A DNA stretch of 64,000 nt, from the IMG/VR virus record IMGVR_UViG_3300026549_000037, positions 96,001 through 160,000 of that record. The stretch is one strand, 5' to 3'. Position numbers and translations under genes: made by a program. A model generated the notes under the pieces. The model saw nothing but the letters and a program-made list of their open reading frames with translations, did not search any database and had not been told where the DNA came from. Below, one piece after another: positions 1 through 64,000 of this stretch (the stretch's first letter is position 1; each line of letters starts with the position of its first letter). The stretch comes from a virus. Its lineage: Duplodnaviria > Caudoviricetes.

Positions 1-6918: not shown

Positions 6919-7425
6919 ATGATTGATAACTATATGCCCACGACCTCTACTCAGGATGACCCTTTCCTGTTTGATTGTGATAATAAGTACTGCGATGGCT
7001 ATGAAGATGGTTTTCAGTATCTAATTCTTGAGGACGCTGGCGTAACTAAGGCAGAGCTTAAGCGTACTGACATTGATGCTTTTAATGTTCTTATTAAGCT
7101 CTTTAGTACACTTTCTACTAAGTATGTTGCTTTTGAAGACACCAAGTTCCATGAGCCTGTTATTATGAAGCCTTCTTATAAGGGTGCTGCACGAGTTAAT
7201 TTTAAGGATGGCGATACCTTTAATGAAGACGATGGCATTAAGCTCTCTCGTGAAAAGGCACTATATAAGTATCACCGTGACTTTGACCGAATCATTGCAG
7301 GTGCTCTTAAGGATGCACGAATTCTGTGTGCAAATCTTGAGCGTTATTGTGATAAGAATCACATTGACATTAGTAATGTTCCTTCCGTTCAGGAAATTCG
7401 TGAAACTCGTTACAAGAAGATTTAA
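6919..7425 (+). CDS. hypothetical protein
   Basis: SD AAGGAG, typical codon usage. Confidence 0.8.
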   Translation: MIDNYMPTTSTQDDPFLFDCDNKYCDGYEDGFQYLILEDAGVTKAELKRTDIDAFNVLIKLFSTLSTKYVAFEDTKFHEPVIMKPSYKGAARVNFKDGDTFNEDDGIKLSREKALYKYHRDFDRIIAGALKDARILCANLERYCDKNHIDISNVPSVQEIRETRYKKI

Positions 7426-7607
7426 TTAGTTAATGTTAGTAGATTCCTCCTTTCATAAAATAAAAATCAAATGACTAAGAGAGCGGAAATTTATCCGCTC
7501 TTTTAGTCTATATAAATATATACACTTACAAACTCGCAAAAATTTTTCTTGACATACAAGATATTGTGTGTTATAATTAAAACAAATCAAAGAAAGGAGT
7601 TTCAATT

Positions 7608-8078
7608 TTGGAATTAAATTATCAAGAAGTAGAAAAGTTTTATTCTGACTTATTGGACACTAAAACTCCAAAAGCTCAGAAATATCTTGTATATCAAACT
7701 TACGCCGAAGCAAAAGAAGCACAGGAAGAATTAAAAGATGCTGTAACTTATTTTCAGCGTAATGTTTATACTAAAGGATGTTCTTGTGTAGCACATAAAA
7801 TCACAGATGCGTTATATATTATTGAGTCTGTGTCTTTAATTGGAGAGCGTCCTCATTATTATCCTCTACTATGTTTTGAAGGGAATTATGAATTATGTCT
7901 TGACACAAAAGGATATACCTTTTGTACAACTAATTATCTCGATGCTATTCTTTATGGTTATGTTTATTTATATGAAAACACAGAAAACGCAGAAGAGAAA
8001 TTTAATTTTGTAAAAACTTACCTTTATTATGCTTCTCAAGAATATCTCAAGAAAGACGAGGAAAACAATCATGACTGA
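7608..8078 (+). CDS. hypothetical protein
   Basis: Upstream promoter, SD AAAGGAG, TTG start. Confidence 0.75.
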   Translation: MELNYQEVEKFYSDLLDTKTPKAQKYLVYQTYAEAKEAQEELKDAVTYFQRNVYTKGCSCVAHKITDALYIIESVSLIGERPHYYPLLCFEGNYELCLDTKGYTFCTTNYLDAILYGYVYLYENTENAEEKFNFVKTYLYYASQEYLKKDEENNHD

Positions 8079-8352
8079 CCCTATTTTAACTCCCGCTTGT
8101 GAACAATGGACTAAAGACCTTGCAGAAAGTGTGGAAAAAGCAACAGGCTTTAAAACAGCTTTTTACGCTACCAATGATACTACAGGTATTGAAGTAATTA
8201 GTTCGTTTGGGTCTATGCGAATTGACATGAGTTCTTATATGCGTTTTTGGCAGACTATTGTAAGTCCTCGCTATACTCGTAGTCAGGCTCTTGCAGATGC
8301 TACGAACGAATGTAAGAAATATGTTTCTTCTTGGACTAATCGTAAGCGCTAA
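8071..8352 (+). CDS. hypothetical protein
   Basis: Operon-coupled ORF; start refined to ATG 8071. Confidence 0.7.
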   Translation: MTDPILTPACEQWTKDLAESVEKATGFKTAFYATNDTTGIEVISSFGSMRIDMSSYMRFWQTIVSPRYTRSQALADATNECKKYVSSWTNRKR

Positions 8353-8918
8353 TGAAAAAGAAACTACCTATTGATTGGTCTGTAATAGAAACAGATAAAA
8401 CAGATAATACAGATAATACAAATAAGACAAATACCTCAGAAGAGCAGCAATCCCAAGAAACTCAAGTAAAAGAGTTTCAAGATAATCCTCCCCATAAATG
8501 TAAATTTTGCGGGAAAGAAATGGAAAAGATAGACGATGAAACATTAGTTCAAATGCCCCCATCTCTTATTAAAACTATTGGACAATATCATTGCGAATGT
8601 TCAGGGTATTCTAATTATTTGGCTACTGTCGTTGAAGAACAAAAGCTAAGAATTTATATTGCAAAAACAACCGAACAGATTAGAGCAAAAAGAGAAAAAA
8701 TTTTTTACGAATCTGCTTTTTGTAAAGATATAGCTAAACTTCAAAAAACAAAAGAGCACACGGAAACAGCTATAGAAAATTTAAAAATGCTTTCTCTTAA
8801 TAAGGAAGCTAAAAAGGAACATGGTACTCAAGTAGTAGAAAATTATTTTACAACTGCTAATCAATTCAATCAAGAAAGACAACAGCTTCTTGATTATTAC
8901 TTTTGGCCAACCTTTTAA
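8352..8918 (+). CDS. hypothetical Zn-binding / coiled-coil protein
   Basis: CKFCG...CEC, overlapping TAATG. Confidence 0.75.
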   Translation: MKKKLPIDWSVIETDKTDNTDNTNKTNTSEEQQSQETQVKEFQDNPPHKCKFCGKEMEKIDDETLVQMPPSLIKTIGQYHCECSGYSNYLATVVEEQKLRIYIAKTTEQIRAKREKIFYESAFCKDIAKLQKTKEHTETAIENLKMLSLNKEAKKEHGTQVVENYFTTANQFNQERQQLLDYYFWPTF

Positions 8919-8927
8919 GGAGGGATT

Positions 8928-9263
8928 ATGAAAATTTCAAAAATCACTTCTAAAATCAGGCAAGCCGCAGAGAAAATTTCTGATATGGTTAATAACATTG
9001 ACATAGGATGTTCTAATATAATTGCAATTATTGCCACTTTTCTTTTAGCGTCAATTTGGATTATTTGTGCTATTGGAGCGGTTATTGCTTCTTTCGGGCT
9101 AATTTTCGGAGCAGAATATTTTATTTTTGCTTTAGCAACGAAACTAATTTGTTTTATTTTAAAAGAAACATGGTTTGGTTGGAAAATAGCTTTCTTTGCT
9201 TATTTAATTGTCGTAATTTTAAGGACTATCTTTTATATTTTTCATAAGGAGACAACAAATTAA
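8928..9263 (+). CDS. membrane protein
   Basis: Several hydrophobic segments; directly upstream of the cell-wall hydrolase. Confidence 0.75.
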   Translation: MKISKITSKIRQAAEKISDMVNNIDIGCSNIIAIIATFLLASIWIICAIGAVIASFGLIFGAEYFIFALATKLICFILKETWFGWKIAFFAYLIVVILRTIFYIFHKETTN

Positions 9264-9264
9264 A

Positions 9265-10239
9265 ATGAATCTAACAACTCAAAACGGCGTAAAAATTATT
9301 TCAGGCTCAGTAGATGAATTTGCTATCAAGATGGTAAATTGTGCCAAGAAAAATGTAAAAAATCACAAGACTTATGTAAACGCAAACTTTTTTGCTGGAT
9401 TTAAAGAAAGCGGAGAATATTTTACCCTTCCTGTAAATCATCTTGTTTGTGACATTGAAGCTACTTCAGCTCCACTTGCAAAGTATAATAAGTTGCGCGG
9501 AAAGTTTGTGGGAGAAAAGTATTTTTACAATTCTTATGTTGCACAGGGCGGTGTTCCTCAGTTTTGTGGTCATGCGCTTACAACTTTTTATATTGAAAAC
9601 GGCAAACCGCATATGGAAGACCTAACTGAGCTACGAGATACTATGACATACGCCATTGCAGGTATTCCTCTCATTAAAGATGGCAAAGATGTTATGTGGA
9701 AAGATTACGTTAAGCCACAGGGGTGGACTGGCAGTGAACTTTATTCAACTTATCATATTCTTCTGGGACTTAAGCCTAATGACAACAATATTTATATTAT
9801 GGATTGGAAGTCCACTCGCAGTAATATGATTTCACCTTATGCCGAAGCTTATTATAAGTTTAAGCCAATGGGCTTTACTAATCTCATTAAGCTGGATGGC
9901 GGTGGCTCAGAGATTATGAAGTATGAGGGCAAAACAGTTCATGCTCTATCCGAAAACCGTATTATCAATGCGATTATTACTTTTGAGCGCAAGGGACAGC
10001 AGAATGAGTATGAAGTAAATACTCACAAGTTCCCCACTCGTGTACTTGTTCGTTGGTGCAAGGGTGATGATGTAAGTTGGATGCAGCAACAGCTTTGTAA
10101 AGCTGGTTTTACTTGTGATATTGATGGCAGTTTTGGTACAGGTACTTACAACACTCTAAAGGCTTATCAGAAGTCTCGTGGGCTTGAAGTTGATGGTAAG
10201 TGTGGACCTGCAACTCGTCAGCGACTTTCTCAGGAGTAA
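9265..10239 (+). CDS. phosphodiester-glycosidase (NAGPA-like) domain plus peptidoglycan-binding domain; putative cell-wall hydrolase
   Basis: NANFF and LDGGGS motifs; C-terminal IDGSFG...YQKSRGLEVDGKCGPAT (PG_binding_1 pattern). Confidence 0.8.
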   Translation: MNLTTQNGVKIISGSVDEFAIKMVNCAKKNVKNHKTYVNANFFAGFKESGEYFTLPVNHLVCDIEATSAPLAKYNKLRGKFVGEKYFYNSYVAQGGVPQFCGHALTTFYIENGKPHMEDLTELRDTMTYAIAGIPLIKDGKDVMWKDYVKPQGWTGSELYSTYHILLGLKPNDNNIYIMDWKSTRSNMISPYAEAYYKFKPMGFTNLIKLDGGGSEIMKYEGKTVHALSENRIINAIITFERKGQQNEYEVNTHKFPTRVLVRWCKGDDVSWMQQQLCKAGFTCDIDGSFGTGTYNTLKAYQKSRGLEVDGKCGPATRQRLSQE

Positions 10240-10341
10240 TAAAATAAACTTTAAGGTTTGTCAGGATTTTTCTTAAAAGGTCTTGACAAACCTTTTTTCT
10301 TTTGTTATAATAAACACATAAAAATAAAGGAGTATGATGTT

Positions 10342-10785
10342 ATGGAAATCGCCGCTTCTTATCTGGTAAATTATACTACTTATCAACCTAATTTTATTGT
10401 TGTAAGTGCGCCTGTGTTTTTGTGTGTCGGAGCTTTTGTAAGTCTCCTTGTTTGTGCATCTACCATTGATAACATTATCCGTCAAATCGCAACCAGAATT
10501 GGATTAGGTCTTTTTATCCTTGCTATTAGTTGGTCTTCTATTATAAACACTAAAATTGTAGAAAATTATCACTATTATCAGGTTCAGGAAATTTATATCC
10601 ATGACTATGATATTTCTCTTAAAACCTACATGGAAGATTATGAGATTCTTGACTCTACTCCTGTTTCAATTACAGTTCGTTCAAGAGATTGGAAGAACGA
10701 ATATCCCGAATTAGTTGGTAAGAAAACTGATTTCGACATTAAAACCATTGACGCTGAAAACAACCCGTTAGGAAAGGATAATTAA
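10342..10785 (+). CDS. membrane protein (2 TM)
   Basis: Hydrophobic segments; similar layout to 23939 and 25064. Confidence 0.7.
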   Translation: MEIAASYLVNYTTYQPNFIVVSAPVFLCVGAFVSLLVCASTIDNIIRQIATRIGLGLFILAISWSSIINTKIVENYHYYQVQEIYIHDYDISLKTYMEDYEILDSTPVSITVRSRDWKNEYPELVGKKTDFDIKTIDAENNPLGKDN

Positions 10786-10786
10786 A

Positions 10787-11200
10787 ATGGTTTACGAATA
10801 CACTACGACAGTTAATTTTCCTCTTGTAAGTTATACTACCGCTGGGTGGTATACAACTATAAAAGCAATTAAAAATATGATAAGATATTATAATGGACAT
10901 AAAAATTGCAGAGCTCCTGTAGTAATCGAGACAGAAACGGGAGATAAAGTCGTTGGAACTGTTGACTCTTCTAAAAGAATAATTTTTGAGGGTATTGTAG
11001 AAGAGGGTTGTTTTTGTCACGTTAAAATTCCCGTTCTTTTGCGGACTGATTTTAATATAGACCAGCTCAATTATTTTGTTGCAATAGACCTTTATAAAGT
11101 AGAAAGAGATTTTCTTTATTATAATATGCTTAATTCCTTTAAAATTCAACAAGTTGTTATTGTCCCCAAAAAAACGAAGGAGAATAAAAATGAGTTATGA
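10787..11200 (+). CDS. hypothetical protein
   Basis: ORF with SD. Confidence 0.7.
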   Translation: MVYEYTTTVNFPLVSYTTAGWYTTIKAIKNMIRYYNGHKNCRAPVVIETETGDKVVGTVDSSKRIIFEGIVEEGCFCHVKIPVLLRTDFNIDQLNYFVAIDLYKVERDFLYYNMLNSFKIQQVVIVPKKTKENKNEL

Positions 11201-11564
11201 TATTAGTTTTCGAGTAAAGGTTGAGGGCTTAGATAATGTATATGTCGAGCCTTATGGTGATAACACCGATGCAAATATTACTTGGAATGTTCGAGAAATG
11301 ATTATTAAGTCTACAGGACTTAAGAATTGGTGCGCTGAGGGTTGTCTTGGACTTTGTAAGGATATTATTCCACACATTGCAAATGGTTTGGCAGAGCTTG
11401 AAAAGTATCCCGAAAAGTATAAGCAATATGAATCCCCAAATGGTTGGGGAACTGTAAAAGGACTTAAACATTTCTTTGCTTGGATTATTAATGACTGGAC
11501 TTCATATTGCGAAGATTATTCTACAGAAAACCTTGCAGACGTAACATATTTTTATATTTGTTAA
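11190..11564 (+). CDS. hypothetical phage protein
   Basis: MSYDI...NITWN...SPNGWGT; SD AAGGAG. Confidence 0.8.
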   Translation: MSYDISFRVKVEGLDNVYVEPYGDNTDANITWNVREMIIKSTGLKNWCAEGCLGLCKDIIPHIANGLAELEKYPEKYKQYESPNGWGTVKGLKHFFAWIINDWTSYCEDYSTENLADVTYFYIC

Positions 11565-11577
11565 AAGGAGAAATTAA

Positions 11578-11844
11578 ATGAATTTCTTTGAAGAAAAAAC
11601 TGACATCTACTACGAAAAATTTTCTTTTTGGGCTTTTGCCACCCTGTTCACTTTAATTCAGTCCACACTTAGTAGCTATCCTCTTTTGTGGTATATTGTA
11701 GGTTGTATTTATTTTATTTTTGCTTGTTATTATCATTGGCATTATTTTGAATCTTATTATCATCTGCATGATATTAATGACATGAATAATTACACGGCTT
11801 CTTTAAGTCGCTGGATTGCGGAGAAGAATCGTGACCTTTCCTAA
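11578..11844 (+). CDS. membrane protein
   Basis: Two hydrophobic segments, SD. Confidence 0.7.
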   Translation: MNFFEEKTDIYYEKFSFWAFATLFTLIQSTLSSYPLLWYIVGCIYFIFACYYHWHYFESYYHLHDINDMNNYTASLSRWIAEKNRDLS

Positions 11845-12214
11845 GAAAATTCGAGAACAAGTCTATAATAAATATGATGGACACTGTGCATATTGCGGAC
11901 GTAAAATTGAGTATAAAGATATGCAGATAGACCATTTCATTCCTCAAAGACGATGGAATGCAGAGCGGAGTAACGATATTAGTAACCTAATGCCAAGTTG
12001 CAGGTCTTGCAATCATTATAAACGAGCTCATTCTCTTGAAACATTTCGCAGATATATTTTTGAAATCCCTAAAAAGCTCAAAGAAAATTATATTTATAAA
12101 ATTGGCTTGATTTATGGGAATGTAATTGAAAATGAGCATCCAATCAAATTCTATTATGAGGAATGTGAGGAAAAGAAGCACCATGACTTTAGCAGAACTA
12201 AAAAAGATAGTTGA
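11831..12214 (+). CDS. HNH endonuclease
   Basis: CAYCG...IDHFIP...NLMPSCRSCNHYK. Confidence 0.9.
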   Translation: MTFPKKIREQVYNKYDGHCAYCGRKIEYKDMQIDHFIPQRRWNAERSNDISNLMPSCRSCNHYKRAHSLETFRRYIFEIPKKLKENYIYKIGLIYGNVIENEHPIKFYYEECEEKKHHDFSRTKKDS

Positions 12215-12548
12215 TTCTTATTGTGAGACAAAGTATGTAACCCCTGATGAAGTCAATGTAATTATTACTTTGGAAGAAATGTCAATCGGACCTCGTGCTG
12301 GAACAGGGGTTGAAAGTATTTTTATGGGATTCGATTGGGAACATAATCAGCTTCGTATTCAGCCGAAAGAAAAACTTGTTCGATACAATAAACAGAGAGA
12401 TACTCCAAAAGATATTCTATATTATAAATTGCAGGACTTTCATTATTGCCCTACTTGTCAACATCCCCTAAAAAAGACTGAGACCCGCAATAATAATTTT
12501 TGTCCTTTTTGTGGGCAACGTTTTTCAAAAAATATTAAAGAGATTTAA
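12183..12548 (+). CDS. hypothetical protein with C-terminal Zn ribbon
   Basis: CPTC...CPFCGQ. Confidence 0.75.
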   Translation: MTLAELKKIVDSYCETKYVTPDEVNVIITLEEMSIGPRAGTGVESIFMGFDWEHNQLRIQPKEKLVRYNKQRDTPKDILYYKLQDFHYCPTCQHPLKKTETRNNNFCPFCGQRFSKNIKEI

Positions 12549-12565
12549 TTAATAGGAGCACAAAC

Positions 12566-12976
12566 ATGAAAATCAATCGTTATAAGCTCACTCCCGATTT
12601 TATTAACTTATCTCAAGATAAGCAGATTGAGTTTCTTCTTGCAAATGGATTTAAAGAAGGATTTTGGGGCGCTCAAAAAGATGAGAGAGAACATCTATGG
12701 TACAGTTCTAAAAATTTTGTTATCCATAGTTCAATTGATTGTAATGTAACGGTAGACCTTTTACATCTTGATGAGTGGAACGATTACGACTATATTGCTA
12801 TTGACGATGAAGATTTCGGACAGTATTATCAGCCCTTTTATGATTGCATGATTGGCAAAAAGCAAATCGGAAAATGGGAATTTATGGCAAAATGTGCTCA
12901 AAAATATAACGAAAAAATGGCAAAATTTTGCGACATTCAACTTCTTATGCTTGGAGAATATCCACAAGGAGAATAA
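12566..12976 (+). CDS. hypothetical protein
   Basis: ORF with SD AGGAG. Confidence 0.75.
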   Translation: MKINRYKLTPDFINLSQDKQIEFLLANGFKEGFWGAQKDEREHLWYSSKNFVIHSSIDCNVTVDLLHLDEWNDYDYIAIDDEDFGQYYQPFYDCMIGKKQIGKWEFMAKCAQKYNEKMAKFCDIQLLMLGEYPQGE

Positions 12977-13165
12977 AAATGAACAATGTTTTTGAATATG
13001 TGCTAAGTTCTATTGACTCTAATGATTTTTGCAATGCATATTATGATGCAAGCGCAGAAGAAAAGAAACTATTTTTTGAACTACTTATTAAGAAACTGTA
13101 TGATGCAGTATACTAACATTTTAATTGTTAGTGTGAAATAAAAATGTTATAATACCGAGGTCTTT

Positions 13166-13573
13166 ATGCCGTCTGAAAAAACGATACAATCTTATTTTGC
13201 AAAAGCTAAAAAAGCATCTGAGCAAGCAACTTATCCAAAACAGAAAATTGGTTCTGTTATGGTATATTCTGGCAAGGTGATAGCTGTTGGCTATAACACT
13301 TTTAAGACTAACCCTCTTCAAAAATACTATAACAAATATCGTTTTAGCTCTGACCCTAAAAATAATGGTCTTGTTCATGCTGAAACGATGTTGCTGCTAA
13401 AGACAAGATTCCTTGATTTAGATTGGAGCAAAGTCTCTATTTACACTTATAGGGAATATAAAGATGGTTCTTTAGCACTTGCGAGACCTTGTATAGCGTG
13501 TCAAACGGCTCTGGAAGAGCGAGGTATTATTAATGTATATTATACTACACCGAAAGGTTGGGAGAAATTGTAA
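13166..13573 (+). CDS. Zn-dependent CMP/dCMP-type deaminase
   Basis: GYN, HAE and PCxxC motifs. Confidence 0.88.
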   Translation: MPSEKTIQSYFAKAKKASEQATYPKQKIGSVMVYSGKVIAVGYNTFKTNPLQKYYNKYRFSSDPKNNGLVHAETMLLLKTRFLDLDWSKVSIYTYREYKDGSLALARPCIACQTALEERGIINVYYTTPKGWEKL

Positions 13574-13789
13574 TGATAGAGGTAATTAAAATTGCGATTT
13601 TATTCTGTTAAAATTACTATATCTTGTGTTTTCAAAATCTTCTGACCACAATATATTGTGGTTGAAAACAGGTTTTTTGACCGAAAACCACAATTTTTCG
13701 TTTTTATCTATTTTTTGCTCCTATTAAAAACGAATATTATCGAGAACAGGAAAGTTTTGCTGGCTGTAAGGACTTTAAGAGGTAGATGT

Positions 13790-13972
13790 ATGAAAATTAT
13801 TGTAGACACCATTCCCAAATATTCCTACGATTGTATTTTTTGTGGAAATAAATATTACGGCGTTTGCTCTATTAGCGAATGTCAATGTGAATTGGAGAAA
13901 AGAAAAGATTGTCCCTATCTTATGACTATTGATGATTATCTATCTGAGGAGAAACATAATGAGGATTGTTGA
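13790..13972 (+). CDS. small Cys-rich protein
   Basis: MKIIVD...CIFC...C...CP; SD GAGGT. Confidence 0.6.
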   Translation: MKIIVDTIPKYSYDCIFCGNKYYGVCSISECQCELEKRKDCPYLMTIDDYLSEEKHNEDC

Positions 13973-14204
13973 AAATAACGCTCCTGTAAAAAGAGAAAAA
14001 TGTTGGAATTGCAATTCTATTCTTAAATTAAATCTAACAGATTATGATACAGACGAACATTTTGAAAGTGACTCAACTTCTTATGACGGGAATTTTCATT
14101 CTTCTTTTATGACTTATTTTGTTTGTCCTTGTTGTCGCAAGAAAAATTATTGCGCTGTTACTATTGATGGTGAAAAAGCTGACCTTAAATATTTCAACCG
14201 ATAA
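13959..14204 (+). CDS. Zn-ribbon protein
   Basis: CWNC...CPCC; SD GAGGAG. Confidence 0.7.
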   Translation: MRIVENNAPVKREKCWNCNSILKLNLTDYDTDEHFESDSTSYDGNFHSSFMTYFVCPCCRKKNYCAVTIDGEKADLKYFNR

Positions 14205-14250
14205 TTAACTATAATAAATAAAAACTAACTTTTAATTGAGGTATTTTTAA

Positions 14251-14613
14251 ATGACACATGAACAGTTTAACCGTCTTGTAGACGAACTTGAGAATACACG
14301 AGTGAAAACTCTTAAGGAAAAGAATGCTCGCTATTCTCAGCCTGATGATGCACTTCACAATTTTGACGAGGGTGCTAAGATTATGTCTTGTACTTCTGCC
14401 CAGTGCGCTTGGAATTATGCTACTAAGCATATTATCGCTCTTCGTGATATGGTGCTAACTAATAATTTTAGTAATCGAGATGATGTTCTTGAGAAGATTC
14501 AGGATATTCAGAATTACCTAACCTTTATTTGGTGCATTTCTGAGGAAGAGCGTGAGAAGCTAACCACAAGTGACACTTGTGTTCAAACCGTTTCTGCTAA
14601 GAAAAAGAAGTAA
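14251..14613 (+). CDS. helical phage protein, possibly nucleotide-modification-associated (DUF1599-like)
   Basis: KNARY...DALHNF...KH...EKIQDIQNY pattern. Confidence 0.55.
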   Translation: MTHEQFNRLVDELENTRVKTLKEKNARYSQPDDALHNFDEGAKIMSCTSAQCAWNYATKHIIALRDMVLTNNFSNRDDVLEKIQDIQNYLTFIWCISEEEREKLTTSDTCVQTVSAKKKK

Positions 14614-14644
14614 AAATTTTTTTGAAAAAATTTCTCTATAGCAC

Positions 14645-14732
14645 TTGACAAACTATCTGTCAGGTGCTATAATCCTAATATCAAAACAAGCGACCGACTC
14701 AGCAAAACTCAAAATAAATTAAGCGGTCGAGA
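14645..14732 (+). promoter_or_regulatory. promoter plus CGAC-stem/CAGCAA element (copy 7) in the 5' leader
   Basis: TTGACA 14645, TATAAT 14668; CGACCG-ACTCAGCAA...CGGTCG-AGA at 14691-14732. Confidence 0.75.
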
Positions 14733-14744
14733 ATGGAGAATATT

Positions 14745-16442
14745 ATGTATAATAACATTAACAAGAATTCCAAGAAGAACTCTAACAAGGCTTGGTCTCC
14801 TAAGCCCGAAAAGCCTATGCGTCAGAAGTCGGACAAGGAGAAGTTCTTCGACAAGATGGAAAAGACTAACAAGGGCTTCTATGTTCGTGCGGTTGTTCCT
14901 AAGTCTTTGCCCGACAATATGACCTATACCACCAATGGTGCTGTGGCATATTCCACTACTTCTTCTGCTCTTCTTGATATGTTTACCAAGTTGGTAAGCT
15001 ACCGTTCTCTGGACGAGAAGCAGATTGTCACCGATTGGCGCAAGGCTTTCAATGAGAATCCTTATCTTGCTATGCGTTTCCTTGGCTATACGATGGACAT
15101 TCGTTGCGGTGCTGGCGAGCGTCGCTTCACTCAGATTGTCATTCGTGACCTTGTAAAGAATGGCGGTGCAAGCATTGCTGCAAAGCTCGTTCCTCTGATT
15201 GGCGAGTATTCTCGCTATGATATGCTTTATCAGTTCCGTGGCAACCCCACTTCTGAAAAGGCTGTCCGCGATTTCCTTAAGAAGCAGTTTGCTGAGGACA
15301 TGGAGAACATGAAGCAGCATAAGTCTATTTCTCTGCTTGGAAAGTGGCTTGATAAGCCCAATTCTCACTCTAAGCAGACCCGTGATAATGGTCTTTGGAC
15401 TGCAAAGCAGTTGAACATGACTGAACGCAACTATCGTAAGGCTCTGTCTGCTCTTCGTAAGTATCTTGATGTTGTTGAGCGCAAGATGTCTTCGGATAAT
15501 TGGGCTGCTATCGACTACGAAACTGTTCCCTCTAAGGCTAATCTTAACTACAACAAGGCATTCCTGCGCCATGATACTGAGCGCCGTCAGGCTTTTCTTG
15601 CTGCTCTCAAGACTGGTGAGGCTAAGATTAATGCTTCTGTGGCGAATCCCTGTGATATTGTCAATAAGTACATGAATTTGAGTGGTCGTTGGTATGGACT
15701 TCCTCAGAGGGCTGATGATACTCTTGAGGGTATGTGGAAGGCTTTGCCTGATATGATTCCCGATGATAAGGGTATGCTTGTCGTGTGTGACTGCTCTGGT
15801 TCTATGGAGAGTGGTATTGGTGGTAACACTAATATGCGTTGCATTGATGTTGCTATGTCTCTCGCCATTTATTGCGCAGACCATCTCAAGGGTGCTTTTG
15901 CAAACAAGTATATCACCTTTAGTGCTGACCCTCATATTGTACGCTTTAATGATAACGATAGCCTCTGTAACAAGCTTCGTAAGACTTGGGAGTGTCAGGA
16001 TGGCTCTAATACCAATCTGGAAAAGGTCTTTGACCTGATTCTTAAGACCGCTATTGACAACCATTCTCCCCAGTCTGACCTGCCTGAGCGCATTCTCATT
16101 GTCTCTGATGGCGAGTTCGATTCCATGTGCGATGCTAAGGTAAATCGTCATGGCTGGTACAGTTATCGTACTCCTGTTGACAAGACCTTTATGCAGGAGA
16201 TTAATCAGCGCTTCAAGAATGCTGGGTATAAAATGCCAATTATTACCTTTTGGAGAGTAAATTGCAGCAATCGTCTTGCCCTGCCTTTCAAGGTTGATGA
16301 CCGCGGTTGTATCATGGTTTCGGGTTATAGCACGAATCTCCTCAAGATGGTTTTGTCTGATAAGACCAATCCTATGGAGGCTCTTCTTGAACAGCTTAAT
16401 GTTCCTCGTTATGACTGCTTCGAGGCAGCATACAGCGCATAA
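14745..16442 (+). CDS. DUF2828-like protein (TROVE-like helical region plus vWA domain; Ro60-like architecture)
   Basis: TNGA...LLDMF, DIRCGAGERR, MIDAS DCSGSM, TN...VFDLIL, SDGEFD motifs; SD GGAG before ATG 14745 (alternative start 14733). Confidence 0.8.
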   Translation: MYNNINKNSKKNSNKAWSPKPEKPMRQKSDKEKFFDKMEKTNKGFYVRAVVPKSLPDNMTYTTNGAVAYSTTSSALLDMFTKLVSYRSLDEKQIVTDWRKAFNENPYLAMRFLGYTMDIRCGAGERRFTQIVIRDLVKNGGASIAAKLVPLIGEYSRYDMLYQFRGNPTSEKAVRDFLKKQFAEDMENMKQHKSISLLGKWLDKPNSHSKQTRDNGLWTAKQLNMTERNYRKALSALRKYLDVVERKMSSDNWAAIDYETVPSKANLNYNKAFLRHDTERRQAFLAALKTGEAKINASVANPCDIVNKYMNLSGRWYGLPQRADDTLEGMWKALPDMIPDDKGMLVVCDCSGSMESGIGGNTNMRCIDVAMSLAIYCADHLKGAFANKYITFSADPHIVRFNDNDSLCNKLRKTWECQDGSNTNLEKVFDLILKTAIDNHSPQSDLPERILIVSDGEFDSMCDAKVNRHGWYSYRTPVDKTFMQEINQRFKNAGYKMPIITFWRVNCSNRLALPFKVDDRGCIMVSGYSTNLLKMVLSDKTNPMEALLEQLNVPRYDCFEAAYSA

Positions 16443-16446
16443 CTCA

Positions 16447-16473
16447 AAAGGGTAGGTTTTCCTACCCTTTTTC
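16447..16473 (+). terminator. intrinsic terminator
   Basis: AAAGGGTAGG-TTTT-CCTACCCTTT followed by T-run. Confidence 0.8.
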
Positions 16474-16492
16474 TCTAAAAGGAGAATACTTA

Positions 16493-16963
16493 ATGTTTGA
16501 TAAAACCTATCTTTTATCTCCTCAAGGACAAGCAGATTATAAAGCTTGGATTAAAAAACTAACAGATATTGCCGCAAAAGAAGCTGGCGTTTCTGCAACA
16601 ATAGATAACGATGGAGAACCTGTTCTTATGCTTATCCGAGGAAGTGACCATGTACCAGAGAAGCTAAGAGATAAAAACGCAAATCTTTATGTAATTAAAG
16701 TCACAATTGAAATTAAAGATATTCTTATGCGAGAACTTGAAGAAGTTGAAGCAACAATCAGAAACTACAACTTCCCAAAAGAAGCTCTTCCAGAAGTATA
16801 CGAAGGTGTAGAAGAATCTATTATCTCTTTTTTAAAAACTCGTTTTATTGAACGAGAAGAAATTCTTCGTAAGGCAGAAGAAGAAAACAAATTCCAAATT
16901 TATGACTTCTTTGATAAGGAGGATAAGACCGATGAAAATTCAGCAGGTAACAAACAATCCTGA
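16493..16963 (+). CDS. hypothetical protein
   Basis: ORF with SD. Confidence 0.75.
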   Translation: MFDKTYLLSPQGQADYKAWIKKLTDIAAKEAGVSATIDNDGEPVLMLIRGSDHVPEKLRDKNANLYVIKVTIEIKDILMRELEEVEATIRNYNFPKEALPEVYEGVEESIISFLKTRFIEREEILRKAEEENKFQIYDFFDKEDKTDENSAGNKQS

Positions 16964-17361
16964 CCTTATTGTAATTGATAGTCGTTGGCGAATTTCTCTC
17001 TCCACTGGTGAGATAACTGACTTTGATGGGACTAAGGCGTATGACCCTCCCGAATATATTTTCAAATTCCGTGACGAAGCGTTAGCTGGAAAGTGAGCAT
17101 ATTATGGAATATATTTCAAAGAAAGATTTGATTGAAAAGCTTGAATATACCCTTTGCGATATTTTCTCTTATGTTGATGATTACCCTGAATATACCGAAA
17201 AGGGTTTTTCGAAAGAGCTTGTAAATGAAATTATCAATTCTCTTCCAACCATTACTCTTTCTGACGATTAAAAATATTTCAAAAAACTCTTGACAAATGC
17301 CTTTTGGTATGTTACTATTAAAGCATACCAAGAGGTTATTTATTTTTTAAGGAGTTTATAT

Positions 17362-17787
17362 ATGTTTTCGGTTGAAACTGCTATTGTTGACGAGATTGTA
17401 AGATACAATAAAGTAGATTGTCCTTTTGTTCTTACCTCAAATTTTCCAGAAGATGTTAAAGAAAAAGTAAATAAAAATTTTAAAGACATTTATAATTTGC
17501 CTACTCTTTGGAGATTACATAAGGCATCTTGTTCTTCGCCTGAATTTCCTGTTTACGATTTTCAATTTTTTAATCTAAAAAGATTGGCTTGGGAAACTTC
17601 TTATCTAAAAATGAAAGATGTATCAGAATGGAAAGAATATCTTGAGGGAAAACTTATGCTTGGATTTAATCGAGGCAGAATTCAGTACGATACTCTCATT
17701 AACAACGCAAAAGAATTTCTAAAAAACGAAGAGGGTTGCGTAATTTATGACGCAACAACTACACCAGAATGGAGGACAAAAGAATGA
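17362..17787 (+). CDS. hypothetical protein
   Basis: SD AAGGAG before ATG 17362. Confidence 0.7.
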   Translation: MFSVETAIVDEIVRYNKVDCPFVLTSNFPEDVKEKVNKNFKDIYNLPTLWRLHKASCSSPEFPVYDFQFFNLKRLAWETSYLKMKDVSEWKEYLEGKLMLGFNRGRIQYDTLINNAKEFLKNEEGCVIYDATTTPEWRTKE

Positions 17788-18368
17788 TTCAGATTCGTAA
17801 TAATGTGTTTGAGACAAATTCTTCATCAACACATTCTCTTTGTATTTCAAAAGAGAAATTTGACCCTAAAAATATTCCTGAGTACCTTAATATTACTGCG
17901 GATGAGGATTTTGAGTGGTCTCAAATTACCTATGATACTCCCGAAGAAAAAGCCAACTACATTTTTGAAGTAATGTGCGAATGTGGGAAATTAGCTGAGA
18001 TTAAGGATTTTAAAAACAAAATTAAAAAGCTTGGAATCAAGGCAAGCTATCCAAGGCTTGTCAAAGATAGGTGGGATTGTATTGATATTAGAGGTGATGT
18101 AGACCATGCAGGAGAAGCTGTCCCATTTGTTCACGAGCTTTTGAAAGATAACGATAAACTTTGTCGTTTTCTATTTAATCCTAAGAGTGTTATTTACACG
18201 GGCAGCGACAGTGAAGATGATGGCGACGCAAGTTGTTATGTGGCAGAAGCAGCAGAAAACAATGGCTATACTTGGGGATATGATGAAAACGAAGATTGGA
18301 ACGAAACTCACCATATCCATCCAATGTATGACCCTGAACATTATGAATATTTCTTTAAGGGGAACTAA
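17784..18368 (+). CDS. FETNSSS-motif protein, paralog 1
   Basis: N-terminus MIQIRNNVFETNSSSTHSLCI. Confidence 0.8.
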   Translation: MIQIRNNVFETNSSSTHSLCISKEKFDPKNIPEYLNITADEDFEWSQITYDTPEEKANYIFEVMCECGKLAEIKDFKNKIKKLGIKASYPRLVKDRWDCIDIRGDVDHAGEAVPFVHELLKDNDKLCRFLFNPKSVIYTGSDSEDDGDASCYVAEAAENNGYTWGYDENEDWNETHHIHPMYDPEHYEYFFKGN

Positions 18369-18370
18369 AA

Positions 18371-18631
18371 GTGTACAACTTAATGAGTAATAAATTTGAC
18401 CGTCTTGGTGCTCGTATTTATGCAGTAACTTTTCTTGAATATACCAGCGCTCTACAAAATTGTGTGTCTTACAATCCAACACACGAAATCGGTAAAGCAG
18501 AATATATTTATACTGAACAAGGCACAGGTAAAATTCTTGTAAGCGAAACTAATATTGATAAAATTAAGAAGTTTGGCATTAAAGATTTAACCTTTGTGGG
18601 CTATCTTCCTGATAATCTTTTCTATCTTTAA
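18371..18631 (+). CDS. hypothetical protein
   Basis: Operon-coupled ORF. Confidence 0.65.
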   Translation: MYNLMSNKFDRLGARIYAVTFLEYTSALQNCVSYNPTHEIGKAEYIYTEQGTGKILVSETNIDKIKKFGIKDLTFVGYLPDNLFYL

Positions 18632-18646
18632 TTGAGGTGATTTTAA

Positions 18647-19249
18647 ATGATTCAGATTCGAGACAATACTTTCGAAACAAATTCCAGTTCCAGTCACTCC
18701 CTAATTATTACTGATTTCGATGGCAAGTATACGCCCGAAGAAATGATGAAGGGTATCTATCTTTGGAATGATAAGGAAACAAGAATGTACGAAAACAATC
18801 TTGAATTTTATCGTTCTCCTTTTTCTCTACTTGCAACTTTTGAATCTAAGTCTCGTTATGCTATTGCATCTTCACAGGGTCATTTAGCTGATGAAGTTGA
18901 AAAAATTTGGCATAAGTATATTCCAAATTTTAATGGATTTAAATTTGATATGAAAACCGAAGAATACGACTATGACAAAAAGGAATGGGTAGACCTTGAC
19001 GAACCTAAGCCTATTTACGGTGGAACTGATGATTACCAAATCGAGGGTTGGCTTAAAAGTTACAATGTAAGCCTTGAAGATTTTCTCACAATGCGTCGTT
19101 ATATGGTGGTTTGCGATGGAGACGAAACGCACGAATGGTATCACATTCTTGATAGCGGTCTTGTGGATAAATCTCACATTATCCATGACAGTGAAAAAGA
19201 AGTTGCGGAAGCGTGGAAGAGAAAGTACGAAGAGGAAAACAAAAAGTGA
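18647..19249 (+). CDS. FETNSSS-motif protein, paralog 2
   Basis: N-terminus MIQIRDNTFETNSSSSHSLII. Confidence 0.8.
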   Translation: MIQIRDNTFETNSSSSHSLIITDFDGKYTPEEMMKGIYLWNDKETRMYENNLEFYRSPFSLLATFESKSRYAIASSQGHLADEVEKIWHKYIPNFNGFKFDMKTEEYDYDKKEWVDLDEPKPIYGGTDDYQIEGWLKSYNVSLEDFLTMRRYMVVCDGDETHEWYHILDSGLVDKSHIIHDSEKEVAEAWKRKYEEENKK

Positions 19250-19746
19250 ATTCTTTTACTATCAAACATATTACAGGTAATGTTCTTGATTCTGATGCTC
19301 CTATCATTGCACATCAAGTTAATTGCCAAGGCGTAATGGGAGCAGGAGTAGCAAAGTGTATTCGTGAAAAATACCCTGACATTATGTTCACTTATTCCAG
19401 ATGGTGTAAAAATTATCAACCTCAATATCTTCTCGGGCAGGTACTTGATTATTGCACAGATAAAAATCAAATTATCGCAAATTGTTTTGCGCAAAATAAA
19501 ACAGGTTCAGGTCGTATGACTGATTATGAAGCTTTTTATTGTTGCCTCGAAAACCTCAAAAAGGGAATTAAGTATTATGGTTTTGAACACCGAATTGCTT
19601 TTCCTTATAAGATTGGCTGTGGTCTTGGAGGAGGAGACTGGGATGTTATCTTAGCTATGATTAAGTCCGTTTTTGGTCACGATGGTGACTATACCATTGA
19701 GTTTTGGTCTCTTGACGAATTCGATGTAATTCCAGTAGTATGCTAA
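19246..19746 (+). CDS. macrodomain (ADP-ribose-processing) protein
   Basis: IAHQVNCQGVMGAGVA and AFPYKIGCGLGGGDW; GTG start overlapping the upstream stop. Confidence 0.9.
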   Translation: MNSFTIKHITGNVLDSDAPIIAHQVNCQGVMGAGVAKCIREKYPDIMFTYSRWCKNYQPQYLLGQVLDYCTDKNQIIANCFAQNKTGSGRMTDYEAFYCCLENLKKGIKYYGFEHRIAFPYKIGCGLGGGDWDVILAMIKSVFGHDGDYTIEFWSLDEFDVIPVVC

Positions 19747-20034
19747 GTAGTTCTTTATGATAAAAGAGGTTTAGAGATTTTTTCTCTAAACCTCTTGACA
19801 TTTATATATGAGTATGCTATTATAAGTATACAACTTAAGGAGGTTGAACAAAATGACAGAGGAAAATCGTATTTATTGTGCCTATGACACCCTGAATCCT
19901 ACTATCAATCCTGATGGTTCTGAAAAGCATTGGTGCTCTCATTACGGCAGTTATGTTTGTAAGGGCTGTGACCATCGGTTTGATGGAGACCGCATTAAGA
20001 AGTATATGGAAGACCATCCAAAGGAGCATTAACT

Positions 20035-20994
20035 ATGGAAAATAATTGGGTTTCTTACAAAAATGGAAATTATAATGTCCATTTAGACCTCGTTAGCGGA
20101 ACAAAGATTCGTGAAAATAATCTCACTTTCTTTCAGGCTGACCGTCCAGAAAATATTGACATTAAGATTACAAATCGCTGTACCAATCCTTGTGGCACAA
20201 AAGAATGTCCTAAGAACTGTGAGTTTTGCCATGAAAATTCTGGTCCTAATGGCAAGCACTCTGACGCTCTTAACTCTAAGTTCCTTGAGACACTTCCTGA
20301 GTGGACAGAGTGCGCTCTCGGTGGCGGAAATGTACTGGAATATCCCGACCTTGTGCCGCTTCTGTATAAGATGAAAAATCTTCATTTGATTTCCAATATC
20401 ACTGTTAATCAGAAGCACTTCATGGAAAATCTTTCTCTTCTGCGCGAGCTTAATAATCAGAAGCTCATTTATGGTCTTGGTATTTCTCTTACTAATCCTT
20501 ACGAAGAGGGATTTATTGCGGCTGTTAAAAGTTTTCCTAATGCTGTTATTCATGTGATTAATGGCGTTGTAACTCTTGCACAGCTTTCAGCTCTTGGTTG
20601 TAAAGACCTTAAGATTCTGATTCTTGGCTATAAGGAAGTTCGTCGTGGTGTAGCATATAAGGCTGATGTAGACCACATGGTTGAATTCCGTAAAAATCGA
20701 CTTTACGCAAGTCTTCCGTTTATCGCAGAACATAATTGGTTCAAGACAATTTCTTTTGACAATCTTGCCATTGAGCAACTTGAACCTAAGCGTTTCCTGA
20801 GTGATGAATTCTATCAGGAACATTATCTTGGTTGTGATGGAATTGATGGTGAAACTCAGACTTCCGCTTCGTATTATGTTGACCTTGTGGAAAATGTATT
20901 TGCTCGTAATTCTTGTGATGTAAACCATCGCTATCCACTTGAAAACCATACTGCTACGGAGTGTTATCAACTTCTCCGCGACAATAAAATCTAA
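20035..20994 (+). CDS. radical SAM protein
   Basis: CxxxCxxC (CPKNCEFC), ALGGGN, NITVN. Confidence 0.88.
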   Translation: MENNWVSYKNGNYNVHLDLVSGTKIRENNLTFFQADRPENIDIKITNRCTNPCGTKECPKNCEFCHENSGPNGKHSDALNSKFLETLPEWTECALGGGNVLEYPDLVPLLYKMKNLHLISNITVNQKHFMENLSLLRELNNQKLIYGLGISLTNPYEEGFIAAVKSFPNAVIHVINGVVTLAQLSALGCKDLKILILGYKEVRRGVAYKADVDHMVEFRKNRLYASLPFIAEHNWFKTISFDNLAIEQLEPKRFLSDEFYQEHYLGCDGIDGETQTSASYYVDLVENVFARNSCDVNHRYPLENHTATECYQLLRDNKI

Positions 20995-21185
20995 CGGGGG
21001 GAAAATAAAATGAGTTTACTTGGATTTGGCTCTCCTTTTGCAGACATTTTCATGGCTATGACAATGGATAACCGCTTTAACGAGCCAAAAGATAATTTTG
21101 GTATTCCCTCTACTCCTGATGTTTGGGATGAAGAGGAACTTGACAACGATTATTTTTCAGATTACGAAAGCGAGGAAGATTTTTA

Positions 21186-21812
21186 ATGTATATTCTTTTT
21201 GACCCTAACACCAACGATTATGTTTGTCGAGCTTCAAACGGGGGATATAATATCTGTAAAGGAATTTCTCAGTCTGCCTTATTTTCTACTGAAAAGGGTG
21301 CTCTAAACATCCTTAATAACGGTGGCATTCCAAAACTGATTGCTTCAAAGCATACCTTTAAGCCTACTCGCGTTACCACAAAGTCTGGTAAGGCATATAA
21401 AATTATCAATCCTGCCGAACCTGCTCCTATTAAGGCTTTTGATTTCTCTGCCCCAGAGGAAATCCGCAAGGCTGCTGATTATCTTGGTCGAGTAATGGAA
21501 GACGCTGCTGGACTTTCTCTTTCTATTGCTAATATGGACAGAGAAATTAGCGATATTCAGCACTACATTGAAACCAAGCCGCTTAATGCCGCACAGCGTA
21601 GTCATATCTTCAAGATTTATCGAGAAAAGTTGGCAGAACGTAGGCTTTATAAAAATCTTCAAGATATTACTTCTACAATGGAAAACGCTCATATCAGCGA
21701 AAAGAATCTTAAGAATATCGTACATTCAGTTGATGGTCTTGATACAAAGACATATTCGCCTCGTAGCGCCTTTGGCGAAATTTTGTTCGGTGTAAAGAAA
21801 GTGGAGGAATAA
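21186..21812 (+). CDS. hypothetical protein with coiled coil
   Basis: DREISDIQHYIE...ERRLYK...YSPR. Confidence 0.8.
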   Translation: MYILFDPNTNDYVCRASNGGYNICKGISQSALFSTEKGALNILNNGGIPKLIASKHTFKPTRVTTKSGKAYKIINPAEPAPIKAFDFSAPEEIRKAADYLGRVMEDAAGLSLSIANMDREISDIQHYIETKPLNAAQRSHIFKIYREKLAERRLYKNLQDITSTMENAHISEKNLKNIVHSVDGLDTKTYSPRSAFGEILFGVKKVEE

Positions 21813-21963
21813 TTATGGTTCTTATGACTAATGACCAGATGAAAGCACTTCTTAGTGCAATGCTTAACGGACTTCTGGAAGATTCTGAATTTACACGCAA
21901 AGATATGTGTGATATTCTTGAAGACCTCGCTGACGAATTTCGTTATTAAGAAAGGAGTATATT

Positions 21964-22743
21964 ATGGGATATTGGGACCCGCCTGAGTATTTTGATGAAG
22001 CAAAGTTTCCTGAAATTGATGCTGAAACTGATACTCTTATTGAGCATTTAGTTGGAGCAATTAAAGAGGAATATAAAGACAAGATTGCGAAAGAATCTGA
22101 CGCTTATCAAGACCTTAAAGCAAGTTATGACAGCTTGCGTAGAGAACTAACAAATAAAAACAGTGACCTTTTAGCTAAAGATGGGCTAATTGAAACTCTC
22201 AATAAAGAATTAGCTAAAAAGAAAACGGAACACCCCTCTTTTAAGTTTAATATCGGAGATACTGTATATTTTTCAAGAGTTGCTTATAATTCAGAAAAAA
22301 AGGTTTTCTGTCCTCGTTGTGGGGGAAAGGGATGTATCACACTTGATGTTAAAACTAATAATCTTCCTGCTGACATTACAGACCCTGTAACATACATTTG
22401 TCCAGACTGTAGAAATTCTACTGAAAGCTACCTTTATAATAAGGCGAAGCATTTTAGGGAATATCGTTATTACAACTATTACGTTGAAAAGGGAAAAGTT
22501 CTCAAAATTGAGTACGTTATTGGCGAAAATGAAACCTCGACGCGATATTTTGTTAAGTCTGCAACACAAACATCTTCTTATTCTTTTGCTGAACAAGATT
22601 TATATGAAACCTTTGAGCAAGCCTCTCCCGCAGCACAATGTGATAAGGAGCTTTCTTATATCGAAGCTTGCAATAAAGTTGGCATTGCTCCAAATTTGAT
22701 TAATAAAGAGGCTTCTTCCGATGTTAAACTTACAGCCCTGTAA
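21964..22743 (+). CDS. coiled-coil protein with DnaJ-type CxxCxGxG Zn finger
   Basis: CPRCGGKG...CPDC. Confidence 0.75.
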   Translation: MGYWDPPEYFDEAKFPEIDAETDTLIEHLVGAIKEEYKDKIAKESDAYQDLKASYDSLRRELTNKNSDLLAKDGLIETLNKELAKKKTEHPSFKFNIGDTVYFSRVAYNSEKKVFCPRCGGKGCITLDVKTNNLPADITDPVTYICPDCRNSTESYLYNKAKHFREYRYYNYYVEKGKVLKIEYVIGENETSTRYFVKSATQTSSYSFAEQDLYETFEQASPAAQCDKELSYIEACNKVGIAPNLINKEASSDVKLTAL

Positions 22744-22984
22744 ATATTGCGGTAAGACTCCAAAAGTGTCTCCATTGGTGACACGAGCAATTTTAAAACA
22801 GGTTCAAAGCAATTCAAAGTCAAAGATTTTTAAAATGCAGATTGAAAGAATTGAAGTCCCTGTTTTTTACACCGTTCAATGTCAGAATAATAAATGCAAG
22901 AACCACTTGCACAAATTCCCCAATAAAATGATTTCTGAGGATTCTATAAATGGAGCTATTCTAAAATGGAATCAGCAAAATTAA
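22721..22984 (+). CDS. Lar-like Zn-finger protein
   Basis: LQPCKYCG...C...C...AILKWN pattern. Confidence 0.6.
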   Translation: MLNLQPCKYCGKTPKVSPLVTRAILKQVQSNSKSKIFKMQIERIEVPVFYTVQCQNNKCKNHLHKFPNKMISEDSINGAILKWNQQN

Positions 22985-23262
22985 ATTCTTTCTTTTTTGT
23001 AGGTAAAGACCCTTCTGAAAACCCTCATATCGGAGATATTTGGCGTAGTGGTGGAATAGGAAACTCAATGATGGTTTGGACAGAAAATGGAGCAGTTGAA
23101 ATTGGTGACATACCAAGTTCTTTGGATTACGATTATTCTCCTATGACAGACAAATTGGAATATCCTACTCATTGTCCTTCTTGTGGAGCACCAGTTAATT
23201 CTTCTCGCCGCAAATGTGAATATTGTGGAGTAGAATACAGAAAAATTTCTTACAAAAGTTAA
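22966..23262 (+). CDS. Zn-ribbon hypothetical protein
   Basis: CPSCGAP...CEYCG, similar to 387..689. Confidence 0.7.
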   Translation: MESAKLNSFFFVGKDPSENPHIGDIWRSGGIGNSMMVWTENGAVEIGDIPSSLDYDYSPMTDKLEYPTHCPSCGAPVNSSRRKCEYCGVEYRKISYKS

Positions 23263-23344
23263 TAAATAATTTTTTAATCTCCCTTGACAGGTGCGTAAAA
23301 CCGTGTTATACTAACGGTAGTAAACCATCAAGGGAGGTTATTTT

Positions 23345-23905
23345 ATAAATATTCTTTTTCTCGATTATGATGGAGTAGTAAACACTCCTCAATGGCGTCC
23401 TCATCCAGCAGACCCTTCCAGAATGCTTTGTACTTATAACTTCCCCCGTGATAACAAGGTAAATGATTTCCAATGTGTTCAATGGATTTCTGAGTTTTGT
23501 CAAAAGTATAATTATCATATTGTAGTTTCATCTTCTTGGAGATGGGAAGACAATTACAAGGAATGTCTCATCAATGGCGGACTTAGACAGGGAATTAAAA
23601 TTCTTGGAAAGACCCCAGATTATTCAAGATACTATGGAGCTACACGAGGAGATGAGATTCAAGCGTGGCTTGATATTCATCACGAAGAAAACATTAACTT
23701 TCTTATTGTAGATGATACTTGCGAAGAGGATTTTGAAGTCCACAAATGGGATTGGGAAAACAATAAAATTACTGGCTTGGATAAATTCCAAACGCTTAAG
23801 CTCCAAGACAGATTTATTCAAACCAATACACTGATTGGATTTAGAGAGCCAAGCTTCCACTATGCAGAGCAGATTCATCAAGCTTTTAACGCAAATAAGA
23901 ACTAA
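23345..23905 (+). CDS. HAD-family phosphatase (RNA-repair 'Swiss-army-knife' type), ATA start
   Basis: Extending ORF 23423 upstream gives ILFLDYDGVVN (HAD motif I); also VVSSSWR, RGDEI, IVDD; SD GGAGG before ATA 23345. Confidence 0.85.
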   Translation: MNILFLDYDGVVNTPQWRPHPADPSRMLCTYNFPRDNKVNDFQCVQWISEFCQKYNYHIVVSSSWRWEDNYKECLINGGLRQGIKILGKTPDYSRYYGATRGDEIQAWLDIHHEENINFLIVDDTCEEDFEVHKWDWENNKITGLDKFQTLKLQDRFIQTNTLIGFREPSFHYAEQIHQAFNANKN

Positions 23906-23938
23906 AACAAACCAAAAAAATAAAAGGAGATTTTTATT

Positions 23939-24316
23939 ATGTTGCCTGTAAGTGTCGATGGAGTGATTTGGCTGACCACGAATTACACCGCATATAACAC
24001 ACCAATTATTGTTGGTGTCCTTGAGTATGCTTTATTGGCATTAAGCTTTTGTGTTGCGTTAATAGCAACTTTCTTCTGGTTTAGTTTTAAAGAAAAGTGT
24101 TTAACGCTATATTTAATCGCGATTTTTGTATGCTGTATGATTTCATTTTTAGCTATTTACCACGGCGATAAGAAAAACCGAGAAAATTTTATCCCTGAAC
24201 CTATTTCTTATGTAGTGTACATTGAAGATAATGCAGATTACAAAACGCTTATCCAAAATTATACTATTGAATCCGAGCAAGATAATCTCACAACTATTGT
24301 TCTAAAGGAGAATTAA
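23939..24316 (+). CDS. membrane protein (2 TM)
   Basis: Hydrophobic segments; paralog-like to 25064. Confidence 0.75.
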   Translation: MLPVSVDGVIWLTTNYTAYNTPIIVGVLEYALLALSFCVALIATFFWFSFKEKCLTLYLIAIFVCCMISFLAIYHGDKKNRENFIPEPISYVVYIEDNADYKTLIQNYTIESEQDNLTTIVLKEN

Positions 24317-24317
24317 A

Positions 24318-25064
24318 ATGACAAATTATCTATATGAAAACATTCGAAAAATTCCTGCAAATCTAACGTGTGGTGATTTGATAGATTTGCGTCAATATTT
24401 GATTGATGCTGTAAATTGTTACCATAATATTTCACGTCAAGACAAACAGGCCATTGGAGGACAAATCTTCGCTAAATTTGAATATAAAATTTTTAAGGCT
24501 GTTAATTCTTATCTTGAGACGATGGACTCTCATTCTGATGATATTACCAATAATCTCGAAACTGATAAGCACCTAACAGATACAACCAACAATCCATGGT
24601 CTACTTCCCCACAAATCCCCACTATTATCCACAACGTCAATGAATTTGGCCATACTCCTAAACGCAATTCTACTCCTAAACTAAGACATATTCTTACTGA
24701 TGCGGCAAAAAAAGACATTAAGTCGCTGGCAAATCTTTCTCGAATGTTTTGCAATTGGGCTAAAAATGCGAGTTTGGATAGGTCTCCTACCAATTTCTGT
24801 CTTGAATATTATGGCGTAAAGATGGAAGTCTCTTTTGCTGTAAACGATGCTGCTGTCTATTTGCGTTTCGAAGGTCTTAATACAATCAACAAATTCTATT
24901 CATTCCGTTGTAGTCCAAGTGTAAAGCATAAATCTTTCTCGCGTGAATTTTGGAGCACTTATCGTAGACGCATGACCAAGACTATCGCAAAGGTTATGCG
25001 AGATATTGATAATAATCCTAACAATTGGTCTTACATGGAAGTTAAAAGGGGAGATTTGGATTAA
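24318..25064 (+). CDS. hypothetical protein
   Basis: ORF with SD AAGGAG. Confidence 0.8.
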   Translation: MTNYLYENIRKIPANLTCGDLIDLRQYLIDAVNCYHNISRQDKQAIGGQIFAKFEYKIFKAVNSYLETMDSHSDDITNNLETDKHLTDTTNNPWSTSPQIPTIIHNVNEFGHTPKRNSTPKLRHILTDAAKKDIKSLANLSRMFCNWAKNASLDRSPTNFCLEYYGVKMEVSFAVNDAAVYLRFEGLNTINKFYSFRCSPSVKHKSFSREFWSTYRRRMTKTIAKVMRDIDNNPNNWSYMEVKRGDLD

Positions 25065-25429
25065 TGAACGATTTTGCTATTCAGGGCGTAACTATTTTAG
25101 GCACAGAAATATCCAATCACGTTTTTGCTCTATCGCTTCTTTTTATTTTTTCGTTTCTTTCTTTAGGCCTTTTTGTTCTTGTGTGCGCAGGTATTTCTGA
25201 TAAGGAATATCTTGCTGCTGTTATTTGTTCTTTATTGTGTATGATGTCAATATTTATAGCATTTTTAGCTTATAAAGACTGGAAAGCCCCACCAGAAACT
25301 ATTTATACAATTTCCATTGATGATACAGCGAGTTATAATGAAATAAAAAACAACTTTTATTACATTCGTGAACTTCCAAATGGTCTATATGAAGTTAAAC
25401 TAACAGAAAATAATTCTCAAAATGACTAA
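25064..25429 (+). CDS. membrane protein (2 TM)
   Basis: Hydrophobic segments then YTISIDD. Confidence 0.75.
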   Translation: MNDFAIQGVTILGTEISNHVFALSLLFIFSFLSLGLFVLVCAGISDKEYLAAVICSLLCMMSIFIAFLAYKDWKAPPETIYTISIDDTASYNEIKNNFYYIRELPNGLYEVKLTENNSQND

Positions 25430-25841
25430 AAATCGAAGAAGATTCTATCACAATTTGTTCCATTTGTCTCCCATTCCCAATTTAACAGTTCTTACTCCTC
25501 GTATTCCAGAAGCGGCGTATTGGGGTTACGAAGATAAAAAACAAAAAAGAGTATGTTTTTCTACTTCAATTAAAAGATGTTTAATTGCTTTATCAGATTG
25601 TAATGGGCAATATTATGTGTATATCCCTGTAAATCAGCACAAAGCTTACAGTCCAACACCAACAGAAGTTGTTGATGTAAGTGAGACAAGCGAAAAATGG
25701 ATTACTCGCCCAGTTAAAGTTAAATGTATAGGGGCTATTGTTCCTACCACATATACCGTGCAAGAAGTTTACTTCCCCATACATGATGAAACTCTTGGTA
25801 TATTTACTTATGGCTGGAAATGGATAGAGAAATATAATTAA
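25422..25841 (+). CDS. hypothetical phage protein
   Basis: FHLS...PRIP...RVCFSTSI...E.WI pattern. Confidence 0.75.
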   Translation: MTKNRRRFYHNLFHLSPIPNLTVLTPRIPEAAYWGYEDKKQKRVCFSTSIKRCLIALSDCNGQYYVYIPVNQHKAYSPTPTEVVDVSETSEKWITRPVKVKCIGAIVPTTYTVQEVYFPIHDETLGIFTYGWKWIEKYN

Positions 25842-26086
25842 TAAACTCTTGACAAACCTCTATTTTTATGGTAAGATAATCTCAAACCAAAGAATAGAGG
25901 TTTTGTTTATGACCGCTCCTAATAACATTTGTATTTACGCCGACCCTTTCCCCGATGGGGAGCTTCATTGTTTGGCATATTCAGAAGCGAAGTATCCTAA
26001 CGGAAAAATGAATTTGCATTTTCCTGTTTGCTCTAAAAAGAATTGCCCTTTAAAGAATCCTAAACTTTTAAACGGAGGTAGTCTTA

Positions 26087-26422
26087 ATGTCCGATAAGAG
26101 AGAACTGTCTGGTTGGCTTGCTCCTAATGGGGATTTTACTCCTGTGTTTTGGAGAGGACAGGATGAAATGAGTGAACAACTCTGTTCAATGTTGGGTTTG
26201 GAAGAATTTTTCTTGCCTGATGAAGAACTCATTAAAAGAGGTTGGCTTAGAATTAGTTGTGTCACGCTCAATGGTGGACCAATCATTAATATTGGAATGA
26301 GAGAAGACACTCATTTTACAGAAAGCCAAAAGAATTTTCTTCGTCCTTATTTCGAGGATAGGGAGCATTATGAGTTTTTTGCCTATCTCTATGCCATTTG
26401 GGAGGAAGAAAATGAGCTCTAA
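26087..26422 (+). CDS. hypothetical protein, paralog of 26833
   Basis: GWLAPNG...GWL...TESQK. Confidence 0.75.
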   Translation: MSDKRELSGWLAPNGDFTPVFWRGQDEMSEQLCSMLGLEEFFLPDEELIKRGWLRISCVTLNGGPIINIGMREDTHFTESQKNFLRPYFEDREHYEFFAYLYAIWEEENEL

Positions 26423-26855
26423 GAAATATAATTCATATCTACAAAGAAAAGTTTTAGACTTTCTAACTCTTTCGGAAGGGTGGGGAGGAGAAGATACATT
26501 TCCCTTTAATTTTGAATTCGTAAATTTTTGTGCAGCTATTGCAGTACATTTGGGTACAAAATATCCTTGGGAATCTTTCCCCACTTATGATAATTCTATT
26601 CAATTTAAAATCAATCTATATAACAGGGCTAATCCTGACGAATGTGACTTTTATTTTGAATTTGAAATCTATCCAAAAGAAGATACGCTTGGAGAAATTG
26701 ATAGAATTTCTTATCTTTTTATAAAAGAACAGGAATATCAAAATGCTCTTGGTGGATTTCTTGAGCTTAAACCAAACTCTTCTCCCGCTGACATTGCAAA
26801 TTACTTTAACACTCTTGTAGGAGATTATATTTATGAACAAACCAAAAGAATTTAA
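26412..26855 (+). CDS. hypothetical protein
   Basis: SD GGAGG before ATG. Confidence 0.7.
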   Translation: MSSKKYNSYLQRKVLDFLTLSEGWGGEDTFPFNFEFVNFCAAIAVHLGTKYPWESFPTYDNSIQFKINLYNRANPDECDFYFEFEIYPKEDTLGEIDRISYLFIKEQEYQNALGGFLELKPNSSPADIANYFNTLVGDYIYEQTKRI

Positions 26856-27183
26856 ATTAGGTTGGCTTTCTCCTGATGGTGAATTAGTAGAATGTCATAC
26901 CTTTGACCATATTTCTTCTGCCAGCGAAATTTGTGATAAGCTTGGTTATTCTTATGCTAATGCAAGAGGAAATGCGCCTGATGATGTTTTGCTTGCTCAT
27001 GGGTGGTTACATCTAACATATTCTATGCTTGACCATGAATATAGGATTTATTACGCTTATTTTAATCATGTTAGGCTAACAGAAACACAAAAGGCTTATA
27101 TTCGTCCTTTCAAGGAAATGGGATATACTTTTGGAGACTTGTTTGAGATGACTTGGGAGGAAAATGATGAGGAATTTAATTAA
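26833..27183 (+). CDS. hypothetical protein, paralog of 26087
   Basis: GWLSPDG...GWL...TETQK. Confidence 0.75.
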   Translation: MNKPKEFKLGWLSPDGELVECHTFDHISSASEICDKLGYSYANARGNAPDDVLLAHGWLHLTYSMLDHEYRIYYAYFNHVRLTETQKAYIRPFKEMGYTFGDLFEMTWEENDEEFN

Positions 27184-27538
27184 GAAAATTGCTCTGGCTC
27201 TTGTGAGTATTTTCTTTTTTGCATCTCTTTTTTATGGTTATATGAATTAGAGGAACAAAGACATGGACAACATTATTCATATTCCATTTAGCTACGATAT
27301 TTGGAAGCCCTCAGAAATGAGGTATTTCATTGATAAAGAAGCACAACGCTGTTTCAAAAGTGACAATCCAGAAGAAATTCTAAACCGTTCTTATTTTTCT
27401 ATGTATGTGGAATGGTGGCTGCATAATATCGGCTATTACGCAACATATCCTTTGTGTGACGATTTTAATTATTTTTCCAAGCTAAACGAAAGATTTAGAG
27501 ATGTTGATTTAGAGGAATGGAAAAGGAGTGTTGATTAA
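27167..27538 (+). CDS. membrane-anchored protein with in-frame TAG at 27248-27250
   Basis: SD GGGAGG, then MRNLIKKIALALVSIFFFASLFYGYMN*RNKD continuing in frame into ORF 27263..27538. Confidence 0.65.
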
Positions 27539-28060
27539 ATGCTACCAATTCTTGTTATTTTAGCTTGTATAGCCATTCCAATTTGTCTTTATAATTATTT
27601 TGAAGATAAAAATAAAGCCATGGGAAATTCTTTGGCTAACAAAACTCAAAAAATTACTCTTGATGCTATTCGAGCTAAAAGAGATTACGACAAATATTTC
27701 TATGAGGCTAATATTGAAAAATGGAAGCAGTCTAAATTTTATTGCTTTGTTTTAAAAACAATCCATGATGTAGCCAAAAATGGAGAATCTGGTGTAATTA
27801 TTAACTATTTAACAGAAAAAAATGTTATTCTTCCGACAAAAACAATTTATAATAGTTATGGAGAAGCTATTACACCTTCTGGACACACAGTTCTTTTTCG
27901 AGAAATTGATTATCAATTTTCACCTGATGAACTTACTCATTTCTCTGATACTGATGCTCTTGTGACTTACATTGACGGCTTGATTCGATATTTAAAGAGT
28001 GAGCATTTTAACGTCAAAATCCGTCCGAGTTACACCAATTCCATTACAATTTCTTGGTAA
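27539..28060 (+). CDS. membrane-anchored hypothetical protein
   Basis: N-terminal hydrophobic segment, SD. Confidence 0.75.
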   Translation: MLPILVILACIAIPICLYNYFEDKNKAMGNSLANKTQKITLDAIRAKRDYDKYFYEANIEKWKQSKFYCFVLKTIHDVAKNGESGVIINYLTEKNVILPTKTIYNSYGEAITPSGHTVLFREIDYQFSPDELTHFSDTDALVTYIDGLIRYLKSEHFNVKIRPSYTNSITISW

Positions 28061-28326
28061 TTTACAAACTTTTTTATAAAACTCTATTGACAACCTCTTT
28101 TGTTTGTGATATTATTATCATAGAAAATCTAAGGAGGTTACTTTTATGAAGCTTGATATGAGATTTGGATGGTTGATGCTTCGAGTTTTCGCTTTGATTG
28201 TCACAGTATCTTTTCTTTTTAAGAACGGATTTAATTCTACCTTTATCGGTTACTGTGTAGCTTGCATCCTCACTTGGGTGATTGCTCTTAGGTATGAAAA
28301 GAAGATTGCTGTAAAGGAGAATTAAA

Positions 28327-28965
28327 ATGAATAATTGGTATTCCGATGCTTTAAAATATGCCAATCGACTCGCTACTAATTCTGGTGGTTGGAAAGAGGG
28401 AGAACAGGAAGAAGTAGAAAAGGTTCTCTCTTTTATTGGCGGTATGCACGATAAGGCAACAGAAGATTCCGAAGAAGATTCTCTTTACAATGTGTTTGAA
28501 AATGGTTATTGCTACTATTTTGCACAGATTCTAAACTTTGCATTTCCTAATGTCGGTCATGTTGTTTGGGTGCGTAATTATGGGCATATCGTTTGGCAAA
28601 GCTATTCCACCTCTATTTGCTATGATATTAGCGGAATTTATCTTGAATATACAAGCACAGATGATTTAGTTCCTATTGATAGACTCGGACAGCTTTTAAA
28701 AGATTTTAAGCACAATGGCGAAGAATATCGTTGCTACAATTCAGACTTTAAAACTTGGTGCGACAAATATGGGTTTAAACCTATTTTAGCTGTTACTATT
28801 ATTTATAAAAATCTACCAGAGCTTAGCGGAAAAAATTATTCTGCTTGGGACGAACTTTATTACTACATTGAAGATTCGGCAATCAAGTTTTGGGAAGACT
28901 CTAACGCAAACAAAAAAGCTTGTCTTCACTCAATCGAAGCTGAACTTAGAAAGGGTGAATTTTAA
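28327..28965 (+). CDS. hypothetical protein (possible papain-like Cys-His-Asp fold)
   Basis: GYCYYFA...GHIV...YDISG. Confidence 0.6.
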   Translation: MNNWYSDALKYANRLATNSGGWKEGEQEEVEKVLSFIGGMHDKATEDSEEDSLYNVFENGYCYYFAQILNFAFPNVGHVVWVRNYGHIVWQSYSTSICYDISGIYLEYTSTDDLVPIDRLGQLLKDFKHNGEEYRCYNSDFKTWCDKYGFKPILAVTIIYKNLPELSGKNYSAWDELYYYIEDSAIKFWEDSNANKKACLHSIEAELRKGEF

Positions 28966-29315
28966 TGAAACTTTGGGTTGATGATGTGAGGCCAGCACCA
29001 AATATGTATGTCTGGTTAAAAAGTGTTGATGAAGCAAAAGAATGTATTGAATTTCTGGAAGAACATCTTGCGAAAGTTCGTGAGGAACTTCGTCCTTATA
29101 GCGGTAATAATATCGAAATTATCGACATTGACCACGATGCAGGAGATTATGTTAGATTTGGTGGAGACTACATCAAACTCCTTGATTGGCTCGAAGAAAC
29201 TGGTCGCAATTATCCTATCCGTATTCACAGCATGAATCCAGTTGGAGTTCAAAATATGCGAAATATTATTCAGCGTAATAATTGGAAAGAAATTCCTTTT
29301 GAGGGATTTGACTAA
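28965..29315 (+). CDS. cyclic-phosphate-processing receiver-domain protein
   Basis: LWVDDVRPAP, IDIDHDAG, IHSMNPVG. Confidence 0.8.
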   Translation: MKLWVDDVRPAPNMYVWLKSVDEAKECIEFLEEHLAKVREELRPYSGNNIEIIDIDHDAGDYVRFGGDYIKLLDWLEETGRNYPIRIHSMNPVGVQNMRNIIQRNNWKEIPFEGFD

Positions 29316-29328
29316 AAGGAGGATTAAA

Positions 29329-29742
29329 ATGAACAAGCAGACAAACGATTTTATCATTAGCCTTAAGCGTTACACAGAGACCGAAGACCGTTTTGGAGAT
29401 TACTATCTCAACGCAACAGCAGAATATCTTTCTAATATGAGCGGAACTCCTATCGAACATTACAATAAGAGCATTCTTTATAGCTATATTCAGTCTGCCT
29501 TTAAAGACTTCATGTCTACGGCGGATTCTCCTCAGCTTGCCATGTATGATTTCTTCACCTCTTTTAATAATAATGTTAAAAAGTCTTCTGACCCAGACCT
29601 TGTTCTTGCTCACGCCTGTTGTGTAGCTATGGATTTAAGCCAAGTGCGTGAAAAGAAAGATGGTATATGGGTGACAGTAAATGGTTTTCATGTACCTGCT
29701 GACCCCAAGGACGATGAAAATTTATACAAGAAAGGAAATTAA
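29329..29742 (+). CDS. hypothetical protein
   Basis: SD AGGAGG before ATG. Confidence 0.75.
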   Translation: MNKQTNDFIISLKRYTETEDRFGDYYLNATAEYLSNMSGTPIEHYNKSILYSYIQSAFKDFMSTADSPQLAMYDFFTSFNNNVKKSSDPDLVLAHACCVAMDLSQVREKKDGIWVTVNGFHVPADPKDDENLYKKGN

Positions 29743-29744
29743 TT

Positions 29745-30317
29745 GTGAATTATATTGACGCTACCATCGAAATGAAAATCAAAGAAGATGGCAATCCTAA
29801 ATTTGAGATTGTTCTTCCTCATATTGTTGAATGGACTTGTTCTATTGATGCTTCTAATGTAGCCGTTATTCGTAAAGATGGGCAGTATTGGGACACTATT
29901 GACGATTTTTGGAAATTTAAAGACATTATGCGTGATAGTGGCTCACCTTCTCCTTTTAATGCTCCTTATATTCGTGGCGTAAAAAAGCATGATGCTGATT
30001 ATGTTTTTGATGAAGACAAGAGTGTTAAATGGAATCGCAATGCTGTAATTGAATACAATAAGGCAGTAGATTCAATTCAGGCTAAGAACAAAAAGTTCCA
30101 GAAAAATGCAAATGACATCTTCAATTCTTGTGTCATTGCTTGTATGAGTTCTGCTTTTAGGTATGAGGGCCTTAAAATTAACATAGATGAAATTGCGTAT
30201 TTTATTGCTAAGGTTATGGAACGTGATTACGACTTTCCTTATGAATTGATAGACCAAATTGAAAATTATTGCGATTTGTATGCCGAGCTTCTTAAAAAGA
30301 GGGAAAGCCACGCCTGA
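29745..30317 (+). CDS. hypothetical protein
   Basis: VFDEDKSVKWNR motif, GTG start. Confidence 0.75.
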   Translation: MNYIDATIEMKIKEDGNPKFEIVLPHIVEWTCSIDASNVAVIRKDGQYWDTIDDFWKFKDIMRDSGSPSPFNAPYIRGVKKHDADYVFDEDKSVKWNRNAVIEYNKAVDSIQAKNKKFQKNANDIFNSCVIACMSSAFRYEGLKINIDEIAYFIAKVMERDYDFPYELIDQIENYCDLYAELLKKRESHA

Positions 30318-30564
30318 AATTTGTGTAAAATCTATCGTTTTTCGATACAAACGAGGAAGAATATGGAGATAAATACGAAAATTAACTAAAAACCTATTGA
30401 CAACTCCTTTCACCTATGGTATACTAACCATAGTAAATGAAAGGAGTTGTTTTTAATGGAAATTGTTCAGACTTTGGTTCTTGGAGCAATCGTTTTTTAC
30501 GCAAGCTCTAATCTTGGACGCGAAGTTGCTGAGTATCTGAATAAGATTAAGGAGGATAAAAACA

Positions 30565-31017
30565 ATGACTAAGAGAGATAATTACGAAACCCTTTGGAAC
30601 AATCTGCGTCAAATGTTGCGCGAAGAGAGTAGTAGAGAAGGTAAGCAGGTTACTCTGTATAGTGTTCTTCTTTACATGGAAGGAGCAGAGGCAGAGCTCA
30701 AAAAACGTCTGGCAAAGAAGAACTATGACTCTTATGGGCTTTCTTATGTAATGGGACAGATTCGTTACGCTTCCTCTATGGACACAGATTCTCCCTACAC
30801 TTTCAGCGATTGGGCAAGTCTGTATGAAACTGTCCAGAAAGCCAAGAACGAATTTGAAGCAACTCAGATTAAGTGGTCTGATGAACGTAGTAAGTGGATT
30901 TTCCGCAAGACTTCCGCTGAAAAGCGTGGAGATATTCATACGGTTGTTTACAATCCGTATCTCACGCCTAAGATGCAACAGATGCTATGTTACATGGCTG
31001 ATAACGACTTGTTTTAA
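30565..31017 (+). CDS. hypothetical protein
   Basis: SD AAGGAGG. Confidence 0.8.
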   Translation: MTKRDNYETLWNNLRQMLREESSREGKQVTLYSVLLYMEGAEAELKKRLAKKNYDSYGLSYVMGQIRYASSMDTDSPYTFSDWASLYETVQKAKNEFEATQIKWSDERSKWIFRKTSAEKRGDIHTVVYNPYLTPKMQQMLCYMADNDLF

Positions 31018-31073
31018 AACCGATTGCACAAAAAAGCAATTACAAAAAAATTGCACAAAAAGAGCAATCAAAA

Positions 31074-31685
31074 ATGAACAAACTGAACTTAATTAAAAGG
31101 GAGATTTTATTTATGAGCGAATTTAAGAACTGCTATCTATATTCTGATGTTAAGTCTCGCATTATTAGCGGTGGAAACCCTAATGTGATTATTGAATTGG
31201 ATGCGGCTAACAGCATTTATGGCGATGCTGAGTCCTCTTTTATCATTCGTAAAATTTATGATTTTGGAAGCGCGGGAACTTGGATTGCACACAGCGCCGA
31301 TAAGAATGATTCTTCTCACTATTGCTTTGACAAGAAGGCTCAGGAATGGCTTACTGCAAATGAGGATTGGTGGACTGGAAAATGTGGACGAGAAACAGAA
31401 AAGAAATCCCCTTTTGATTCTCGTAAGACAGCACACGCCAATTATTCTATCGACCACGTTATCGAATGTCTGAAAAAGTTTCCGTTTTCTACAGTCGAAA
31501 GAATCTTGTGTCTTTATCGACTTAGAGATAATGGATATTCTCTTGTTTGTTGGAGCACAGTTAGCGGTTGGGTAGCTATTAACTATGATGTTGAAGACGG
31601 CAATCATGCTGATATTAAAGCTTTTTGCGACTGTGACGCTTCCGTTCTTGAAGAGTGCTATAACAGGGGTTATTTCGATGAATAA
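31074..31685 (+). CDS. hypothetical protein
   Basis: ORF; true start probably ~31113. Confidence 0.75.
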   Translation: MNKLNLIKREILFMSEFKNCYLYSDVKSRIISGGNPNVIIELDAANSIYGDAESSFIIRKIYDFGSAGTWIAHSADKNDSSHYCFDKKAQEWLTANEDWWTGKCGRETEKKSPFDSRKTAHANYSIDHVIECLKKFPFSTVERILCLYRLRDNGYSLVCWSTVSGWVAINYDVEDGNHADIKAFCDCDASVLEECYNRGYFDE

Positions 31686-31977
31686 GAAGCATACTGAATG
31701 TGGGATTCCCCATGCTAAAGAACTCATCAAAAAGAAAGCAAATCTAATTCCAGACAATCTTAAAAGAAAAATGGAATCGTTTGTCTTTTGGCTTGATGTG
31801 TGGTATAAAAACGATTCAATCGAATACTTTAGTCATGATGAAAAGGGCTACATTCTTCATGGCTTAAGCAGACCAATTCGAGGGCGTAAAATGGGATGTG
31901 ACAGAGAAATGCCAGAAGATTGCCATGAAGCTGCGGATTGGGTTTTAGATAATTTTGAGTATTATATTTCAGATTAA
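31678..31977 (+). CDS. hypothetical protein
   Basis: Operon-coupled ORF. Confidence 0.65.
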   Translation: MNKKHTECGIPHAKELIKKKANLIPDNLKRKMESFVFWLDVWYKNDSIEYFSHDEKGYILHGLSRPIRGRKMGCDREMPEDCHEAADWVLDNFEYYISD

Positions 31978-31998
31978 ATGTAAATGAGGTAAAAATAA

Positions 31999-32418
31999 AT
32001 GTATCAGATTCGACAAGGAGTATTCGAGACCAATTCTTCCAGTACACATTCCCTTTGCATTTGTACTAAGAAAGAATATGAAGATTTTAAGGATGGCAAG
32101 CTTTCATTTAATCATTATAGAGATAGGCTTGAAGACTGTAATATTCCATCCAACTATATGAATAGAGCAAAGGAATACTACGAAAAAAACAAGACTCGTT
32201 TTATGCTCGATTGGGACAATCTTTCGCCCGAAGACCAAAAAAATTACATGATAAATGAGTTTGATGGAAGTTACGAGGGAGATGGAATTTTTAAAGATAA
32301 CTATACTTTTGAGCAATTTAAAAATGGCTTCGACGGTTTGGAGAGCTATGCTCGCTTTTTCGCTTCCCCTTCTGGCGACGAAATGGTAGCTTTTGGAGTA
32401 TACGGCTATGATGGTTAA
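31999..32418 (+). CDS. FETNSSS-motif protein, paralog 3
   Basis: N-terminus MYQIRQGVFETNSSSTHSLCI; C-terminus VAFGVYGYDG. Confidence 0.8.
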   Translation: MYQIRQGVFETNSSSTHSLCICTKKEYEDFKDGKLSFNHYRDRLEDCNIPSNYMNRAKEYYEKNKTRFMLDWDNLSPEDQKNYMINEFDGSYEGDGIFKDNYTFEQFKNGFDGLESYARFFASPSGDEMVAFGVYGYDG

Positions 32419-32440
32419 AATTAAGTTGAGGTAATTTAAA

Positions 32441-32761
32441 ATGAAAGATGTAATTTATTCTATCCCCATTGATGATTTCATTGACCGTGTAAATGCGGCA
32501 AGTGACGAATATCTTCTTAATAGCAATCTCTGGACTGATAGTAAGTATATCCTTGTAAACGCTTGTCTCAACCTTGAAGACGCTCGTAATATGGGTATGG
32601 ACACGGTTATTTGCGCTATTATAGGTGGCATAAGCAAGTGGTATGCTATGAAGAAGGGTGCAAATGGGCAGCGTGGAGAAGATACTAAGCTATTTTTTTC
32701 TCCTGCTATGTATATTCCTTTCTTTACACTGGTAAAGACTGAGGATGAATTTAAGCCTTAA
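32441..32761 (+). CDS. hypothetical protein
   Basis: SD GAGGT. Confidence 0.7.
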   Translation: MKDVIYSIPIDDFIDRVNAASDEYLLNSNLWTDSKYILVNACLNLEDARNMGMDTVICAIIGGISKWYAMKKGANGQRGEDTKLFFSPAMYIPFFTLVKTEDEFKP

Positions 32762-32849
32762 TTGCACAATAAAATTTTAAAAGTCTCTTGACAATCCTCT
32801 TATAATCCGCTATACTATTTTATAGTAAGAGAAAGGAGAGATTTATAAT

Positions 32850-33071
32850 ATGTTTAAAATTATCTCAAATAAAGCAATAACTTATAGTTGCGTTTGTCCT
32901 GTGTGTAGTAGTTATTTCCTTTTTACTAAAGGTGAGCTTCAATATCAGGACTGTTTTTCAGACCTTGCTTATTTTGATTGTCCGTGTTGTGGGGCTCTCC
33001 TTACTAATGATAAGGCAATGCTCCTTGACAATCGTGACGCAGTACATTATTTTGACGAGGTTGTGTTTTAA
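32850..33071 (+). CDS. Zn-ribbon protein
   Basis: CPVC...CPCCG. Confidence 0.7.
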   Translation: MFKIISNKAITYSCVCPVCSSYFLFTKGELQYQDCFSDLAYFDCPCCGALLTNDKAMLLDNRDAVHYFDEVVF

Positions 33072-33188
33072 ATAAAATATCCTTTTTATGCATTTTTTTA
33101 CTTCTGAAAAATGTTTCCAGAGAAAAATTATTCGCATAAATATACACTAAATAGCATATAAAATGAATTAATATACGAGGTTACTTTT

Positions 33189-33437
33189 ATGAATCCTAAT
33201 GTTTGCGCTGATACAACTACTTTTGGTCAGTATATGAAGAACAATCTGCATCTTTTCTGCATTGGCGATTGCTATGTCAATCTCTTTCCTCACTTTCCCA
33301 AGAACGATGGCAAAGCGTTTGACGACCCTGCGCGAATGTCAATCAAAAACGCTCTCCAAGTCTTTGGAGATAAAAACCTTATTCAAATTAAAATCTATGA
33401 TGGCCGCTTTTATTTTCAGCTCGAAATGAAAGATTGA
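33189..33437 (+). CDS. hypothetical protein
   Basis: SD GAGGT. Confidence 0.65.
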   Translation: MNPNVCADTTTFGQYMKNNLHLFCIGDCYVNLFPHFPKNDGKAFDDPARMSIKNALQVFGDKNLIQIKIYDGRFYFQLEMKD

Positions 33438-33455
33438 CAAAGGAGAATTATTAAA

Positions 33456-33755
33456 ATGCTTTATACCTATAATTTAACACTTGCTGATACGATTCCTTAT
33501 ATGAACAGTTCTGATTACAAAGAACGTTTTATTGGAGAATATTGGCAGACAAGAATCCGTTATGATAAGCTTCATGATATGACCGTAAGATACGAAGCAG
33601 GAAAGCTGAATTTTACTCCTACTTGTTCTTTAGATTTGCTTAAAGAACAGAAGAAGTATATGGGACTGTATCTCAACAAGCTTGAAATTCGTGCATTTCT
33701 TGAAGATATTAACCTTGCAAAGCCACTTATGATTAATAACAATATGGAGGGCTAA
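33456..33755 (+). CDS. crAss001_48-like phage protein
   Basis: SSDYKERF..EY.Q..IRY.KL...LL.EQ...M..YL..L..RA pattern. Confidence 0.7.
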   Translation: MLYTYNLTLADTIPYMNSSDYKERFIGEYWQTRIRYDKLHDMTVRYEAGKLNFTPTCSLDLLKEQKKYMGLYLNKLEIRAFLEDINLAKPLMINNNMEG

Positions 33756-33970
33756 CAAATGCTTACTATAAGCAAGATTTATCGCATTGTCGATGATAAG
33801 AACGACACTCGTATTACAATTGAAAAAGATGGCGACACCTATCGCTGGAAAGTAAAAAACGCTGACGGAGATGAGCTTGGGTTCGTTCTTACTGACCTCA
33901 ATATGTCTGATATTTTTAAGGCTATTAAGGATATGACTAATTTTGTCTGAGAAAAAAGGAGGATAAAACG

Positions 33971-34243
33971 ATGCAGTTTCCTTGCGAATGTTTTGTAATT
34001 GCGTTTGAAAACAAATTCACAAATCAAAATATTACCACATATTTTGTTGGTGTCGATTACGGATTAGTGAATGGATTTGCCGATTTTAAAAACGCAGAAA
34101 CATTTTCAACTGAAATAGAAGCTAAACAATTTTTTGAAAAAAACAAAAATTATATTATGCGTAAAACTCCGTTCTTTGAAACTTATAATCCTCGTATTGT
34201 TCGTGTAACTTTTACAGAGGATTGTAAAACTAAACTTGAATAA
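33971..34243 (+). CDS. hypothetical protein
   Basis: SD AGGAGG. Confidence 0.7.
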   Translation: MQFPCECFVIAFENKFTNQNITTYFVGVDYGLVNGFADFKNAETFSTEIEAKQFFEKNKNYIMRKTPFFETYNPRIVRVTFTEDCKTKLE

Positions 34244-34602
34244 ATTTAAATGAAAAGGATATAAAAAATATGAACAAAACACTTTTGTGGGTATTCTTTT
34301 GATACAACCAACACTAATTTATTTCTTTTGCAAAACTCTCTTTAAAAATTATATAAATCTCTTGACAACCTCTTTAGATTGTGGTATTATAGTGATACTG
34401 AATCTAAGGAGGTTGTTTTTATGAAGATGGAGCTTGGTGCAAAGATTGATTATTTTGGCAATATTTATGAGTACATTGGAAACGAAAACGATTTTGACAG
34501 TAGGATGATTTTCCAATCTGTTAACGATGATTCTTATATTATCTTGACAGAAAAAGATTTCATTGAAGATGATATTCAGATTCTTTAAGGAGTGTATTGG
34601 AA

Positions 34603-35133
34603 ATGAGTAAAATTAGATTCCCTTGTGGTAATTGTAGCTATCTCTCTTGTAATGAAGCCCAGCAGCAAGAAGCAAAAAATGAAGGAATTGACATGAACCA
34701 TTACTGTAAGAAATATAATAAACGTTTATTTTATTATACCTATTCCATCTATTACTCTCCCGAAATTTACGCTTGTGAAGAGTGTAATAACCAAACTTAT
34801 AATACTTATAATAAGCTGGATAAATATATTCGAGAAAAGTTTCGTCGTAGTATGGAAGATGACTCTGCCTTTAAGATTAACTACCCTTCCGCAGAAAAAT
34901 TTCTTGAAATTGTCAAGATGATGAAAAAGGAATCTAACCTTATTGGAAAGAGGTCTATGACTTTCTACGAGAGTGACTTCTATCGTGAGAGACTTGAAGC
35001 AGTTTCTAATCGAATTAAGTTAGACATTGAAGAAGCTATTGAAAATGACAAATCTCTTAAACCTATCCCCAACAAAGCGGCTAAAACAAAAGACTCTATT
35101 TACGAAACATTCATTTATGATGGAGGGAACTAA
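34603..35133 (+). CDS. hypothetical Cys-rich protein
   Basis: CGNC..C...HYC...CEEC. Confidence 0.7.
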   Translation: MSKIRFPCGNCSYLSCNEAQQQEAKNEGIDMNHYCKKYNKRLFYYTYSIYYSPEIYACEECNNQTYNTYNKLDKYIREKFRRSMEDDSAFKINYPSAEKFLEIVKMMKKESNLIGKRSMTFYESDFYRERLEAVSNRIKLDIEEAIENDKSLKPIPNKAAKTKDSIYETFIYDGGN

Positions 35134-35171
35134 TGGAGAAGCATAAATTTTAAAAAGGAGAATGAATATTT

Positions 35172-35648
35172 ATGTCAAAACTGGGTAACGTATATGAACT
35201 GGATTTTAATACAAGGATGAAGAATAAATATCCAGTCGTGTATATCAATGACGAATACATTGTCTGCAAGTGTAATGGTACTAATATCCCTAAAATTTTT
35301 AAGCGTAATGATGGAAGTATTTATACCTACGGAGAAGTGCTTGATTGCGCTATTTTCAAGGCCATGGACAATCCTCTTGAATATAGAAAATTTTATATCA
35401 TTTATGTGCCTCAGAGGACGAATGAAACTTTTTCTGAATTTTTCGTGCAATCAGAAGCAGAAAAGGAACTTGAAAAGGCTCAAAAATTGCTTAACATTGC
35501 TACTTGGAATTTAAATAGGTTTATAAAAGAGCTTGACGAAATTCAAAATAAAATTACTCAAGCTCAGAAAAATGTTGTTGATAGACAGATGATGGTGGAT
35601 AAGTATAAAAAGATTGTTGCAGAAAAGGTATTAAACAAAAATGAGTAA
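35172..35648 (+). CDS. hypothetical protein with C-terminal coiled coil
   Basis: SD AAGGAG. Confidence 0.75.
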   Translation: MSKLGNVYELDFNTRMKNKYPVVYINDEYIVCKCNGTNIPKIFKRNDGSIYTYGEVLDCAIFKAMDNPLEYRKFYIIYVPQRTNETFSEFFVQSEAEKELEKAQKLLNIATWNLNRFIKELDEIQNKITQAQKNVVDRQMMVDKYKKIVAEKVLNKNE

Positions 35649-36069
35649 CCAACATAAGATATTCGCCAATATATTCGTCTATCGTATCCCCGACGCAGTT
35701 GTATATTTTAATGGCAAAATTAAAACTTATAAAGAATTACTTGCATCAGAAAAGTATTTTTCTGTTGATTGGCAGAAAAAGATTTATGAACTACAATATC
35801 TAATAGACGAACTTGTATCGCTCTATGGAAATCCCCCTTCTAATAATCTACGTTTCGATTCTTTAGTTTGGTGCTCAGATAAAGCTTTGATAACTAAAGA
35901 TAGTACTATAGACGAAATTACGGATTCTTTAGCTAACGGAATTTGGTACTGTGTCCCTGAAAGCGGTTTTGATGGACGATATTTTCTTAGTGAAGAAAGT
36001 CAAGATACTTTGAATAATTTGCGCGAATTTGGAGAATTAGAGGAGATTGTAAATGCAGACAATGAATAA
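35641..36069 (+). CDS. hypothetical protein
   Basis: Operon-coupled ORF. Confidence 0.7.
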   Translation: MSNQHKIFANIFVYRIPDAVVYFNGKIKTYKELLASEKYFSVDWQKKIYELQYLIDELVSLYGNPPSNNLRFDSLVWCSDKALITKDSTIDEITDSLANGIWYCVPESGFDGRYFLSEESQDTLNNLREFGELEEIVNADNE

Positions 36070-36433
36070 AAACACTCTTTTCAAAGACGGAGATAATCTC
36101 GATTTGTATTTTTCTACTGCAAGTGAATACATAGTAGATATTAAAGATTTAATTGACTATGTGGAAGGACGTAAGTTTGAGACTATCAAAGAGGTTGGTC
36201 ATGCCTTTGAGGATGGAACTTTTGTAGGCTGGGAATATGCGCGAGACATTGATGTATTTAAGCGTTTGCGTAATATTGGTTGTCGCAGCATTGGGGTGAG
36301 CAACCCCACTAAGCCAGCCCTCTCTGAGCTTGTAGGTTTGATTAACAATGAAGAGTTTTATGGAGTAGTTACTCTTAAAACTCTTTGTGCAGAAAAAGAA
36401 TATATGGATTATGTGCTCAAATGCGGTTATTAA
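36053..36433 (+). CDS. hypothetical protein
   Basis: SD GAGGAG. Confidence 0.7.
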   Translation: MQTMNKNTLFKDGDNLDLYFSTASEYIVDIKDLIDYVEGRKFETIKEVGHAFEDGTFVGWEYARDIDVFKRLRNIGCRSIGVSNPTKPALSELVGLINNEEFYGVVTLKTLCAEKEYMDYVLKCGY

Positions 36434-36511
36434 AAAATAATTTTATAAACCTATTGACAACTTCTTTTCAATTTGGTACAATAACAGTATCAAAGAAAAG
36501 GAGTTGTTTTT

Positions 36512-36829
36512 ATGTCAGCTAAAAAGATTTCTGAAAGATATATTTTTGTTGTTAATGCAACTGACGACAATGGTCATACACAGGACTATTATTTTGAGCC
36601 TTGTTGGGACGGTGGGGCTTCTATGTGGTCTAAGTCTTACAAAGATGCCGACAAAGTTAAAGGGTTTAATTCTTTCGAAGAAGCTGTTGAATGGTGGGAT
36701 ACTCATAAAGACGATTACGAAATTCTTTTTGACAGGTTTACCACCAATAAAAATTCTCTCATTAAGATTGAAACAGTCCATAAAGAGACTGATATGAGCA
36801 AACTTTTCAACAAGCTCTGTACCACTTAA
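36512..36829 (+). CDS. hypothetical protein, paralog-like to 37205
   Basis: YYFEPC...VKGF...EA..WW. Confidence 0.75.
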   Translation: MSAKKISERYIFVVNATDDNGHTQDYYFEPCWDGGASMWSKSYKDADKVKGFNSFEEAVEWWDTHKDDYEILFDRFTTNKNSLIKIETVHKETDMSKLFNKLCTT

Positions 36830-37204
36830 AATTTTTAAGTGAAACAATCATCTCACTTAAAAAAATTAAGTTAGACCCACCCCAAACTTAAAAAAATTAA
36901 GAAAAATGGTAAATAAAATGGAAGTTTTATTTGCTCGTCCTAAAGGAGATAGCTATGAATATTTTTTTCTGCAAATTTCTTGAAAAACTTGTCAATATTT
37001 TTATCGCTGTTGTTATCGGACTTGTTCTTTGTGGTCTGATTGTAGGGGTAGTTGCTCTTTTTGAGTGGAATCTTCCTTTTAGTCCTTACTCTAACATTGT
37101 TATCTTTGTTGTTCTCGTGGCACTTGTTTGGACTATCTTTGATACATTGCATCAGAAATTCTAAGGATGATAGGATTCTTACTGTTGTGAGATAAAGGAG
37201 AATC

Positions 37205-37495
37205 ATGATTAGTAAATATATAATCTATGCTTACACAACCAAGGGTAAATATACCTTTGAGCCTTGTGGTTATAATGAAGCTCAAATGTTTTCAGTTGAT
37301 ATTCGTCCTATTAACAATGTTAAAGGTTTTGAAACAGAAACCGAAGCTATGTTTTGGTTTTCTAAAAATAAAGAAAACTTTAAGGTTTTGTTTAAGAATC
37401 TTAAAGTCGAAAGGGTTCTTGTGAAAGCTGTTTACGAAAGCGCTTTTGAAAAAAGGCATTTCAAGCCTTTAGACTTGAGCTTCATCGTTGATTAA
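37205..37495 (+). CDS. hypothetical protein, paralog-like to 36512
   Basis: YTFEPC...VKGF...EA..WF. Confidence 0.75.
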   Translation: MISKYIIYAYTTKGKYTFEPCGYNEAQMFSVDIRPINNVKGFETETEAMFWFSKNKENFKVLFKNLKVERVLVKAVYESAFEKRHFKPLDLSFIVD

Positions 37496-37700
37496 ATTTA
37501 CACTAATGGCTGCTGACTACAACTCTGAATTCTTGGAGTTGTTTAATGACTGAACATACTGCTCACTGGGAATCTTTGAACTTTAATAGTAAAACTCATC
37601 CTATGGGTATGACCGATGCTTTTTCTATGCCAGCAGAAGAATTTGACGAAATGATGAACAATATTCAATCTATTTAAATTGAAAAAAATGGAGTGATTAT

Positions 37701-38243
37701 ATGATTTGGTATGTTATCGGAAGTGTTCCTCTCATTCTTTTTATTATATATATCGTGAGAGTTTGTAAAGAAGAAACACCATTGGGCGCTGGTTGGATAA
37801 CTCTCGGTATTGCTTCCTTAATCATTTTAGGAATTTTTATTAAATATGTTGGAAGTTTTCTTACTGGTGGCGTCCTTTACCACTTTAAGGGGAACACAGA
37901 AGAATATTCTACATCTTGGAATATTACCGCCATGCAGGACAACCTTAATACCCATGGTAAATTTTATTTCCGCAGTGGATACATTAAAACTGAGTTATAT
38001 TATTATTATGTTTATTCAACTAAGAATGGTTTAAAGAGCGGTTATATTCCAGCTAACAAAACTTATTTAAATTATACAACAGACAAACCCCATATTGAAC
38101 GTTATACTCGTAGATGGAATAAATCTTGGATTAAATGGTTCACTTGTGTTGACGCTCAAGAATATGCTGGAAATGATGTATATTACAAAGCATATGTTCC
38201 CGAAGGTTCTGTTGAACAAAATTTTAATATAAATTTACAGTGA
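37701..38243 (+). CDS. membrane protein (2 TM plus soluble domain)
   Basis: Hydrophobic N-terminus; YVPEGSV C-terminus. Confidence 0.8.
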   Translation: MIWYVIGSVPLILFIIYIVRVCKEETPLGAGWITLGIASLIILGIFIKYVGSFLTGGVLYHFKGNTEEYSTSWNITAMQDNLNTHGKFYFRSGYIKTELYYYYVYSTKNGLKSGYIPANKTYLNYTTDKPHIERYTRRWNKSWIKWFTCVDAQEYAGNDVYYKAYVPEGSVEQNFNINLQ

Positions 38244-38250
38244 GGTTATA

Positions 38251-38496
38251 ATGGAAAAGATTAATTACAAAGATGCTTGTAGGATTATGGAACAGGGAGA
38301 ATTTTGCGAAGTTATGCAATTGTTAAAGGATATGGGCATTAACCCAAAGACATCTGACGGTAATTTTAAAAAGTTTTCTGTTGTACTGGATGAAGTTTCT
38401 AAGTATTTTAATACAAATGGTAGTCAGTATTCAAACAATGTTAAGGAGAATATGAGAGATATTTTCCCATATTCCGCTGTAAAAAGCGCAAAATAA
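38251..38496 (+). CDS. hypothetical protein
   Basis: SD GAGGT. Confidence 0.65.
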   Translation: MEKINYKDACRIMEQGEFCEVMQLLKDMGINPKTSDGNFKKFSVVLDEVSKYFNTNGSQYSNNVKENMRDIFPYSAVKSAK

Positions 38497-38566
38497 TTTA
38501 ATAAACCATTGACAAATAGCCTCCTGTCTGTTATACTGTGTATATCAAAGACAGGAGGTTTTTATT

Positions 38567-38916
38567 GTGAAGCTTACTCGTGAGGTTGATATTTTCCAAT
38601 GCCCCCTTCTATCAAATATTGCTTTATTTCATTCGATATGTTAGAACCAAATACGGTTAAAATCACTGACTATGTGCGTGTTTGGCATGGAGAGATTGAG
38701 CTTGATGGAGTTCCAGAAGGAGTTGAAGAAATCAAGATTCAGAAGGCTGTTTGTGACAAGTGCTTCAGTCATTTCCAAGATGGTCAGGACGAAACCTTTT
38801 TTGGAAGAAGTATTTCAGTTTCTGATATTATTCGTGTTAAAAAGGATAACACTTTTAGTTATTACTATTGCGATTCTTTTGGCTGGAAGTTGATTAAATG
38901 GTTGAAAGCTGATTAA
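38567..38916 (+). CDS. YodL-like protein with apparent frameshift near 38599
   Basis: GRSISVSDII...YYCDSFGW; SD-linked GTG 38567 is out of frame with the body. Confidence 0.6.
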
Positions 38917-38939
38917 AACTTAGCGTATAGGAGGATAAT

Positions 38940-39278
38940 ATGAAAGACAAAACTAAATTGGTAGAAAAGATTTTTGAAGATGAGGATGGCTATATAAAGG
39001 CTTGGGCTCCTTATTTCACTCATAAGATTTTGAATGTATCTGACCCTGAAAACTGGTATCAATCCGATGAAATTATTTGCAAAATGTTTCCTCTTTTTGA
39101 TTGTGAAGATACTGTTCGTATTCTGTTTAAATCTTACGATGATTTTATGATGTATCGCGATTTTGATTATTATAACTTGGATGGTAACTGGGAATTTTGT
39201 ATGAAACATTATTTCAACAAACTTCCCGATACCGTTAACGTTGAATGGCTATATGAACATGGGTATGTACCCTTTTGA
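38940..39278 (+). CDS. hypothetical protein
   Basis: SD AGGAGG. Confidence 0.75.
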   Translation: MKDKTKLVEKIFEDEDGYIKAWAPYFTHKILNVSDPENWYQSDEIICKMFPLFDCEDTVRILFKSYDDFMMYRDFDYYNLDGNWEFCMKHYFNKLPDTVNVEWLYEHGYVPF

Positions 39279-39300
39279 TGGTAAAGAGTTGGAGGTCACT

Positions 39301-39624
39301 ATGAATCATAATATATTTTTTATCACAACGATTAACGTTATGGAAAAGGATGATAAAAAAGTTTTTAATTGGAGAACTCCTTGTTTCCGTTATTCTTTAG
39401 AAGAAGCTAAAAACGTAGTAGAAAAAAATATGTGTGATATTTTTGAATATTGCTATGAATATGCTGTAATTGAAGAACTTGAACCCTGTTTATACCCTGA
39501 ACGCAGGAATGTTTGGTGGTATAAATGGGATAAAGAAAAGGAACAATATTGTCCTGTTGAAAACGATGATACCATCGAAATTCTAAACGAAATGTTCGGT
39601 GAAAAGGTTGTAGAAATTGGATAA
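39301..39624 (+). CDS. hypothetical protein
   Basis: SD GGAGGT. Confidence 0.75.
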   Translation: MNHNIFFITTINVMEKDDKKVFNWRTPCFRYSLEEAKNVVEKNMCDIFEYCYEYAVIEELEPCLYPERRNVWWYKWDKEKEQYCPVENDDTIEILNEMFGEKVVEIG

Positions 39625-40153
39625 AAAATTGGAGGCTGCTATGAATGGGAATAAGTACAACGCTCAGATTTTTCCTAATGGTCATGTGATTATCTTTGAA
39701 CAAAGGCTTCTTGATGAGGCAATTGAAAAGGGAAAAGAGATTCTTCTTGTTTGTGTTAATGCCGATGGGGGCTATGCTTATGCATTAGGCGCAAAATCTT
39801 ATGAGGATTGCATTTACTTGTATTGTCAGGACATTTACAACACTCTTTTTACGTCGGATGAATTAAAGCGTTTTCATGCAGCAATCATTGACGAGGGTGA
39901 AGAAATTATTATGAAAACTGGTTCTCATGCCACTGCTTATCGTTTTAATCGTTTTGTAGATGATAAAAGCGAAATTGAGAATCCAAATGATGAACTTTTT
40001 TGCAAAATGGATGAGGAAAGCACGGTTAAAAATCTTTCTAAGTATTATAATAATGAGGGAGACCCTGATGTTGAAGACTGGAAAGAGCGTGTCTGGGCTT
40101 TGATTCGCTATCATATTGTTTCGGAAGATGCTTTGAAATATTGTGCAGGATAA
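39617..40153 (+). CDS. hypothetical protein
   Basis: ORF; start probably ~39641. Confidence 0.7.
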   Translation: MDKKLEAAMNGNKYNAQIFPNGHVIIFEQRLLDEAIEKGKEILLVCVNADGGYAYALGAKSYEDCIYLYCQDIYNTLFTSDELKRFHAAIIDEGEEIIMKTGSHATAYRFNRFVDDKSEIENPNDELFCKMDEESTVKNLSKYYNNEGDPDVEDWKERVWALIRYHIVSEDALKYCAG

Positions 40154-40173
40154 AGGAAAATAGGAGTGTTTTT

Positions 40174-40416
40174 ATGAAACAAATTGAAAATCTTAAGACT
40201 TATACTCAGGAAGACTTGAGAAAAGATATTGTCAAAGCTCTCTTCGGAGATAACGCAGTTCTTGGTATAGACTATGTTGATTTTCATTACGAACTTGAAA
40301 ATGATGCTGGTCTTGTTGTTAAATTCCGTGATAAAGAATCGCCTTTTGCAACTAAGACCTTTATCATTAGAATTGAAGATGCGGCTAATAAGGAAGTTGT
40401 TAAGGAGGAAATTTAA
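40174..40416 (+). CDS. hypothetical protein
   Basis: SD AGGAG. Confidence 0.7.
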   Translation: MKQIENLKTYTQEDLRKDIVKALFGDNAVLGIDYVDFHYELENDAGLVVKFRDKESPFATKTFIIRIEDAANKEVVKEEI

Positions 40417-40745
40417 TGGATTACGAATACTCTCAATCTGAAAACTTAACTTATGCAAAAAATAAAGACCCCATGTATGATGATGATATTCTTTGTAATA
40501 ATCATTTCAATGGTCTTTCTTATAAGGAACTTCTTAATCTTTGGGATGCTCTTAAGGACTTCTATAAGCGCGGTTATATTTTGAAGGACAGTCCTCTTGA
40601 GCCTTATCGCAAAGAATTTTGCGGAAAAAATATCAATGGACTTTCGGATATGCAAAGAGAATTGCTTACAATTCTTTCTGTTAAATTTATCAATTTGGCT
40701 CTTACAGAAGATTGCCCTCATATGATTATCAGTTTCGGCGAATAG
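40416..40745 (+). CDS. hypothetical protein (ends in TAG)
   Basis: SD AAGGAGG. Confidence 0.7.
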   Translation: MDYEYSQSENLTYAKNKDPMYDDDILCNNHFNGLSYKELLNLWDALKDFYKRGYILKDSPLEPYRKEFCGKNINGLSDMQRELLTILSVKFINLALTEDCPHMIISFGE

Positions 40746-40884
40746 GAGATAAAGAAAGTTAGGAGCTTATTATGTATAACACACCTGTCAGAATTGATTC
40801 TACAATAGTCGCAAGCCGCCTTAAAATGGCTCGTGAAAATAAAGGATATTCTAAAGTTAGGGTAAAAGGAGTTAATTAAAAGAT

Positions 40885-41169
40885 ATGTATATCATCGGAT
40901 TAATCTATCAAAATATTTTTACTGGGGTTTTTAATACTCTTTATGTAGATTGTAATTATGCGTTAACTCCTCATTTTAAGAACGCTCTTCTCTTTGCTAA
41001 AGCTCGTCGTGCTGAAAAAGGTTTTAAAAACCATAAGCAAAAAATTCTTTTTGACGCTAATCGCTATTCTGGTAAGGTAAAAGAAGTTCGTATTTTTCAG
41101 GTAGGTCTTATTCCTATTGAAACTTTAGCAGATACATATAATTTTACTGCGGGATTTTTGGAAGATTGA
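40885..41169 (+). CDS. hypothetical protein
   Basis: ORF with SD. Confidence 0.7.
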   Translation: MYIIGLIYQNIFTGVFNTLYVDCNYALTPHFKNALLFAKARRAEKGFKNHKQKILFDANRYSGKVKEVRIFQVGLIPIETLADTYNFTAGFLED

Positions 41170-41334
41170 AAGATGGAGAAAAAAGTAAAACAGGTAGTTT
41201 ATCTTATGTGATACAATCAAGTTTGTAACAAACTTAAATATTACTTGACAAATTAAACTTTATATGTTATAATTGTAGACAGAGATTGGTGTAGTCTCTG
41301 TCTACTTTTTGTTTTTAAGGGAGACTTTATATAG

Positions 41335-42753
41335 ATGTACGATTACGAAACAATAAAGCGTAATTTCGAGGGAAACACTAAAATGCTTTCTCATAAAGAA
41401 ATGTGTGCTAAAATGGGAGAGAAATATAATTCTAATCCCGCTCAAATAGAGCGTCAAAGAGAACGTTGGAAACAAATTATTTCTTGGAAATATAATAAAT
41501 CTAAAAAATCTTATTATGCTATTAAATTGTTTTCAGAAGAAGAAATTGTTTTCAATTTAATTGAAAGTAGTAGTAAAGATAAATTAAGTTATGCTATGTG
41601 TGCTTTTTTACTCTTGTATTCTGATTGCACTGATGATATGGTATTACATACCTCTTTTGCCGAACTTGAACGCAGCATGGGCTTTATTAATGAGAAATTT
41701 AATGTAGCTCGTTTTAATCCTCAACAGGCTCAGTTTGATTGTGAAACAGAATTGCTTTCCTTACAAAATTCACGCCATTTAGGATTAGAAGAAAATAAAA
41801 AAGCTATTCGTTTAGCAAGAGAAAAAAATCCTAATGGCATAGCTTTAGAAAATAAAAAACCTGTAAATGATTTCTTTTCTCGTTATTCTGGAAATGCAAA
41901 AGATAGAATTATAGCTACTTTAAATGAGCTCAAGAAAAATAAAGTGCTTAATTATCGTGAAGCTCAATGTGGTGGTTTTATTGATTTAAATAATCCTATC
42001 TTGAAAGAGCATTTAGATGATGTTTATTGTGATGGCGGTTCTTGGTTTTATCTCGTAAAAACTGTTAATGAAAATGGAGAAGAAAAACAAACTCGTATTT
42101 TTGTCCCTTATGCGGATAGATTGTTGTCGGAAACAGAAGAGGCAAAATATTTAAATATTCAAAATAAATATTCCAGAGAATTGGGATATAGAGATTATGG
42201 CAAAGCTTGTGAAAAAGGTGCTTGGGTAGAAGTTAATAAAAAGTCTCAAAAAGAATTACGAGAAACTTTAGGTTTGTTGTATGTTCGTCCTGCTGTTACT
42301 ATTTTGTTCTCTCCGTCAGGCTTAAGTGGAAATCAAGAATATTACAAGAAAAGTTTGCAAGAAAGTTTTAGCATTCCTTTTTTAAATGATACTGTTCAAG
42401 AAAATAATAAAATAGAACAAAAGAATTTTTTTCTTAATCTTAAGAAAAGACAAGAAAACGAAGAACCTGACACAAAAAAGAAAATTGGAGCTAAATGGTC
42501 TGATTCTGTTTGGGAAGATTTGAAAAAAACTCAGGCTATGTATACTTTAGTCCAAAAAAGATTAGCTAAAGAATATTTAGATGTAACAGATATAAAATAT
42601 CTCCCTGAAATTGATAGCGGAGATTGTACTGAAATTGTTGATTATATGTCTGATGGCGTAGAAATGATTAGAGATAATCAATGGCTTAAAGTTTTTGATA
42701 ACAGTAATAGAAGAAGAAAAAATTATAAGGAAACTTTTGGCGTGGATAGTTAA
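41335..42753 (+). CDS. large hypothetical protein adjacent to origin-like region
   Basis: 472-aa ORF with its own promoter (~41246-41274). Confidence 0.85.
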   Translation: MYDYETIKRNFEGNTKMLSHKEMCAKMGEKYNSNPAQIERQRERWKQIISWKYNKSKKSYYAIKLFSEEEIVFNLIESSSKDKLSYAMCAFLLLYSDCTDDMVLHTSFAELERSMGFINEKFNVARFNPQQAQFDCETELLSLQNSRHLGLEENKKAIRLAREKNPNGIALENKKPVNDFFSRYSGNAKDRIIATLNELKKNKVLNYREAQCGGFIDLNNPILKEHLDDVYCDGGSWFYLVKTVNENGEEKQTRIFVPYADRLLSETEEAKYLNIQNKYSRELGYRDYGKACEKGAWVEVNKKSQKELRETLGLLYVRPAVTILFSPSGLSGNQEYYKKSLQESFSIPFLNDTVQENNKIEQKNFFLNLKKRQENEEPDTKKKIGAKWSDSVWEDLKKTQAMYTLVQKRLAKEYLDVTDIKYLPEIDSGDCTEIVDYMSDGVEMIRDNQWLKVFDNSNRRRKNYKETFGVDS

Positions 42754-42856
42754 TACTTCTGTCTCTGGATAGTCTGTATTTCCAACTCAATATTTCCAAC
42801 TTGTTTAGCCCCCATTAAGCAACTTGCTCTTTTTTAGCCTTCAACGAATCTTTATT

Positions 42857-42990
42857 TTTCCCTTATTTTATAAGGCTTTAGAACAATTTCAAAAATACTC
42901 ACAGCCTTATATATATTATTATTATATTTATATTATAGGTTGTGAGTATTTTTGGAAAGTCAATTTTCCCTTATAAAATAAGGCTTTAAA
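42857..42990. repeat. palindrome around an AT-only core, flanked by direct repeats; candidate origin
   Basis: AAAAATACTCACAGCCT-(AT-only)-AGGTTGTGAGTATTTTT between two TTTCCCTTAT...ATAAGGCTTTA copies. Confidence 0.6.
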
Positions 42991-43522
42991 GCAATTTCGT
43001 TGACGCTCTTTTTTTGACATTTTGCTGCTTGACTGTTTTTTGATTGAAAAGTATAGTTTTTATCTTCCTTCGCTTGCACATTTATTTGTAGTGAAAAAAA
43101 TGTCACTCCGCTTTGCTTTGCTCCATTTTCTTTCCCTACAAAAAATGTGTCTGCGCTTGCTTTCTTTTATAGATGTTTCCACGTCCTTGTTTTTGCTACT
43201 GGAAAATATCCTTCGCTGCGCTCGGACTTGTCCACTCCGTAAAAATGCAAGCATTTTTATCGTCGTGTCCTGCGCTCTTACGAGTATTTACCAGTTATGC
43301 TGCGCTCCACAGGAGCTTGCATATTTCTTTATAAAAAAGGAAAATTAAAGAAAAATTATAGAGATTTTTATATTTCTCTTGACATTCTGTGAACCTTGTG
43401 GTATTATTATCGTAGGAAATGGAATGTAAGTGAAATGGATGGTGTTCTTAGAGTTTTAGGAATGAGCGTAGCGAATGACGCTAAACTCTTTAGAACACCC
43501 CAGTTTCAGGAGATGTAAAACA

Positions 43523-43966
43523 ATGTGTAATAATATGGAAAAGATAACAGTATTTGATATAGAAACTGTGATTTCTTGGTGTGCTGATGTTGTGGAAGAA
43601 TATGAAACAATAAAGAAAGAGGGCTATTCTTTTGAGGATAGTGAAGAGAGTAAAAGAAAAGAAGAGTATATGAAATGTTGTGAAGATTTGTTAGAAGAAT
43701 GCATCTTCTTAAACGAGGATGTGGCTTTTGATGTGTTGATGAATAAGAATAATAAAAATATTAGTAAGAATAGTAAGAATAGTAAGAAGAGTGGAATTAA
43801 AATAAGGAAACTTGAAGATGCGAATGGCTGTGGTCCTTGGGTTGTTGAATGGGAGGAAAATATGAAAAAAATAAGAGAGGGTAGAAGTGGAAAATATGTT
43901 TTTGGAAGTAGTGGAGAAGAAGTTTTGGAATGGATGAGTAAAAGTAAGTGTTGGTGGCTGTATTAA
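43523..43966 (+). CDS. hypothetical protein
   Basis: SD AGGAG. Confidence 0.7.
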   Translation: MCNNMEKITVFDIETVISWCADVVEEYETIKKEGYSFEDSEESKRKEEYMKCCEDLLEECIFLNEDVAFDVLMNKNNKNISKNSKNSKKSGIKIRKLEDANGCGPWVVEWEENMKKIREGRSGKYVFGSSGEEVLEWMSKSKCWWLY

Positions 43967-43998
43967 GTTAAGTAAAAGTAGGGTGGAGGATATTTGAA

Positions 43999-44628
43999 AT
44001 GTATGAAACAGATTTTACTAAAGGTGTTTATAAGTTAGAGGATTTCTGCAATGCTTTGAAAGACAATAATTGTATTGTCGTGCGAAATGTATTTAATGAT
44101 TGGCAAACTCTTGTGGGTAGCACAAAGTATGATAGCATTAAATACGTTATTACTACTGTGCATGATGAACTGAAATTCGGTTTCTGGATTGCTTGTAAGT
44201 ACGATTTGATTATTACAGATTATGCTAAACAGCGATGGTTGGATTTCTTTTGTCTTAGTAAAGAAACAGAAAATATTTGGGAAAGATTGCTGTTCCAAAG
44301 TGCTGTGAAGCCTGTGGAGAAAGATTATTGGAATAAAATTAAGTCTGTCAATGTCAATTTAAAGCAGAGCTTTAAAATAGATGAAGTTCTTGAGCTTATC
44401 AAAAAGAATTTAAAGAACCTAAATAAATCAGAAGATTCTCTTGATATGATGCAGGATATTCTCGATTTGCAAAGCATGAAAATGCTTATGAAAAATAATG
44501 AGAAGATTTATTTTGCTGGTAATCGTTGGTGTATTGAGGTTGAATCTTTTGGTGAAGTTAATAAATGGACTTTACCTAAGTGGATTGGAGATTTGTTGAA
44601 TGATGAGTGTGATGAGTGTAAAGCGTAA
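43999..44628 (+). CDS. hypothetical protein
   Basis: SD GGAGG. Confidence 0.75.
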   Translation: MYETDFTKGVYKLEDFCNALKDNNCIVVRNVFNDWQTLVGSTKYDSIKYVITTVHDELKFGFWIACKYDLIITDYAKQRWLDFFCLSKETENIWERLLFQSAVKPVEKDYWNKIKSVNVNLKQSFKIDEVLELIKKNLKNLNKSEDSLDMMQDILDLQSMKMLMKNNEKIYFAGNRWCIEVESFGEVNKWTLPKWIGDLLNDECDECKA

Positions 44629-45103
44629 GTTTACTATTGATGAAGTTATTAACTTAGCAGAAAATTGTTATTCAGTTGGCTCTGCCAACTGGCTTCGAGC
44701 ACAGTTCGAAGATTATGTTACTGTTGATGATGTTGCTGATTTGTGTGTTTTGAGAGACATTGGCTTTGAGAATGTCAGGTGGGTTAAGGACATTTTTGAA
44801 GAGCTCGGTGGTTGCTGGATTGCTGAAAAGATTGAGCATGAAGTTGATGGAGATAAACATGGTGGTATGTTAGTATGTTTGAGTGTAAGAGTCGGAAGAA
44901 TGCTTGACGAATACTGTAAGAAAGAAAGCAAGAACGAGAATGACAGAATTAGAAATAAGGTTGAGGATTTAATGTATGACTTGCTTGATAGTCTTAACAA
45001 GTGGAATGGGAACAATATGCGAAATGTAAATAGAATTATTCTTGTCCTTGAAGATTTGGAGAATATTTTTAAGAGGATTAGGGATAAGCAGATAGAGAGG
45101 TAA
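44600..45103 (+). CDS. hypothetical protein
   Basis: Operon-coupled ORF. Confidence 0.7.
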   Translation: MMSVMSVKRKFTIDEVINLAENCYSVGSANWLRAQFEDYVTVDDVADLCVLRDIGFENVRWVKDIFEELGGCWIAEKIEHEVDGDKHGGMLVCLSVRVGRMLDEYCKKESKNENDRIRNKVEDLMYDLLDSLNKWNGNNMRNVNRIILVLEDLENIFKRIRDKQIER

Positions 45104-45415
45104 AAGGTAAAAATGTTTTTGGACATTGAATATGTTATTGCAGTCTGTGAATGTATAATTCATTTTAACGAAGGTTATCCTTTTGATAAAAAGTATATTG
45201 ATGAGGGATAAATTATGGATGAAACAATTAAGCAAATATTAGAAAATCAAGAAGCTATTTTGGCGGGAGTCAGCGCACTACTTACTCCACATTGCAAAGG
45301 TGCGATGGATGTTAATGGAGAAACTTGGACGAATGTAAAAATGATTGACTGCTATCACAAGACAAGAAAATTACTTGGTAAAGAATAACAACATTATAAG
45401 TACGGGGGTATAGCC

Positions 45416-45814
45416 ATGAGAGATATATTGTTTCGCGGAAAGCGCGTTGACAATGGCGAATGGATTTGCGGTAATTTGTATCAATGCGAAGAGGATTCTG
45501 AAGGATATGTTAGAAATCTTATAACTCCAAAAAGTCGAAATGGAAGCCCGTATATGGTAGATGACAATACAATCGGACAATATACAGGGCTGATAGACAA
45601 GAACGGAAAGCGCGTGTATGAAAACGACATAGTGAATTGTAAAACAAAGACATATTTGTTTGAAGGATATACTATTGAATGGTATAACGAAGATGCAAGA
45701 TTTGTTATAGTGCAAAATGGTAGAAGATACGCCGTTTCAGAAAGTTTTGAGTATGAGGTTGTGGGCAACGTTTACGATAACCACAATATGCTGACAGATA
45801 AGGGCGAGGGATAA
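45416..45814 (+). CDS. YopX family protein
   Basis: MRDILFRGK...GQYTGL.DKNGK..YENDIV...EVVGNVYDN. Confidence 0.9.
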   Translation: MRDILFRGKRVDNGEWICGNLYQCEEDSEGYVRNLITPKSRNGSPYMVDDNTIGQYTGLIDKNGKRVYENDIVNCKTKTYLFEGYTIEWYNEDARFVIVQNGRRYAVSESFEYEVVGNVYDNHNMLTDKGEG

Positions 45815-46420
45815 TTCCCCCGCCCTTTGTATTGAAAATTACAAGGATTTACTGGAAGAATGTATTTGTTTGAACGAGAGTGTGTTTCTGAAAGATAAGA
45901 GTATCAAGATTCGTAAAGTGGATTTTGATGGTGAAAATATCTGGATTGGTGAGTGGGAAGAGATGAATGATAGAATGAGAGATGGTATGGTTGGATATTA
46001 TAGGTTTGGTGTGAGTGGACAGAAAGTTTTGAATGAGATTGAAAATAATAAAAATTATGGAAGAGATTGGGTAAAAATGTGACTTTTGCAACAATTGTTA
46101 TATTTGCAACAGTCGGTTTGTGGAAATCTCAGCCTGCTGGAAACACTCGTCTCCCGATATATCGGTTGCCGATATAGTGTAATCTGGTTCTTTTTAGGGG
46201 AGGAAGAGAGTGCAACACCAAGCATCTTGTTAAAAAAATTTTTTCTCACAAGTTTCTTGTAAATTCCCAAATTCTCATAAAAATCCCTTAAATTTCCATA
46301 AAACCCCATAAAAATTTCTAAAACTCTCTTGACAAAAGCACTTCTATACATTATAATATATATATCCTAAATGATATGAACATTATGTTTTCATTATGTT
46401 TTATGGAGGTGTTTCACACA

Positions 46421-46777
46421 ATGCCAGTAAATCCGATTCGTATATCTTCACACGCAAAGCTTCGTTTTTCATCTCGTTTATCAATAACCCATAAGTCAGA
46501 GGTTTTAACTTTAACAAAGGCAGCACGTTCAAAGGGACTTCCTATCCACACATTAAATATTTCGAATTACAATGGATGTTACAAGGACAAGTTTAATCTA
46601 ACCTATCCAGAGTTTTTAGCTCTTAAAAACAGGGTGTATTTCAAATCAAATGCGACAAAGGCGTATTATTATAAAGGACACATTTTCATTTTTGAGGGGA
46701 AGAGCTCAAAGACCCTGACAACGGTATATCCTATTAATGTAAGTGGGTATGAAGGTAAGGAACAGCCTAAATTTTAA
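46421..46777 (+). CDS. hypothetical basic protein
   Basis: SD GGAGGTG; SSHAKLR...IFIF...LTTVYP. Confidence 0.75.
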   Translation: MPVNPIRISSHAKLRFSSRLSITHKSEVLTLTKAARSKGLPIHTLNISNYNGCYKDKFNLTYPEFLALKNRVYFKSNATKAYYYKGHIFIFEGKSSKTLTTVYPINVSGYEGKEQPKF

Positions 46778-46874
46778 ATAAGGATTAAAAGGTTTGAGGT
46801 CAAAGGTATTCCGTATTAATTAAGCTCAAATTATTTTTTATTTTATTTTATTTAAAGGAGACAAAGAAAGTTAA

Positions 46875-47285
46875 ATGCCGAACATATATAAGCAGAGGAA
46901 CAAGCTAAATCAGCTTGCATTGAAGAAGCAGAAGGAGTTTCCTACTCTATGTTGTATTAAGCCTATTAAGGGCTTTATTGAAGTAGGAGAAAAGGCTAAT
47001 ATTTTTAATTTATTTAGGGATAAAGGTTCAGAGGACATTTATAATGCGGGAGAAAAGTCGAAAGAAACTTTGTACCAAGTAATTAAAGAAAATCATAAAG
47101 CAGGAGATGCACAACCTTTTCTCACAGCAAATGAAGTAAAGGAGTATTTTGATATTACTCCCGTCATTGAAAAAGGGCTGAATATTGAAGATGCGCAAAT
47201 TGTATTTCGAGTGGCTGACAATAGTAAGAATAAGAGACCTGTGTTAACCAAGGAAGAATTTGCCAAATCTCTTGACAACGAATAA
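46875..47285 (+). CDS. hypothetical protein
   Basis: SD AAGGAG. Confidence 0.75.
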   Translation: MPNIYKQRNKLNQLALKKQKEFPTLCCIKPIKGFIEVGEKANIFNLFRDKGSEDIYNAGEKSKETLYQVIKENHKAGDAQPFLTANEVKEYFDITPVIEKGLNIEDAQIVFRVADNSKNKRPVLTKEEFAKSLDNE

Positions 47286-47345
47286 ATAATATGTTATAAT
47301 AGGTTCATGCTGAAAAGTATGAGCCTATTTGTATTGTAGTAAGAG

Positions 47346-47645
47346 GTGGATAGAATGATATATGTTCCAGATGTGGGCGTAAAAGTTGATTTGGATAGAT
47401 TAAATAAGATAAAAAGAAATTATATTCCAAACAAGCCTGTAATAGTCTACAGTCGAGAGGCTGCGAACAAATTACTTCAACAAGGATTTCAAATTATAGC
47501 TGTTGAAAAGAATCTTAAACGAGATGGAGATGCAAGTATATTTTTATTTAACCCTGATAATGGAAAGACATACTCAGCACTCTGTAAAATTTTAAAGGAG
47601 ATGAGCGAATCAAAAAATAATCTAAAAGAAAATCTAAAAAAATAA
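47346..47645 (+). CDS. hypothetical protein
   Basis: ORF with upstream promoter. Confidence 0.7.
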   Translation: MDRMIYVPDVGVKVDLDRLNKIKRNYIPNKPVIVYSREAANKLLQQGFQIIAVEKNLKRDGDASIFLFNPDNGKTYSALCKILKEMSESKNNLKENLKK

Positions 47646-47669
47646 TTCCAAAAGCCAAAAAAGCTCAAT

Positions 47670-47860
47670 GCAGAGGTTCACAGAGAGCCTTGACTTTAAT
47701 TTTATCAAAAAGCAGAGGTTCACACAGAACCTTTGGAATGCAAAGCAGAGGTTCAGAATGAACCTTGACTTACCCCATTTTAAAGCAGAGGTTCACACAG
47801 AACCTTGACCAAAAGTTCACAGAGAGCCTTGACAACGTTGCAGAGGTTCATCCAGAACTT
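47670..47860. repeat. six ~25-bp iteron-like repeats
   Basis: GCAGAGGTTCA-N4-GARCCTTGAC variants at ~47670, 47712, 47745, 47785, 47811, 47840. Confidence 0.8.
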
Positions 47861-48131
47861 CTGGTCACATTGATTTTTCCCTTATATTTCAAGGGAAAAA
47901 TGACCATTTTTTGACCCCTAATAACCTTATATATAATAACCGTAAAATATTTAATATATATAGGGTCGCCTACGGCTCCCCTTTTCCGTCCTTACGGACT
48001 CTATAAGCATGAGATATAAAATTGTGAATGCATCGGGTTATATTTTAGGGTTAGTATGATAAGGGTGTACAATGGTGGTTATATTAAACTGAACAGTAAT
48101 GTTTCTGAGACTAAAGGAGATTAATAAAAAG

Positions 48132-48923
48132 ATGAATAATACAGTAAATGATACTCAATTAAGTAGTATACAAAGAAAATATAAAGAGACTACACATAAA
48201 GAATATGAATTTATGAAAAAGGGTAACTTAGGTGGAGTTAAGTCTATTTATATTAATTTATGTGTAATTATGCTGAACTATGAATGTTTCAGTATGAATG
48301 ATGTAATTATATATTCTTTTTTGAGAGAGTGTTGTCGTTTTACTGGACATGAAAAAGCAAGTACATTAGTATCAAATGAAAAGCTAAGTCAATTGTCAGG
48401 CTTGAGCATATCTACAGTAAAAAGAAGCTTGGAGAACTTAAAACAATATGAGATAATTAAAGTAGAAGGTAGAGGAGCACACAATAGAGCTTTAAGTCTA
48501 CAGGTAGATTTCCTTGATACTGATTTTTCAAAATATTTACAAGATGAACTAAAAGCTAAGAAAATGGCTGAAAATGAAAGTAAGTTTGCGAATCTAAGTG
48601 AAAGTGTTAAGAGATTGATTCGTAAGTTTAATATAGTTGATTTAAGTTTCTTAGAGAAAGATGTGAAGCCAACAATGACTCGTTTAGAACTTGAGTCATG
48701 GATACCTGAATTGAAATATCTTTTTCTTAAGATGGGGATAAGTAAGGCTGAACAAAACAAATCCATAAAACAATTCCTGTGTGCAGCCAATCCTTATGAT
48801 TATGCTAAAGAAAGAATAAAGGAAGTTAATCCTGCATCTGAACTACACGAAACAGAAAAAATAGGTATTGTAAAATACACTGTTTATATTTTAAGTTCTG
48901 GTGTAAGAGTAGCAATAAAATAA
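48132..48923 (+). CDS. winged-HTH protein, replication-initiator-like
   Basis: IIYSFL...SNEKLSQLSGLSISTVKRSLENLKQYEII; downstream of iteron-like repeats. Confidence 0.75.
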   Translation: MNNTVNDTQLSSIQRKYKETTHKEYEFMKKGNLGGVKSIYINLCVIMLNYECFSMNDVIIYSFLRECCRFTGHEKASTLVSNEKLSQLSGLSISTVKRSLENLKQYEIIKVEGRGAHNRALSLQVDFLDTDFSKYLQDELKAKKMAENESKFANLSESVKRLIRKFNIVDLSFLEKDVKPTMTRLELESWIPELKYLFLKMGISKAEQNKSIKQFLCAANPYDYAKERIKEVNPASELHETEKIGIVKYTVYILSSGVRVAIK

Positions 48924-48971
48924 AATAAAATAAAAATTCTAAAAGAGTAAATTATTGGAGGTACTAAAAAA

Positions 48972-49382
48972 ATGCCAAGAGGAAGACCAAAGAAGAAAGT
49001 AACAGAACCGTTTAAATTAGTTGATGCATCAAATGAGCCAAAGTGTCAAAATGACACTTTAGAAAATGACACTTTAGAAAATGACACTTTGGGAAATGCT
49101 GAAGGTACTACAGAAAACAATGTAGAAACCACAAATGCTACAAAAGGTAGGAAATCTTCAACCTCTAAGCAATATTCTCTTTGTACTCGATGTGGAAAGC
49201 CTATCTCAAATACTAATCCATTTAGAGTTAATTTAGCCTATCTTACTTCTGTAGCTTCTTATCGTAGAGAGGTTAAAGAAGATGTGCCTATATTGTGCAA
49301 TGATTGTGCTAAAGGTCTAAGTGATGCTGTAGACAAGTATTTAATTAGTGGTGGAGCTAAGAGGAAGTTTGAAAGAGAATAA
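48972..49382 (+). CDS. Zn-finger protein with AT-hook-like N-terminus and NDTL(E/G) repeats
   Basis: PRGRPK; CTRC...CNDC; 15-bp tandem repeat x3. Confidence 0.75.
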   Translation: MPRGRPKKKVTEPFKLVDASNEPKCQNDTLENDTLENDTLGNAEGTTENNVETTNATKGRKSSTSKQYSLCTRCGKPISNTNPFRVNLAYLTSVASYRREVKEDVPILCNDCAKGLSDAVDKYLISGGAKRKFERE

Positions 49383-49680
49383 ATTTCATTCTGATTATAT
49401 CATTCTGTATGTTCCACTGATACAGTAGTTCAAATGTTGGTCAGAACCTTATCTGTAGTATTATAGAATCGCTCAAAGCAGCGTTCTAAGGTCTTAGGAG
49501 TATAAACATACTGCTGAGATTTGGAAGCGAAATATGAGCGTTTTATAAACGATAATAATATATTTCCAAGCATAATTTTGAACATGAAATAAATACGAAG
49601 AAAATACGAAAAAATACGAAACAATTCAGGATAAATTAATTTAAATTAAAATAAATTGAACAAATAAAAGGAGAAATATT

Positions 49681-49974
49681 ATGGCTTCTATTTTTGAATC
49701 TGCTGTGAACATGGTAAGAGATGATAAACGCGCTTACTGGTATTCTAATTATCCTCCTGAAGTTCGCAAGATGGAAAGGTTTCTGAAAGACTATCCTGAT
49801 GATGTTAAGATTGAAAAGGATTATCGTAATGAAACAGGCGAAGCTTATGGACTTACTGTGAGTGTACCTATGAAGTGGTATAAAACTCCAAGTGCGCCTA
49901 AGAAGAGAAATTTAACCGATGAACAGAGGGCTGCTATTTCTCAGAGAATGAGGAATAGTAGAAATAAAGGATAA
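49681..49974 (+). CDS. hypothetical protein
   Basis: SD AAGGAG; C-terminal LTDEQRAAISQRM. Confidence 0.8.
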   Translation: MASIFESAVNMVRDDKRAYWYSNYPPEVRKMERFLKDYPDDVKIEKDYRNETGEAYGLTVSVPMKWYKTPSAPKKRNLTDEQRAAISQRMRNSRNKG

Positions 49975-50061
49975 TTTATGATATAAAAATAGTGTAAAAG
50001 TATAGAACTTTACAATTTATTTAAAATGTGAGTCTGTTTTTAATTTTTAGGTTCAGACATA

Positions 50062-50108
50062 AAAGTACCCCTTGAAGATACCAGACGGGTCTTCTTGGGG
50101 TATTTTTT
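50062..50108 (+). terminator. terminator-like hairpin ending the + strand block
   Basis: AAAGTACCCC...GAAGA/TCTTC...GGGGTATTTT. Confidence 0.55.
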
Positions 50109-50559
50109 ATTTATGTTAAATAAGTTTTGAAAAGAATATGAGACATGAATGGATAAATTTAGAATGAAACAGATTTAAGATAAATAAAAAATGAACAGAT
50201 TTAAGTTGGGAGAGAGAAAGGGGGATGAAGGTATATAGGTGGACGTGGATTTAAAAAATCGGGGCGTTATTAAAAAGAAATAAAAGGAGTCGGCGGGATT
50301 AAAAAAGAGGGGCTTTAAAGGTGGAAAAAAGAGGGCGGGTCCGTTAGAATAAAAAATCTCCCCCGCGAGAGAAATAAAAAAGGGGCTCGCAAGCTATAGT
50401 TTCCCCTTGGCAGGCCACCCACTAATAGAACCCCGTTAGAGGAAAGAAGCACAAGTTTTCGGCTTCTTTTGGTTTGTAGCTGTAATACACCCACCCTACT
50501 ACCTACCCATTGTATTACAGTTTAGGAATGCTGGGTTGCAGATTCATGTGGAATCCTTA

Positions 50560-50865
50560 TTAGGGGATTCCACATAAACTGAAACAGAGTTGGTGATGCT
50601 CTTTAGAGTTAAACCAATCTTCAATATCCTCATATTTCTTAGAAATAATCGGAGGAAGTTCGGCTTGCTCCTGAGCCCTTCTCTGTTTTCGCTGTTTCTT
50701 CTCACATTTAATTTCGCTTTCGCAATGAATGACAAAAGCAATCATAAACGCAAGAATGGATAAACTGATAGGATTCATAAAGCCATCAGTAAAACCAGCC
50801 TGAATAGCTCCAACCCACCAGAACACCCAACAAAGCGAGAATAAAAACACTATCATGGGCAACAC
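50560..50865 (-). CDS. membrane protein
   Basis: Two hydrophobic segments, SD AAGGAG. Confidence 0.7.
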   Translation of the reverse strand: MLPMIVFLFSLCWVFWWVGAIQAGFTDGFMNPISLSILAFMIAFVIHCESEIKCEKKQRKQRRAQEQAELPPIISKKYEDIEDWFNSKEHHQLCFSLCGIP

Positions 50866-50984
50866 TCCTTTCTCTTAAAATCAGTCTTCCCTATTCAGGA
50901 AGTAGTACAACACTAACCATGTTGTACCCAAAACGATAATAACACCTTCTACTGTGATAAAACCACCTCCTTTCAATGAACGCT

Positions 50985-51152
50985 TTAATGGAGTTTGTTA
51001 TAGATAAGATTTTGAGTATCAAGAATGATACCCTCATCCATATCTTTGATTTCGACAATGGAATCACGAGAATCTTCATTCTCAATGATTTCATCAAGCT
51101 CAAAATCAGACATGACCTTAGAACTTCCATCGAAAAACGTAACCCAATACAT
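50985..51152 (-). CDS. small acidic protein (55 aa, below ORF-track cutoff)
   Basis: SD GGAGG, MYWVTFFDGSSKVMSDFELDEII... Confidence 0.65.
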   Translation of the reverse strand: MYWVTFFDGSSKVMSDFELDEIIENEDSRDSIVEIKDMDEGIILDTQNLIYNKLH

Positions 51153-51154
51153 AA

Positions 51155-51502
51155 TTAAACCTCCTTTTCAATATTGGTTTCAGCGACGCTTTTAGATTCT
51201 TTCTTGTTTCTTGCGGTACGATGGATTACCTTATAATCCATAGTATAACAGAAAGGAGTGATTCCGTCAACATCATATTCAATTTTTACTTTCACCCATT
51301 CAGGATGAAGCAGATTAGACAAAACAGTTTCTACTTCTGACTTCTTAAAGAAATATCGCTCATCGTCAATAGAACGCTTTGTACGCCTTTGATTGAAATG
51401 CTCAATGGCTTCAGATAAGACAGCATTCACAGCTTCCGTAATGATAGCATTGTTTTGCTCGGTGAGAGAGAGCGTAGATGTGGTGTTCATAATGGTATTC
51501 AT
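51155..51502 (-). CDS. hypothetical protein
   Basis: SD AGGAGG. Confidence 0.75.
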   Translation of the reverse strand: MNTIMNTTSTLSLTEQNNAIITEAVNAVLSEAIEHFNQRRTKRSIDDERYFFKKSEVETVLSNLLHPEWVKVKIEYDVDGITPFCYTMDYKVIHRTARNKKESKSVAETNIEKEV

Positions 51503-51504
51503 GA

Positions 51505-51762
51505 TTAAACCTCCTTATTATTTGTGTTATACTTACTGTTTTCAAACCATCTCTTAGCCTCATTAAAAGTAATGTTGCTTAAGAAATGCTCAAGATAATC
51601 CCAACGAGAAATTCCTCGTGTCTCATCATGCTCAATTTTCTTAAGCAAACACCAATGAGGACGAGGATATTTCTCTTTAGCAAGAGCATATTCGTAAGTG
51701 GGATGATAATACACGGGACACTTTTTTGTGCTAAATTTATCTGAACGAATCCAAGCTGTCAT
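51505..51762 (-). CDS. hypothetical protein
   Basis: SD AAGGAG before MTAWIRSDK. Confidence 0.7.
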   Translation of the reverse strand: MTAWIRSDKFSTKKCPVYYHPTYEYALAKEKYPRPHWCLLKKIEHDETRGISRWDYLEHFLSNITFNEAKRWFENSKYNTNNKEV

Positions 51763-51784
51763 TATAGTTGCTCTCCTTTTAGTT

Positions 51785-52063
51785 TTAGTTAAAGTCTGTG
51801 CGAATAGCGTCACAAAGCTTATAACGCTGTCCACGGATTTTGATATAAGATTCACCATTCATGTTGGAATAGATGCGAAGCTTGTGCTGATATTTGGGAT
51901 TGGTTTTCTTTCCAATCCAAGCTCCCTCAGCGCAGAAAAGGGAATCATTGATGTCGTATTCAATTTTGTAGATTTCAATCCCTCCAAGAGCAGAGATGTA
52001 AGCAATGGGATAAAGATTAGACATATTCTGCGCGAAAAATTCTTTCTTGGTCATAATAGACAT
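51785..52063 (-). CDS. hypothetical protein
   Basis: SD AAGGAG. Confidence 0.75.
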   Translation of the reverse strand: MSIMTKKEFFAQNMSNLYPIAYISALGGIEIYKIEYDINDSLFCAEGAWIGKKTNPKYQHKLRIYSNMNGESYIKIRGQRYKLCDAIRTDFN

Positions 52064-52552
52064 ATTAGTTTTCTCCTTTCATAAGACCACGAAGCAAATT
52101 ATACATCAGAGTATTTGCTTCTTCATCGGTTTGAAGCATAACAGTAGCCTCCTCAAAAGTTTCATCATTGGTGATTTTGAGAGTGGAACGACATTTGTTT
52201 TGAACAATAGTAACCATAAAATTTCCTTTCTCCCCGTATAGCCGATAGGACAGCTTGTTTATTGCGTTGTTAATTAACGATGTGAATAAGCCATAAAAAC
52301 GCAATAAATTCCAAAGTTAAAAGCCAACCAATAATATTGATACAGAATCACCTCCTTTCATTTCTTATTTTCGTTTTCGATGAGATGTTACAAACCCATA
52401 AACAAAGCCCACCAATAAGTTTATGATAATAAAAGCATCTAAACAATTAATACCATAAACATTATTTGGGATATTGCTACAGATTGCATAAACGAAAACT
52501 ATAATAAGAATTGCAATATTCAGATATTACCACCTCCTTTCATATTATAATA

Positions 52553-53254
52553 TTAATGCTGCTGGAATACAACAGTTTTAATCTTTTTATTCCAGCACTT
52601 TTGACAAACCGTGCAAGTGATAGTCTTATCATGCTGATTGGGACAAGTAGAATAAGACTTAGGAAATTCAGGATTCTTAGACTTATCCTTGAAATCCACA
52701 TAAGCCACAGGAAGATTATATGGATTAGGAACAGCCCAGTTCTTATCCCAAGCAGAGAAGATGATGTTTAAGTTCTTGGGAAGCTTTTCATTTTCAGAAA
52801 GCCATTCATTCACAATGAAATATTTCTTTGTGAAAGCCATGAACTTAATTTTTGGATTCCTAAGAGCGGTTTTGACCATACCCTCAAAGAAATTATAATC
52901 AGGGATGTCACCAGCATCAAAAAATCTGCAAAGGCTTAAACCTGAATGCTTAAGTTTGAAATCCACCTGACCCCAGAAATCTTCAGGGTCGTTATTATAA
53001 AGGCGAAGGTTGCGCAGATACGAAGCCTGAACAGTAGCAATCTGTTGGCATCCCTTCATACAATAACAACCATCCTTCTTACAAGGAGCATCCTCACGGC
53101 AACAGCAAGTAGGGACAGCCAAATCAAGAACCCCCATGCCAGTCTTAGAGTTTTTGGTAGTCATGTGGATTTCATTCGTTCTCATAGAGAGATGCTGAAT
53201 GTATTCCTCACGAGACAGGGCGAATTCCTTCTTGTTGTTAACAGACTTAGCCAT
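52553..53254 (-). CDS. gp88-like Cys-rich (probable Fe-S) protein
   Basis: NSKTG...C...C...CY; RFFDAGDI; FTK; CP...CTVCQKCW. Confidence 0.75.
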   Translation of the reverse strand: MAKSVNNKKEFALSREEYIQHLSMRTNEIHMTTKNSKTGMGVLDLAVPTCCCREDAPCKKDGCYCMKGCQQIATVQASYLRNLRLYNNDPEDFWGQVDFKLKHSGLSLCRFFDAGDIPDYNFFEGMVKTALRNPKIKFMAFTKKYFIVNEWLSENEKLPKNLNIIFSAWDKNWAVPNPYNLPVAYVDFKDKSKNPEFPKSYSTCPNQHDKTITCTVCQKCWNKKIKTVVFQQH

Positions 53255-53284
53255 AAATAAAACCTCCAAATTTTAATTTTCCTC

Positions 53285-53521
53285 TTGACAAACTCAAGAA
53301 GATGTGTTATATTATCATCAATGGGAGGCAGAGATGTGTCCTCTACCTTCCGTCAACTCATTCGTTAGTTGCGGTGCTTGATGATGAACACCTGAACTAT
53401 GCTGCTAACATAGTCAACGAAAATGATTCGCTACATATTTTCACTTCCTTTCCAAATAAAGTGACTACGAATGAGTAGTCTATAAACAGAGAGACAGTTG
53501 AATGAAACTGTCTCTCTTTTT
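53285..53521 (+). ncRNA. antisense unit A over an amber peptide ORF
   Basis: TTGACA 53285 / TATATT 53308; terminator AGAGAGACAGTT...AACTGTCTCTCT-TTT. Confidence 0.65.
53365..53436 (-). CDS. KHRN peptide A, TAG at codon 2
   Basis: SD GAAAGGAAGTG; M*RIIFVDYVSSIVQVFIIKHRN. Confidence 0.7.
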
Positions 53522-54107
53522 ACTTAAGGAACATCTTACCATTCTCAGTGGTAATAGTATTCTTGTAAATCACATCTTTATAACAGAAGATGTAATTATC
53601 CAGAGTTTCATTACGCTGAAAACAATCAGGTTTAGTCATACGACCGATACCAGACTTATCTCCCTCGTAAACTGTGATGAAATAGAAAGAAGGTTCTCTC
53701 ACCAGATTATTTCCAAGAGAAGCAGAGAAAGAAAAATCACGAATATATGTCTGAATTTCTTTTACTGTTTCTTTATCAGCAATAACATTAAGAACGTTAG
53801 AGCAGATAACAATATAAGGGTCATAATAGAGCCCCGAAGACAAAGCAATATTGTTTTCTTCAACAGGCTTCCAGAACGGGTCATATCCTCTGAAGATAAA
53901 ACCCTTAGTAGCAAGGAACTGCTCAATATGGTCAGTATAGCGACCACAGCCGAAATCAAGGACAATGGGGGTTCGGTCAAATTTGGTAATCTTTGCCCAA
54001 TGCTCACGAAGAGCATCCCAATCTAAACGATTGTAGATAGCAGGAAGCTTCTTGGAGTTGATGGAAGTGTTCTTAGAAGTGATGTCGGACTGAACAGTGC
54101 AATACAT
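53520..54107 (-). CDS. class I SAM-dependent methyltransferase
   Basis: VLDFGCGR, GYDP, SNVLNVI. Confidence 0.85.
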   Translation of the reverse strand: MYCTVQSDITSKNTSINSKKLPAIYNRLDWDALREHWAKITKFDRTPIVLDFGCGRYTDHIEQFLATKGFIFRGYDPFWKPVEENNIALSSGLYYDPYIVICSNVLNVIADKETVKEIQTYIRDFSFSASLGNNLVREPSFYFITVYEGDKSGIGRMTKPDCFQRNETLDNYIFCYKDVIYKNTITTENGKMFLK

Positions 54108-54138
54108 TGTAATACCTCCTTAAATTAAATGATTTTGT

Positions 54139-54456
54139 TCAAGAGCGAATCTGTGCTGCGATTTTGTCAACGACAAGACGATATTTGTTTGTCATTTTAG
54201 GGGACTTATAATTACGTCCTCTACGATAAACATTGAGGATGTCATATGTATCATCATCAACAAAGGGAGAAGTGAACTGGATAAGAACAGAAGCGAAATC
54301 AATCGGTTTTGTAGGAGCATCGGTTCGCCATTCAATGATATACTTTCCACAACTGATAACAGGACGGAAGATTTTAAATTCACGTCCAGACTCATCATGA
54401 AGAGTCTTGAGATAGAAATAATTTCCATAAGTTGTGTTGTATTTAGACTTAGCCAT
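54139..54456 (-). CDS. hypothetical protein
   Basis: SD AAGGAGG. Confidence 0.7.
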   Translation of the reverse strand: MAKSKYNTTYGNYFYLKTLHDESGREFKIFRPVISCGKYIIEWRTDAPTKPIDFASVLIQFTSPFVDDDTYDILNVYRRGRNYKSPKMTNKYRLVVDKIAAQIRS

Positions 54457-54492
54457 TGTTACATCCTCCTTAAAAATATTTTTGAAAAACAC

Positions 54493-54753
54493 TTGACAAA
54501 TAGAAAAAGATATGTTATAATATCTTTATGAAAAGGTTGGAAGTTCAATCCCGCCTAAGCTTATTTAAAGCTTAAAGTAGCCTAAATAACTTATACCAAT
54601 CATTTTAAATTAAATGAAAGATTGATTTAGGAACCATTTTAAATGGATTGAAATCTACATTTTATCACCTCAATTCTATTCCGATGAACATAAGATAGCT
54701 ATACGGGTAGCGAGTAAGAGAGACAGAAGTGTGAGTTCTGTCTCTCATTTTTT
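54493..54753 (+). ncRNA. antisense unit B
   Basis: TTGACA 54493 / TATAAT 54516; terminator GAGAGACAGAA...TTCTGTCTCTC-ATTTTTT. Confidence 0.6.
54610..54660 (-). CDS. small peptide B, TAG at codon 2
   Basis: SD GAGGTG; M*ISIHLKWFLNQSFI. Confidence 0.45.
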
Positions 54754-55022
54754 CAATCAAGGGTTACATAATACCAACCAGTGCAATAATCTTCTTCATT
54801 GTTGCGCTTATCTTCTTCGGGGTCGTAATACCCTGTTACGGGTGTCACTTCTTCGTTTTGAGACCTATAAAGTTGTGTTAAAAGGTCGGAAATGGTTTCA
54901 GCAATTTCTTCAGACTTACAAAGAATTTCATAGCCATTAGACCAAATTTCCCCGTCTGGAAAGTCTCTTAGTCTTTCAAGAAATTCTGAAATCCATTCTT
55001 TTTTCTCTTCTTTATTAAACAT
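54753..55022 (-). CDS. hypothetical protein
   Basis: SD GGAGGT; TGYYDPEED...TGWYYV. Confidence 0.8.
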   Translation of the reverse strand: MFNKEEKKEWISEFLERLRDFPDGEIWSNGYEILCKSEEIAETISDLLTQLYRSQNEEVTPVTGYYDPEEDKRNNEEDYCTGWYYVTLD

Positions 55023-55043
55023 AGTAACCTCCCTTAAACAAAC

Positions 55044-55325
55044 CTAAACATCAATGATAACAGATTCCTCAATAATGAGGAAATTCCCAGCAAGATGCAT
55101 ATTATAATGGGTATAAGTTGCGCCAGCAATGGATTCAACGGGAATTGGGTCGCTGACGTAACCCAAATTACTCAGATACTCTTGCTTTGACTTGTAATCT
55201 TCAAGGGCAGCATCAGCTTCAAACCGCTCATCTTTATTGTCAAAAGTGTAGATGTGAAGCTGTGCCTTTTCTATATTGTCGTTATCAGGAATCCATGCAT
55301 AACCAGTGGACATATACTTTCTCAT
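55044..55325 (-). CDS. hypothetical protein
   Basis: SD AAGGAGG. Confidence 0.75.
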   Translation of the reverse strand: MRKYMSTGYAWIPDNDNIEKAQLHIYTFDNKDERFEADAALEDYKSKQEYLSNLGYVSDPIPVESIAGATYTHYNMHLAGNFLIIEESVIIDV

Positions 55326-55346
55326 TTTTATTCCTCCTTAAGATTC

Positions 55347-55943
55347 TTAAAATAAGGTTTTGACCTCAAGTTTATTACAGTGACATTTACCACAGCGATA
55401 ACGCTCAGGATGTTCAATAAGCTTGCACATTCTTGTCCTTGTAGCAACTATCCTGTTACAATTAGGACAATAAACCTGATATTTTGCCCCTCCAAGTTGA
55501 GCCGCAGTTTCCTGAGCATACCATGCAGGAGCATCTTCAGGATTTACACACCGAGTTACTTTAAACTCTGTGAAATTGGAAACATAATTAGCTTTGGATT
55601 TCCATTCGCCAGTATGTTTCATGCCGTTTTTGGTAGCATGAAGAACCTCATGGAGAATTACTTCATGAACACCTCTGGGAAGGGCTGCTTCGAAATACCG
55701 ATGAGAGAACGTGAGAACATATTTGTAATCACTGTCTTTGTAACAAAGACCCAGAGATTTAGGTCTGGGCTTTTCATTCCAACCAACGCGGAACTGGACA
55801 TTCTGCATTTTCTTTTCATGCCCCCACATATAATCCAGCCAAACACAGATTTCATTCACCTCCTTTCTAATATCATCGAGAGTATAGTTTGCTGTGTCAG
55901 TGCGGGAAAAAGACTTAGGAATCAGAGAATAGATGTCAGCCAT
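55347..55943 (-). CDS. SprT-like Zn metalloprotease
   Basis: LGLC, HEVLH, H...WK, C-terminal CPNC...CGKC. Confidence 0.85.
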   Translation of the reverse strand: MADIYSLIPKSFSRTDTANYTLDDIRKEVNEICVWLDYMWGHEKKMQNVQFRVGWNEKPRPKSLGLCYKDSDYKYVLTFSHRYFEAALPRGVHEVILHEVLHATKNGMKHTGEWKSKANYVSNFTEFKVTRCVNPEDAPAWYAQETAAQLGGAKYQVYCPNCNRIVATRTRMCKLIEHPERYRCGKCHCNKLEVKTLF

Positions 55944-55978
55944 AATGTCAAACCTCCTTGAATTTAAATTGTTATGAT

Positions 55979-56530
55979 TTAATTGTGGTCACGAACATCT
56001 GCGAAATGGTCAATGATAGCGTTTGTGTCTTTTTGGATTCTGTTGGTAGTCTTTTCAATTTCTTTGAGCAGGTTGAAACGAAGATTGGTGTAGATATTGT
56101 ATTCTTCCCAACGAGTGATAAAACCAGCAGGAGAAATACCCAAAGCTCCAAAACAAGAAGTGGAAATAAATGGAACATTTAAACTATAATTTTCATTGAA
56201 ATAAGGCCCCTGAACATACATACGACAGTCTTTATTAATGGAAACATTAACTTGGCATCCCGTGTCATCCTCAATATAAGTAGCGCGAATCACAGAGATT
56301 TTAGCTTCTTTCATAGCTTCAACCAAAGGCTTAAGCTGTTCACAAATTGCGTTCCACTTAGCCTCACCAATTGCGTTGATTTTGGGAGTGTAGAAGCTAT
56401 CAGTGGTTTCGTAGTTGTTTTTGGTTTCACTAAGTTTCTTGAGAGCCATAGCGAGTTCCAAATCTTCCTGCATATCATACTCGACAGTAACCTTGATGTT
56501 GTTGATGGTGTTTGTGTTCTTGATTTCCAT
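55979..56530 (-). CDS. hypothetical protein
   Basis: SD AAGGAG. Confidence 0.8.
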   Translation of the reverse strand: MEIKNTNTINNIKVTVEYDMQEDLELAMALKKLSETKNNYETTDSFYTPKINAIGEAKWNAICEQLKPLVEAMKEAKISVIRATYIEDDTGCQVNVSINKDCRMYVQGPYFNENYSLNVPFISTSCFGALGISPAGFITRWEEYNIYTNLRFNLLKEIEKTTNRIQKDTNAIIDHFADVRDHN

Positions 56531-56600
56531 AGTTGTTCTCCTTTAAATAAATTTATTTTGTGTTAAGATAGTAGAAAAGGGGTAGTTATCTACCCCTTAT

Positions 56601-57017
56601 TTACTGGACTTCAATGGTATAGAAATCTTCGTCACAGTGGAAACATTGATAAGTGTAATCTTCAACAGTAGAAGGATAAAGATTCCGTCCACACTTGGGG
56701 CATTTCTTTACGGGGTCACATTCCTCACCTCCATTCTCAAGGAACTCCTTTTCATCATCGGTGATGATTTCATTTTCATTAAGAGCAAAGAGAAGTCCGT
56801 CATAAGTTTCACAGATTTCCTTCTGAAACTCAGGAACAGCCCCAATCTTACGCTTAATCATTTTCACCTCACTTCCATCCACAACAACGCAAGGAGTTTC
56901 GTCTCCAAAAACATTGTGCTCAAGGAGACAATAAACCTTATCATTGATGCGTTTAAAATCAATGATGCTCCACAGACCAGAATGACCAACAGTTTTGTAA
57001 GTATTGTCCTTAACCAT
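56601..57017 (-). CDS. hypothetical protein with C-terminal Zn ribbon
   Basis: SD AAGGAGG; CPKCG...CFHCDEDFY. Confidence 0.75.
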   Translation of the reverse strand: MVKDNTYKTVGHSGLWSIIDFKRINDKVYCLLEHNVFGDETPCVVVDGSEVKMIKRKIGAVPEFQKEICETYDGLLFALNENEIITDDEKEFLENGGEECDPVKKCPKCGRNLYPSTVEDYTYQCFHCDEDFYTIEVQ

Positions 57018-57064
57018 TTTTAAATCCTCCTTAAATTTGTTATTGTTTATGGTTAATGGTTTGG

Positions 57065-57280
57065 TTAAACCCGAGAATAGGTATCCCAATTCACATTGTA
57101 AAGATAAGAATCCATCATAATGAGAAAGAGTTTACGCTGATTAGATTCTCCCCAAACTCGCCGCATACCAGTGATATTGGGATGAGGCCCTGCATTGGGA
57201 AAAGATTCGATATGAGACTTAAGAAAAGGGGAAATGCTGGACTGCTTGGCATACTTGACGGGATAGACTTTGTTTTTCAT
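57065..57280 (-). CDS. hypothetical protein
   Basis: SD AAGGAGG. Confidence 0.7.
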   Translation of the reverse strand: MKNKVYPVKYAKQSSISPFLKSHIESFPNAGPHPNITGMRRVWGESNQRKLFLIMMDSYLYNVNWDTYSRV

Positions 57281-57317
57281 TTTGTGAAACCTCCTTAAAA
57301 ATCTTTCTTAGAATTCT

Positions 57318-57926
57318 TTAAATTAACAGGATAAATAGGTCTTCAAAGTAATAGCCTTCCCGAGAAATCATTTCACAAGCTTTAAGCTCATTTTCTGAAA
57401 GGCAGTCTTTATTGAAGAGTGAATTTGCAGTAGCAAGACCTGCGATATAACAAAGAGCAAGTTTAGAGAAAAATTCAAATTCATAAACTTTGAAGGTAAC
57501 TCTTCCTTCTTCAACAAGCTGATTGAAAGTGTCAGCCCCCATACAAACAGCGGTAGGCATATTAGGACAACTATAATCAGGAACACAAATGTCCTTCCAA
57601 GAATTGATAGGCTCATCGAAGCTGTCTGTATAAAAAGTAACCTCAAGAACACAGGTTGTATCAAAAGGATGAGGTAAACAAGCATTCTGAATCTGAGCTG
57701 CTTCATTACAACGTTCAATACAATACTGAATCGCTGTTTCATTATCATCATCATAAATACATTCAGATTCTTTCATGAGAGAGGCATCATAAAAGAAAAT
57801 AGAATCTCCATCGGCACACGTCCAAGGGTGAACAATCTTATTGTTTCCATGCTCAAGACCATATTCACCATGTGTGATTGGCTCGATAGCAGACTTGATG
57901 CAACCATGATAAAGAGTGTAAGACAT
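57318..57926 (-). CDS. hypothetical protein (LYHG N-terminus)
   Basis: SD AGGAGG before MSYTLYHG. Confidence 0.75.
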   Translation of the reverse strand: MSYTLYHGCIKSAIEPITHGEYGLEHGNNKIVHPWTCADGDSIFFYDASLMKESECIYDDDNETAIQYCIERCNEAAQIQNACLPHPFDTTCVLEVTFYTDSFDEPINSWKDICVPDYSCPNMPTAVCMGADTFNQLVEEGRVTFKVYEFEFFSKLALCYIAGLATANSLFNKDCLSENELKACEMISREGYYFEDLFILLI

Positions 57927-57970
57927 AATACTAACCTCCTGAATTTTTTTAAAATTTTGTGAAATAATGC

Positions 57971-58220
57971 TTGACAAACAGATTGGAATATGTTATACTG
58001 TCCACAGTAAGAGAAGTTGACCCACATCTTCCCTTACTGTGCGTAATTAAAGTGGTGTATTAATTACGGTGCTTCATAATGAAGACACAAACAATATTGT
58101 CGGTGTAATCGACGTAGATGATTTTCTACATACAATCGTCTCCTTTCAAATAAGATGATATGTAAACAGAGTTGTGGGACTCTGGAAACATTAGAGAGTG
58201 GTTTTACTGCTCTCTTTTGT
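57971..58220 (+). ncRNA. antisense unit C
   Basis: TTGACA 57971 / TATACT 57994; hairpin AGAGAGTGG...CTGCTCTCT-TTT. Confidence 0.6.
58060..58131 (-). CDS. KHRN peptide C, TAG at codon 2
   Basis: SD GAAAGGAG; M*KIIYVDYTDNIVCVFIMKHRN. Confidence 0.7.
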
Positions 58221-58221
58221 T

Positions 58222-58701
58222 TTAGTCACGAGGGTCAAAAGCAACGTCAATCCAAAGACTGTTTCCTGCCTCGGAGTCATAATAAAGTTCAGCATTTTCA
58301 ACAAATAGCTCATCGGAAAGGTCATTCCAATCCAAAGAGCCGACTGCAACAGAGAGACAGGTATGTCCACCTCCAATTATCCATTTACCCTTAGATGTAT
58401 TGTAGATTGCAATTTTGGTATCTTTGGAGAGGATTCGAATAAAATCCTTAATGGAAACATAGTGGTCAGGGTTTACAGTCTTATTTTCCTCCCCGTTTAA
58501 ATAATTGCAAGCCGCCTTGAAATCTTCAAGGAAATAGTGACCCTGAGCCCAATAATGACGCTGATAATCAATTCCCCATGCCACAGTATAACGGGGATGA
58601 CCATCATCAGTCCAATTGCACAGGAGAGTGCGGTCAAGTTCTTTGTTCTCCGCAACGATTTCGTAAGTGATGCCATTGTCATTCTTAAACTCTCTAACCA
58701 T
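58222..58701 (-). CDS. hypothetical protein
   Basis: SD GGAGGT; YTVAWG...WAQGHYF. Confidence 0.75.
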   Translation of the reverse strand: MVREFKNDNGITYEIVAENKELDRTLLCNWTDDGHPRYTVAWGIDYQRHYWAQGHYFLEDFKAACNYLNGEENKTVNPDHYVSIKDFIRILSKDTKIAIYNTSKGKWIIGGGHTCLSVAVGSLDWNDLSDELFVENAELYYDSEAGNSLWIDVAFDPRD

Positions 58702-58745
58702 TTTAAATACCTCCAAATATTTTTTAATAAATTTCGAAAAAAGAC

Positions 58746-59010
58746 TTGACAAATGTGTAAAGATATGCTATAATTAAGTCACAATCTAAAAGAGACCTGC
58801 AACCTCAGATAGATTGTGACTTGTATAAGAAATCAACTCGCATTAATTTCTATGTTTAACTATTAATACCTAACAGGTATTATAAGTATAATCAATGTGT
58901 ATGATTTTACTCATGTGAAATCACCTCTTTTCTCCCTCTATAGGGAAAGTTAAGCTTTGCAGGAGCTTAATAAAAAGGACGAGTAGCTGCTAACTACCCG
59001 TCCTTTTATT
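58746..59010 (+). ncRNA. antisense unit D
   Basis: TTGACA 58746 / TATAAT 58769; bidirectional terminator AAAAGGACG.GTAG...CTAC.CGTCCTTTT. Confidence 0.6.
58843..58914 (-). CDS. KHRN peptide D, TAG at codon 15
   Basis: SD AAGAGGTG; MSKIIHIDYTYNTC*VLIVKHRN. Confidence 0.7.
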
Positions 59011-59011
59011 T

Positions 59012-59494
59012 TTATCTGTTCTGCTTGCCAACAAAAGCAAGATTTTCTAACTTGATAGTCAGAACATCAGGCTTTTCATCAAGCTTGTTGAAATATGATG
59101 CCTGAATAAGACCAGTTGCCTGAAGGTCAGCTTTCTTGATTTCCTTACCGTCAAGGAAATACTTAACCTTAGACTTATTGGGAGTGCTGTGAGCAACAAC
59201 ATAGATGTTATGCTCACCAGCCTTGTTGGTGTGCTCAATAAAACGGTCAGAACCAGAGAGATAAGTTCCCCAAGTCCTCTGCTGAGGAACATAGCCCTGT
59301 TCCATCTTTGCCTTGATGGAAGCCTTGTTTGTACGATTGATGCCGAAGCGGACAGTTGCAAGGGTCTTCTTGTAGGCAACGTGACCAGCCCTCTTTGCTG
59401 CGGCAGTTAACGGAAGGTCAGTAGTCCATCCGATATTGGTGAAAGTCCCCTTGTGGATAGCGTTGATGATGGTCATAGCTTCGTTCTTGTTCAT
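59012..59494 (-). CDS. hypothetical protein
   Basis: SD AAGGAG. Confidence 0.8.
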   Translation of the reverse strand: MNKNEAMTIINAIHKGTFTNIGWTTDLPLTAAAKRAGHVAYKKTLATVRFGINRTNKASIKAKMEQGYVPQQRTWGTYLSGSDRFIEHTNKAGEHNIYVVAHSTPNKSKVKYFLDGKEIKKADLQATGLIQASYFNKLDEKPDVLTIKLENLAFVGKQNR

Positions 59495-59545
59495 GATTTT
59501 GTTCTCCTTTAAATTAAAATAGATTTTTATTCAGAAACCCAGATT

Positions 59546-60739
59546 TCACTCTGGGCTGTCTGTTTTATTGTAAACATCAAAAGCATATTCTTGCTGGTAT
59601 TTTTGTTCAGCTTCTTTTCTTGCTTGTACAGCTTCTTCAAAAGATGGGAAAAATTTATTTAAAACTTTTTTCTTTTTTACTGTTAAATTGGCTAACCACC
59701 TCTTTTTCCCACGCGGATTATAAGAAACACCTTTTACTCCTGTTGTATTTCTTGAATTGGCATGGGAGTTCATACTATTTTGATAAGGTTCAACCACTCT
59801 TAAATTGTTTTTGCGATTATCTCTTATAAGATTGCCAGTTTTAGGATGCCTTTTATGGTCTACAATCCTTTTATCATCAAAATCCAATCCCATAATAAAA
59901 CGATGCAAAAACAACTTTCGAGCTTTTCGATGTCCAATACTAAAATTAGCAAACACATAACCTTTATTACTAAATGTCCAATAATATTCGCTAATTTTTT
60001 CGTAATCTTCTTTGTCGATTAGGAAATATTCTCCGTTTTTGTCATAAACCGTATAATAATCCCCGTCATCACTTAATTCATAAACATTGTGTTCTCTTCT
60101 TTCTTTTCCTGCGTCTATTAAGGCACAGCCACATGATTTAACACTTCCGTTTTTTAAGTTATCCGAAGATACTGAAACTAATAAAGGATTACCACAATCA
60201 CATTTGCAAAACCATCTTGGTTTGGCGCGATTACCTCTATTATAATCAGGAAAAAGAACAGTAAGTTTATTAAATTTTTGTCCCAGTAAATTTTCTCTCG
60301 TGCTTCTATTATCCTCTGCTTGGCACCCACAAGAAGTGGTATGCCCTGTGGTTAAATTGCTTTGATTAATAGAATATGGAATAACATTACCGCATTCACA
60401 TTCGCAAAACCAATAGCGTATATTATTATGTTCTGATTCCTCCCTTTCTAAATCTTCTTTTATTACAATTAGTCTTCCAAATTTACAGCCTGTTAAGTCT
60501 ATTCTTTTTTCAAATGCTTTCTCCTTTTTTAAACATCCACAAGACCTAACAGGATGTTTTCCTGTTAAATTGTGGCGTTCAACTGAAATTATAGTATGTT
60601 TTTCACAAGAACATTCGCAGAGCCAGTAACTTCCTTTGGGTTTTCCTTCAGATTGTCTTTGTTTTTCTTTTTCTAAATCTTCTTTTATAACAGTTAATTT
60701 TCCGAAAACCTTTCCTGTATAATCTATCTTTTTACTCAT
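59546..60739 (-). CDS. HNH/AP2 homing endonuclease with three Cys-rich repeats
   Basis: Three G.KF..L...W.C.C.C...SCGC repeats; LHRFIM...VDH...DNRKNNLR; AP2-like C-terminus. Confidence 0.85.
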   Translation of the reverse strand: MSKKIDYTGKVFGKLTVIKEDLEKEKQRQSEGKPKGSYWLCECSCEKHTIISVERHNLTGKHPVRSCGCLKKEKAFEKRIDLTGCKFGRLIVIKEDLEREESEHNNIRYWFCECECGNVIPYSINQSNLTTGHTTSCGCQAEDNRSTRENLLGQKFNKLTVLFPDYNRGNRAKPRWFCKCDCGNPLLVSVSSDNLKNGSVKSCGCALIDAGKERREHNVYELSDDGDYYTVYDKNGEYFLIDKEDYEKISEYYWTFSNKGYVFANFSIGHRKARKLFLHRFIMGLDFDDKRIVDHKRHPKTGNLIRDNRKNNLRVVEPYQNSMNSHANSRNTTGVKGVSYNPRGKKRWLANLTVKKKKVLNKFFPSFEEAVQARKEAEQKYQQEYAFDVYNKTDSPE

Positions 60740-60768
60740 AAATCCTCGACTTTCTTTATTGGAGAGGC

Positions 60769-61773
60769 TTAGGCAGCCTCTCCAATAATTTCATAAACTT
60801 TATTTAATAATGGCATTCCAACCATAACATTGGTAAATCCCATTGGAGTTTTAGGGGTTCGCAGTGCTACAGGGTGAGACTCAAAGTCAGAAATTGCAAG
60901 GAGCCCCGCATATCCTGTATTTTTAAAATTCTCAACATCAGCCTGCTTGTAGCACTTCATCAGATAATCAATCTGACAAAGATTGCGAATCTGGATAATG
61001 TCCTTATCCTCAGTATGAACAGGGAACAGTTCCTTTGCCATTTCAAAGAACTGATTTTCACTGAAATCAATCTTTGCATATTCCTCACACTCCTTCTTGA
61101 ACTCCTCAAGATACTGCTTCTGTCCCATAAGAGTGAGACGTGCCGCCTCAAGCTTATGATTCATAGAAGAACTATGACGAATACTGATTTCATTTACCAT
61201 GCCCTTACGAGCACGAGCAAGGCAATTGGAACAAAAGATGCGGATGCTGACATAAGAAATGGAGATTGCCCTACTTCCATCGTGGGAGTTTTGAAGTAGG
61301 AGATAAGGCTTATAATCATCACCAAGAATATTCATTCCCTCCGTACTCATGGTAATGATGTTTTTAGCTCCATTGGTTCCATAACTTCCTGCGGTTTCAA
61401 AGTGAGCACCTTCTTCCACAAGAGAGTCGAGGAAGTCAAAAGCATCTTCATTGTTCAGAATCTCATAGTTGGGAGAAACAATACCAAGAGACTGCATGGT
61501 ATCAGTACGAACCGTAGCAACCTTATCCTTGATTGCATAAGGAGTCTGAACCATAATCTGCTTATCTCCCATCATCTGAACAACGGGCTGAGTAAACTGG
61601 ATAGGGAACTTCTCAACCTTGTAGTTGAGTCCAGACAATTCGAGAGCCTGAGCAAGATTGCCAGCAGAGGTGATGTCCTTACCTACGCCATCGGTAAACA
61701 CAGTGCGCTGAACATTGTCAAAACGAGAAGCGATAGGAGCGACTTTCTCACTATTGAACTGAAGAATACCCAT
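60769..61773 (-). CDS. DUF932/DUF945-family protein
   Basis: VRTDT...LGIVS..Y...N, LQNSHDGS, IRIFCSN, IRHS. Confidence 0.85.
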   Translation of the reverse strand: MGILQFNSEKVAPIASRFDNVQRTVFTDGVGKDITSAGNLAQALELSGLNYKVEKFPIQFTQPVVQMMGDKQIMVQTPYAIKDKVATVRTDTMQSLGIVSPNYEILNNEDAFDFLDSLVEEGAHFETAGSYGTNGAKNIITMSTEGMNILGDDYKPYLLLQNSHDGSRAISISYVSIRIFCSNCLARARKGMVNEISIRHSSSMNHKLEAARLTLMGQKQYLEEFKKECEEYAKIDFSENQFFEMAKELFPVHTEDKDIIQIRNLCQIDYLMKCYKQADVENFKNTGYAGLLAISDFESHPVALRTPKTPMGFTNVMVGMPLLNKVYEIIGEAA

Positions 61774-61826
61774 AATATTTCCTTTCTGCGTTTAAGCTCG
61801 CCAGCTTTTTTGTTTTTGTTGAGATA

Positions 61827-61855
61827 ATTATATCACAAAAGTTTGGATTTGTCAA
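61827..61855 (-). promoter_or_regulatory. sigma-A-type promoter
   Basis: TTGACA-N17-TATAAT on the - strand. Confidence 0.8.
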
Positions 61856-61905
61856 GGACTTTAGATTAAATAATCTAAAGTTTTTGAAGGTGAAGGGTGG
61901 AAGAT

Positions 61906-62439
61906 TTACTTCCACCCATATACCTTCTTAATGTAGGGAGCAAGGGAACGGGTGTATCTGGTAATGTCTTTCTTGGTGACTGTGCCGTTGTAGACTTTCC
62001 AGAGGAAATTGTCAGCTTGGTCAGAACTGATGCTTGGCTTAAGCTCTCTGTAAATACAGATATGACTTGCATCATGATGAGTTTGCTTACATCCGAAATC
62101 ATATCGGTCTACATAGAAATCAGCGTAGGCACAATCTCCGAAGAACGTAAGACATTCTCCGATATTGTGACCGTAAAGCTTATATCCAAGCCTACGACCA
62201 TTCCAAAGACCAATATCAGCAATACAGACGATACGTCCCTGAGTATAAATATTGAGATTCATGCGCTCATCATCAAGATAACTGTTATTGAGTTCATACA
62301 TCTCTTCTCTGAGCGTGTCATCGTCAACATCGGTAGGGAGACCATTAATCTCTCTGTTTTCGAGCAATCCCTCCTTCCAATCTTCAAGGTCAAGGTCGTA
62401 ATTTTGCCAAATGTGGTGGATAGGTTCTCTGGTTTTCAT
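61906..62439 (-). CDS. hypothetical phage protein
   Basis: IADIGLWNGRR.GYK...HHDA...YR; SD GGAGGT. Confidence 0.8.
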   Translation of the reverse strand: MKTREPIHHIWQNYDLDLEDWKEGLLENREINGLPTDVDDDTLREEMYELNNSYLDDERMNLNIYTQGRIVCIADIGLWNGRRLGYKLYGHNIGECLTFFGDCAYADFYVDRYDFGCKQTHHDASHICIYRELKPSISSDQADNFLWKVYNGTVTKKDITRYTRSLAPYIKKVYGWK

Positions 62440-62563
62440 GTTCGTACCTCCATAATTTTATTTGAGTTTATTTTAAACCATCCAAGATGGTTTGTCAAGG
62501 GGTTAAACTAAAAAATAGTAAATTTAAGCGCCAATGCAACTACTACAATAGATATAATCGTCT

Positions 62564-62827
62564 TCATCGAGATACGCAGACGGGAGAGCCATTGTGCTTC
62601 CACAACAAGTACATTTCACAATCATTTGCCATATTTTTCAGAATTTTAGCATACTCACGATGCTCTTCTGCATATCCCTCCCACTGTTCAGCAGATTCCT
62701 TAGTATCACTACCCAAAGCAAAGATATGGCAGTTGGATGCAGTATCCAATTCATCTTTTGCCGCTTCAAGGTACATCTCCTTCATCCATTCAATCATATT
62801 CTCCGTCAAATTCATGTTCTTAGCCAT
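62564..62827 (-). CDS. hypothetical protein
   Basis: SD GAAAGGA. Confidence 0.75.
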   Translation of the reverse strand: MAKNMNLTENMIEWMKEMYLEAAKDELDTASNCHIFALGSDTKESAEQWEGYAEEHREYAKILKNMANDCEMYLLWKHNGSPVCVSR

Positions 62828-62907
62828 AATATTTCCTTTCTCCCCGTGTAGCCAGTTAGGTCAGCTTAAATGTGTTGTTTGTTAATGTGAAGTTGATTTG
62901 TTAGATG

Positions 62908-63999
62908 TTAATCACGAGGAGTAACACAAACCTTGAGTTTATTTTTCTTGGCATACTCGCAAATAGCTTTGTATTCGTCCTCTGTGATACTACGGTTAGA
63001 AGCTCCTCTTGCTTGAACAATGGCTTCGTTTTCAATTTCAATAGTAACCAAGGGCTTGTCAGTAGCTTTTGTCTTACGAAGGAAAACAATCAGGCTATTT
63101 TTCTTAAGAATTTTAGAAATGTAGCTGGCAACACAATGATTCAACGCAGAACCTTCATGCTTGACATCATCTGCATTCTTAGGACGAATAATACTGTATG
63201 TTTTATCCTCCGTGATAAAAGGTGTGAAATCTTTATAGGCATTTTCAAACATCTCCGCCTGTTCCTCGGTAAGCTTGACTTTAAAATTACGAGAAGTAAT
63301 ATCATGAGTCTGCTTGAGGTAAGAACTGTAAAGAGTAGGCTTAATATCCATGGAAATGCACATATCAAGATAGTCACGAAGCTCACCAATAAACGAGTTT
63401 AAAGTATTAAAACCTTGGTTGATAGTTTCTTCACAGACATAATCCATAAACTTGCCAAAGGTGTAGAACTGATAGAATTTGGAATTTCTATAATAGTAGT
63501 TTGTCCTCATATAACACTCTAATGTAAAACTGAAAACATTTCCATTTCCATCAACACTAACATGATTGAATTCGAATTCTTCGTCCCAATACTTAGCTTT
63601 TTCAATAATATCAAACCATTCCTGATTTGTGTAATGGCAGAAATCCTCTAAAGTCAGTCCTTTGTTATAATAATTATACTCGTAATCATACTCGTTTTTC
63701 TTAAATGCGGAATCAACGATAGACTGCAAACTCATCCAATCATCAAGAATATTTCTGTCATTGGCTTCTTTGTATTCTGCTTTCGTAAGATGAACAAGCT
63801 TGTAAACAGGTTCAGCAGTTTCAATTGTAAGGCTAAGAAGAGCATTTTGAATAGATTTGGGAGCAGTGCGGAAGATGATTTCAGCAGATTTATTTCTACT
63901 TAATGCAAGCTTTAATTCTCTGAAAGTAAATTTAGGTCCAATATTCTCAATAGGAATACCCCAAGCCTGAGAGATGAAATAAACTGCACTATCACCCAT
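62908..63999 (-). CDS. PcfJ-like protein (5'-truncated by the window edge)
   Basis: DYLDM...LKQTHD...HEGSALNHCVASY...VFLR...VTIEI...QARG..N. Confidence 0.85.
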   Translation of the reverse strand: MGDSAVYFISQAWGIPIENIGPKFTFRELKLALSRNKSAEIIFRTAPKSIQNALLSLTIETAEPVYKLVHLTKAEYKEANDRNILDDWMSLQSIVDSAFKKNEYDYEYNYYNKGLTLEDFCHYTNQEWFDIIEKAKYWDEEFEFNHVSVDGNGNVFSFTLECYMRTNYYYRNSKFYQFYTFGKFMDYVCEETINQGFNTLNSFIGELRDYLDMCISMDIKPTLYSSYLKQTHDITSRNFKVKLTEEQAEMFENAYKDFTPFITEDKTYSIIRPKNADDVKHEGSALNHCVASYISKILKKNSLIVFLRKTKATDKPLVTIEIENEAIVQARGASNRSITEDEYKAICEYAKKNKLKVCVTPRD

Positions 64000-64000
64000 T

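Follow-up and report, generated by a model that had tools for sequence, protein, structure and literature searches.

Amber-containing micro-ORFs under predicted antisense RNAs in a TAG-recoded rumen phage

A family of tiny genes in a TAG-recoded rumen phage and its relatives appears, on comparative sequence evidence, to exist in gated form only. No distinct ORF is without TAG, and the codon has been moved rather than lost, so that the in-frame stop itself was probably selected as a control element. These genes would constitute a conserved class of phage micro-proteins overlooked by standard gene callers. The window (the whole stretch of DNA analysed, 64 kb) comes from a 169.6-kb phage genome.

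Cassettes A, C and D of the window share one layout (Table 1). A near-consensus + strand promoter, an RNA of ~200–230 nt and an intrinsic terminator lie over an SD-led 23-codon ORF on the − strand. The four promoters of the region, including that of cassette B, are of the form TTGACA-N17 with an extended −10 and score 11–12 of 12; genome-wide, 30 such promoters are found on the + strand and one on the − strand. The terminators of A, B and C came from a terminator search. That of D was read separately and is probably bidirectional, because an A run and a T run flank its hairpin. The original prediction named three 23-codon KHRN ORFs, and all three were found as described, each with a strong SD and exactly one in-frame TAG. 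Its four cassettes of one layout were recovered for the promoters, the terminators and the ORFs of A, C and D, but cassette B is a chimera and its ORF is not a gene (see the end of the text). Two further cassettes lie just outside the window.

Table 1. Coordinates of the cassette features and the suppressor tRNA in the window
Feature	Position	Strand	Remarks
tRNA(CUA), amber suppressor	6193..6504	+	split by a 222-nt intron; distant from the cassettes; would be required by the proposed gate
Cassette A antisense promoter	53285..53313	+	−35, 17-nt spacer, TG-extended −10; 11/12
Predicted antisense RNA A	53320..53522	+	~200 nt; transcription start placed from the −10 position; 5' hairpin 53323-53351, 3' hairpin 53463-53480, terminator 53488-53522
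Micro-ORF A (P0001)	53365..53436	−	23 codons; TAG = codon 2; SD 53442-53453
Cassette B promoter	54493..54521	+	12/12, TG
Cassette B RNA module	54528..54654	+	ends with a hairpin plus ATTGAAAT (CRISPR-repeat-like); without micro-ORF in relatives
KHRN-type cassette remnant	54655..54753		ATG-TAG 54655-54660 (−), SD, 3' hairpin, + strand terminator 54718-54753
Cassette C antisense promoter	57971..57999	+	11/12, TG
Predicted antisense RNA C	58006..58225	+	5' hairpin 58004-58042 (loop CCCACA), 3' hairpin 58167-58184 (loop UGUGGG), terminator 58193-58225
Micro-ORF C (P0002)	58060..58131	−	23 codons; TAG = codon 2
Cassette D antisense promoter	58746..58774	+	12/12, TG
Predicted antisense RNA D	58781..59013	+	5' hairpin 58778-58820 (loop CCUGCAA), 3' hairpin 58952-58968 (loop UUGCAGG), terminator 58977-59013
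Micro-ORF D (P0003)	58843..58914	−	23 codons; TAG = codon 15

Promoter and intrinsic terminator predict a + strand transcription unit that takes in the whole of the ORF and its SD, which agrees with the earlier claim that a cis-antisense RNA covers both. All but one of the 25 copies in four related genomes come with the antisense promoter (24 of 25), and only one of 60 distinct ORFs lacks such a promoter within 600 nt. On the sense strand, no host-type promoter was found up to 170 nt upstream of the ORFs (best score 8.56, versus 8.31 for shuffled sequences and 12.8 for the antisense promoters; a phage-specific promoter may exist). For this reason, we can only infer the source of the sense RNA: the micro-ORFs would be carried on a − strand polycistronic mRNA. 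The cassette region is present in contigs from rumen metatranscriptome runs, which speaks for presence only.

TAG is read as Gln in this phage, a reading supported by two sequence observations. In one late protein, TAG falls in alignment columns where Q is invariant (25 of 25 homologs) or occurs in 14 of 25, and TAG and CAG exchange between micro-ORFs. Late ORFs hold up to 13 in-frame TAGs and the − strand block none, including the ORFs adjoining the cassettes; the long neighbouring genes are thus TAG-free, as had been claimed. A tRNA(CUA) is encoded in this genome and in three relatives. The gene in relative G001 gives the same 90-nt tRNA and is intronless, and G002 and G003 carry a 75-nt tRNA(CUA). 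Hence, of the predicted intron-dependent suppressor tRNA, the suppressor itself stands, but the tie to the intron is peculiar to this genome.

Searches for micro-ORFs that did not require TAG returned 60 distinct ORFs (44 peptides). One TAG was present in 53 and two in seven; no ORF was without TAG, and the retention predicted for homologs was thereby borne out across the family. The micro-ORFs use 67 TAG versus six CAA/CAG codons (92% TAG, 67/73), and the late genes 50 versus 317 (14% TAG); as the copies share ancestry, the independent events are fewer than such counts suggest. With TAG used as often as in the late genes, a stretch of 22 codons would contain one or more TAGs with a probability of 0.17. 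The TAG sits at codon 2, 6, 10 or 15, most commonly at codon 2. It can also change place: L154 pairs TAG at codon 2 with CAA at codon 6, while L156 carries CAG and TAG at these positions, respectively. The comparison indicates that TAG is held in the micro-ORFs by selection, not by drift.

A peptide profile search found 25 copies in the four related genomes, and these have an SD, an ATG and a frame that is conserved. One TAG was seen in 23 copies and two in another; the last is one relative's copy of A, where codon 2 is TAA and the peptide would be abolished. Pooled pN/pS in the ORF frame was 0.34 for the KHRN type and 0.49 for the EL type, and synonymous sites were close to saturation. Among the control frames, four gave 0.9–1.4; the fifth (0.6) runs antisense and has its third codon positions in common with the ORF. 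Within ortholog groups, there were 50 synonymous versus 63 nonsynonymous variants, which is a per-site ratio of 0.32 as compared with 1.13 and 1.04 in shifted frames. Both statistics agree with the predicted coding selection downstream of the TAG, and they support purifying selection that is confined to this frame and extends through the TAG and beyond it. Some of the amino-acid conservation overlaps hairpins inside or at the end of the ORF, and RNA and protein constraints are therefore entangled.

The fold appears to be selected in the peptide-sense RNA. Counted over 65 distinct sequences, G-U pairs in the 5' hairpin number 131 in the sense and 30 in the antisense orientation, and the sense version is the more stable one in 73 of 80 cases. 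The same holds for the consensus fold in five of six groups. A-C mismatches are tolerated in the + strand RNA, while G-U pairs are kept in the sense RNA. The stop codon of the sense RNA lies in a hairpin (in micro-ORF A the final codons and the stop lie within 53350-53374; in micro-ORF C a 9-bp hairpin has the R-N-stop codons as its 5' arm), and a long hairpin stands 3' of the ORF. This hairpin after the ORF and another upstream of the SD have complementary loops, which change in concert from one cassette type to the next. Mean complementarity was 6.4 nt within a cassette versus 4.7 nt across cassettes, and a match of at least 7 nt was found in 46 of 80 own pairs versus 58 of 720 cross pairs.

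Beta-branched and aromatic residues abound in the peptides, whose C-terminus is mostly basic and differs between the KHRN and EL subtypes. Their ORFs have 23–26 codons across copies, below the ~60-codon size limit of type I toxins. The longest stretch with no charged or strongly polar residue spans 4–7 aa in the KHRN type and 12–14 aa in the EL type. A membrane toxin is not indicated, because these stretches are short and those of the KHRN type are too short for a classical transmembrane helix. Profile searches of P0001-P0005 against Pfam and NCBIfam gave no matches at E up to 10, and Rfam gave none at the gathering score, with weak chance-level matches only at E up to 5. Of the marks of a type I system, a cis-antisense RNA with its own promoter and terminator is predicted, and a toxin mRNA from its own promoter is not indicated by host-type promoter scoring. 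With neither a sense promoter, nor a stretch of transmembrane length (KHRN type), nor a match to a toxin or antitoxin family, the proposed type I toxin-antitoxin class is not earned. The best reading of the sequences is that the cassettes are built like such loci but stand outside all known families.

It is likely that the cassettes are doubly locked micro-protein genes, held by an antisense RNA and by the amber codon. The double lock proposed originally is a reasonable one, given the selection past the TAG, the retained TAG read as Gln, the tRNA(CUA) and the antisense unit over SD and ORF, but it is not bound to intron splicing. Early in infection, host RNA polymerase would make abundant antisense RNA, which would pair with the SD and ORF and either block translation or mark the duplex for cleavage. 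As UAG would still be a stop, initiating ribosomes would release after Met (TAG at codon 2) or otherwise after a short stub. Synthesis of the full peptide would have to wait until UAG is being suppressed and the antisense RNA has ceased to dominate. A timed, possibly host-damaging late function is our leading guess for the peptide, and a tentative one. Antisense RNA, clasped sense fold and TAG would form a compact system of three separable parts that lend themselves to reassembly in a laboratory strain, and a rebuilt system would show a regulatory use of codon reassignment.

Possibly, though we would not lean on it, the micro-ORFs serve specifically to read out the code switch. The kept UAG would let peptide synthesis or ribosome passage report the onset of suppression and trigger a late step (e.g. 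host shut-off, lysis timing or remodelling of accessory-gene mRNA), with the antisense RNA setting the threshold. If true, this would be a regulatory device based on codon meaning, with several copies per genome. Another reading, which seems unlikely, resembles a leader peptide, in that the act of translation matters and not the peptide. Before suppression, ribosomes would halt at UAG, and the stop-codon hairpin and loop-loop clasp would stay; after the switch, they would reach the real stop and open the folds, altering the processing, stability or translation of the flanking − strand genes, with the antisense RNA as a tuner. The position of the ORFs between genes of a − strand operon, with no promoter of their own found, fits this, as do the TAG mostly at codon 2, the sense-selected fold, the stop codon always within a hairpin followed by a long one, and the co-varying hairpins that clasp the ORF. 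However, purifying selection acts on amino acids along the entire ORF, in two subtypes with different C-termini. Moreover, the SD of the next gene is ~110–130 nt away, past the antisense promoter; no alternative terminator/antiterminator fold was seen, and the long hairpin has no U-tract in the sense orientation.

The very strong and conserved promoters and terminators could also mean that function resides in the + strand small RNAs (insulators, antisense regulators of the − strand operon or trans-acting RNAs) and that the micro-ORFs are just ribosome landing or start-stop elements with roleless peptides. The B module of relatives shows that a + strand RNA unit can have this design and no ORF, and the ATG-TAA variant occurs as well. 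We nevertheless regard this as very unlikely, as it leaves the frame-specific selection 3' of the TAG without a reason. A TAG that shifts among four codons with at least one kept would be meaningless for a start-stop element or RNA motif, and the pairing pattern of the hairpins (A-C allowed in the + strand RNA, G-U kept in the sense RNA) also speaks against it. That the ORFs arose by chance in repeated intergenic DNA is hardly credible. They are very short and missed by automatic gene callers, but 25 copies in four genomes have SD, ATG and a conserved frame, the selection statistics favour this frame and spurious pattern matches elsewhere come without ATG, SD or promoter. This reading is already contradicted by the copy, selection and TAG-retention data.

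The cassettes resemble the ibs/Sib type I toxin-antitoxin loci of E. coli, reportedly described by Fozo et al. in 2008, in the very short ORF fully within a cis-antisense small RNA gene, the several diverged copies per genome and the antisense RNA over the ribosome-binding site. They differ in that every ORF has a UAG needing a phage suppressor tRNA and that a sense promoter was looked for in vain. Nor are the peptides uniformly hydrophobic; their loci lie between operon genes of a lytic-type phage genome, and sequence or profile similarity is absent (Pfam, NCBIfam, Rfam). The toxin mRNAs of hok/sok and aapA1/IsoA1 have long-range 5'–3' pairing. The sense RNA here is likewise highly structured, with an element 5' of the SD complementary to one 3' of the ORF, which here co-vary. 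Unlike in those systems, the match is a 6–8-nt loop-loop contact of two hairpins and not a terminal fold-back helix, and an overlapping coupling ORF is missing.

Recoded phages are thought to time late genes by a changed stop-codon meaning. The features of a code-15 recoding gate were found here: TAG in late genes read as Gln, a phage tRNA(CUA) and selected TAG in the gated genes. In code-15 gut phages, stop-codon recoding has been described as a translation gate (bioRxiv 10.1101/2021.08.26.457843; PMC9523058). A homing endonuclease within an early gene is described there as preferentially recoded likewise, with TGA in that clade (bioRxiv 10.1101/2021.08.26.457843). Common to those phages and the present one are TAG as Gln, a phage-encoded suppressor tRNA and in-frame TAG confined to late-intended genes. 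In contrast, the gated genes here are micro-ORFs in an otherwise TAG-free block, each under an antisense RNA; bioRxiv 10.1101/2021.08.26.457843 / PMC9523058 makes no mention of antisense or small ORFs.

Cassette B is a recombinant. Positions 54478-54654 are a separate + strand RNA module that occurs elsewhere in the relatives compared without SD or ATG. In 54655-54755, the ATG-TAG, SD, hairpin and terminator match a KHRN-type cassette that occupies the same site in two relatives. 'ORF B' (54610-54660) spans the junction of these two modules and is hence a recombination by-product, which rules it out as a fourth peptide gene. It had been taken for an unrelated peptide also starting with ATG-TAG; the sequence facts were correct. 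Arbiol et al. are said to have described promoter/stem-loop cassettes (PeSL) in T4-type phages in 2010. There, too, repeated promoter and hairpin modules between accessory genes serve as recombination joints, and cassette B would be such a recombinant. PeSL promoters drive their neighbours in sense, whereas the promoters here oppose the gene block and are predicted to make short terminated RNAs.

Judged by sequence comparison, the cassettes are a real, conserved, multi-copy family of putative amber-gated micro-protein genes under predicted antisense RNAs. The layout proposed for the four cassettes A–D was recovered, as all four + strand promoters and terminators were located (see the table). 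Opposite them, on the - strand, A, C and D each hold a 23-codon ORF that starts with ATG behind a strong Shine–Dalgarno sequence (SD) and contains a single TAG (KHRN type, P0001–P0003). As had been noted, the neighbouring - strand genes have no in-frame TAG. Every cassette unit fits within one intergenic gap, and its terminator borders on the upstream - strand gene at that gene's stop codon. In the whole genome, 30 promoters of the cassette kind were on the + strand and one was on the - strand; the promoters in the cassette block therefore oppose the gene direction. The predicted antisense RNA starts with a hairpin, followed by the antisense of the ORF and SD, a second hairpin and the terminator. 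The KHRN type and the second subtype (EL type) are bridged by an intermediate form.

Features of the cassettes (window coordinates)
Feature	Position	Strand	Source or details
Promoter of cassette A, TG-extended -10	53285	+	promoter scan
Promoter of cassette B, TG-extended -10	54493	+	promoter scan
Promoter of cassette C, TG-extended -10	57971	+	promoter scan
Promoter of cassette D, TG-extended -10	58746	+	promoter scan
Terminator of cassette A	53488	+	terminator scan
Terminator of cassette B	54718	+	terminator scan
Terminator of cassette C	58193	+	terminator scan
Terminator of cassette D	58977-59013	+	read from sequence
Cassettes E and F	4-9 kb past window end		P0004, P0005; 26 codons; TAG at codon 2 or 6

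A profile of five peptides found 25 copies in the present genome and three IMG/VR relatives (165–219 kb). An SD accompanies every copy, and the start codon is ATG in 24 and GTG in the remaining one. The retention of TAG in homologs was checked with TAG-blind patterns, searching metagenome and genome collections for the KHRN type and the viral collection for the EL type (with a pattern starting at codon 8). ORFs were counted only with a start codon and an SD, which left 60 distinct ORF sequences (44 peptides). The TAG was retained in all 60: 53 ORFs had one and seven had two. It was located at codon 2 (39 times), codon 15 (15), codon 6 (11) or codon 10 (2). The micro-ORFs use TAG 67 times versus six CAA/CAG codons, whereas the late genes use 50 TAG versus 317 CAA/CAG. 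In the most informative pair of loci, codons 2 and 6 are TAG and CAA in L154 but CAG and TAG in L156. Here, the stop codon has shifted position rather than disappeared, swapping with Gln codons. Pattern matches beyond the phage clade (marine, archaeal and other contigs of the viral, metagenome and genome collections) had no ATG, SD or promoter and were regarded as chance.

The antisense promoter is kept opposite 24 of the 25 copies in the four genomes and is missing in only one of the 60 distinct ORFs. Together with the TAG, this means that the proposed double lock (antisense RNA plus an in-frame TAG requiring the suppressor tRNA(CUA)) is well supported by comparison as a prediction. Copies without an antisense promoter were second ORFs of tandem pairs. 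In the EL-type tandem, two micro-ORFs lie ~150 nt apart (G001:C1:130624-130921; L162:4876-5158). The second carries TAG as its codon 6 and lacks a separate antisense promoter; a single antisense RNA may therefore cover both ORFs.

Two single loci are worth recording. A copy of micro-ORF A in one relative starts with ATG-TAA in place of ATG-TAG (G003:C1:169948-170016), with one synonymous difference in the remaining ORF, which is otherwise unchanged. It is probably a dead, recently inactivated allele; alternatively, it hints at a separate role for initiation with immediate termination. Moreover, a 28-kb contig with four cassettes (CAVKBM010000181.1) was binned to a Bacteroidaceae MAG. This binning is doubtful, since the TTGACA/TATAAT promoters and long SDs look Gram-positive.

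Coding selection on the KHRN ORFs, as originally predicted, was borne out. When paralogues were compared, synonymous sites were near saturation and amino acids were retained. The pooled pN/pS in the ORF frame was 0.34 for the KHRN type and 0.49 for the EL type. Four control frames gave ~0.9–1.4; the fifth (0.6) is the antisense frame that has its third codon positions in common with the ORF. Ortholog groups, where divergence is low, contained 50 synonymous and 63 nonsynonymous variants, a per-site ratio of 0.32 (1.13 and 1.04 in shifted frames). Taken by themselves, the central ten codons gave a weaker signal (0.65). RNA and protein constraints are partly entangled, because some of the conservation overlaps hairpins within the ORF. 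A + strand ORF in the codon-aligned antisense frame (53302-53478, 58 aa) was rejected: it starts within the promoter, before the expected transcription start, cassette D has an early TAA in that frame, and the pN/pS of the frame is ~1.

The hairpin beside the antisense start contained 131 G-U pairs as sense RNA versus 30 as antisense RNA, and the sense fold was more stable in 73 of 80 distinct cassettes. Of six groups, five likewise had a consensus fold that favours the sense RNA. The real stop codon is inside a hairpin in every cassette type. Between C and D, a synonymous switch of the Arg codon family is accompanied by compensating changes in the opposite hairpin arm. The apical loop of the first hairpin was complementary to the second hairpin region over a mean of 6.4 nt in its own cassette and 4.7 nt in other cassettes, with at least seven different co-varying loop pairs. 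Cassette A has a 10-bp long-range helix in place of the loop-loop pairing. From the complementarity, two interacting elements of the sense RNA would hold the micro-ORF between them, as they would, by symmetry, in the antisense RNA.

No sense-orientation host-type promoter was found within 170 nt upstream of the micro-ORFs. The simplest reading is thus that the - strand operon transcript serves as the sense RNA. Among the terminators, that of D alone looks bidirectional. A k-mer search showed no phage-specific promoter motif besides the host-type promoter, and the 78%-complete contig had no match to a phage sigma factor. It had none to a T7-type RNA polymerase either, a search that is uninformative as the family control also matched nowhere.

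Rumen metatranscriptome runs were compared as contigs, from which strand, ends and levels are unreadable. One contig (58015-58983) is bounded exactly by the first hairpin of cassette C and the terminator stem of cassette D; both of its ends bear sequencing-adapter letters, and its depth is ~8x that of the next contig. In one sample, the contigs of the two runs are interrupted at the D terminator. Neither observation was counted as evidence. Over a ~33-nt stretch (52222-52256) in which a - strand gene has its SD and start, two RNA/DNA runs showed very deep coverage and many diverging continuations; in one run, identical letters stand before 62855. The stretch is a short element that many related genomes share, and may be a recombination joint.

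The phage (contig of 169.6 kb, G+C 35%, with the window at bases 96001-160000) occurs mainly in runs from bovine gut metagenomes, and megablast found no match to the region among deposited phage genomes. It is of the code-15 type, a kind described in gut phages (bioRxiv 10.1101/2021.08.26.457843; PMC9523058), because of its TAG-lengthened ORFs, TAG/Gln columns and tRNA(CUA). With TAG as sense, many ORFs grow longer within the contig's first 60 kb (13 in-frame TAGs in a 1739-codon ORF, 12 in a 2190-codon ORF). In one late protein, a TAG column is an invariant Gln in 25 homologs; a second TAG column of this protein is Gln in 14 of 25.

The tRNA(CUA) (6193-6504) is split by 222 nt (ARAGORN, introns allowed), and the group I intron model of Rfam matches inside the locus with a score below the gathering cut-off. 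The relative G001 likewise has a 90-nt tRNA(CUA), but uninterrupted (L115:1467-1556). Two further relatives have a tRNA(CUA) of 75 nt with an identical anticodon arm. The predicted link of the peptides to an intron-dependent tRNA is hence not general. As the two exons are contiguous in G001, the intron borders are fixed: the group-I-like intron follows position 34, and its presence differs between close relatives. The 90-nt tRNA has a long extra arm.

The likeness to type I toxin-antitoxin systems held in part. The layout works like that of ibs/Sib, with a fully overlapping antisense RNA, and the long-range pairing resembles that of the hok and aapA1 toxin mRNAs. Three results, however, speak against membership: no sense promoter was found, KHRN-type peptides lack a hydrophobic stretch of transmembrane length, and profiles gave no match to the peptides (Pfam, NCBIfam) or the cassettes (Rfam, at the gathering score or relaxed E-values). 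Recoded phages have been proposed to gate their late genes by this principle; in the cassettes, it applies to micro-ORFs within an otherwise TAG-free block, and antisense control is added. Literature searches found no TAG-gated micro-ORFs combined with antisense control.

Cassette B has its promoter and terminator, as predicted for a fourth peptide cassette, but is a recombinant. One part (54478-54654) comprises the promoter and a distinct RNA, at whose end a hairpin is followed by ATTGAAAT; in relatives, this module comes with a terminator of its own and lacks SD and ATG. The other part (54655-54755) matches, at 96–98% identity, the terminal segment of a KHRN-type cassette that two relatives have at this site. 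The junction lies exactly ahead of the ATG-TAG complement.

The + strand RNA of B is a separate module (54528-54654; also L006:10108-10290 and L001:5442-5627). The ATTGAAAT after its hairpin resembles in sequence type I-B/I-C CRISPR repeats at their 3' end, and a longer variant in a relative has two ~32-nt repeats of the GTCGCA...ATTGAAAT kind. The module may be a phage-encoded repeat-like RNA, e.g. an RNA anti-CRISPR or mini-array. Elsewhere in the window, two more consensus + strand promoters at 41245-41320 and 47272-47335 are each directly followed by a hairpin. At the former, a T run behind the hairpin resembles a terminator or attenuator before the next gene.
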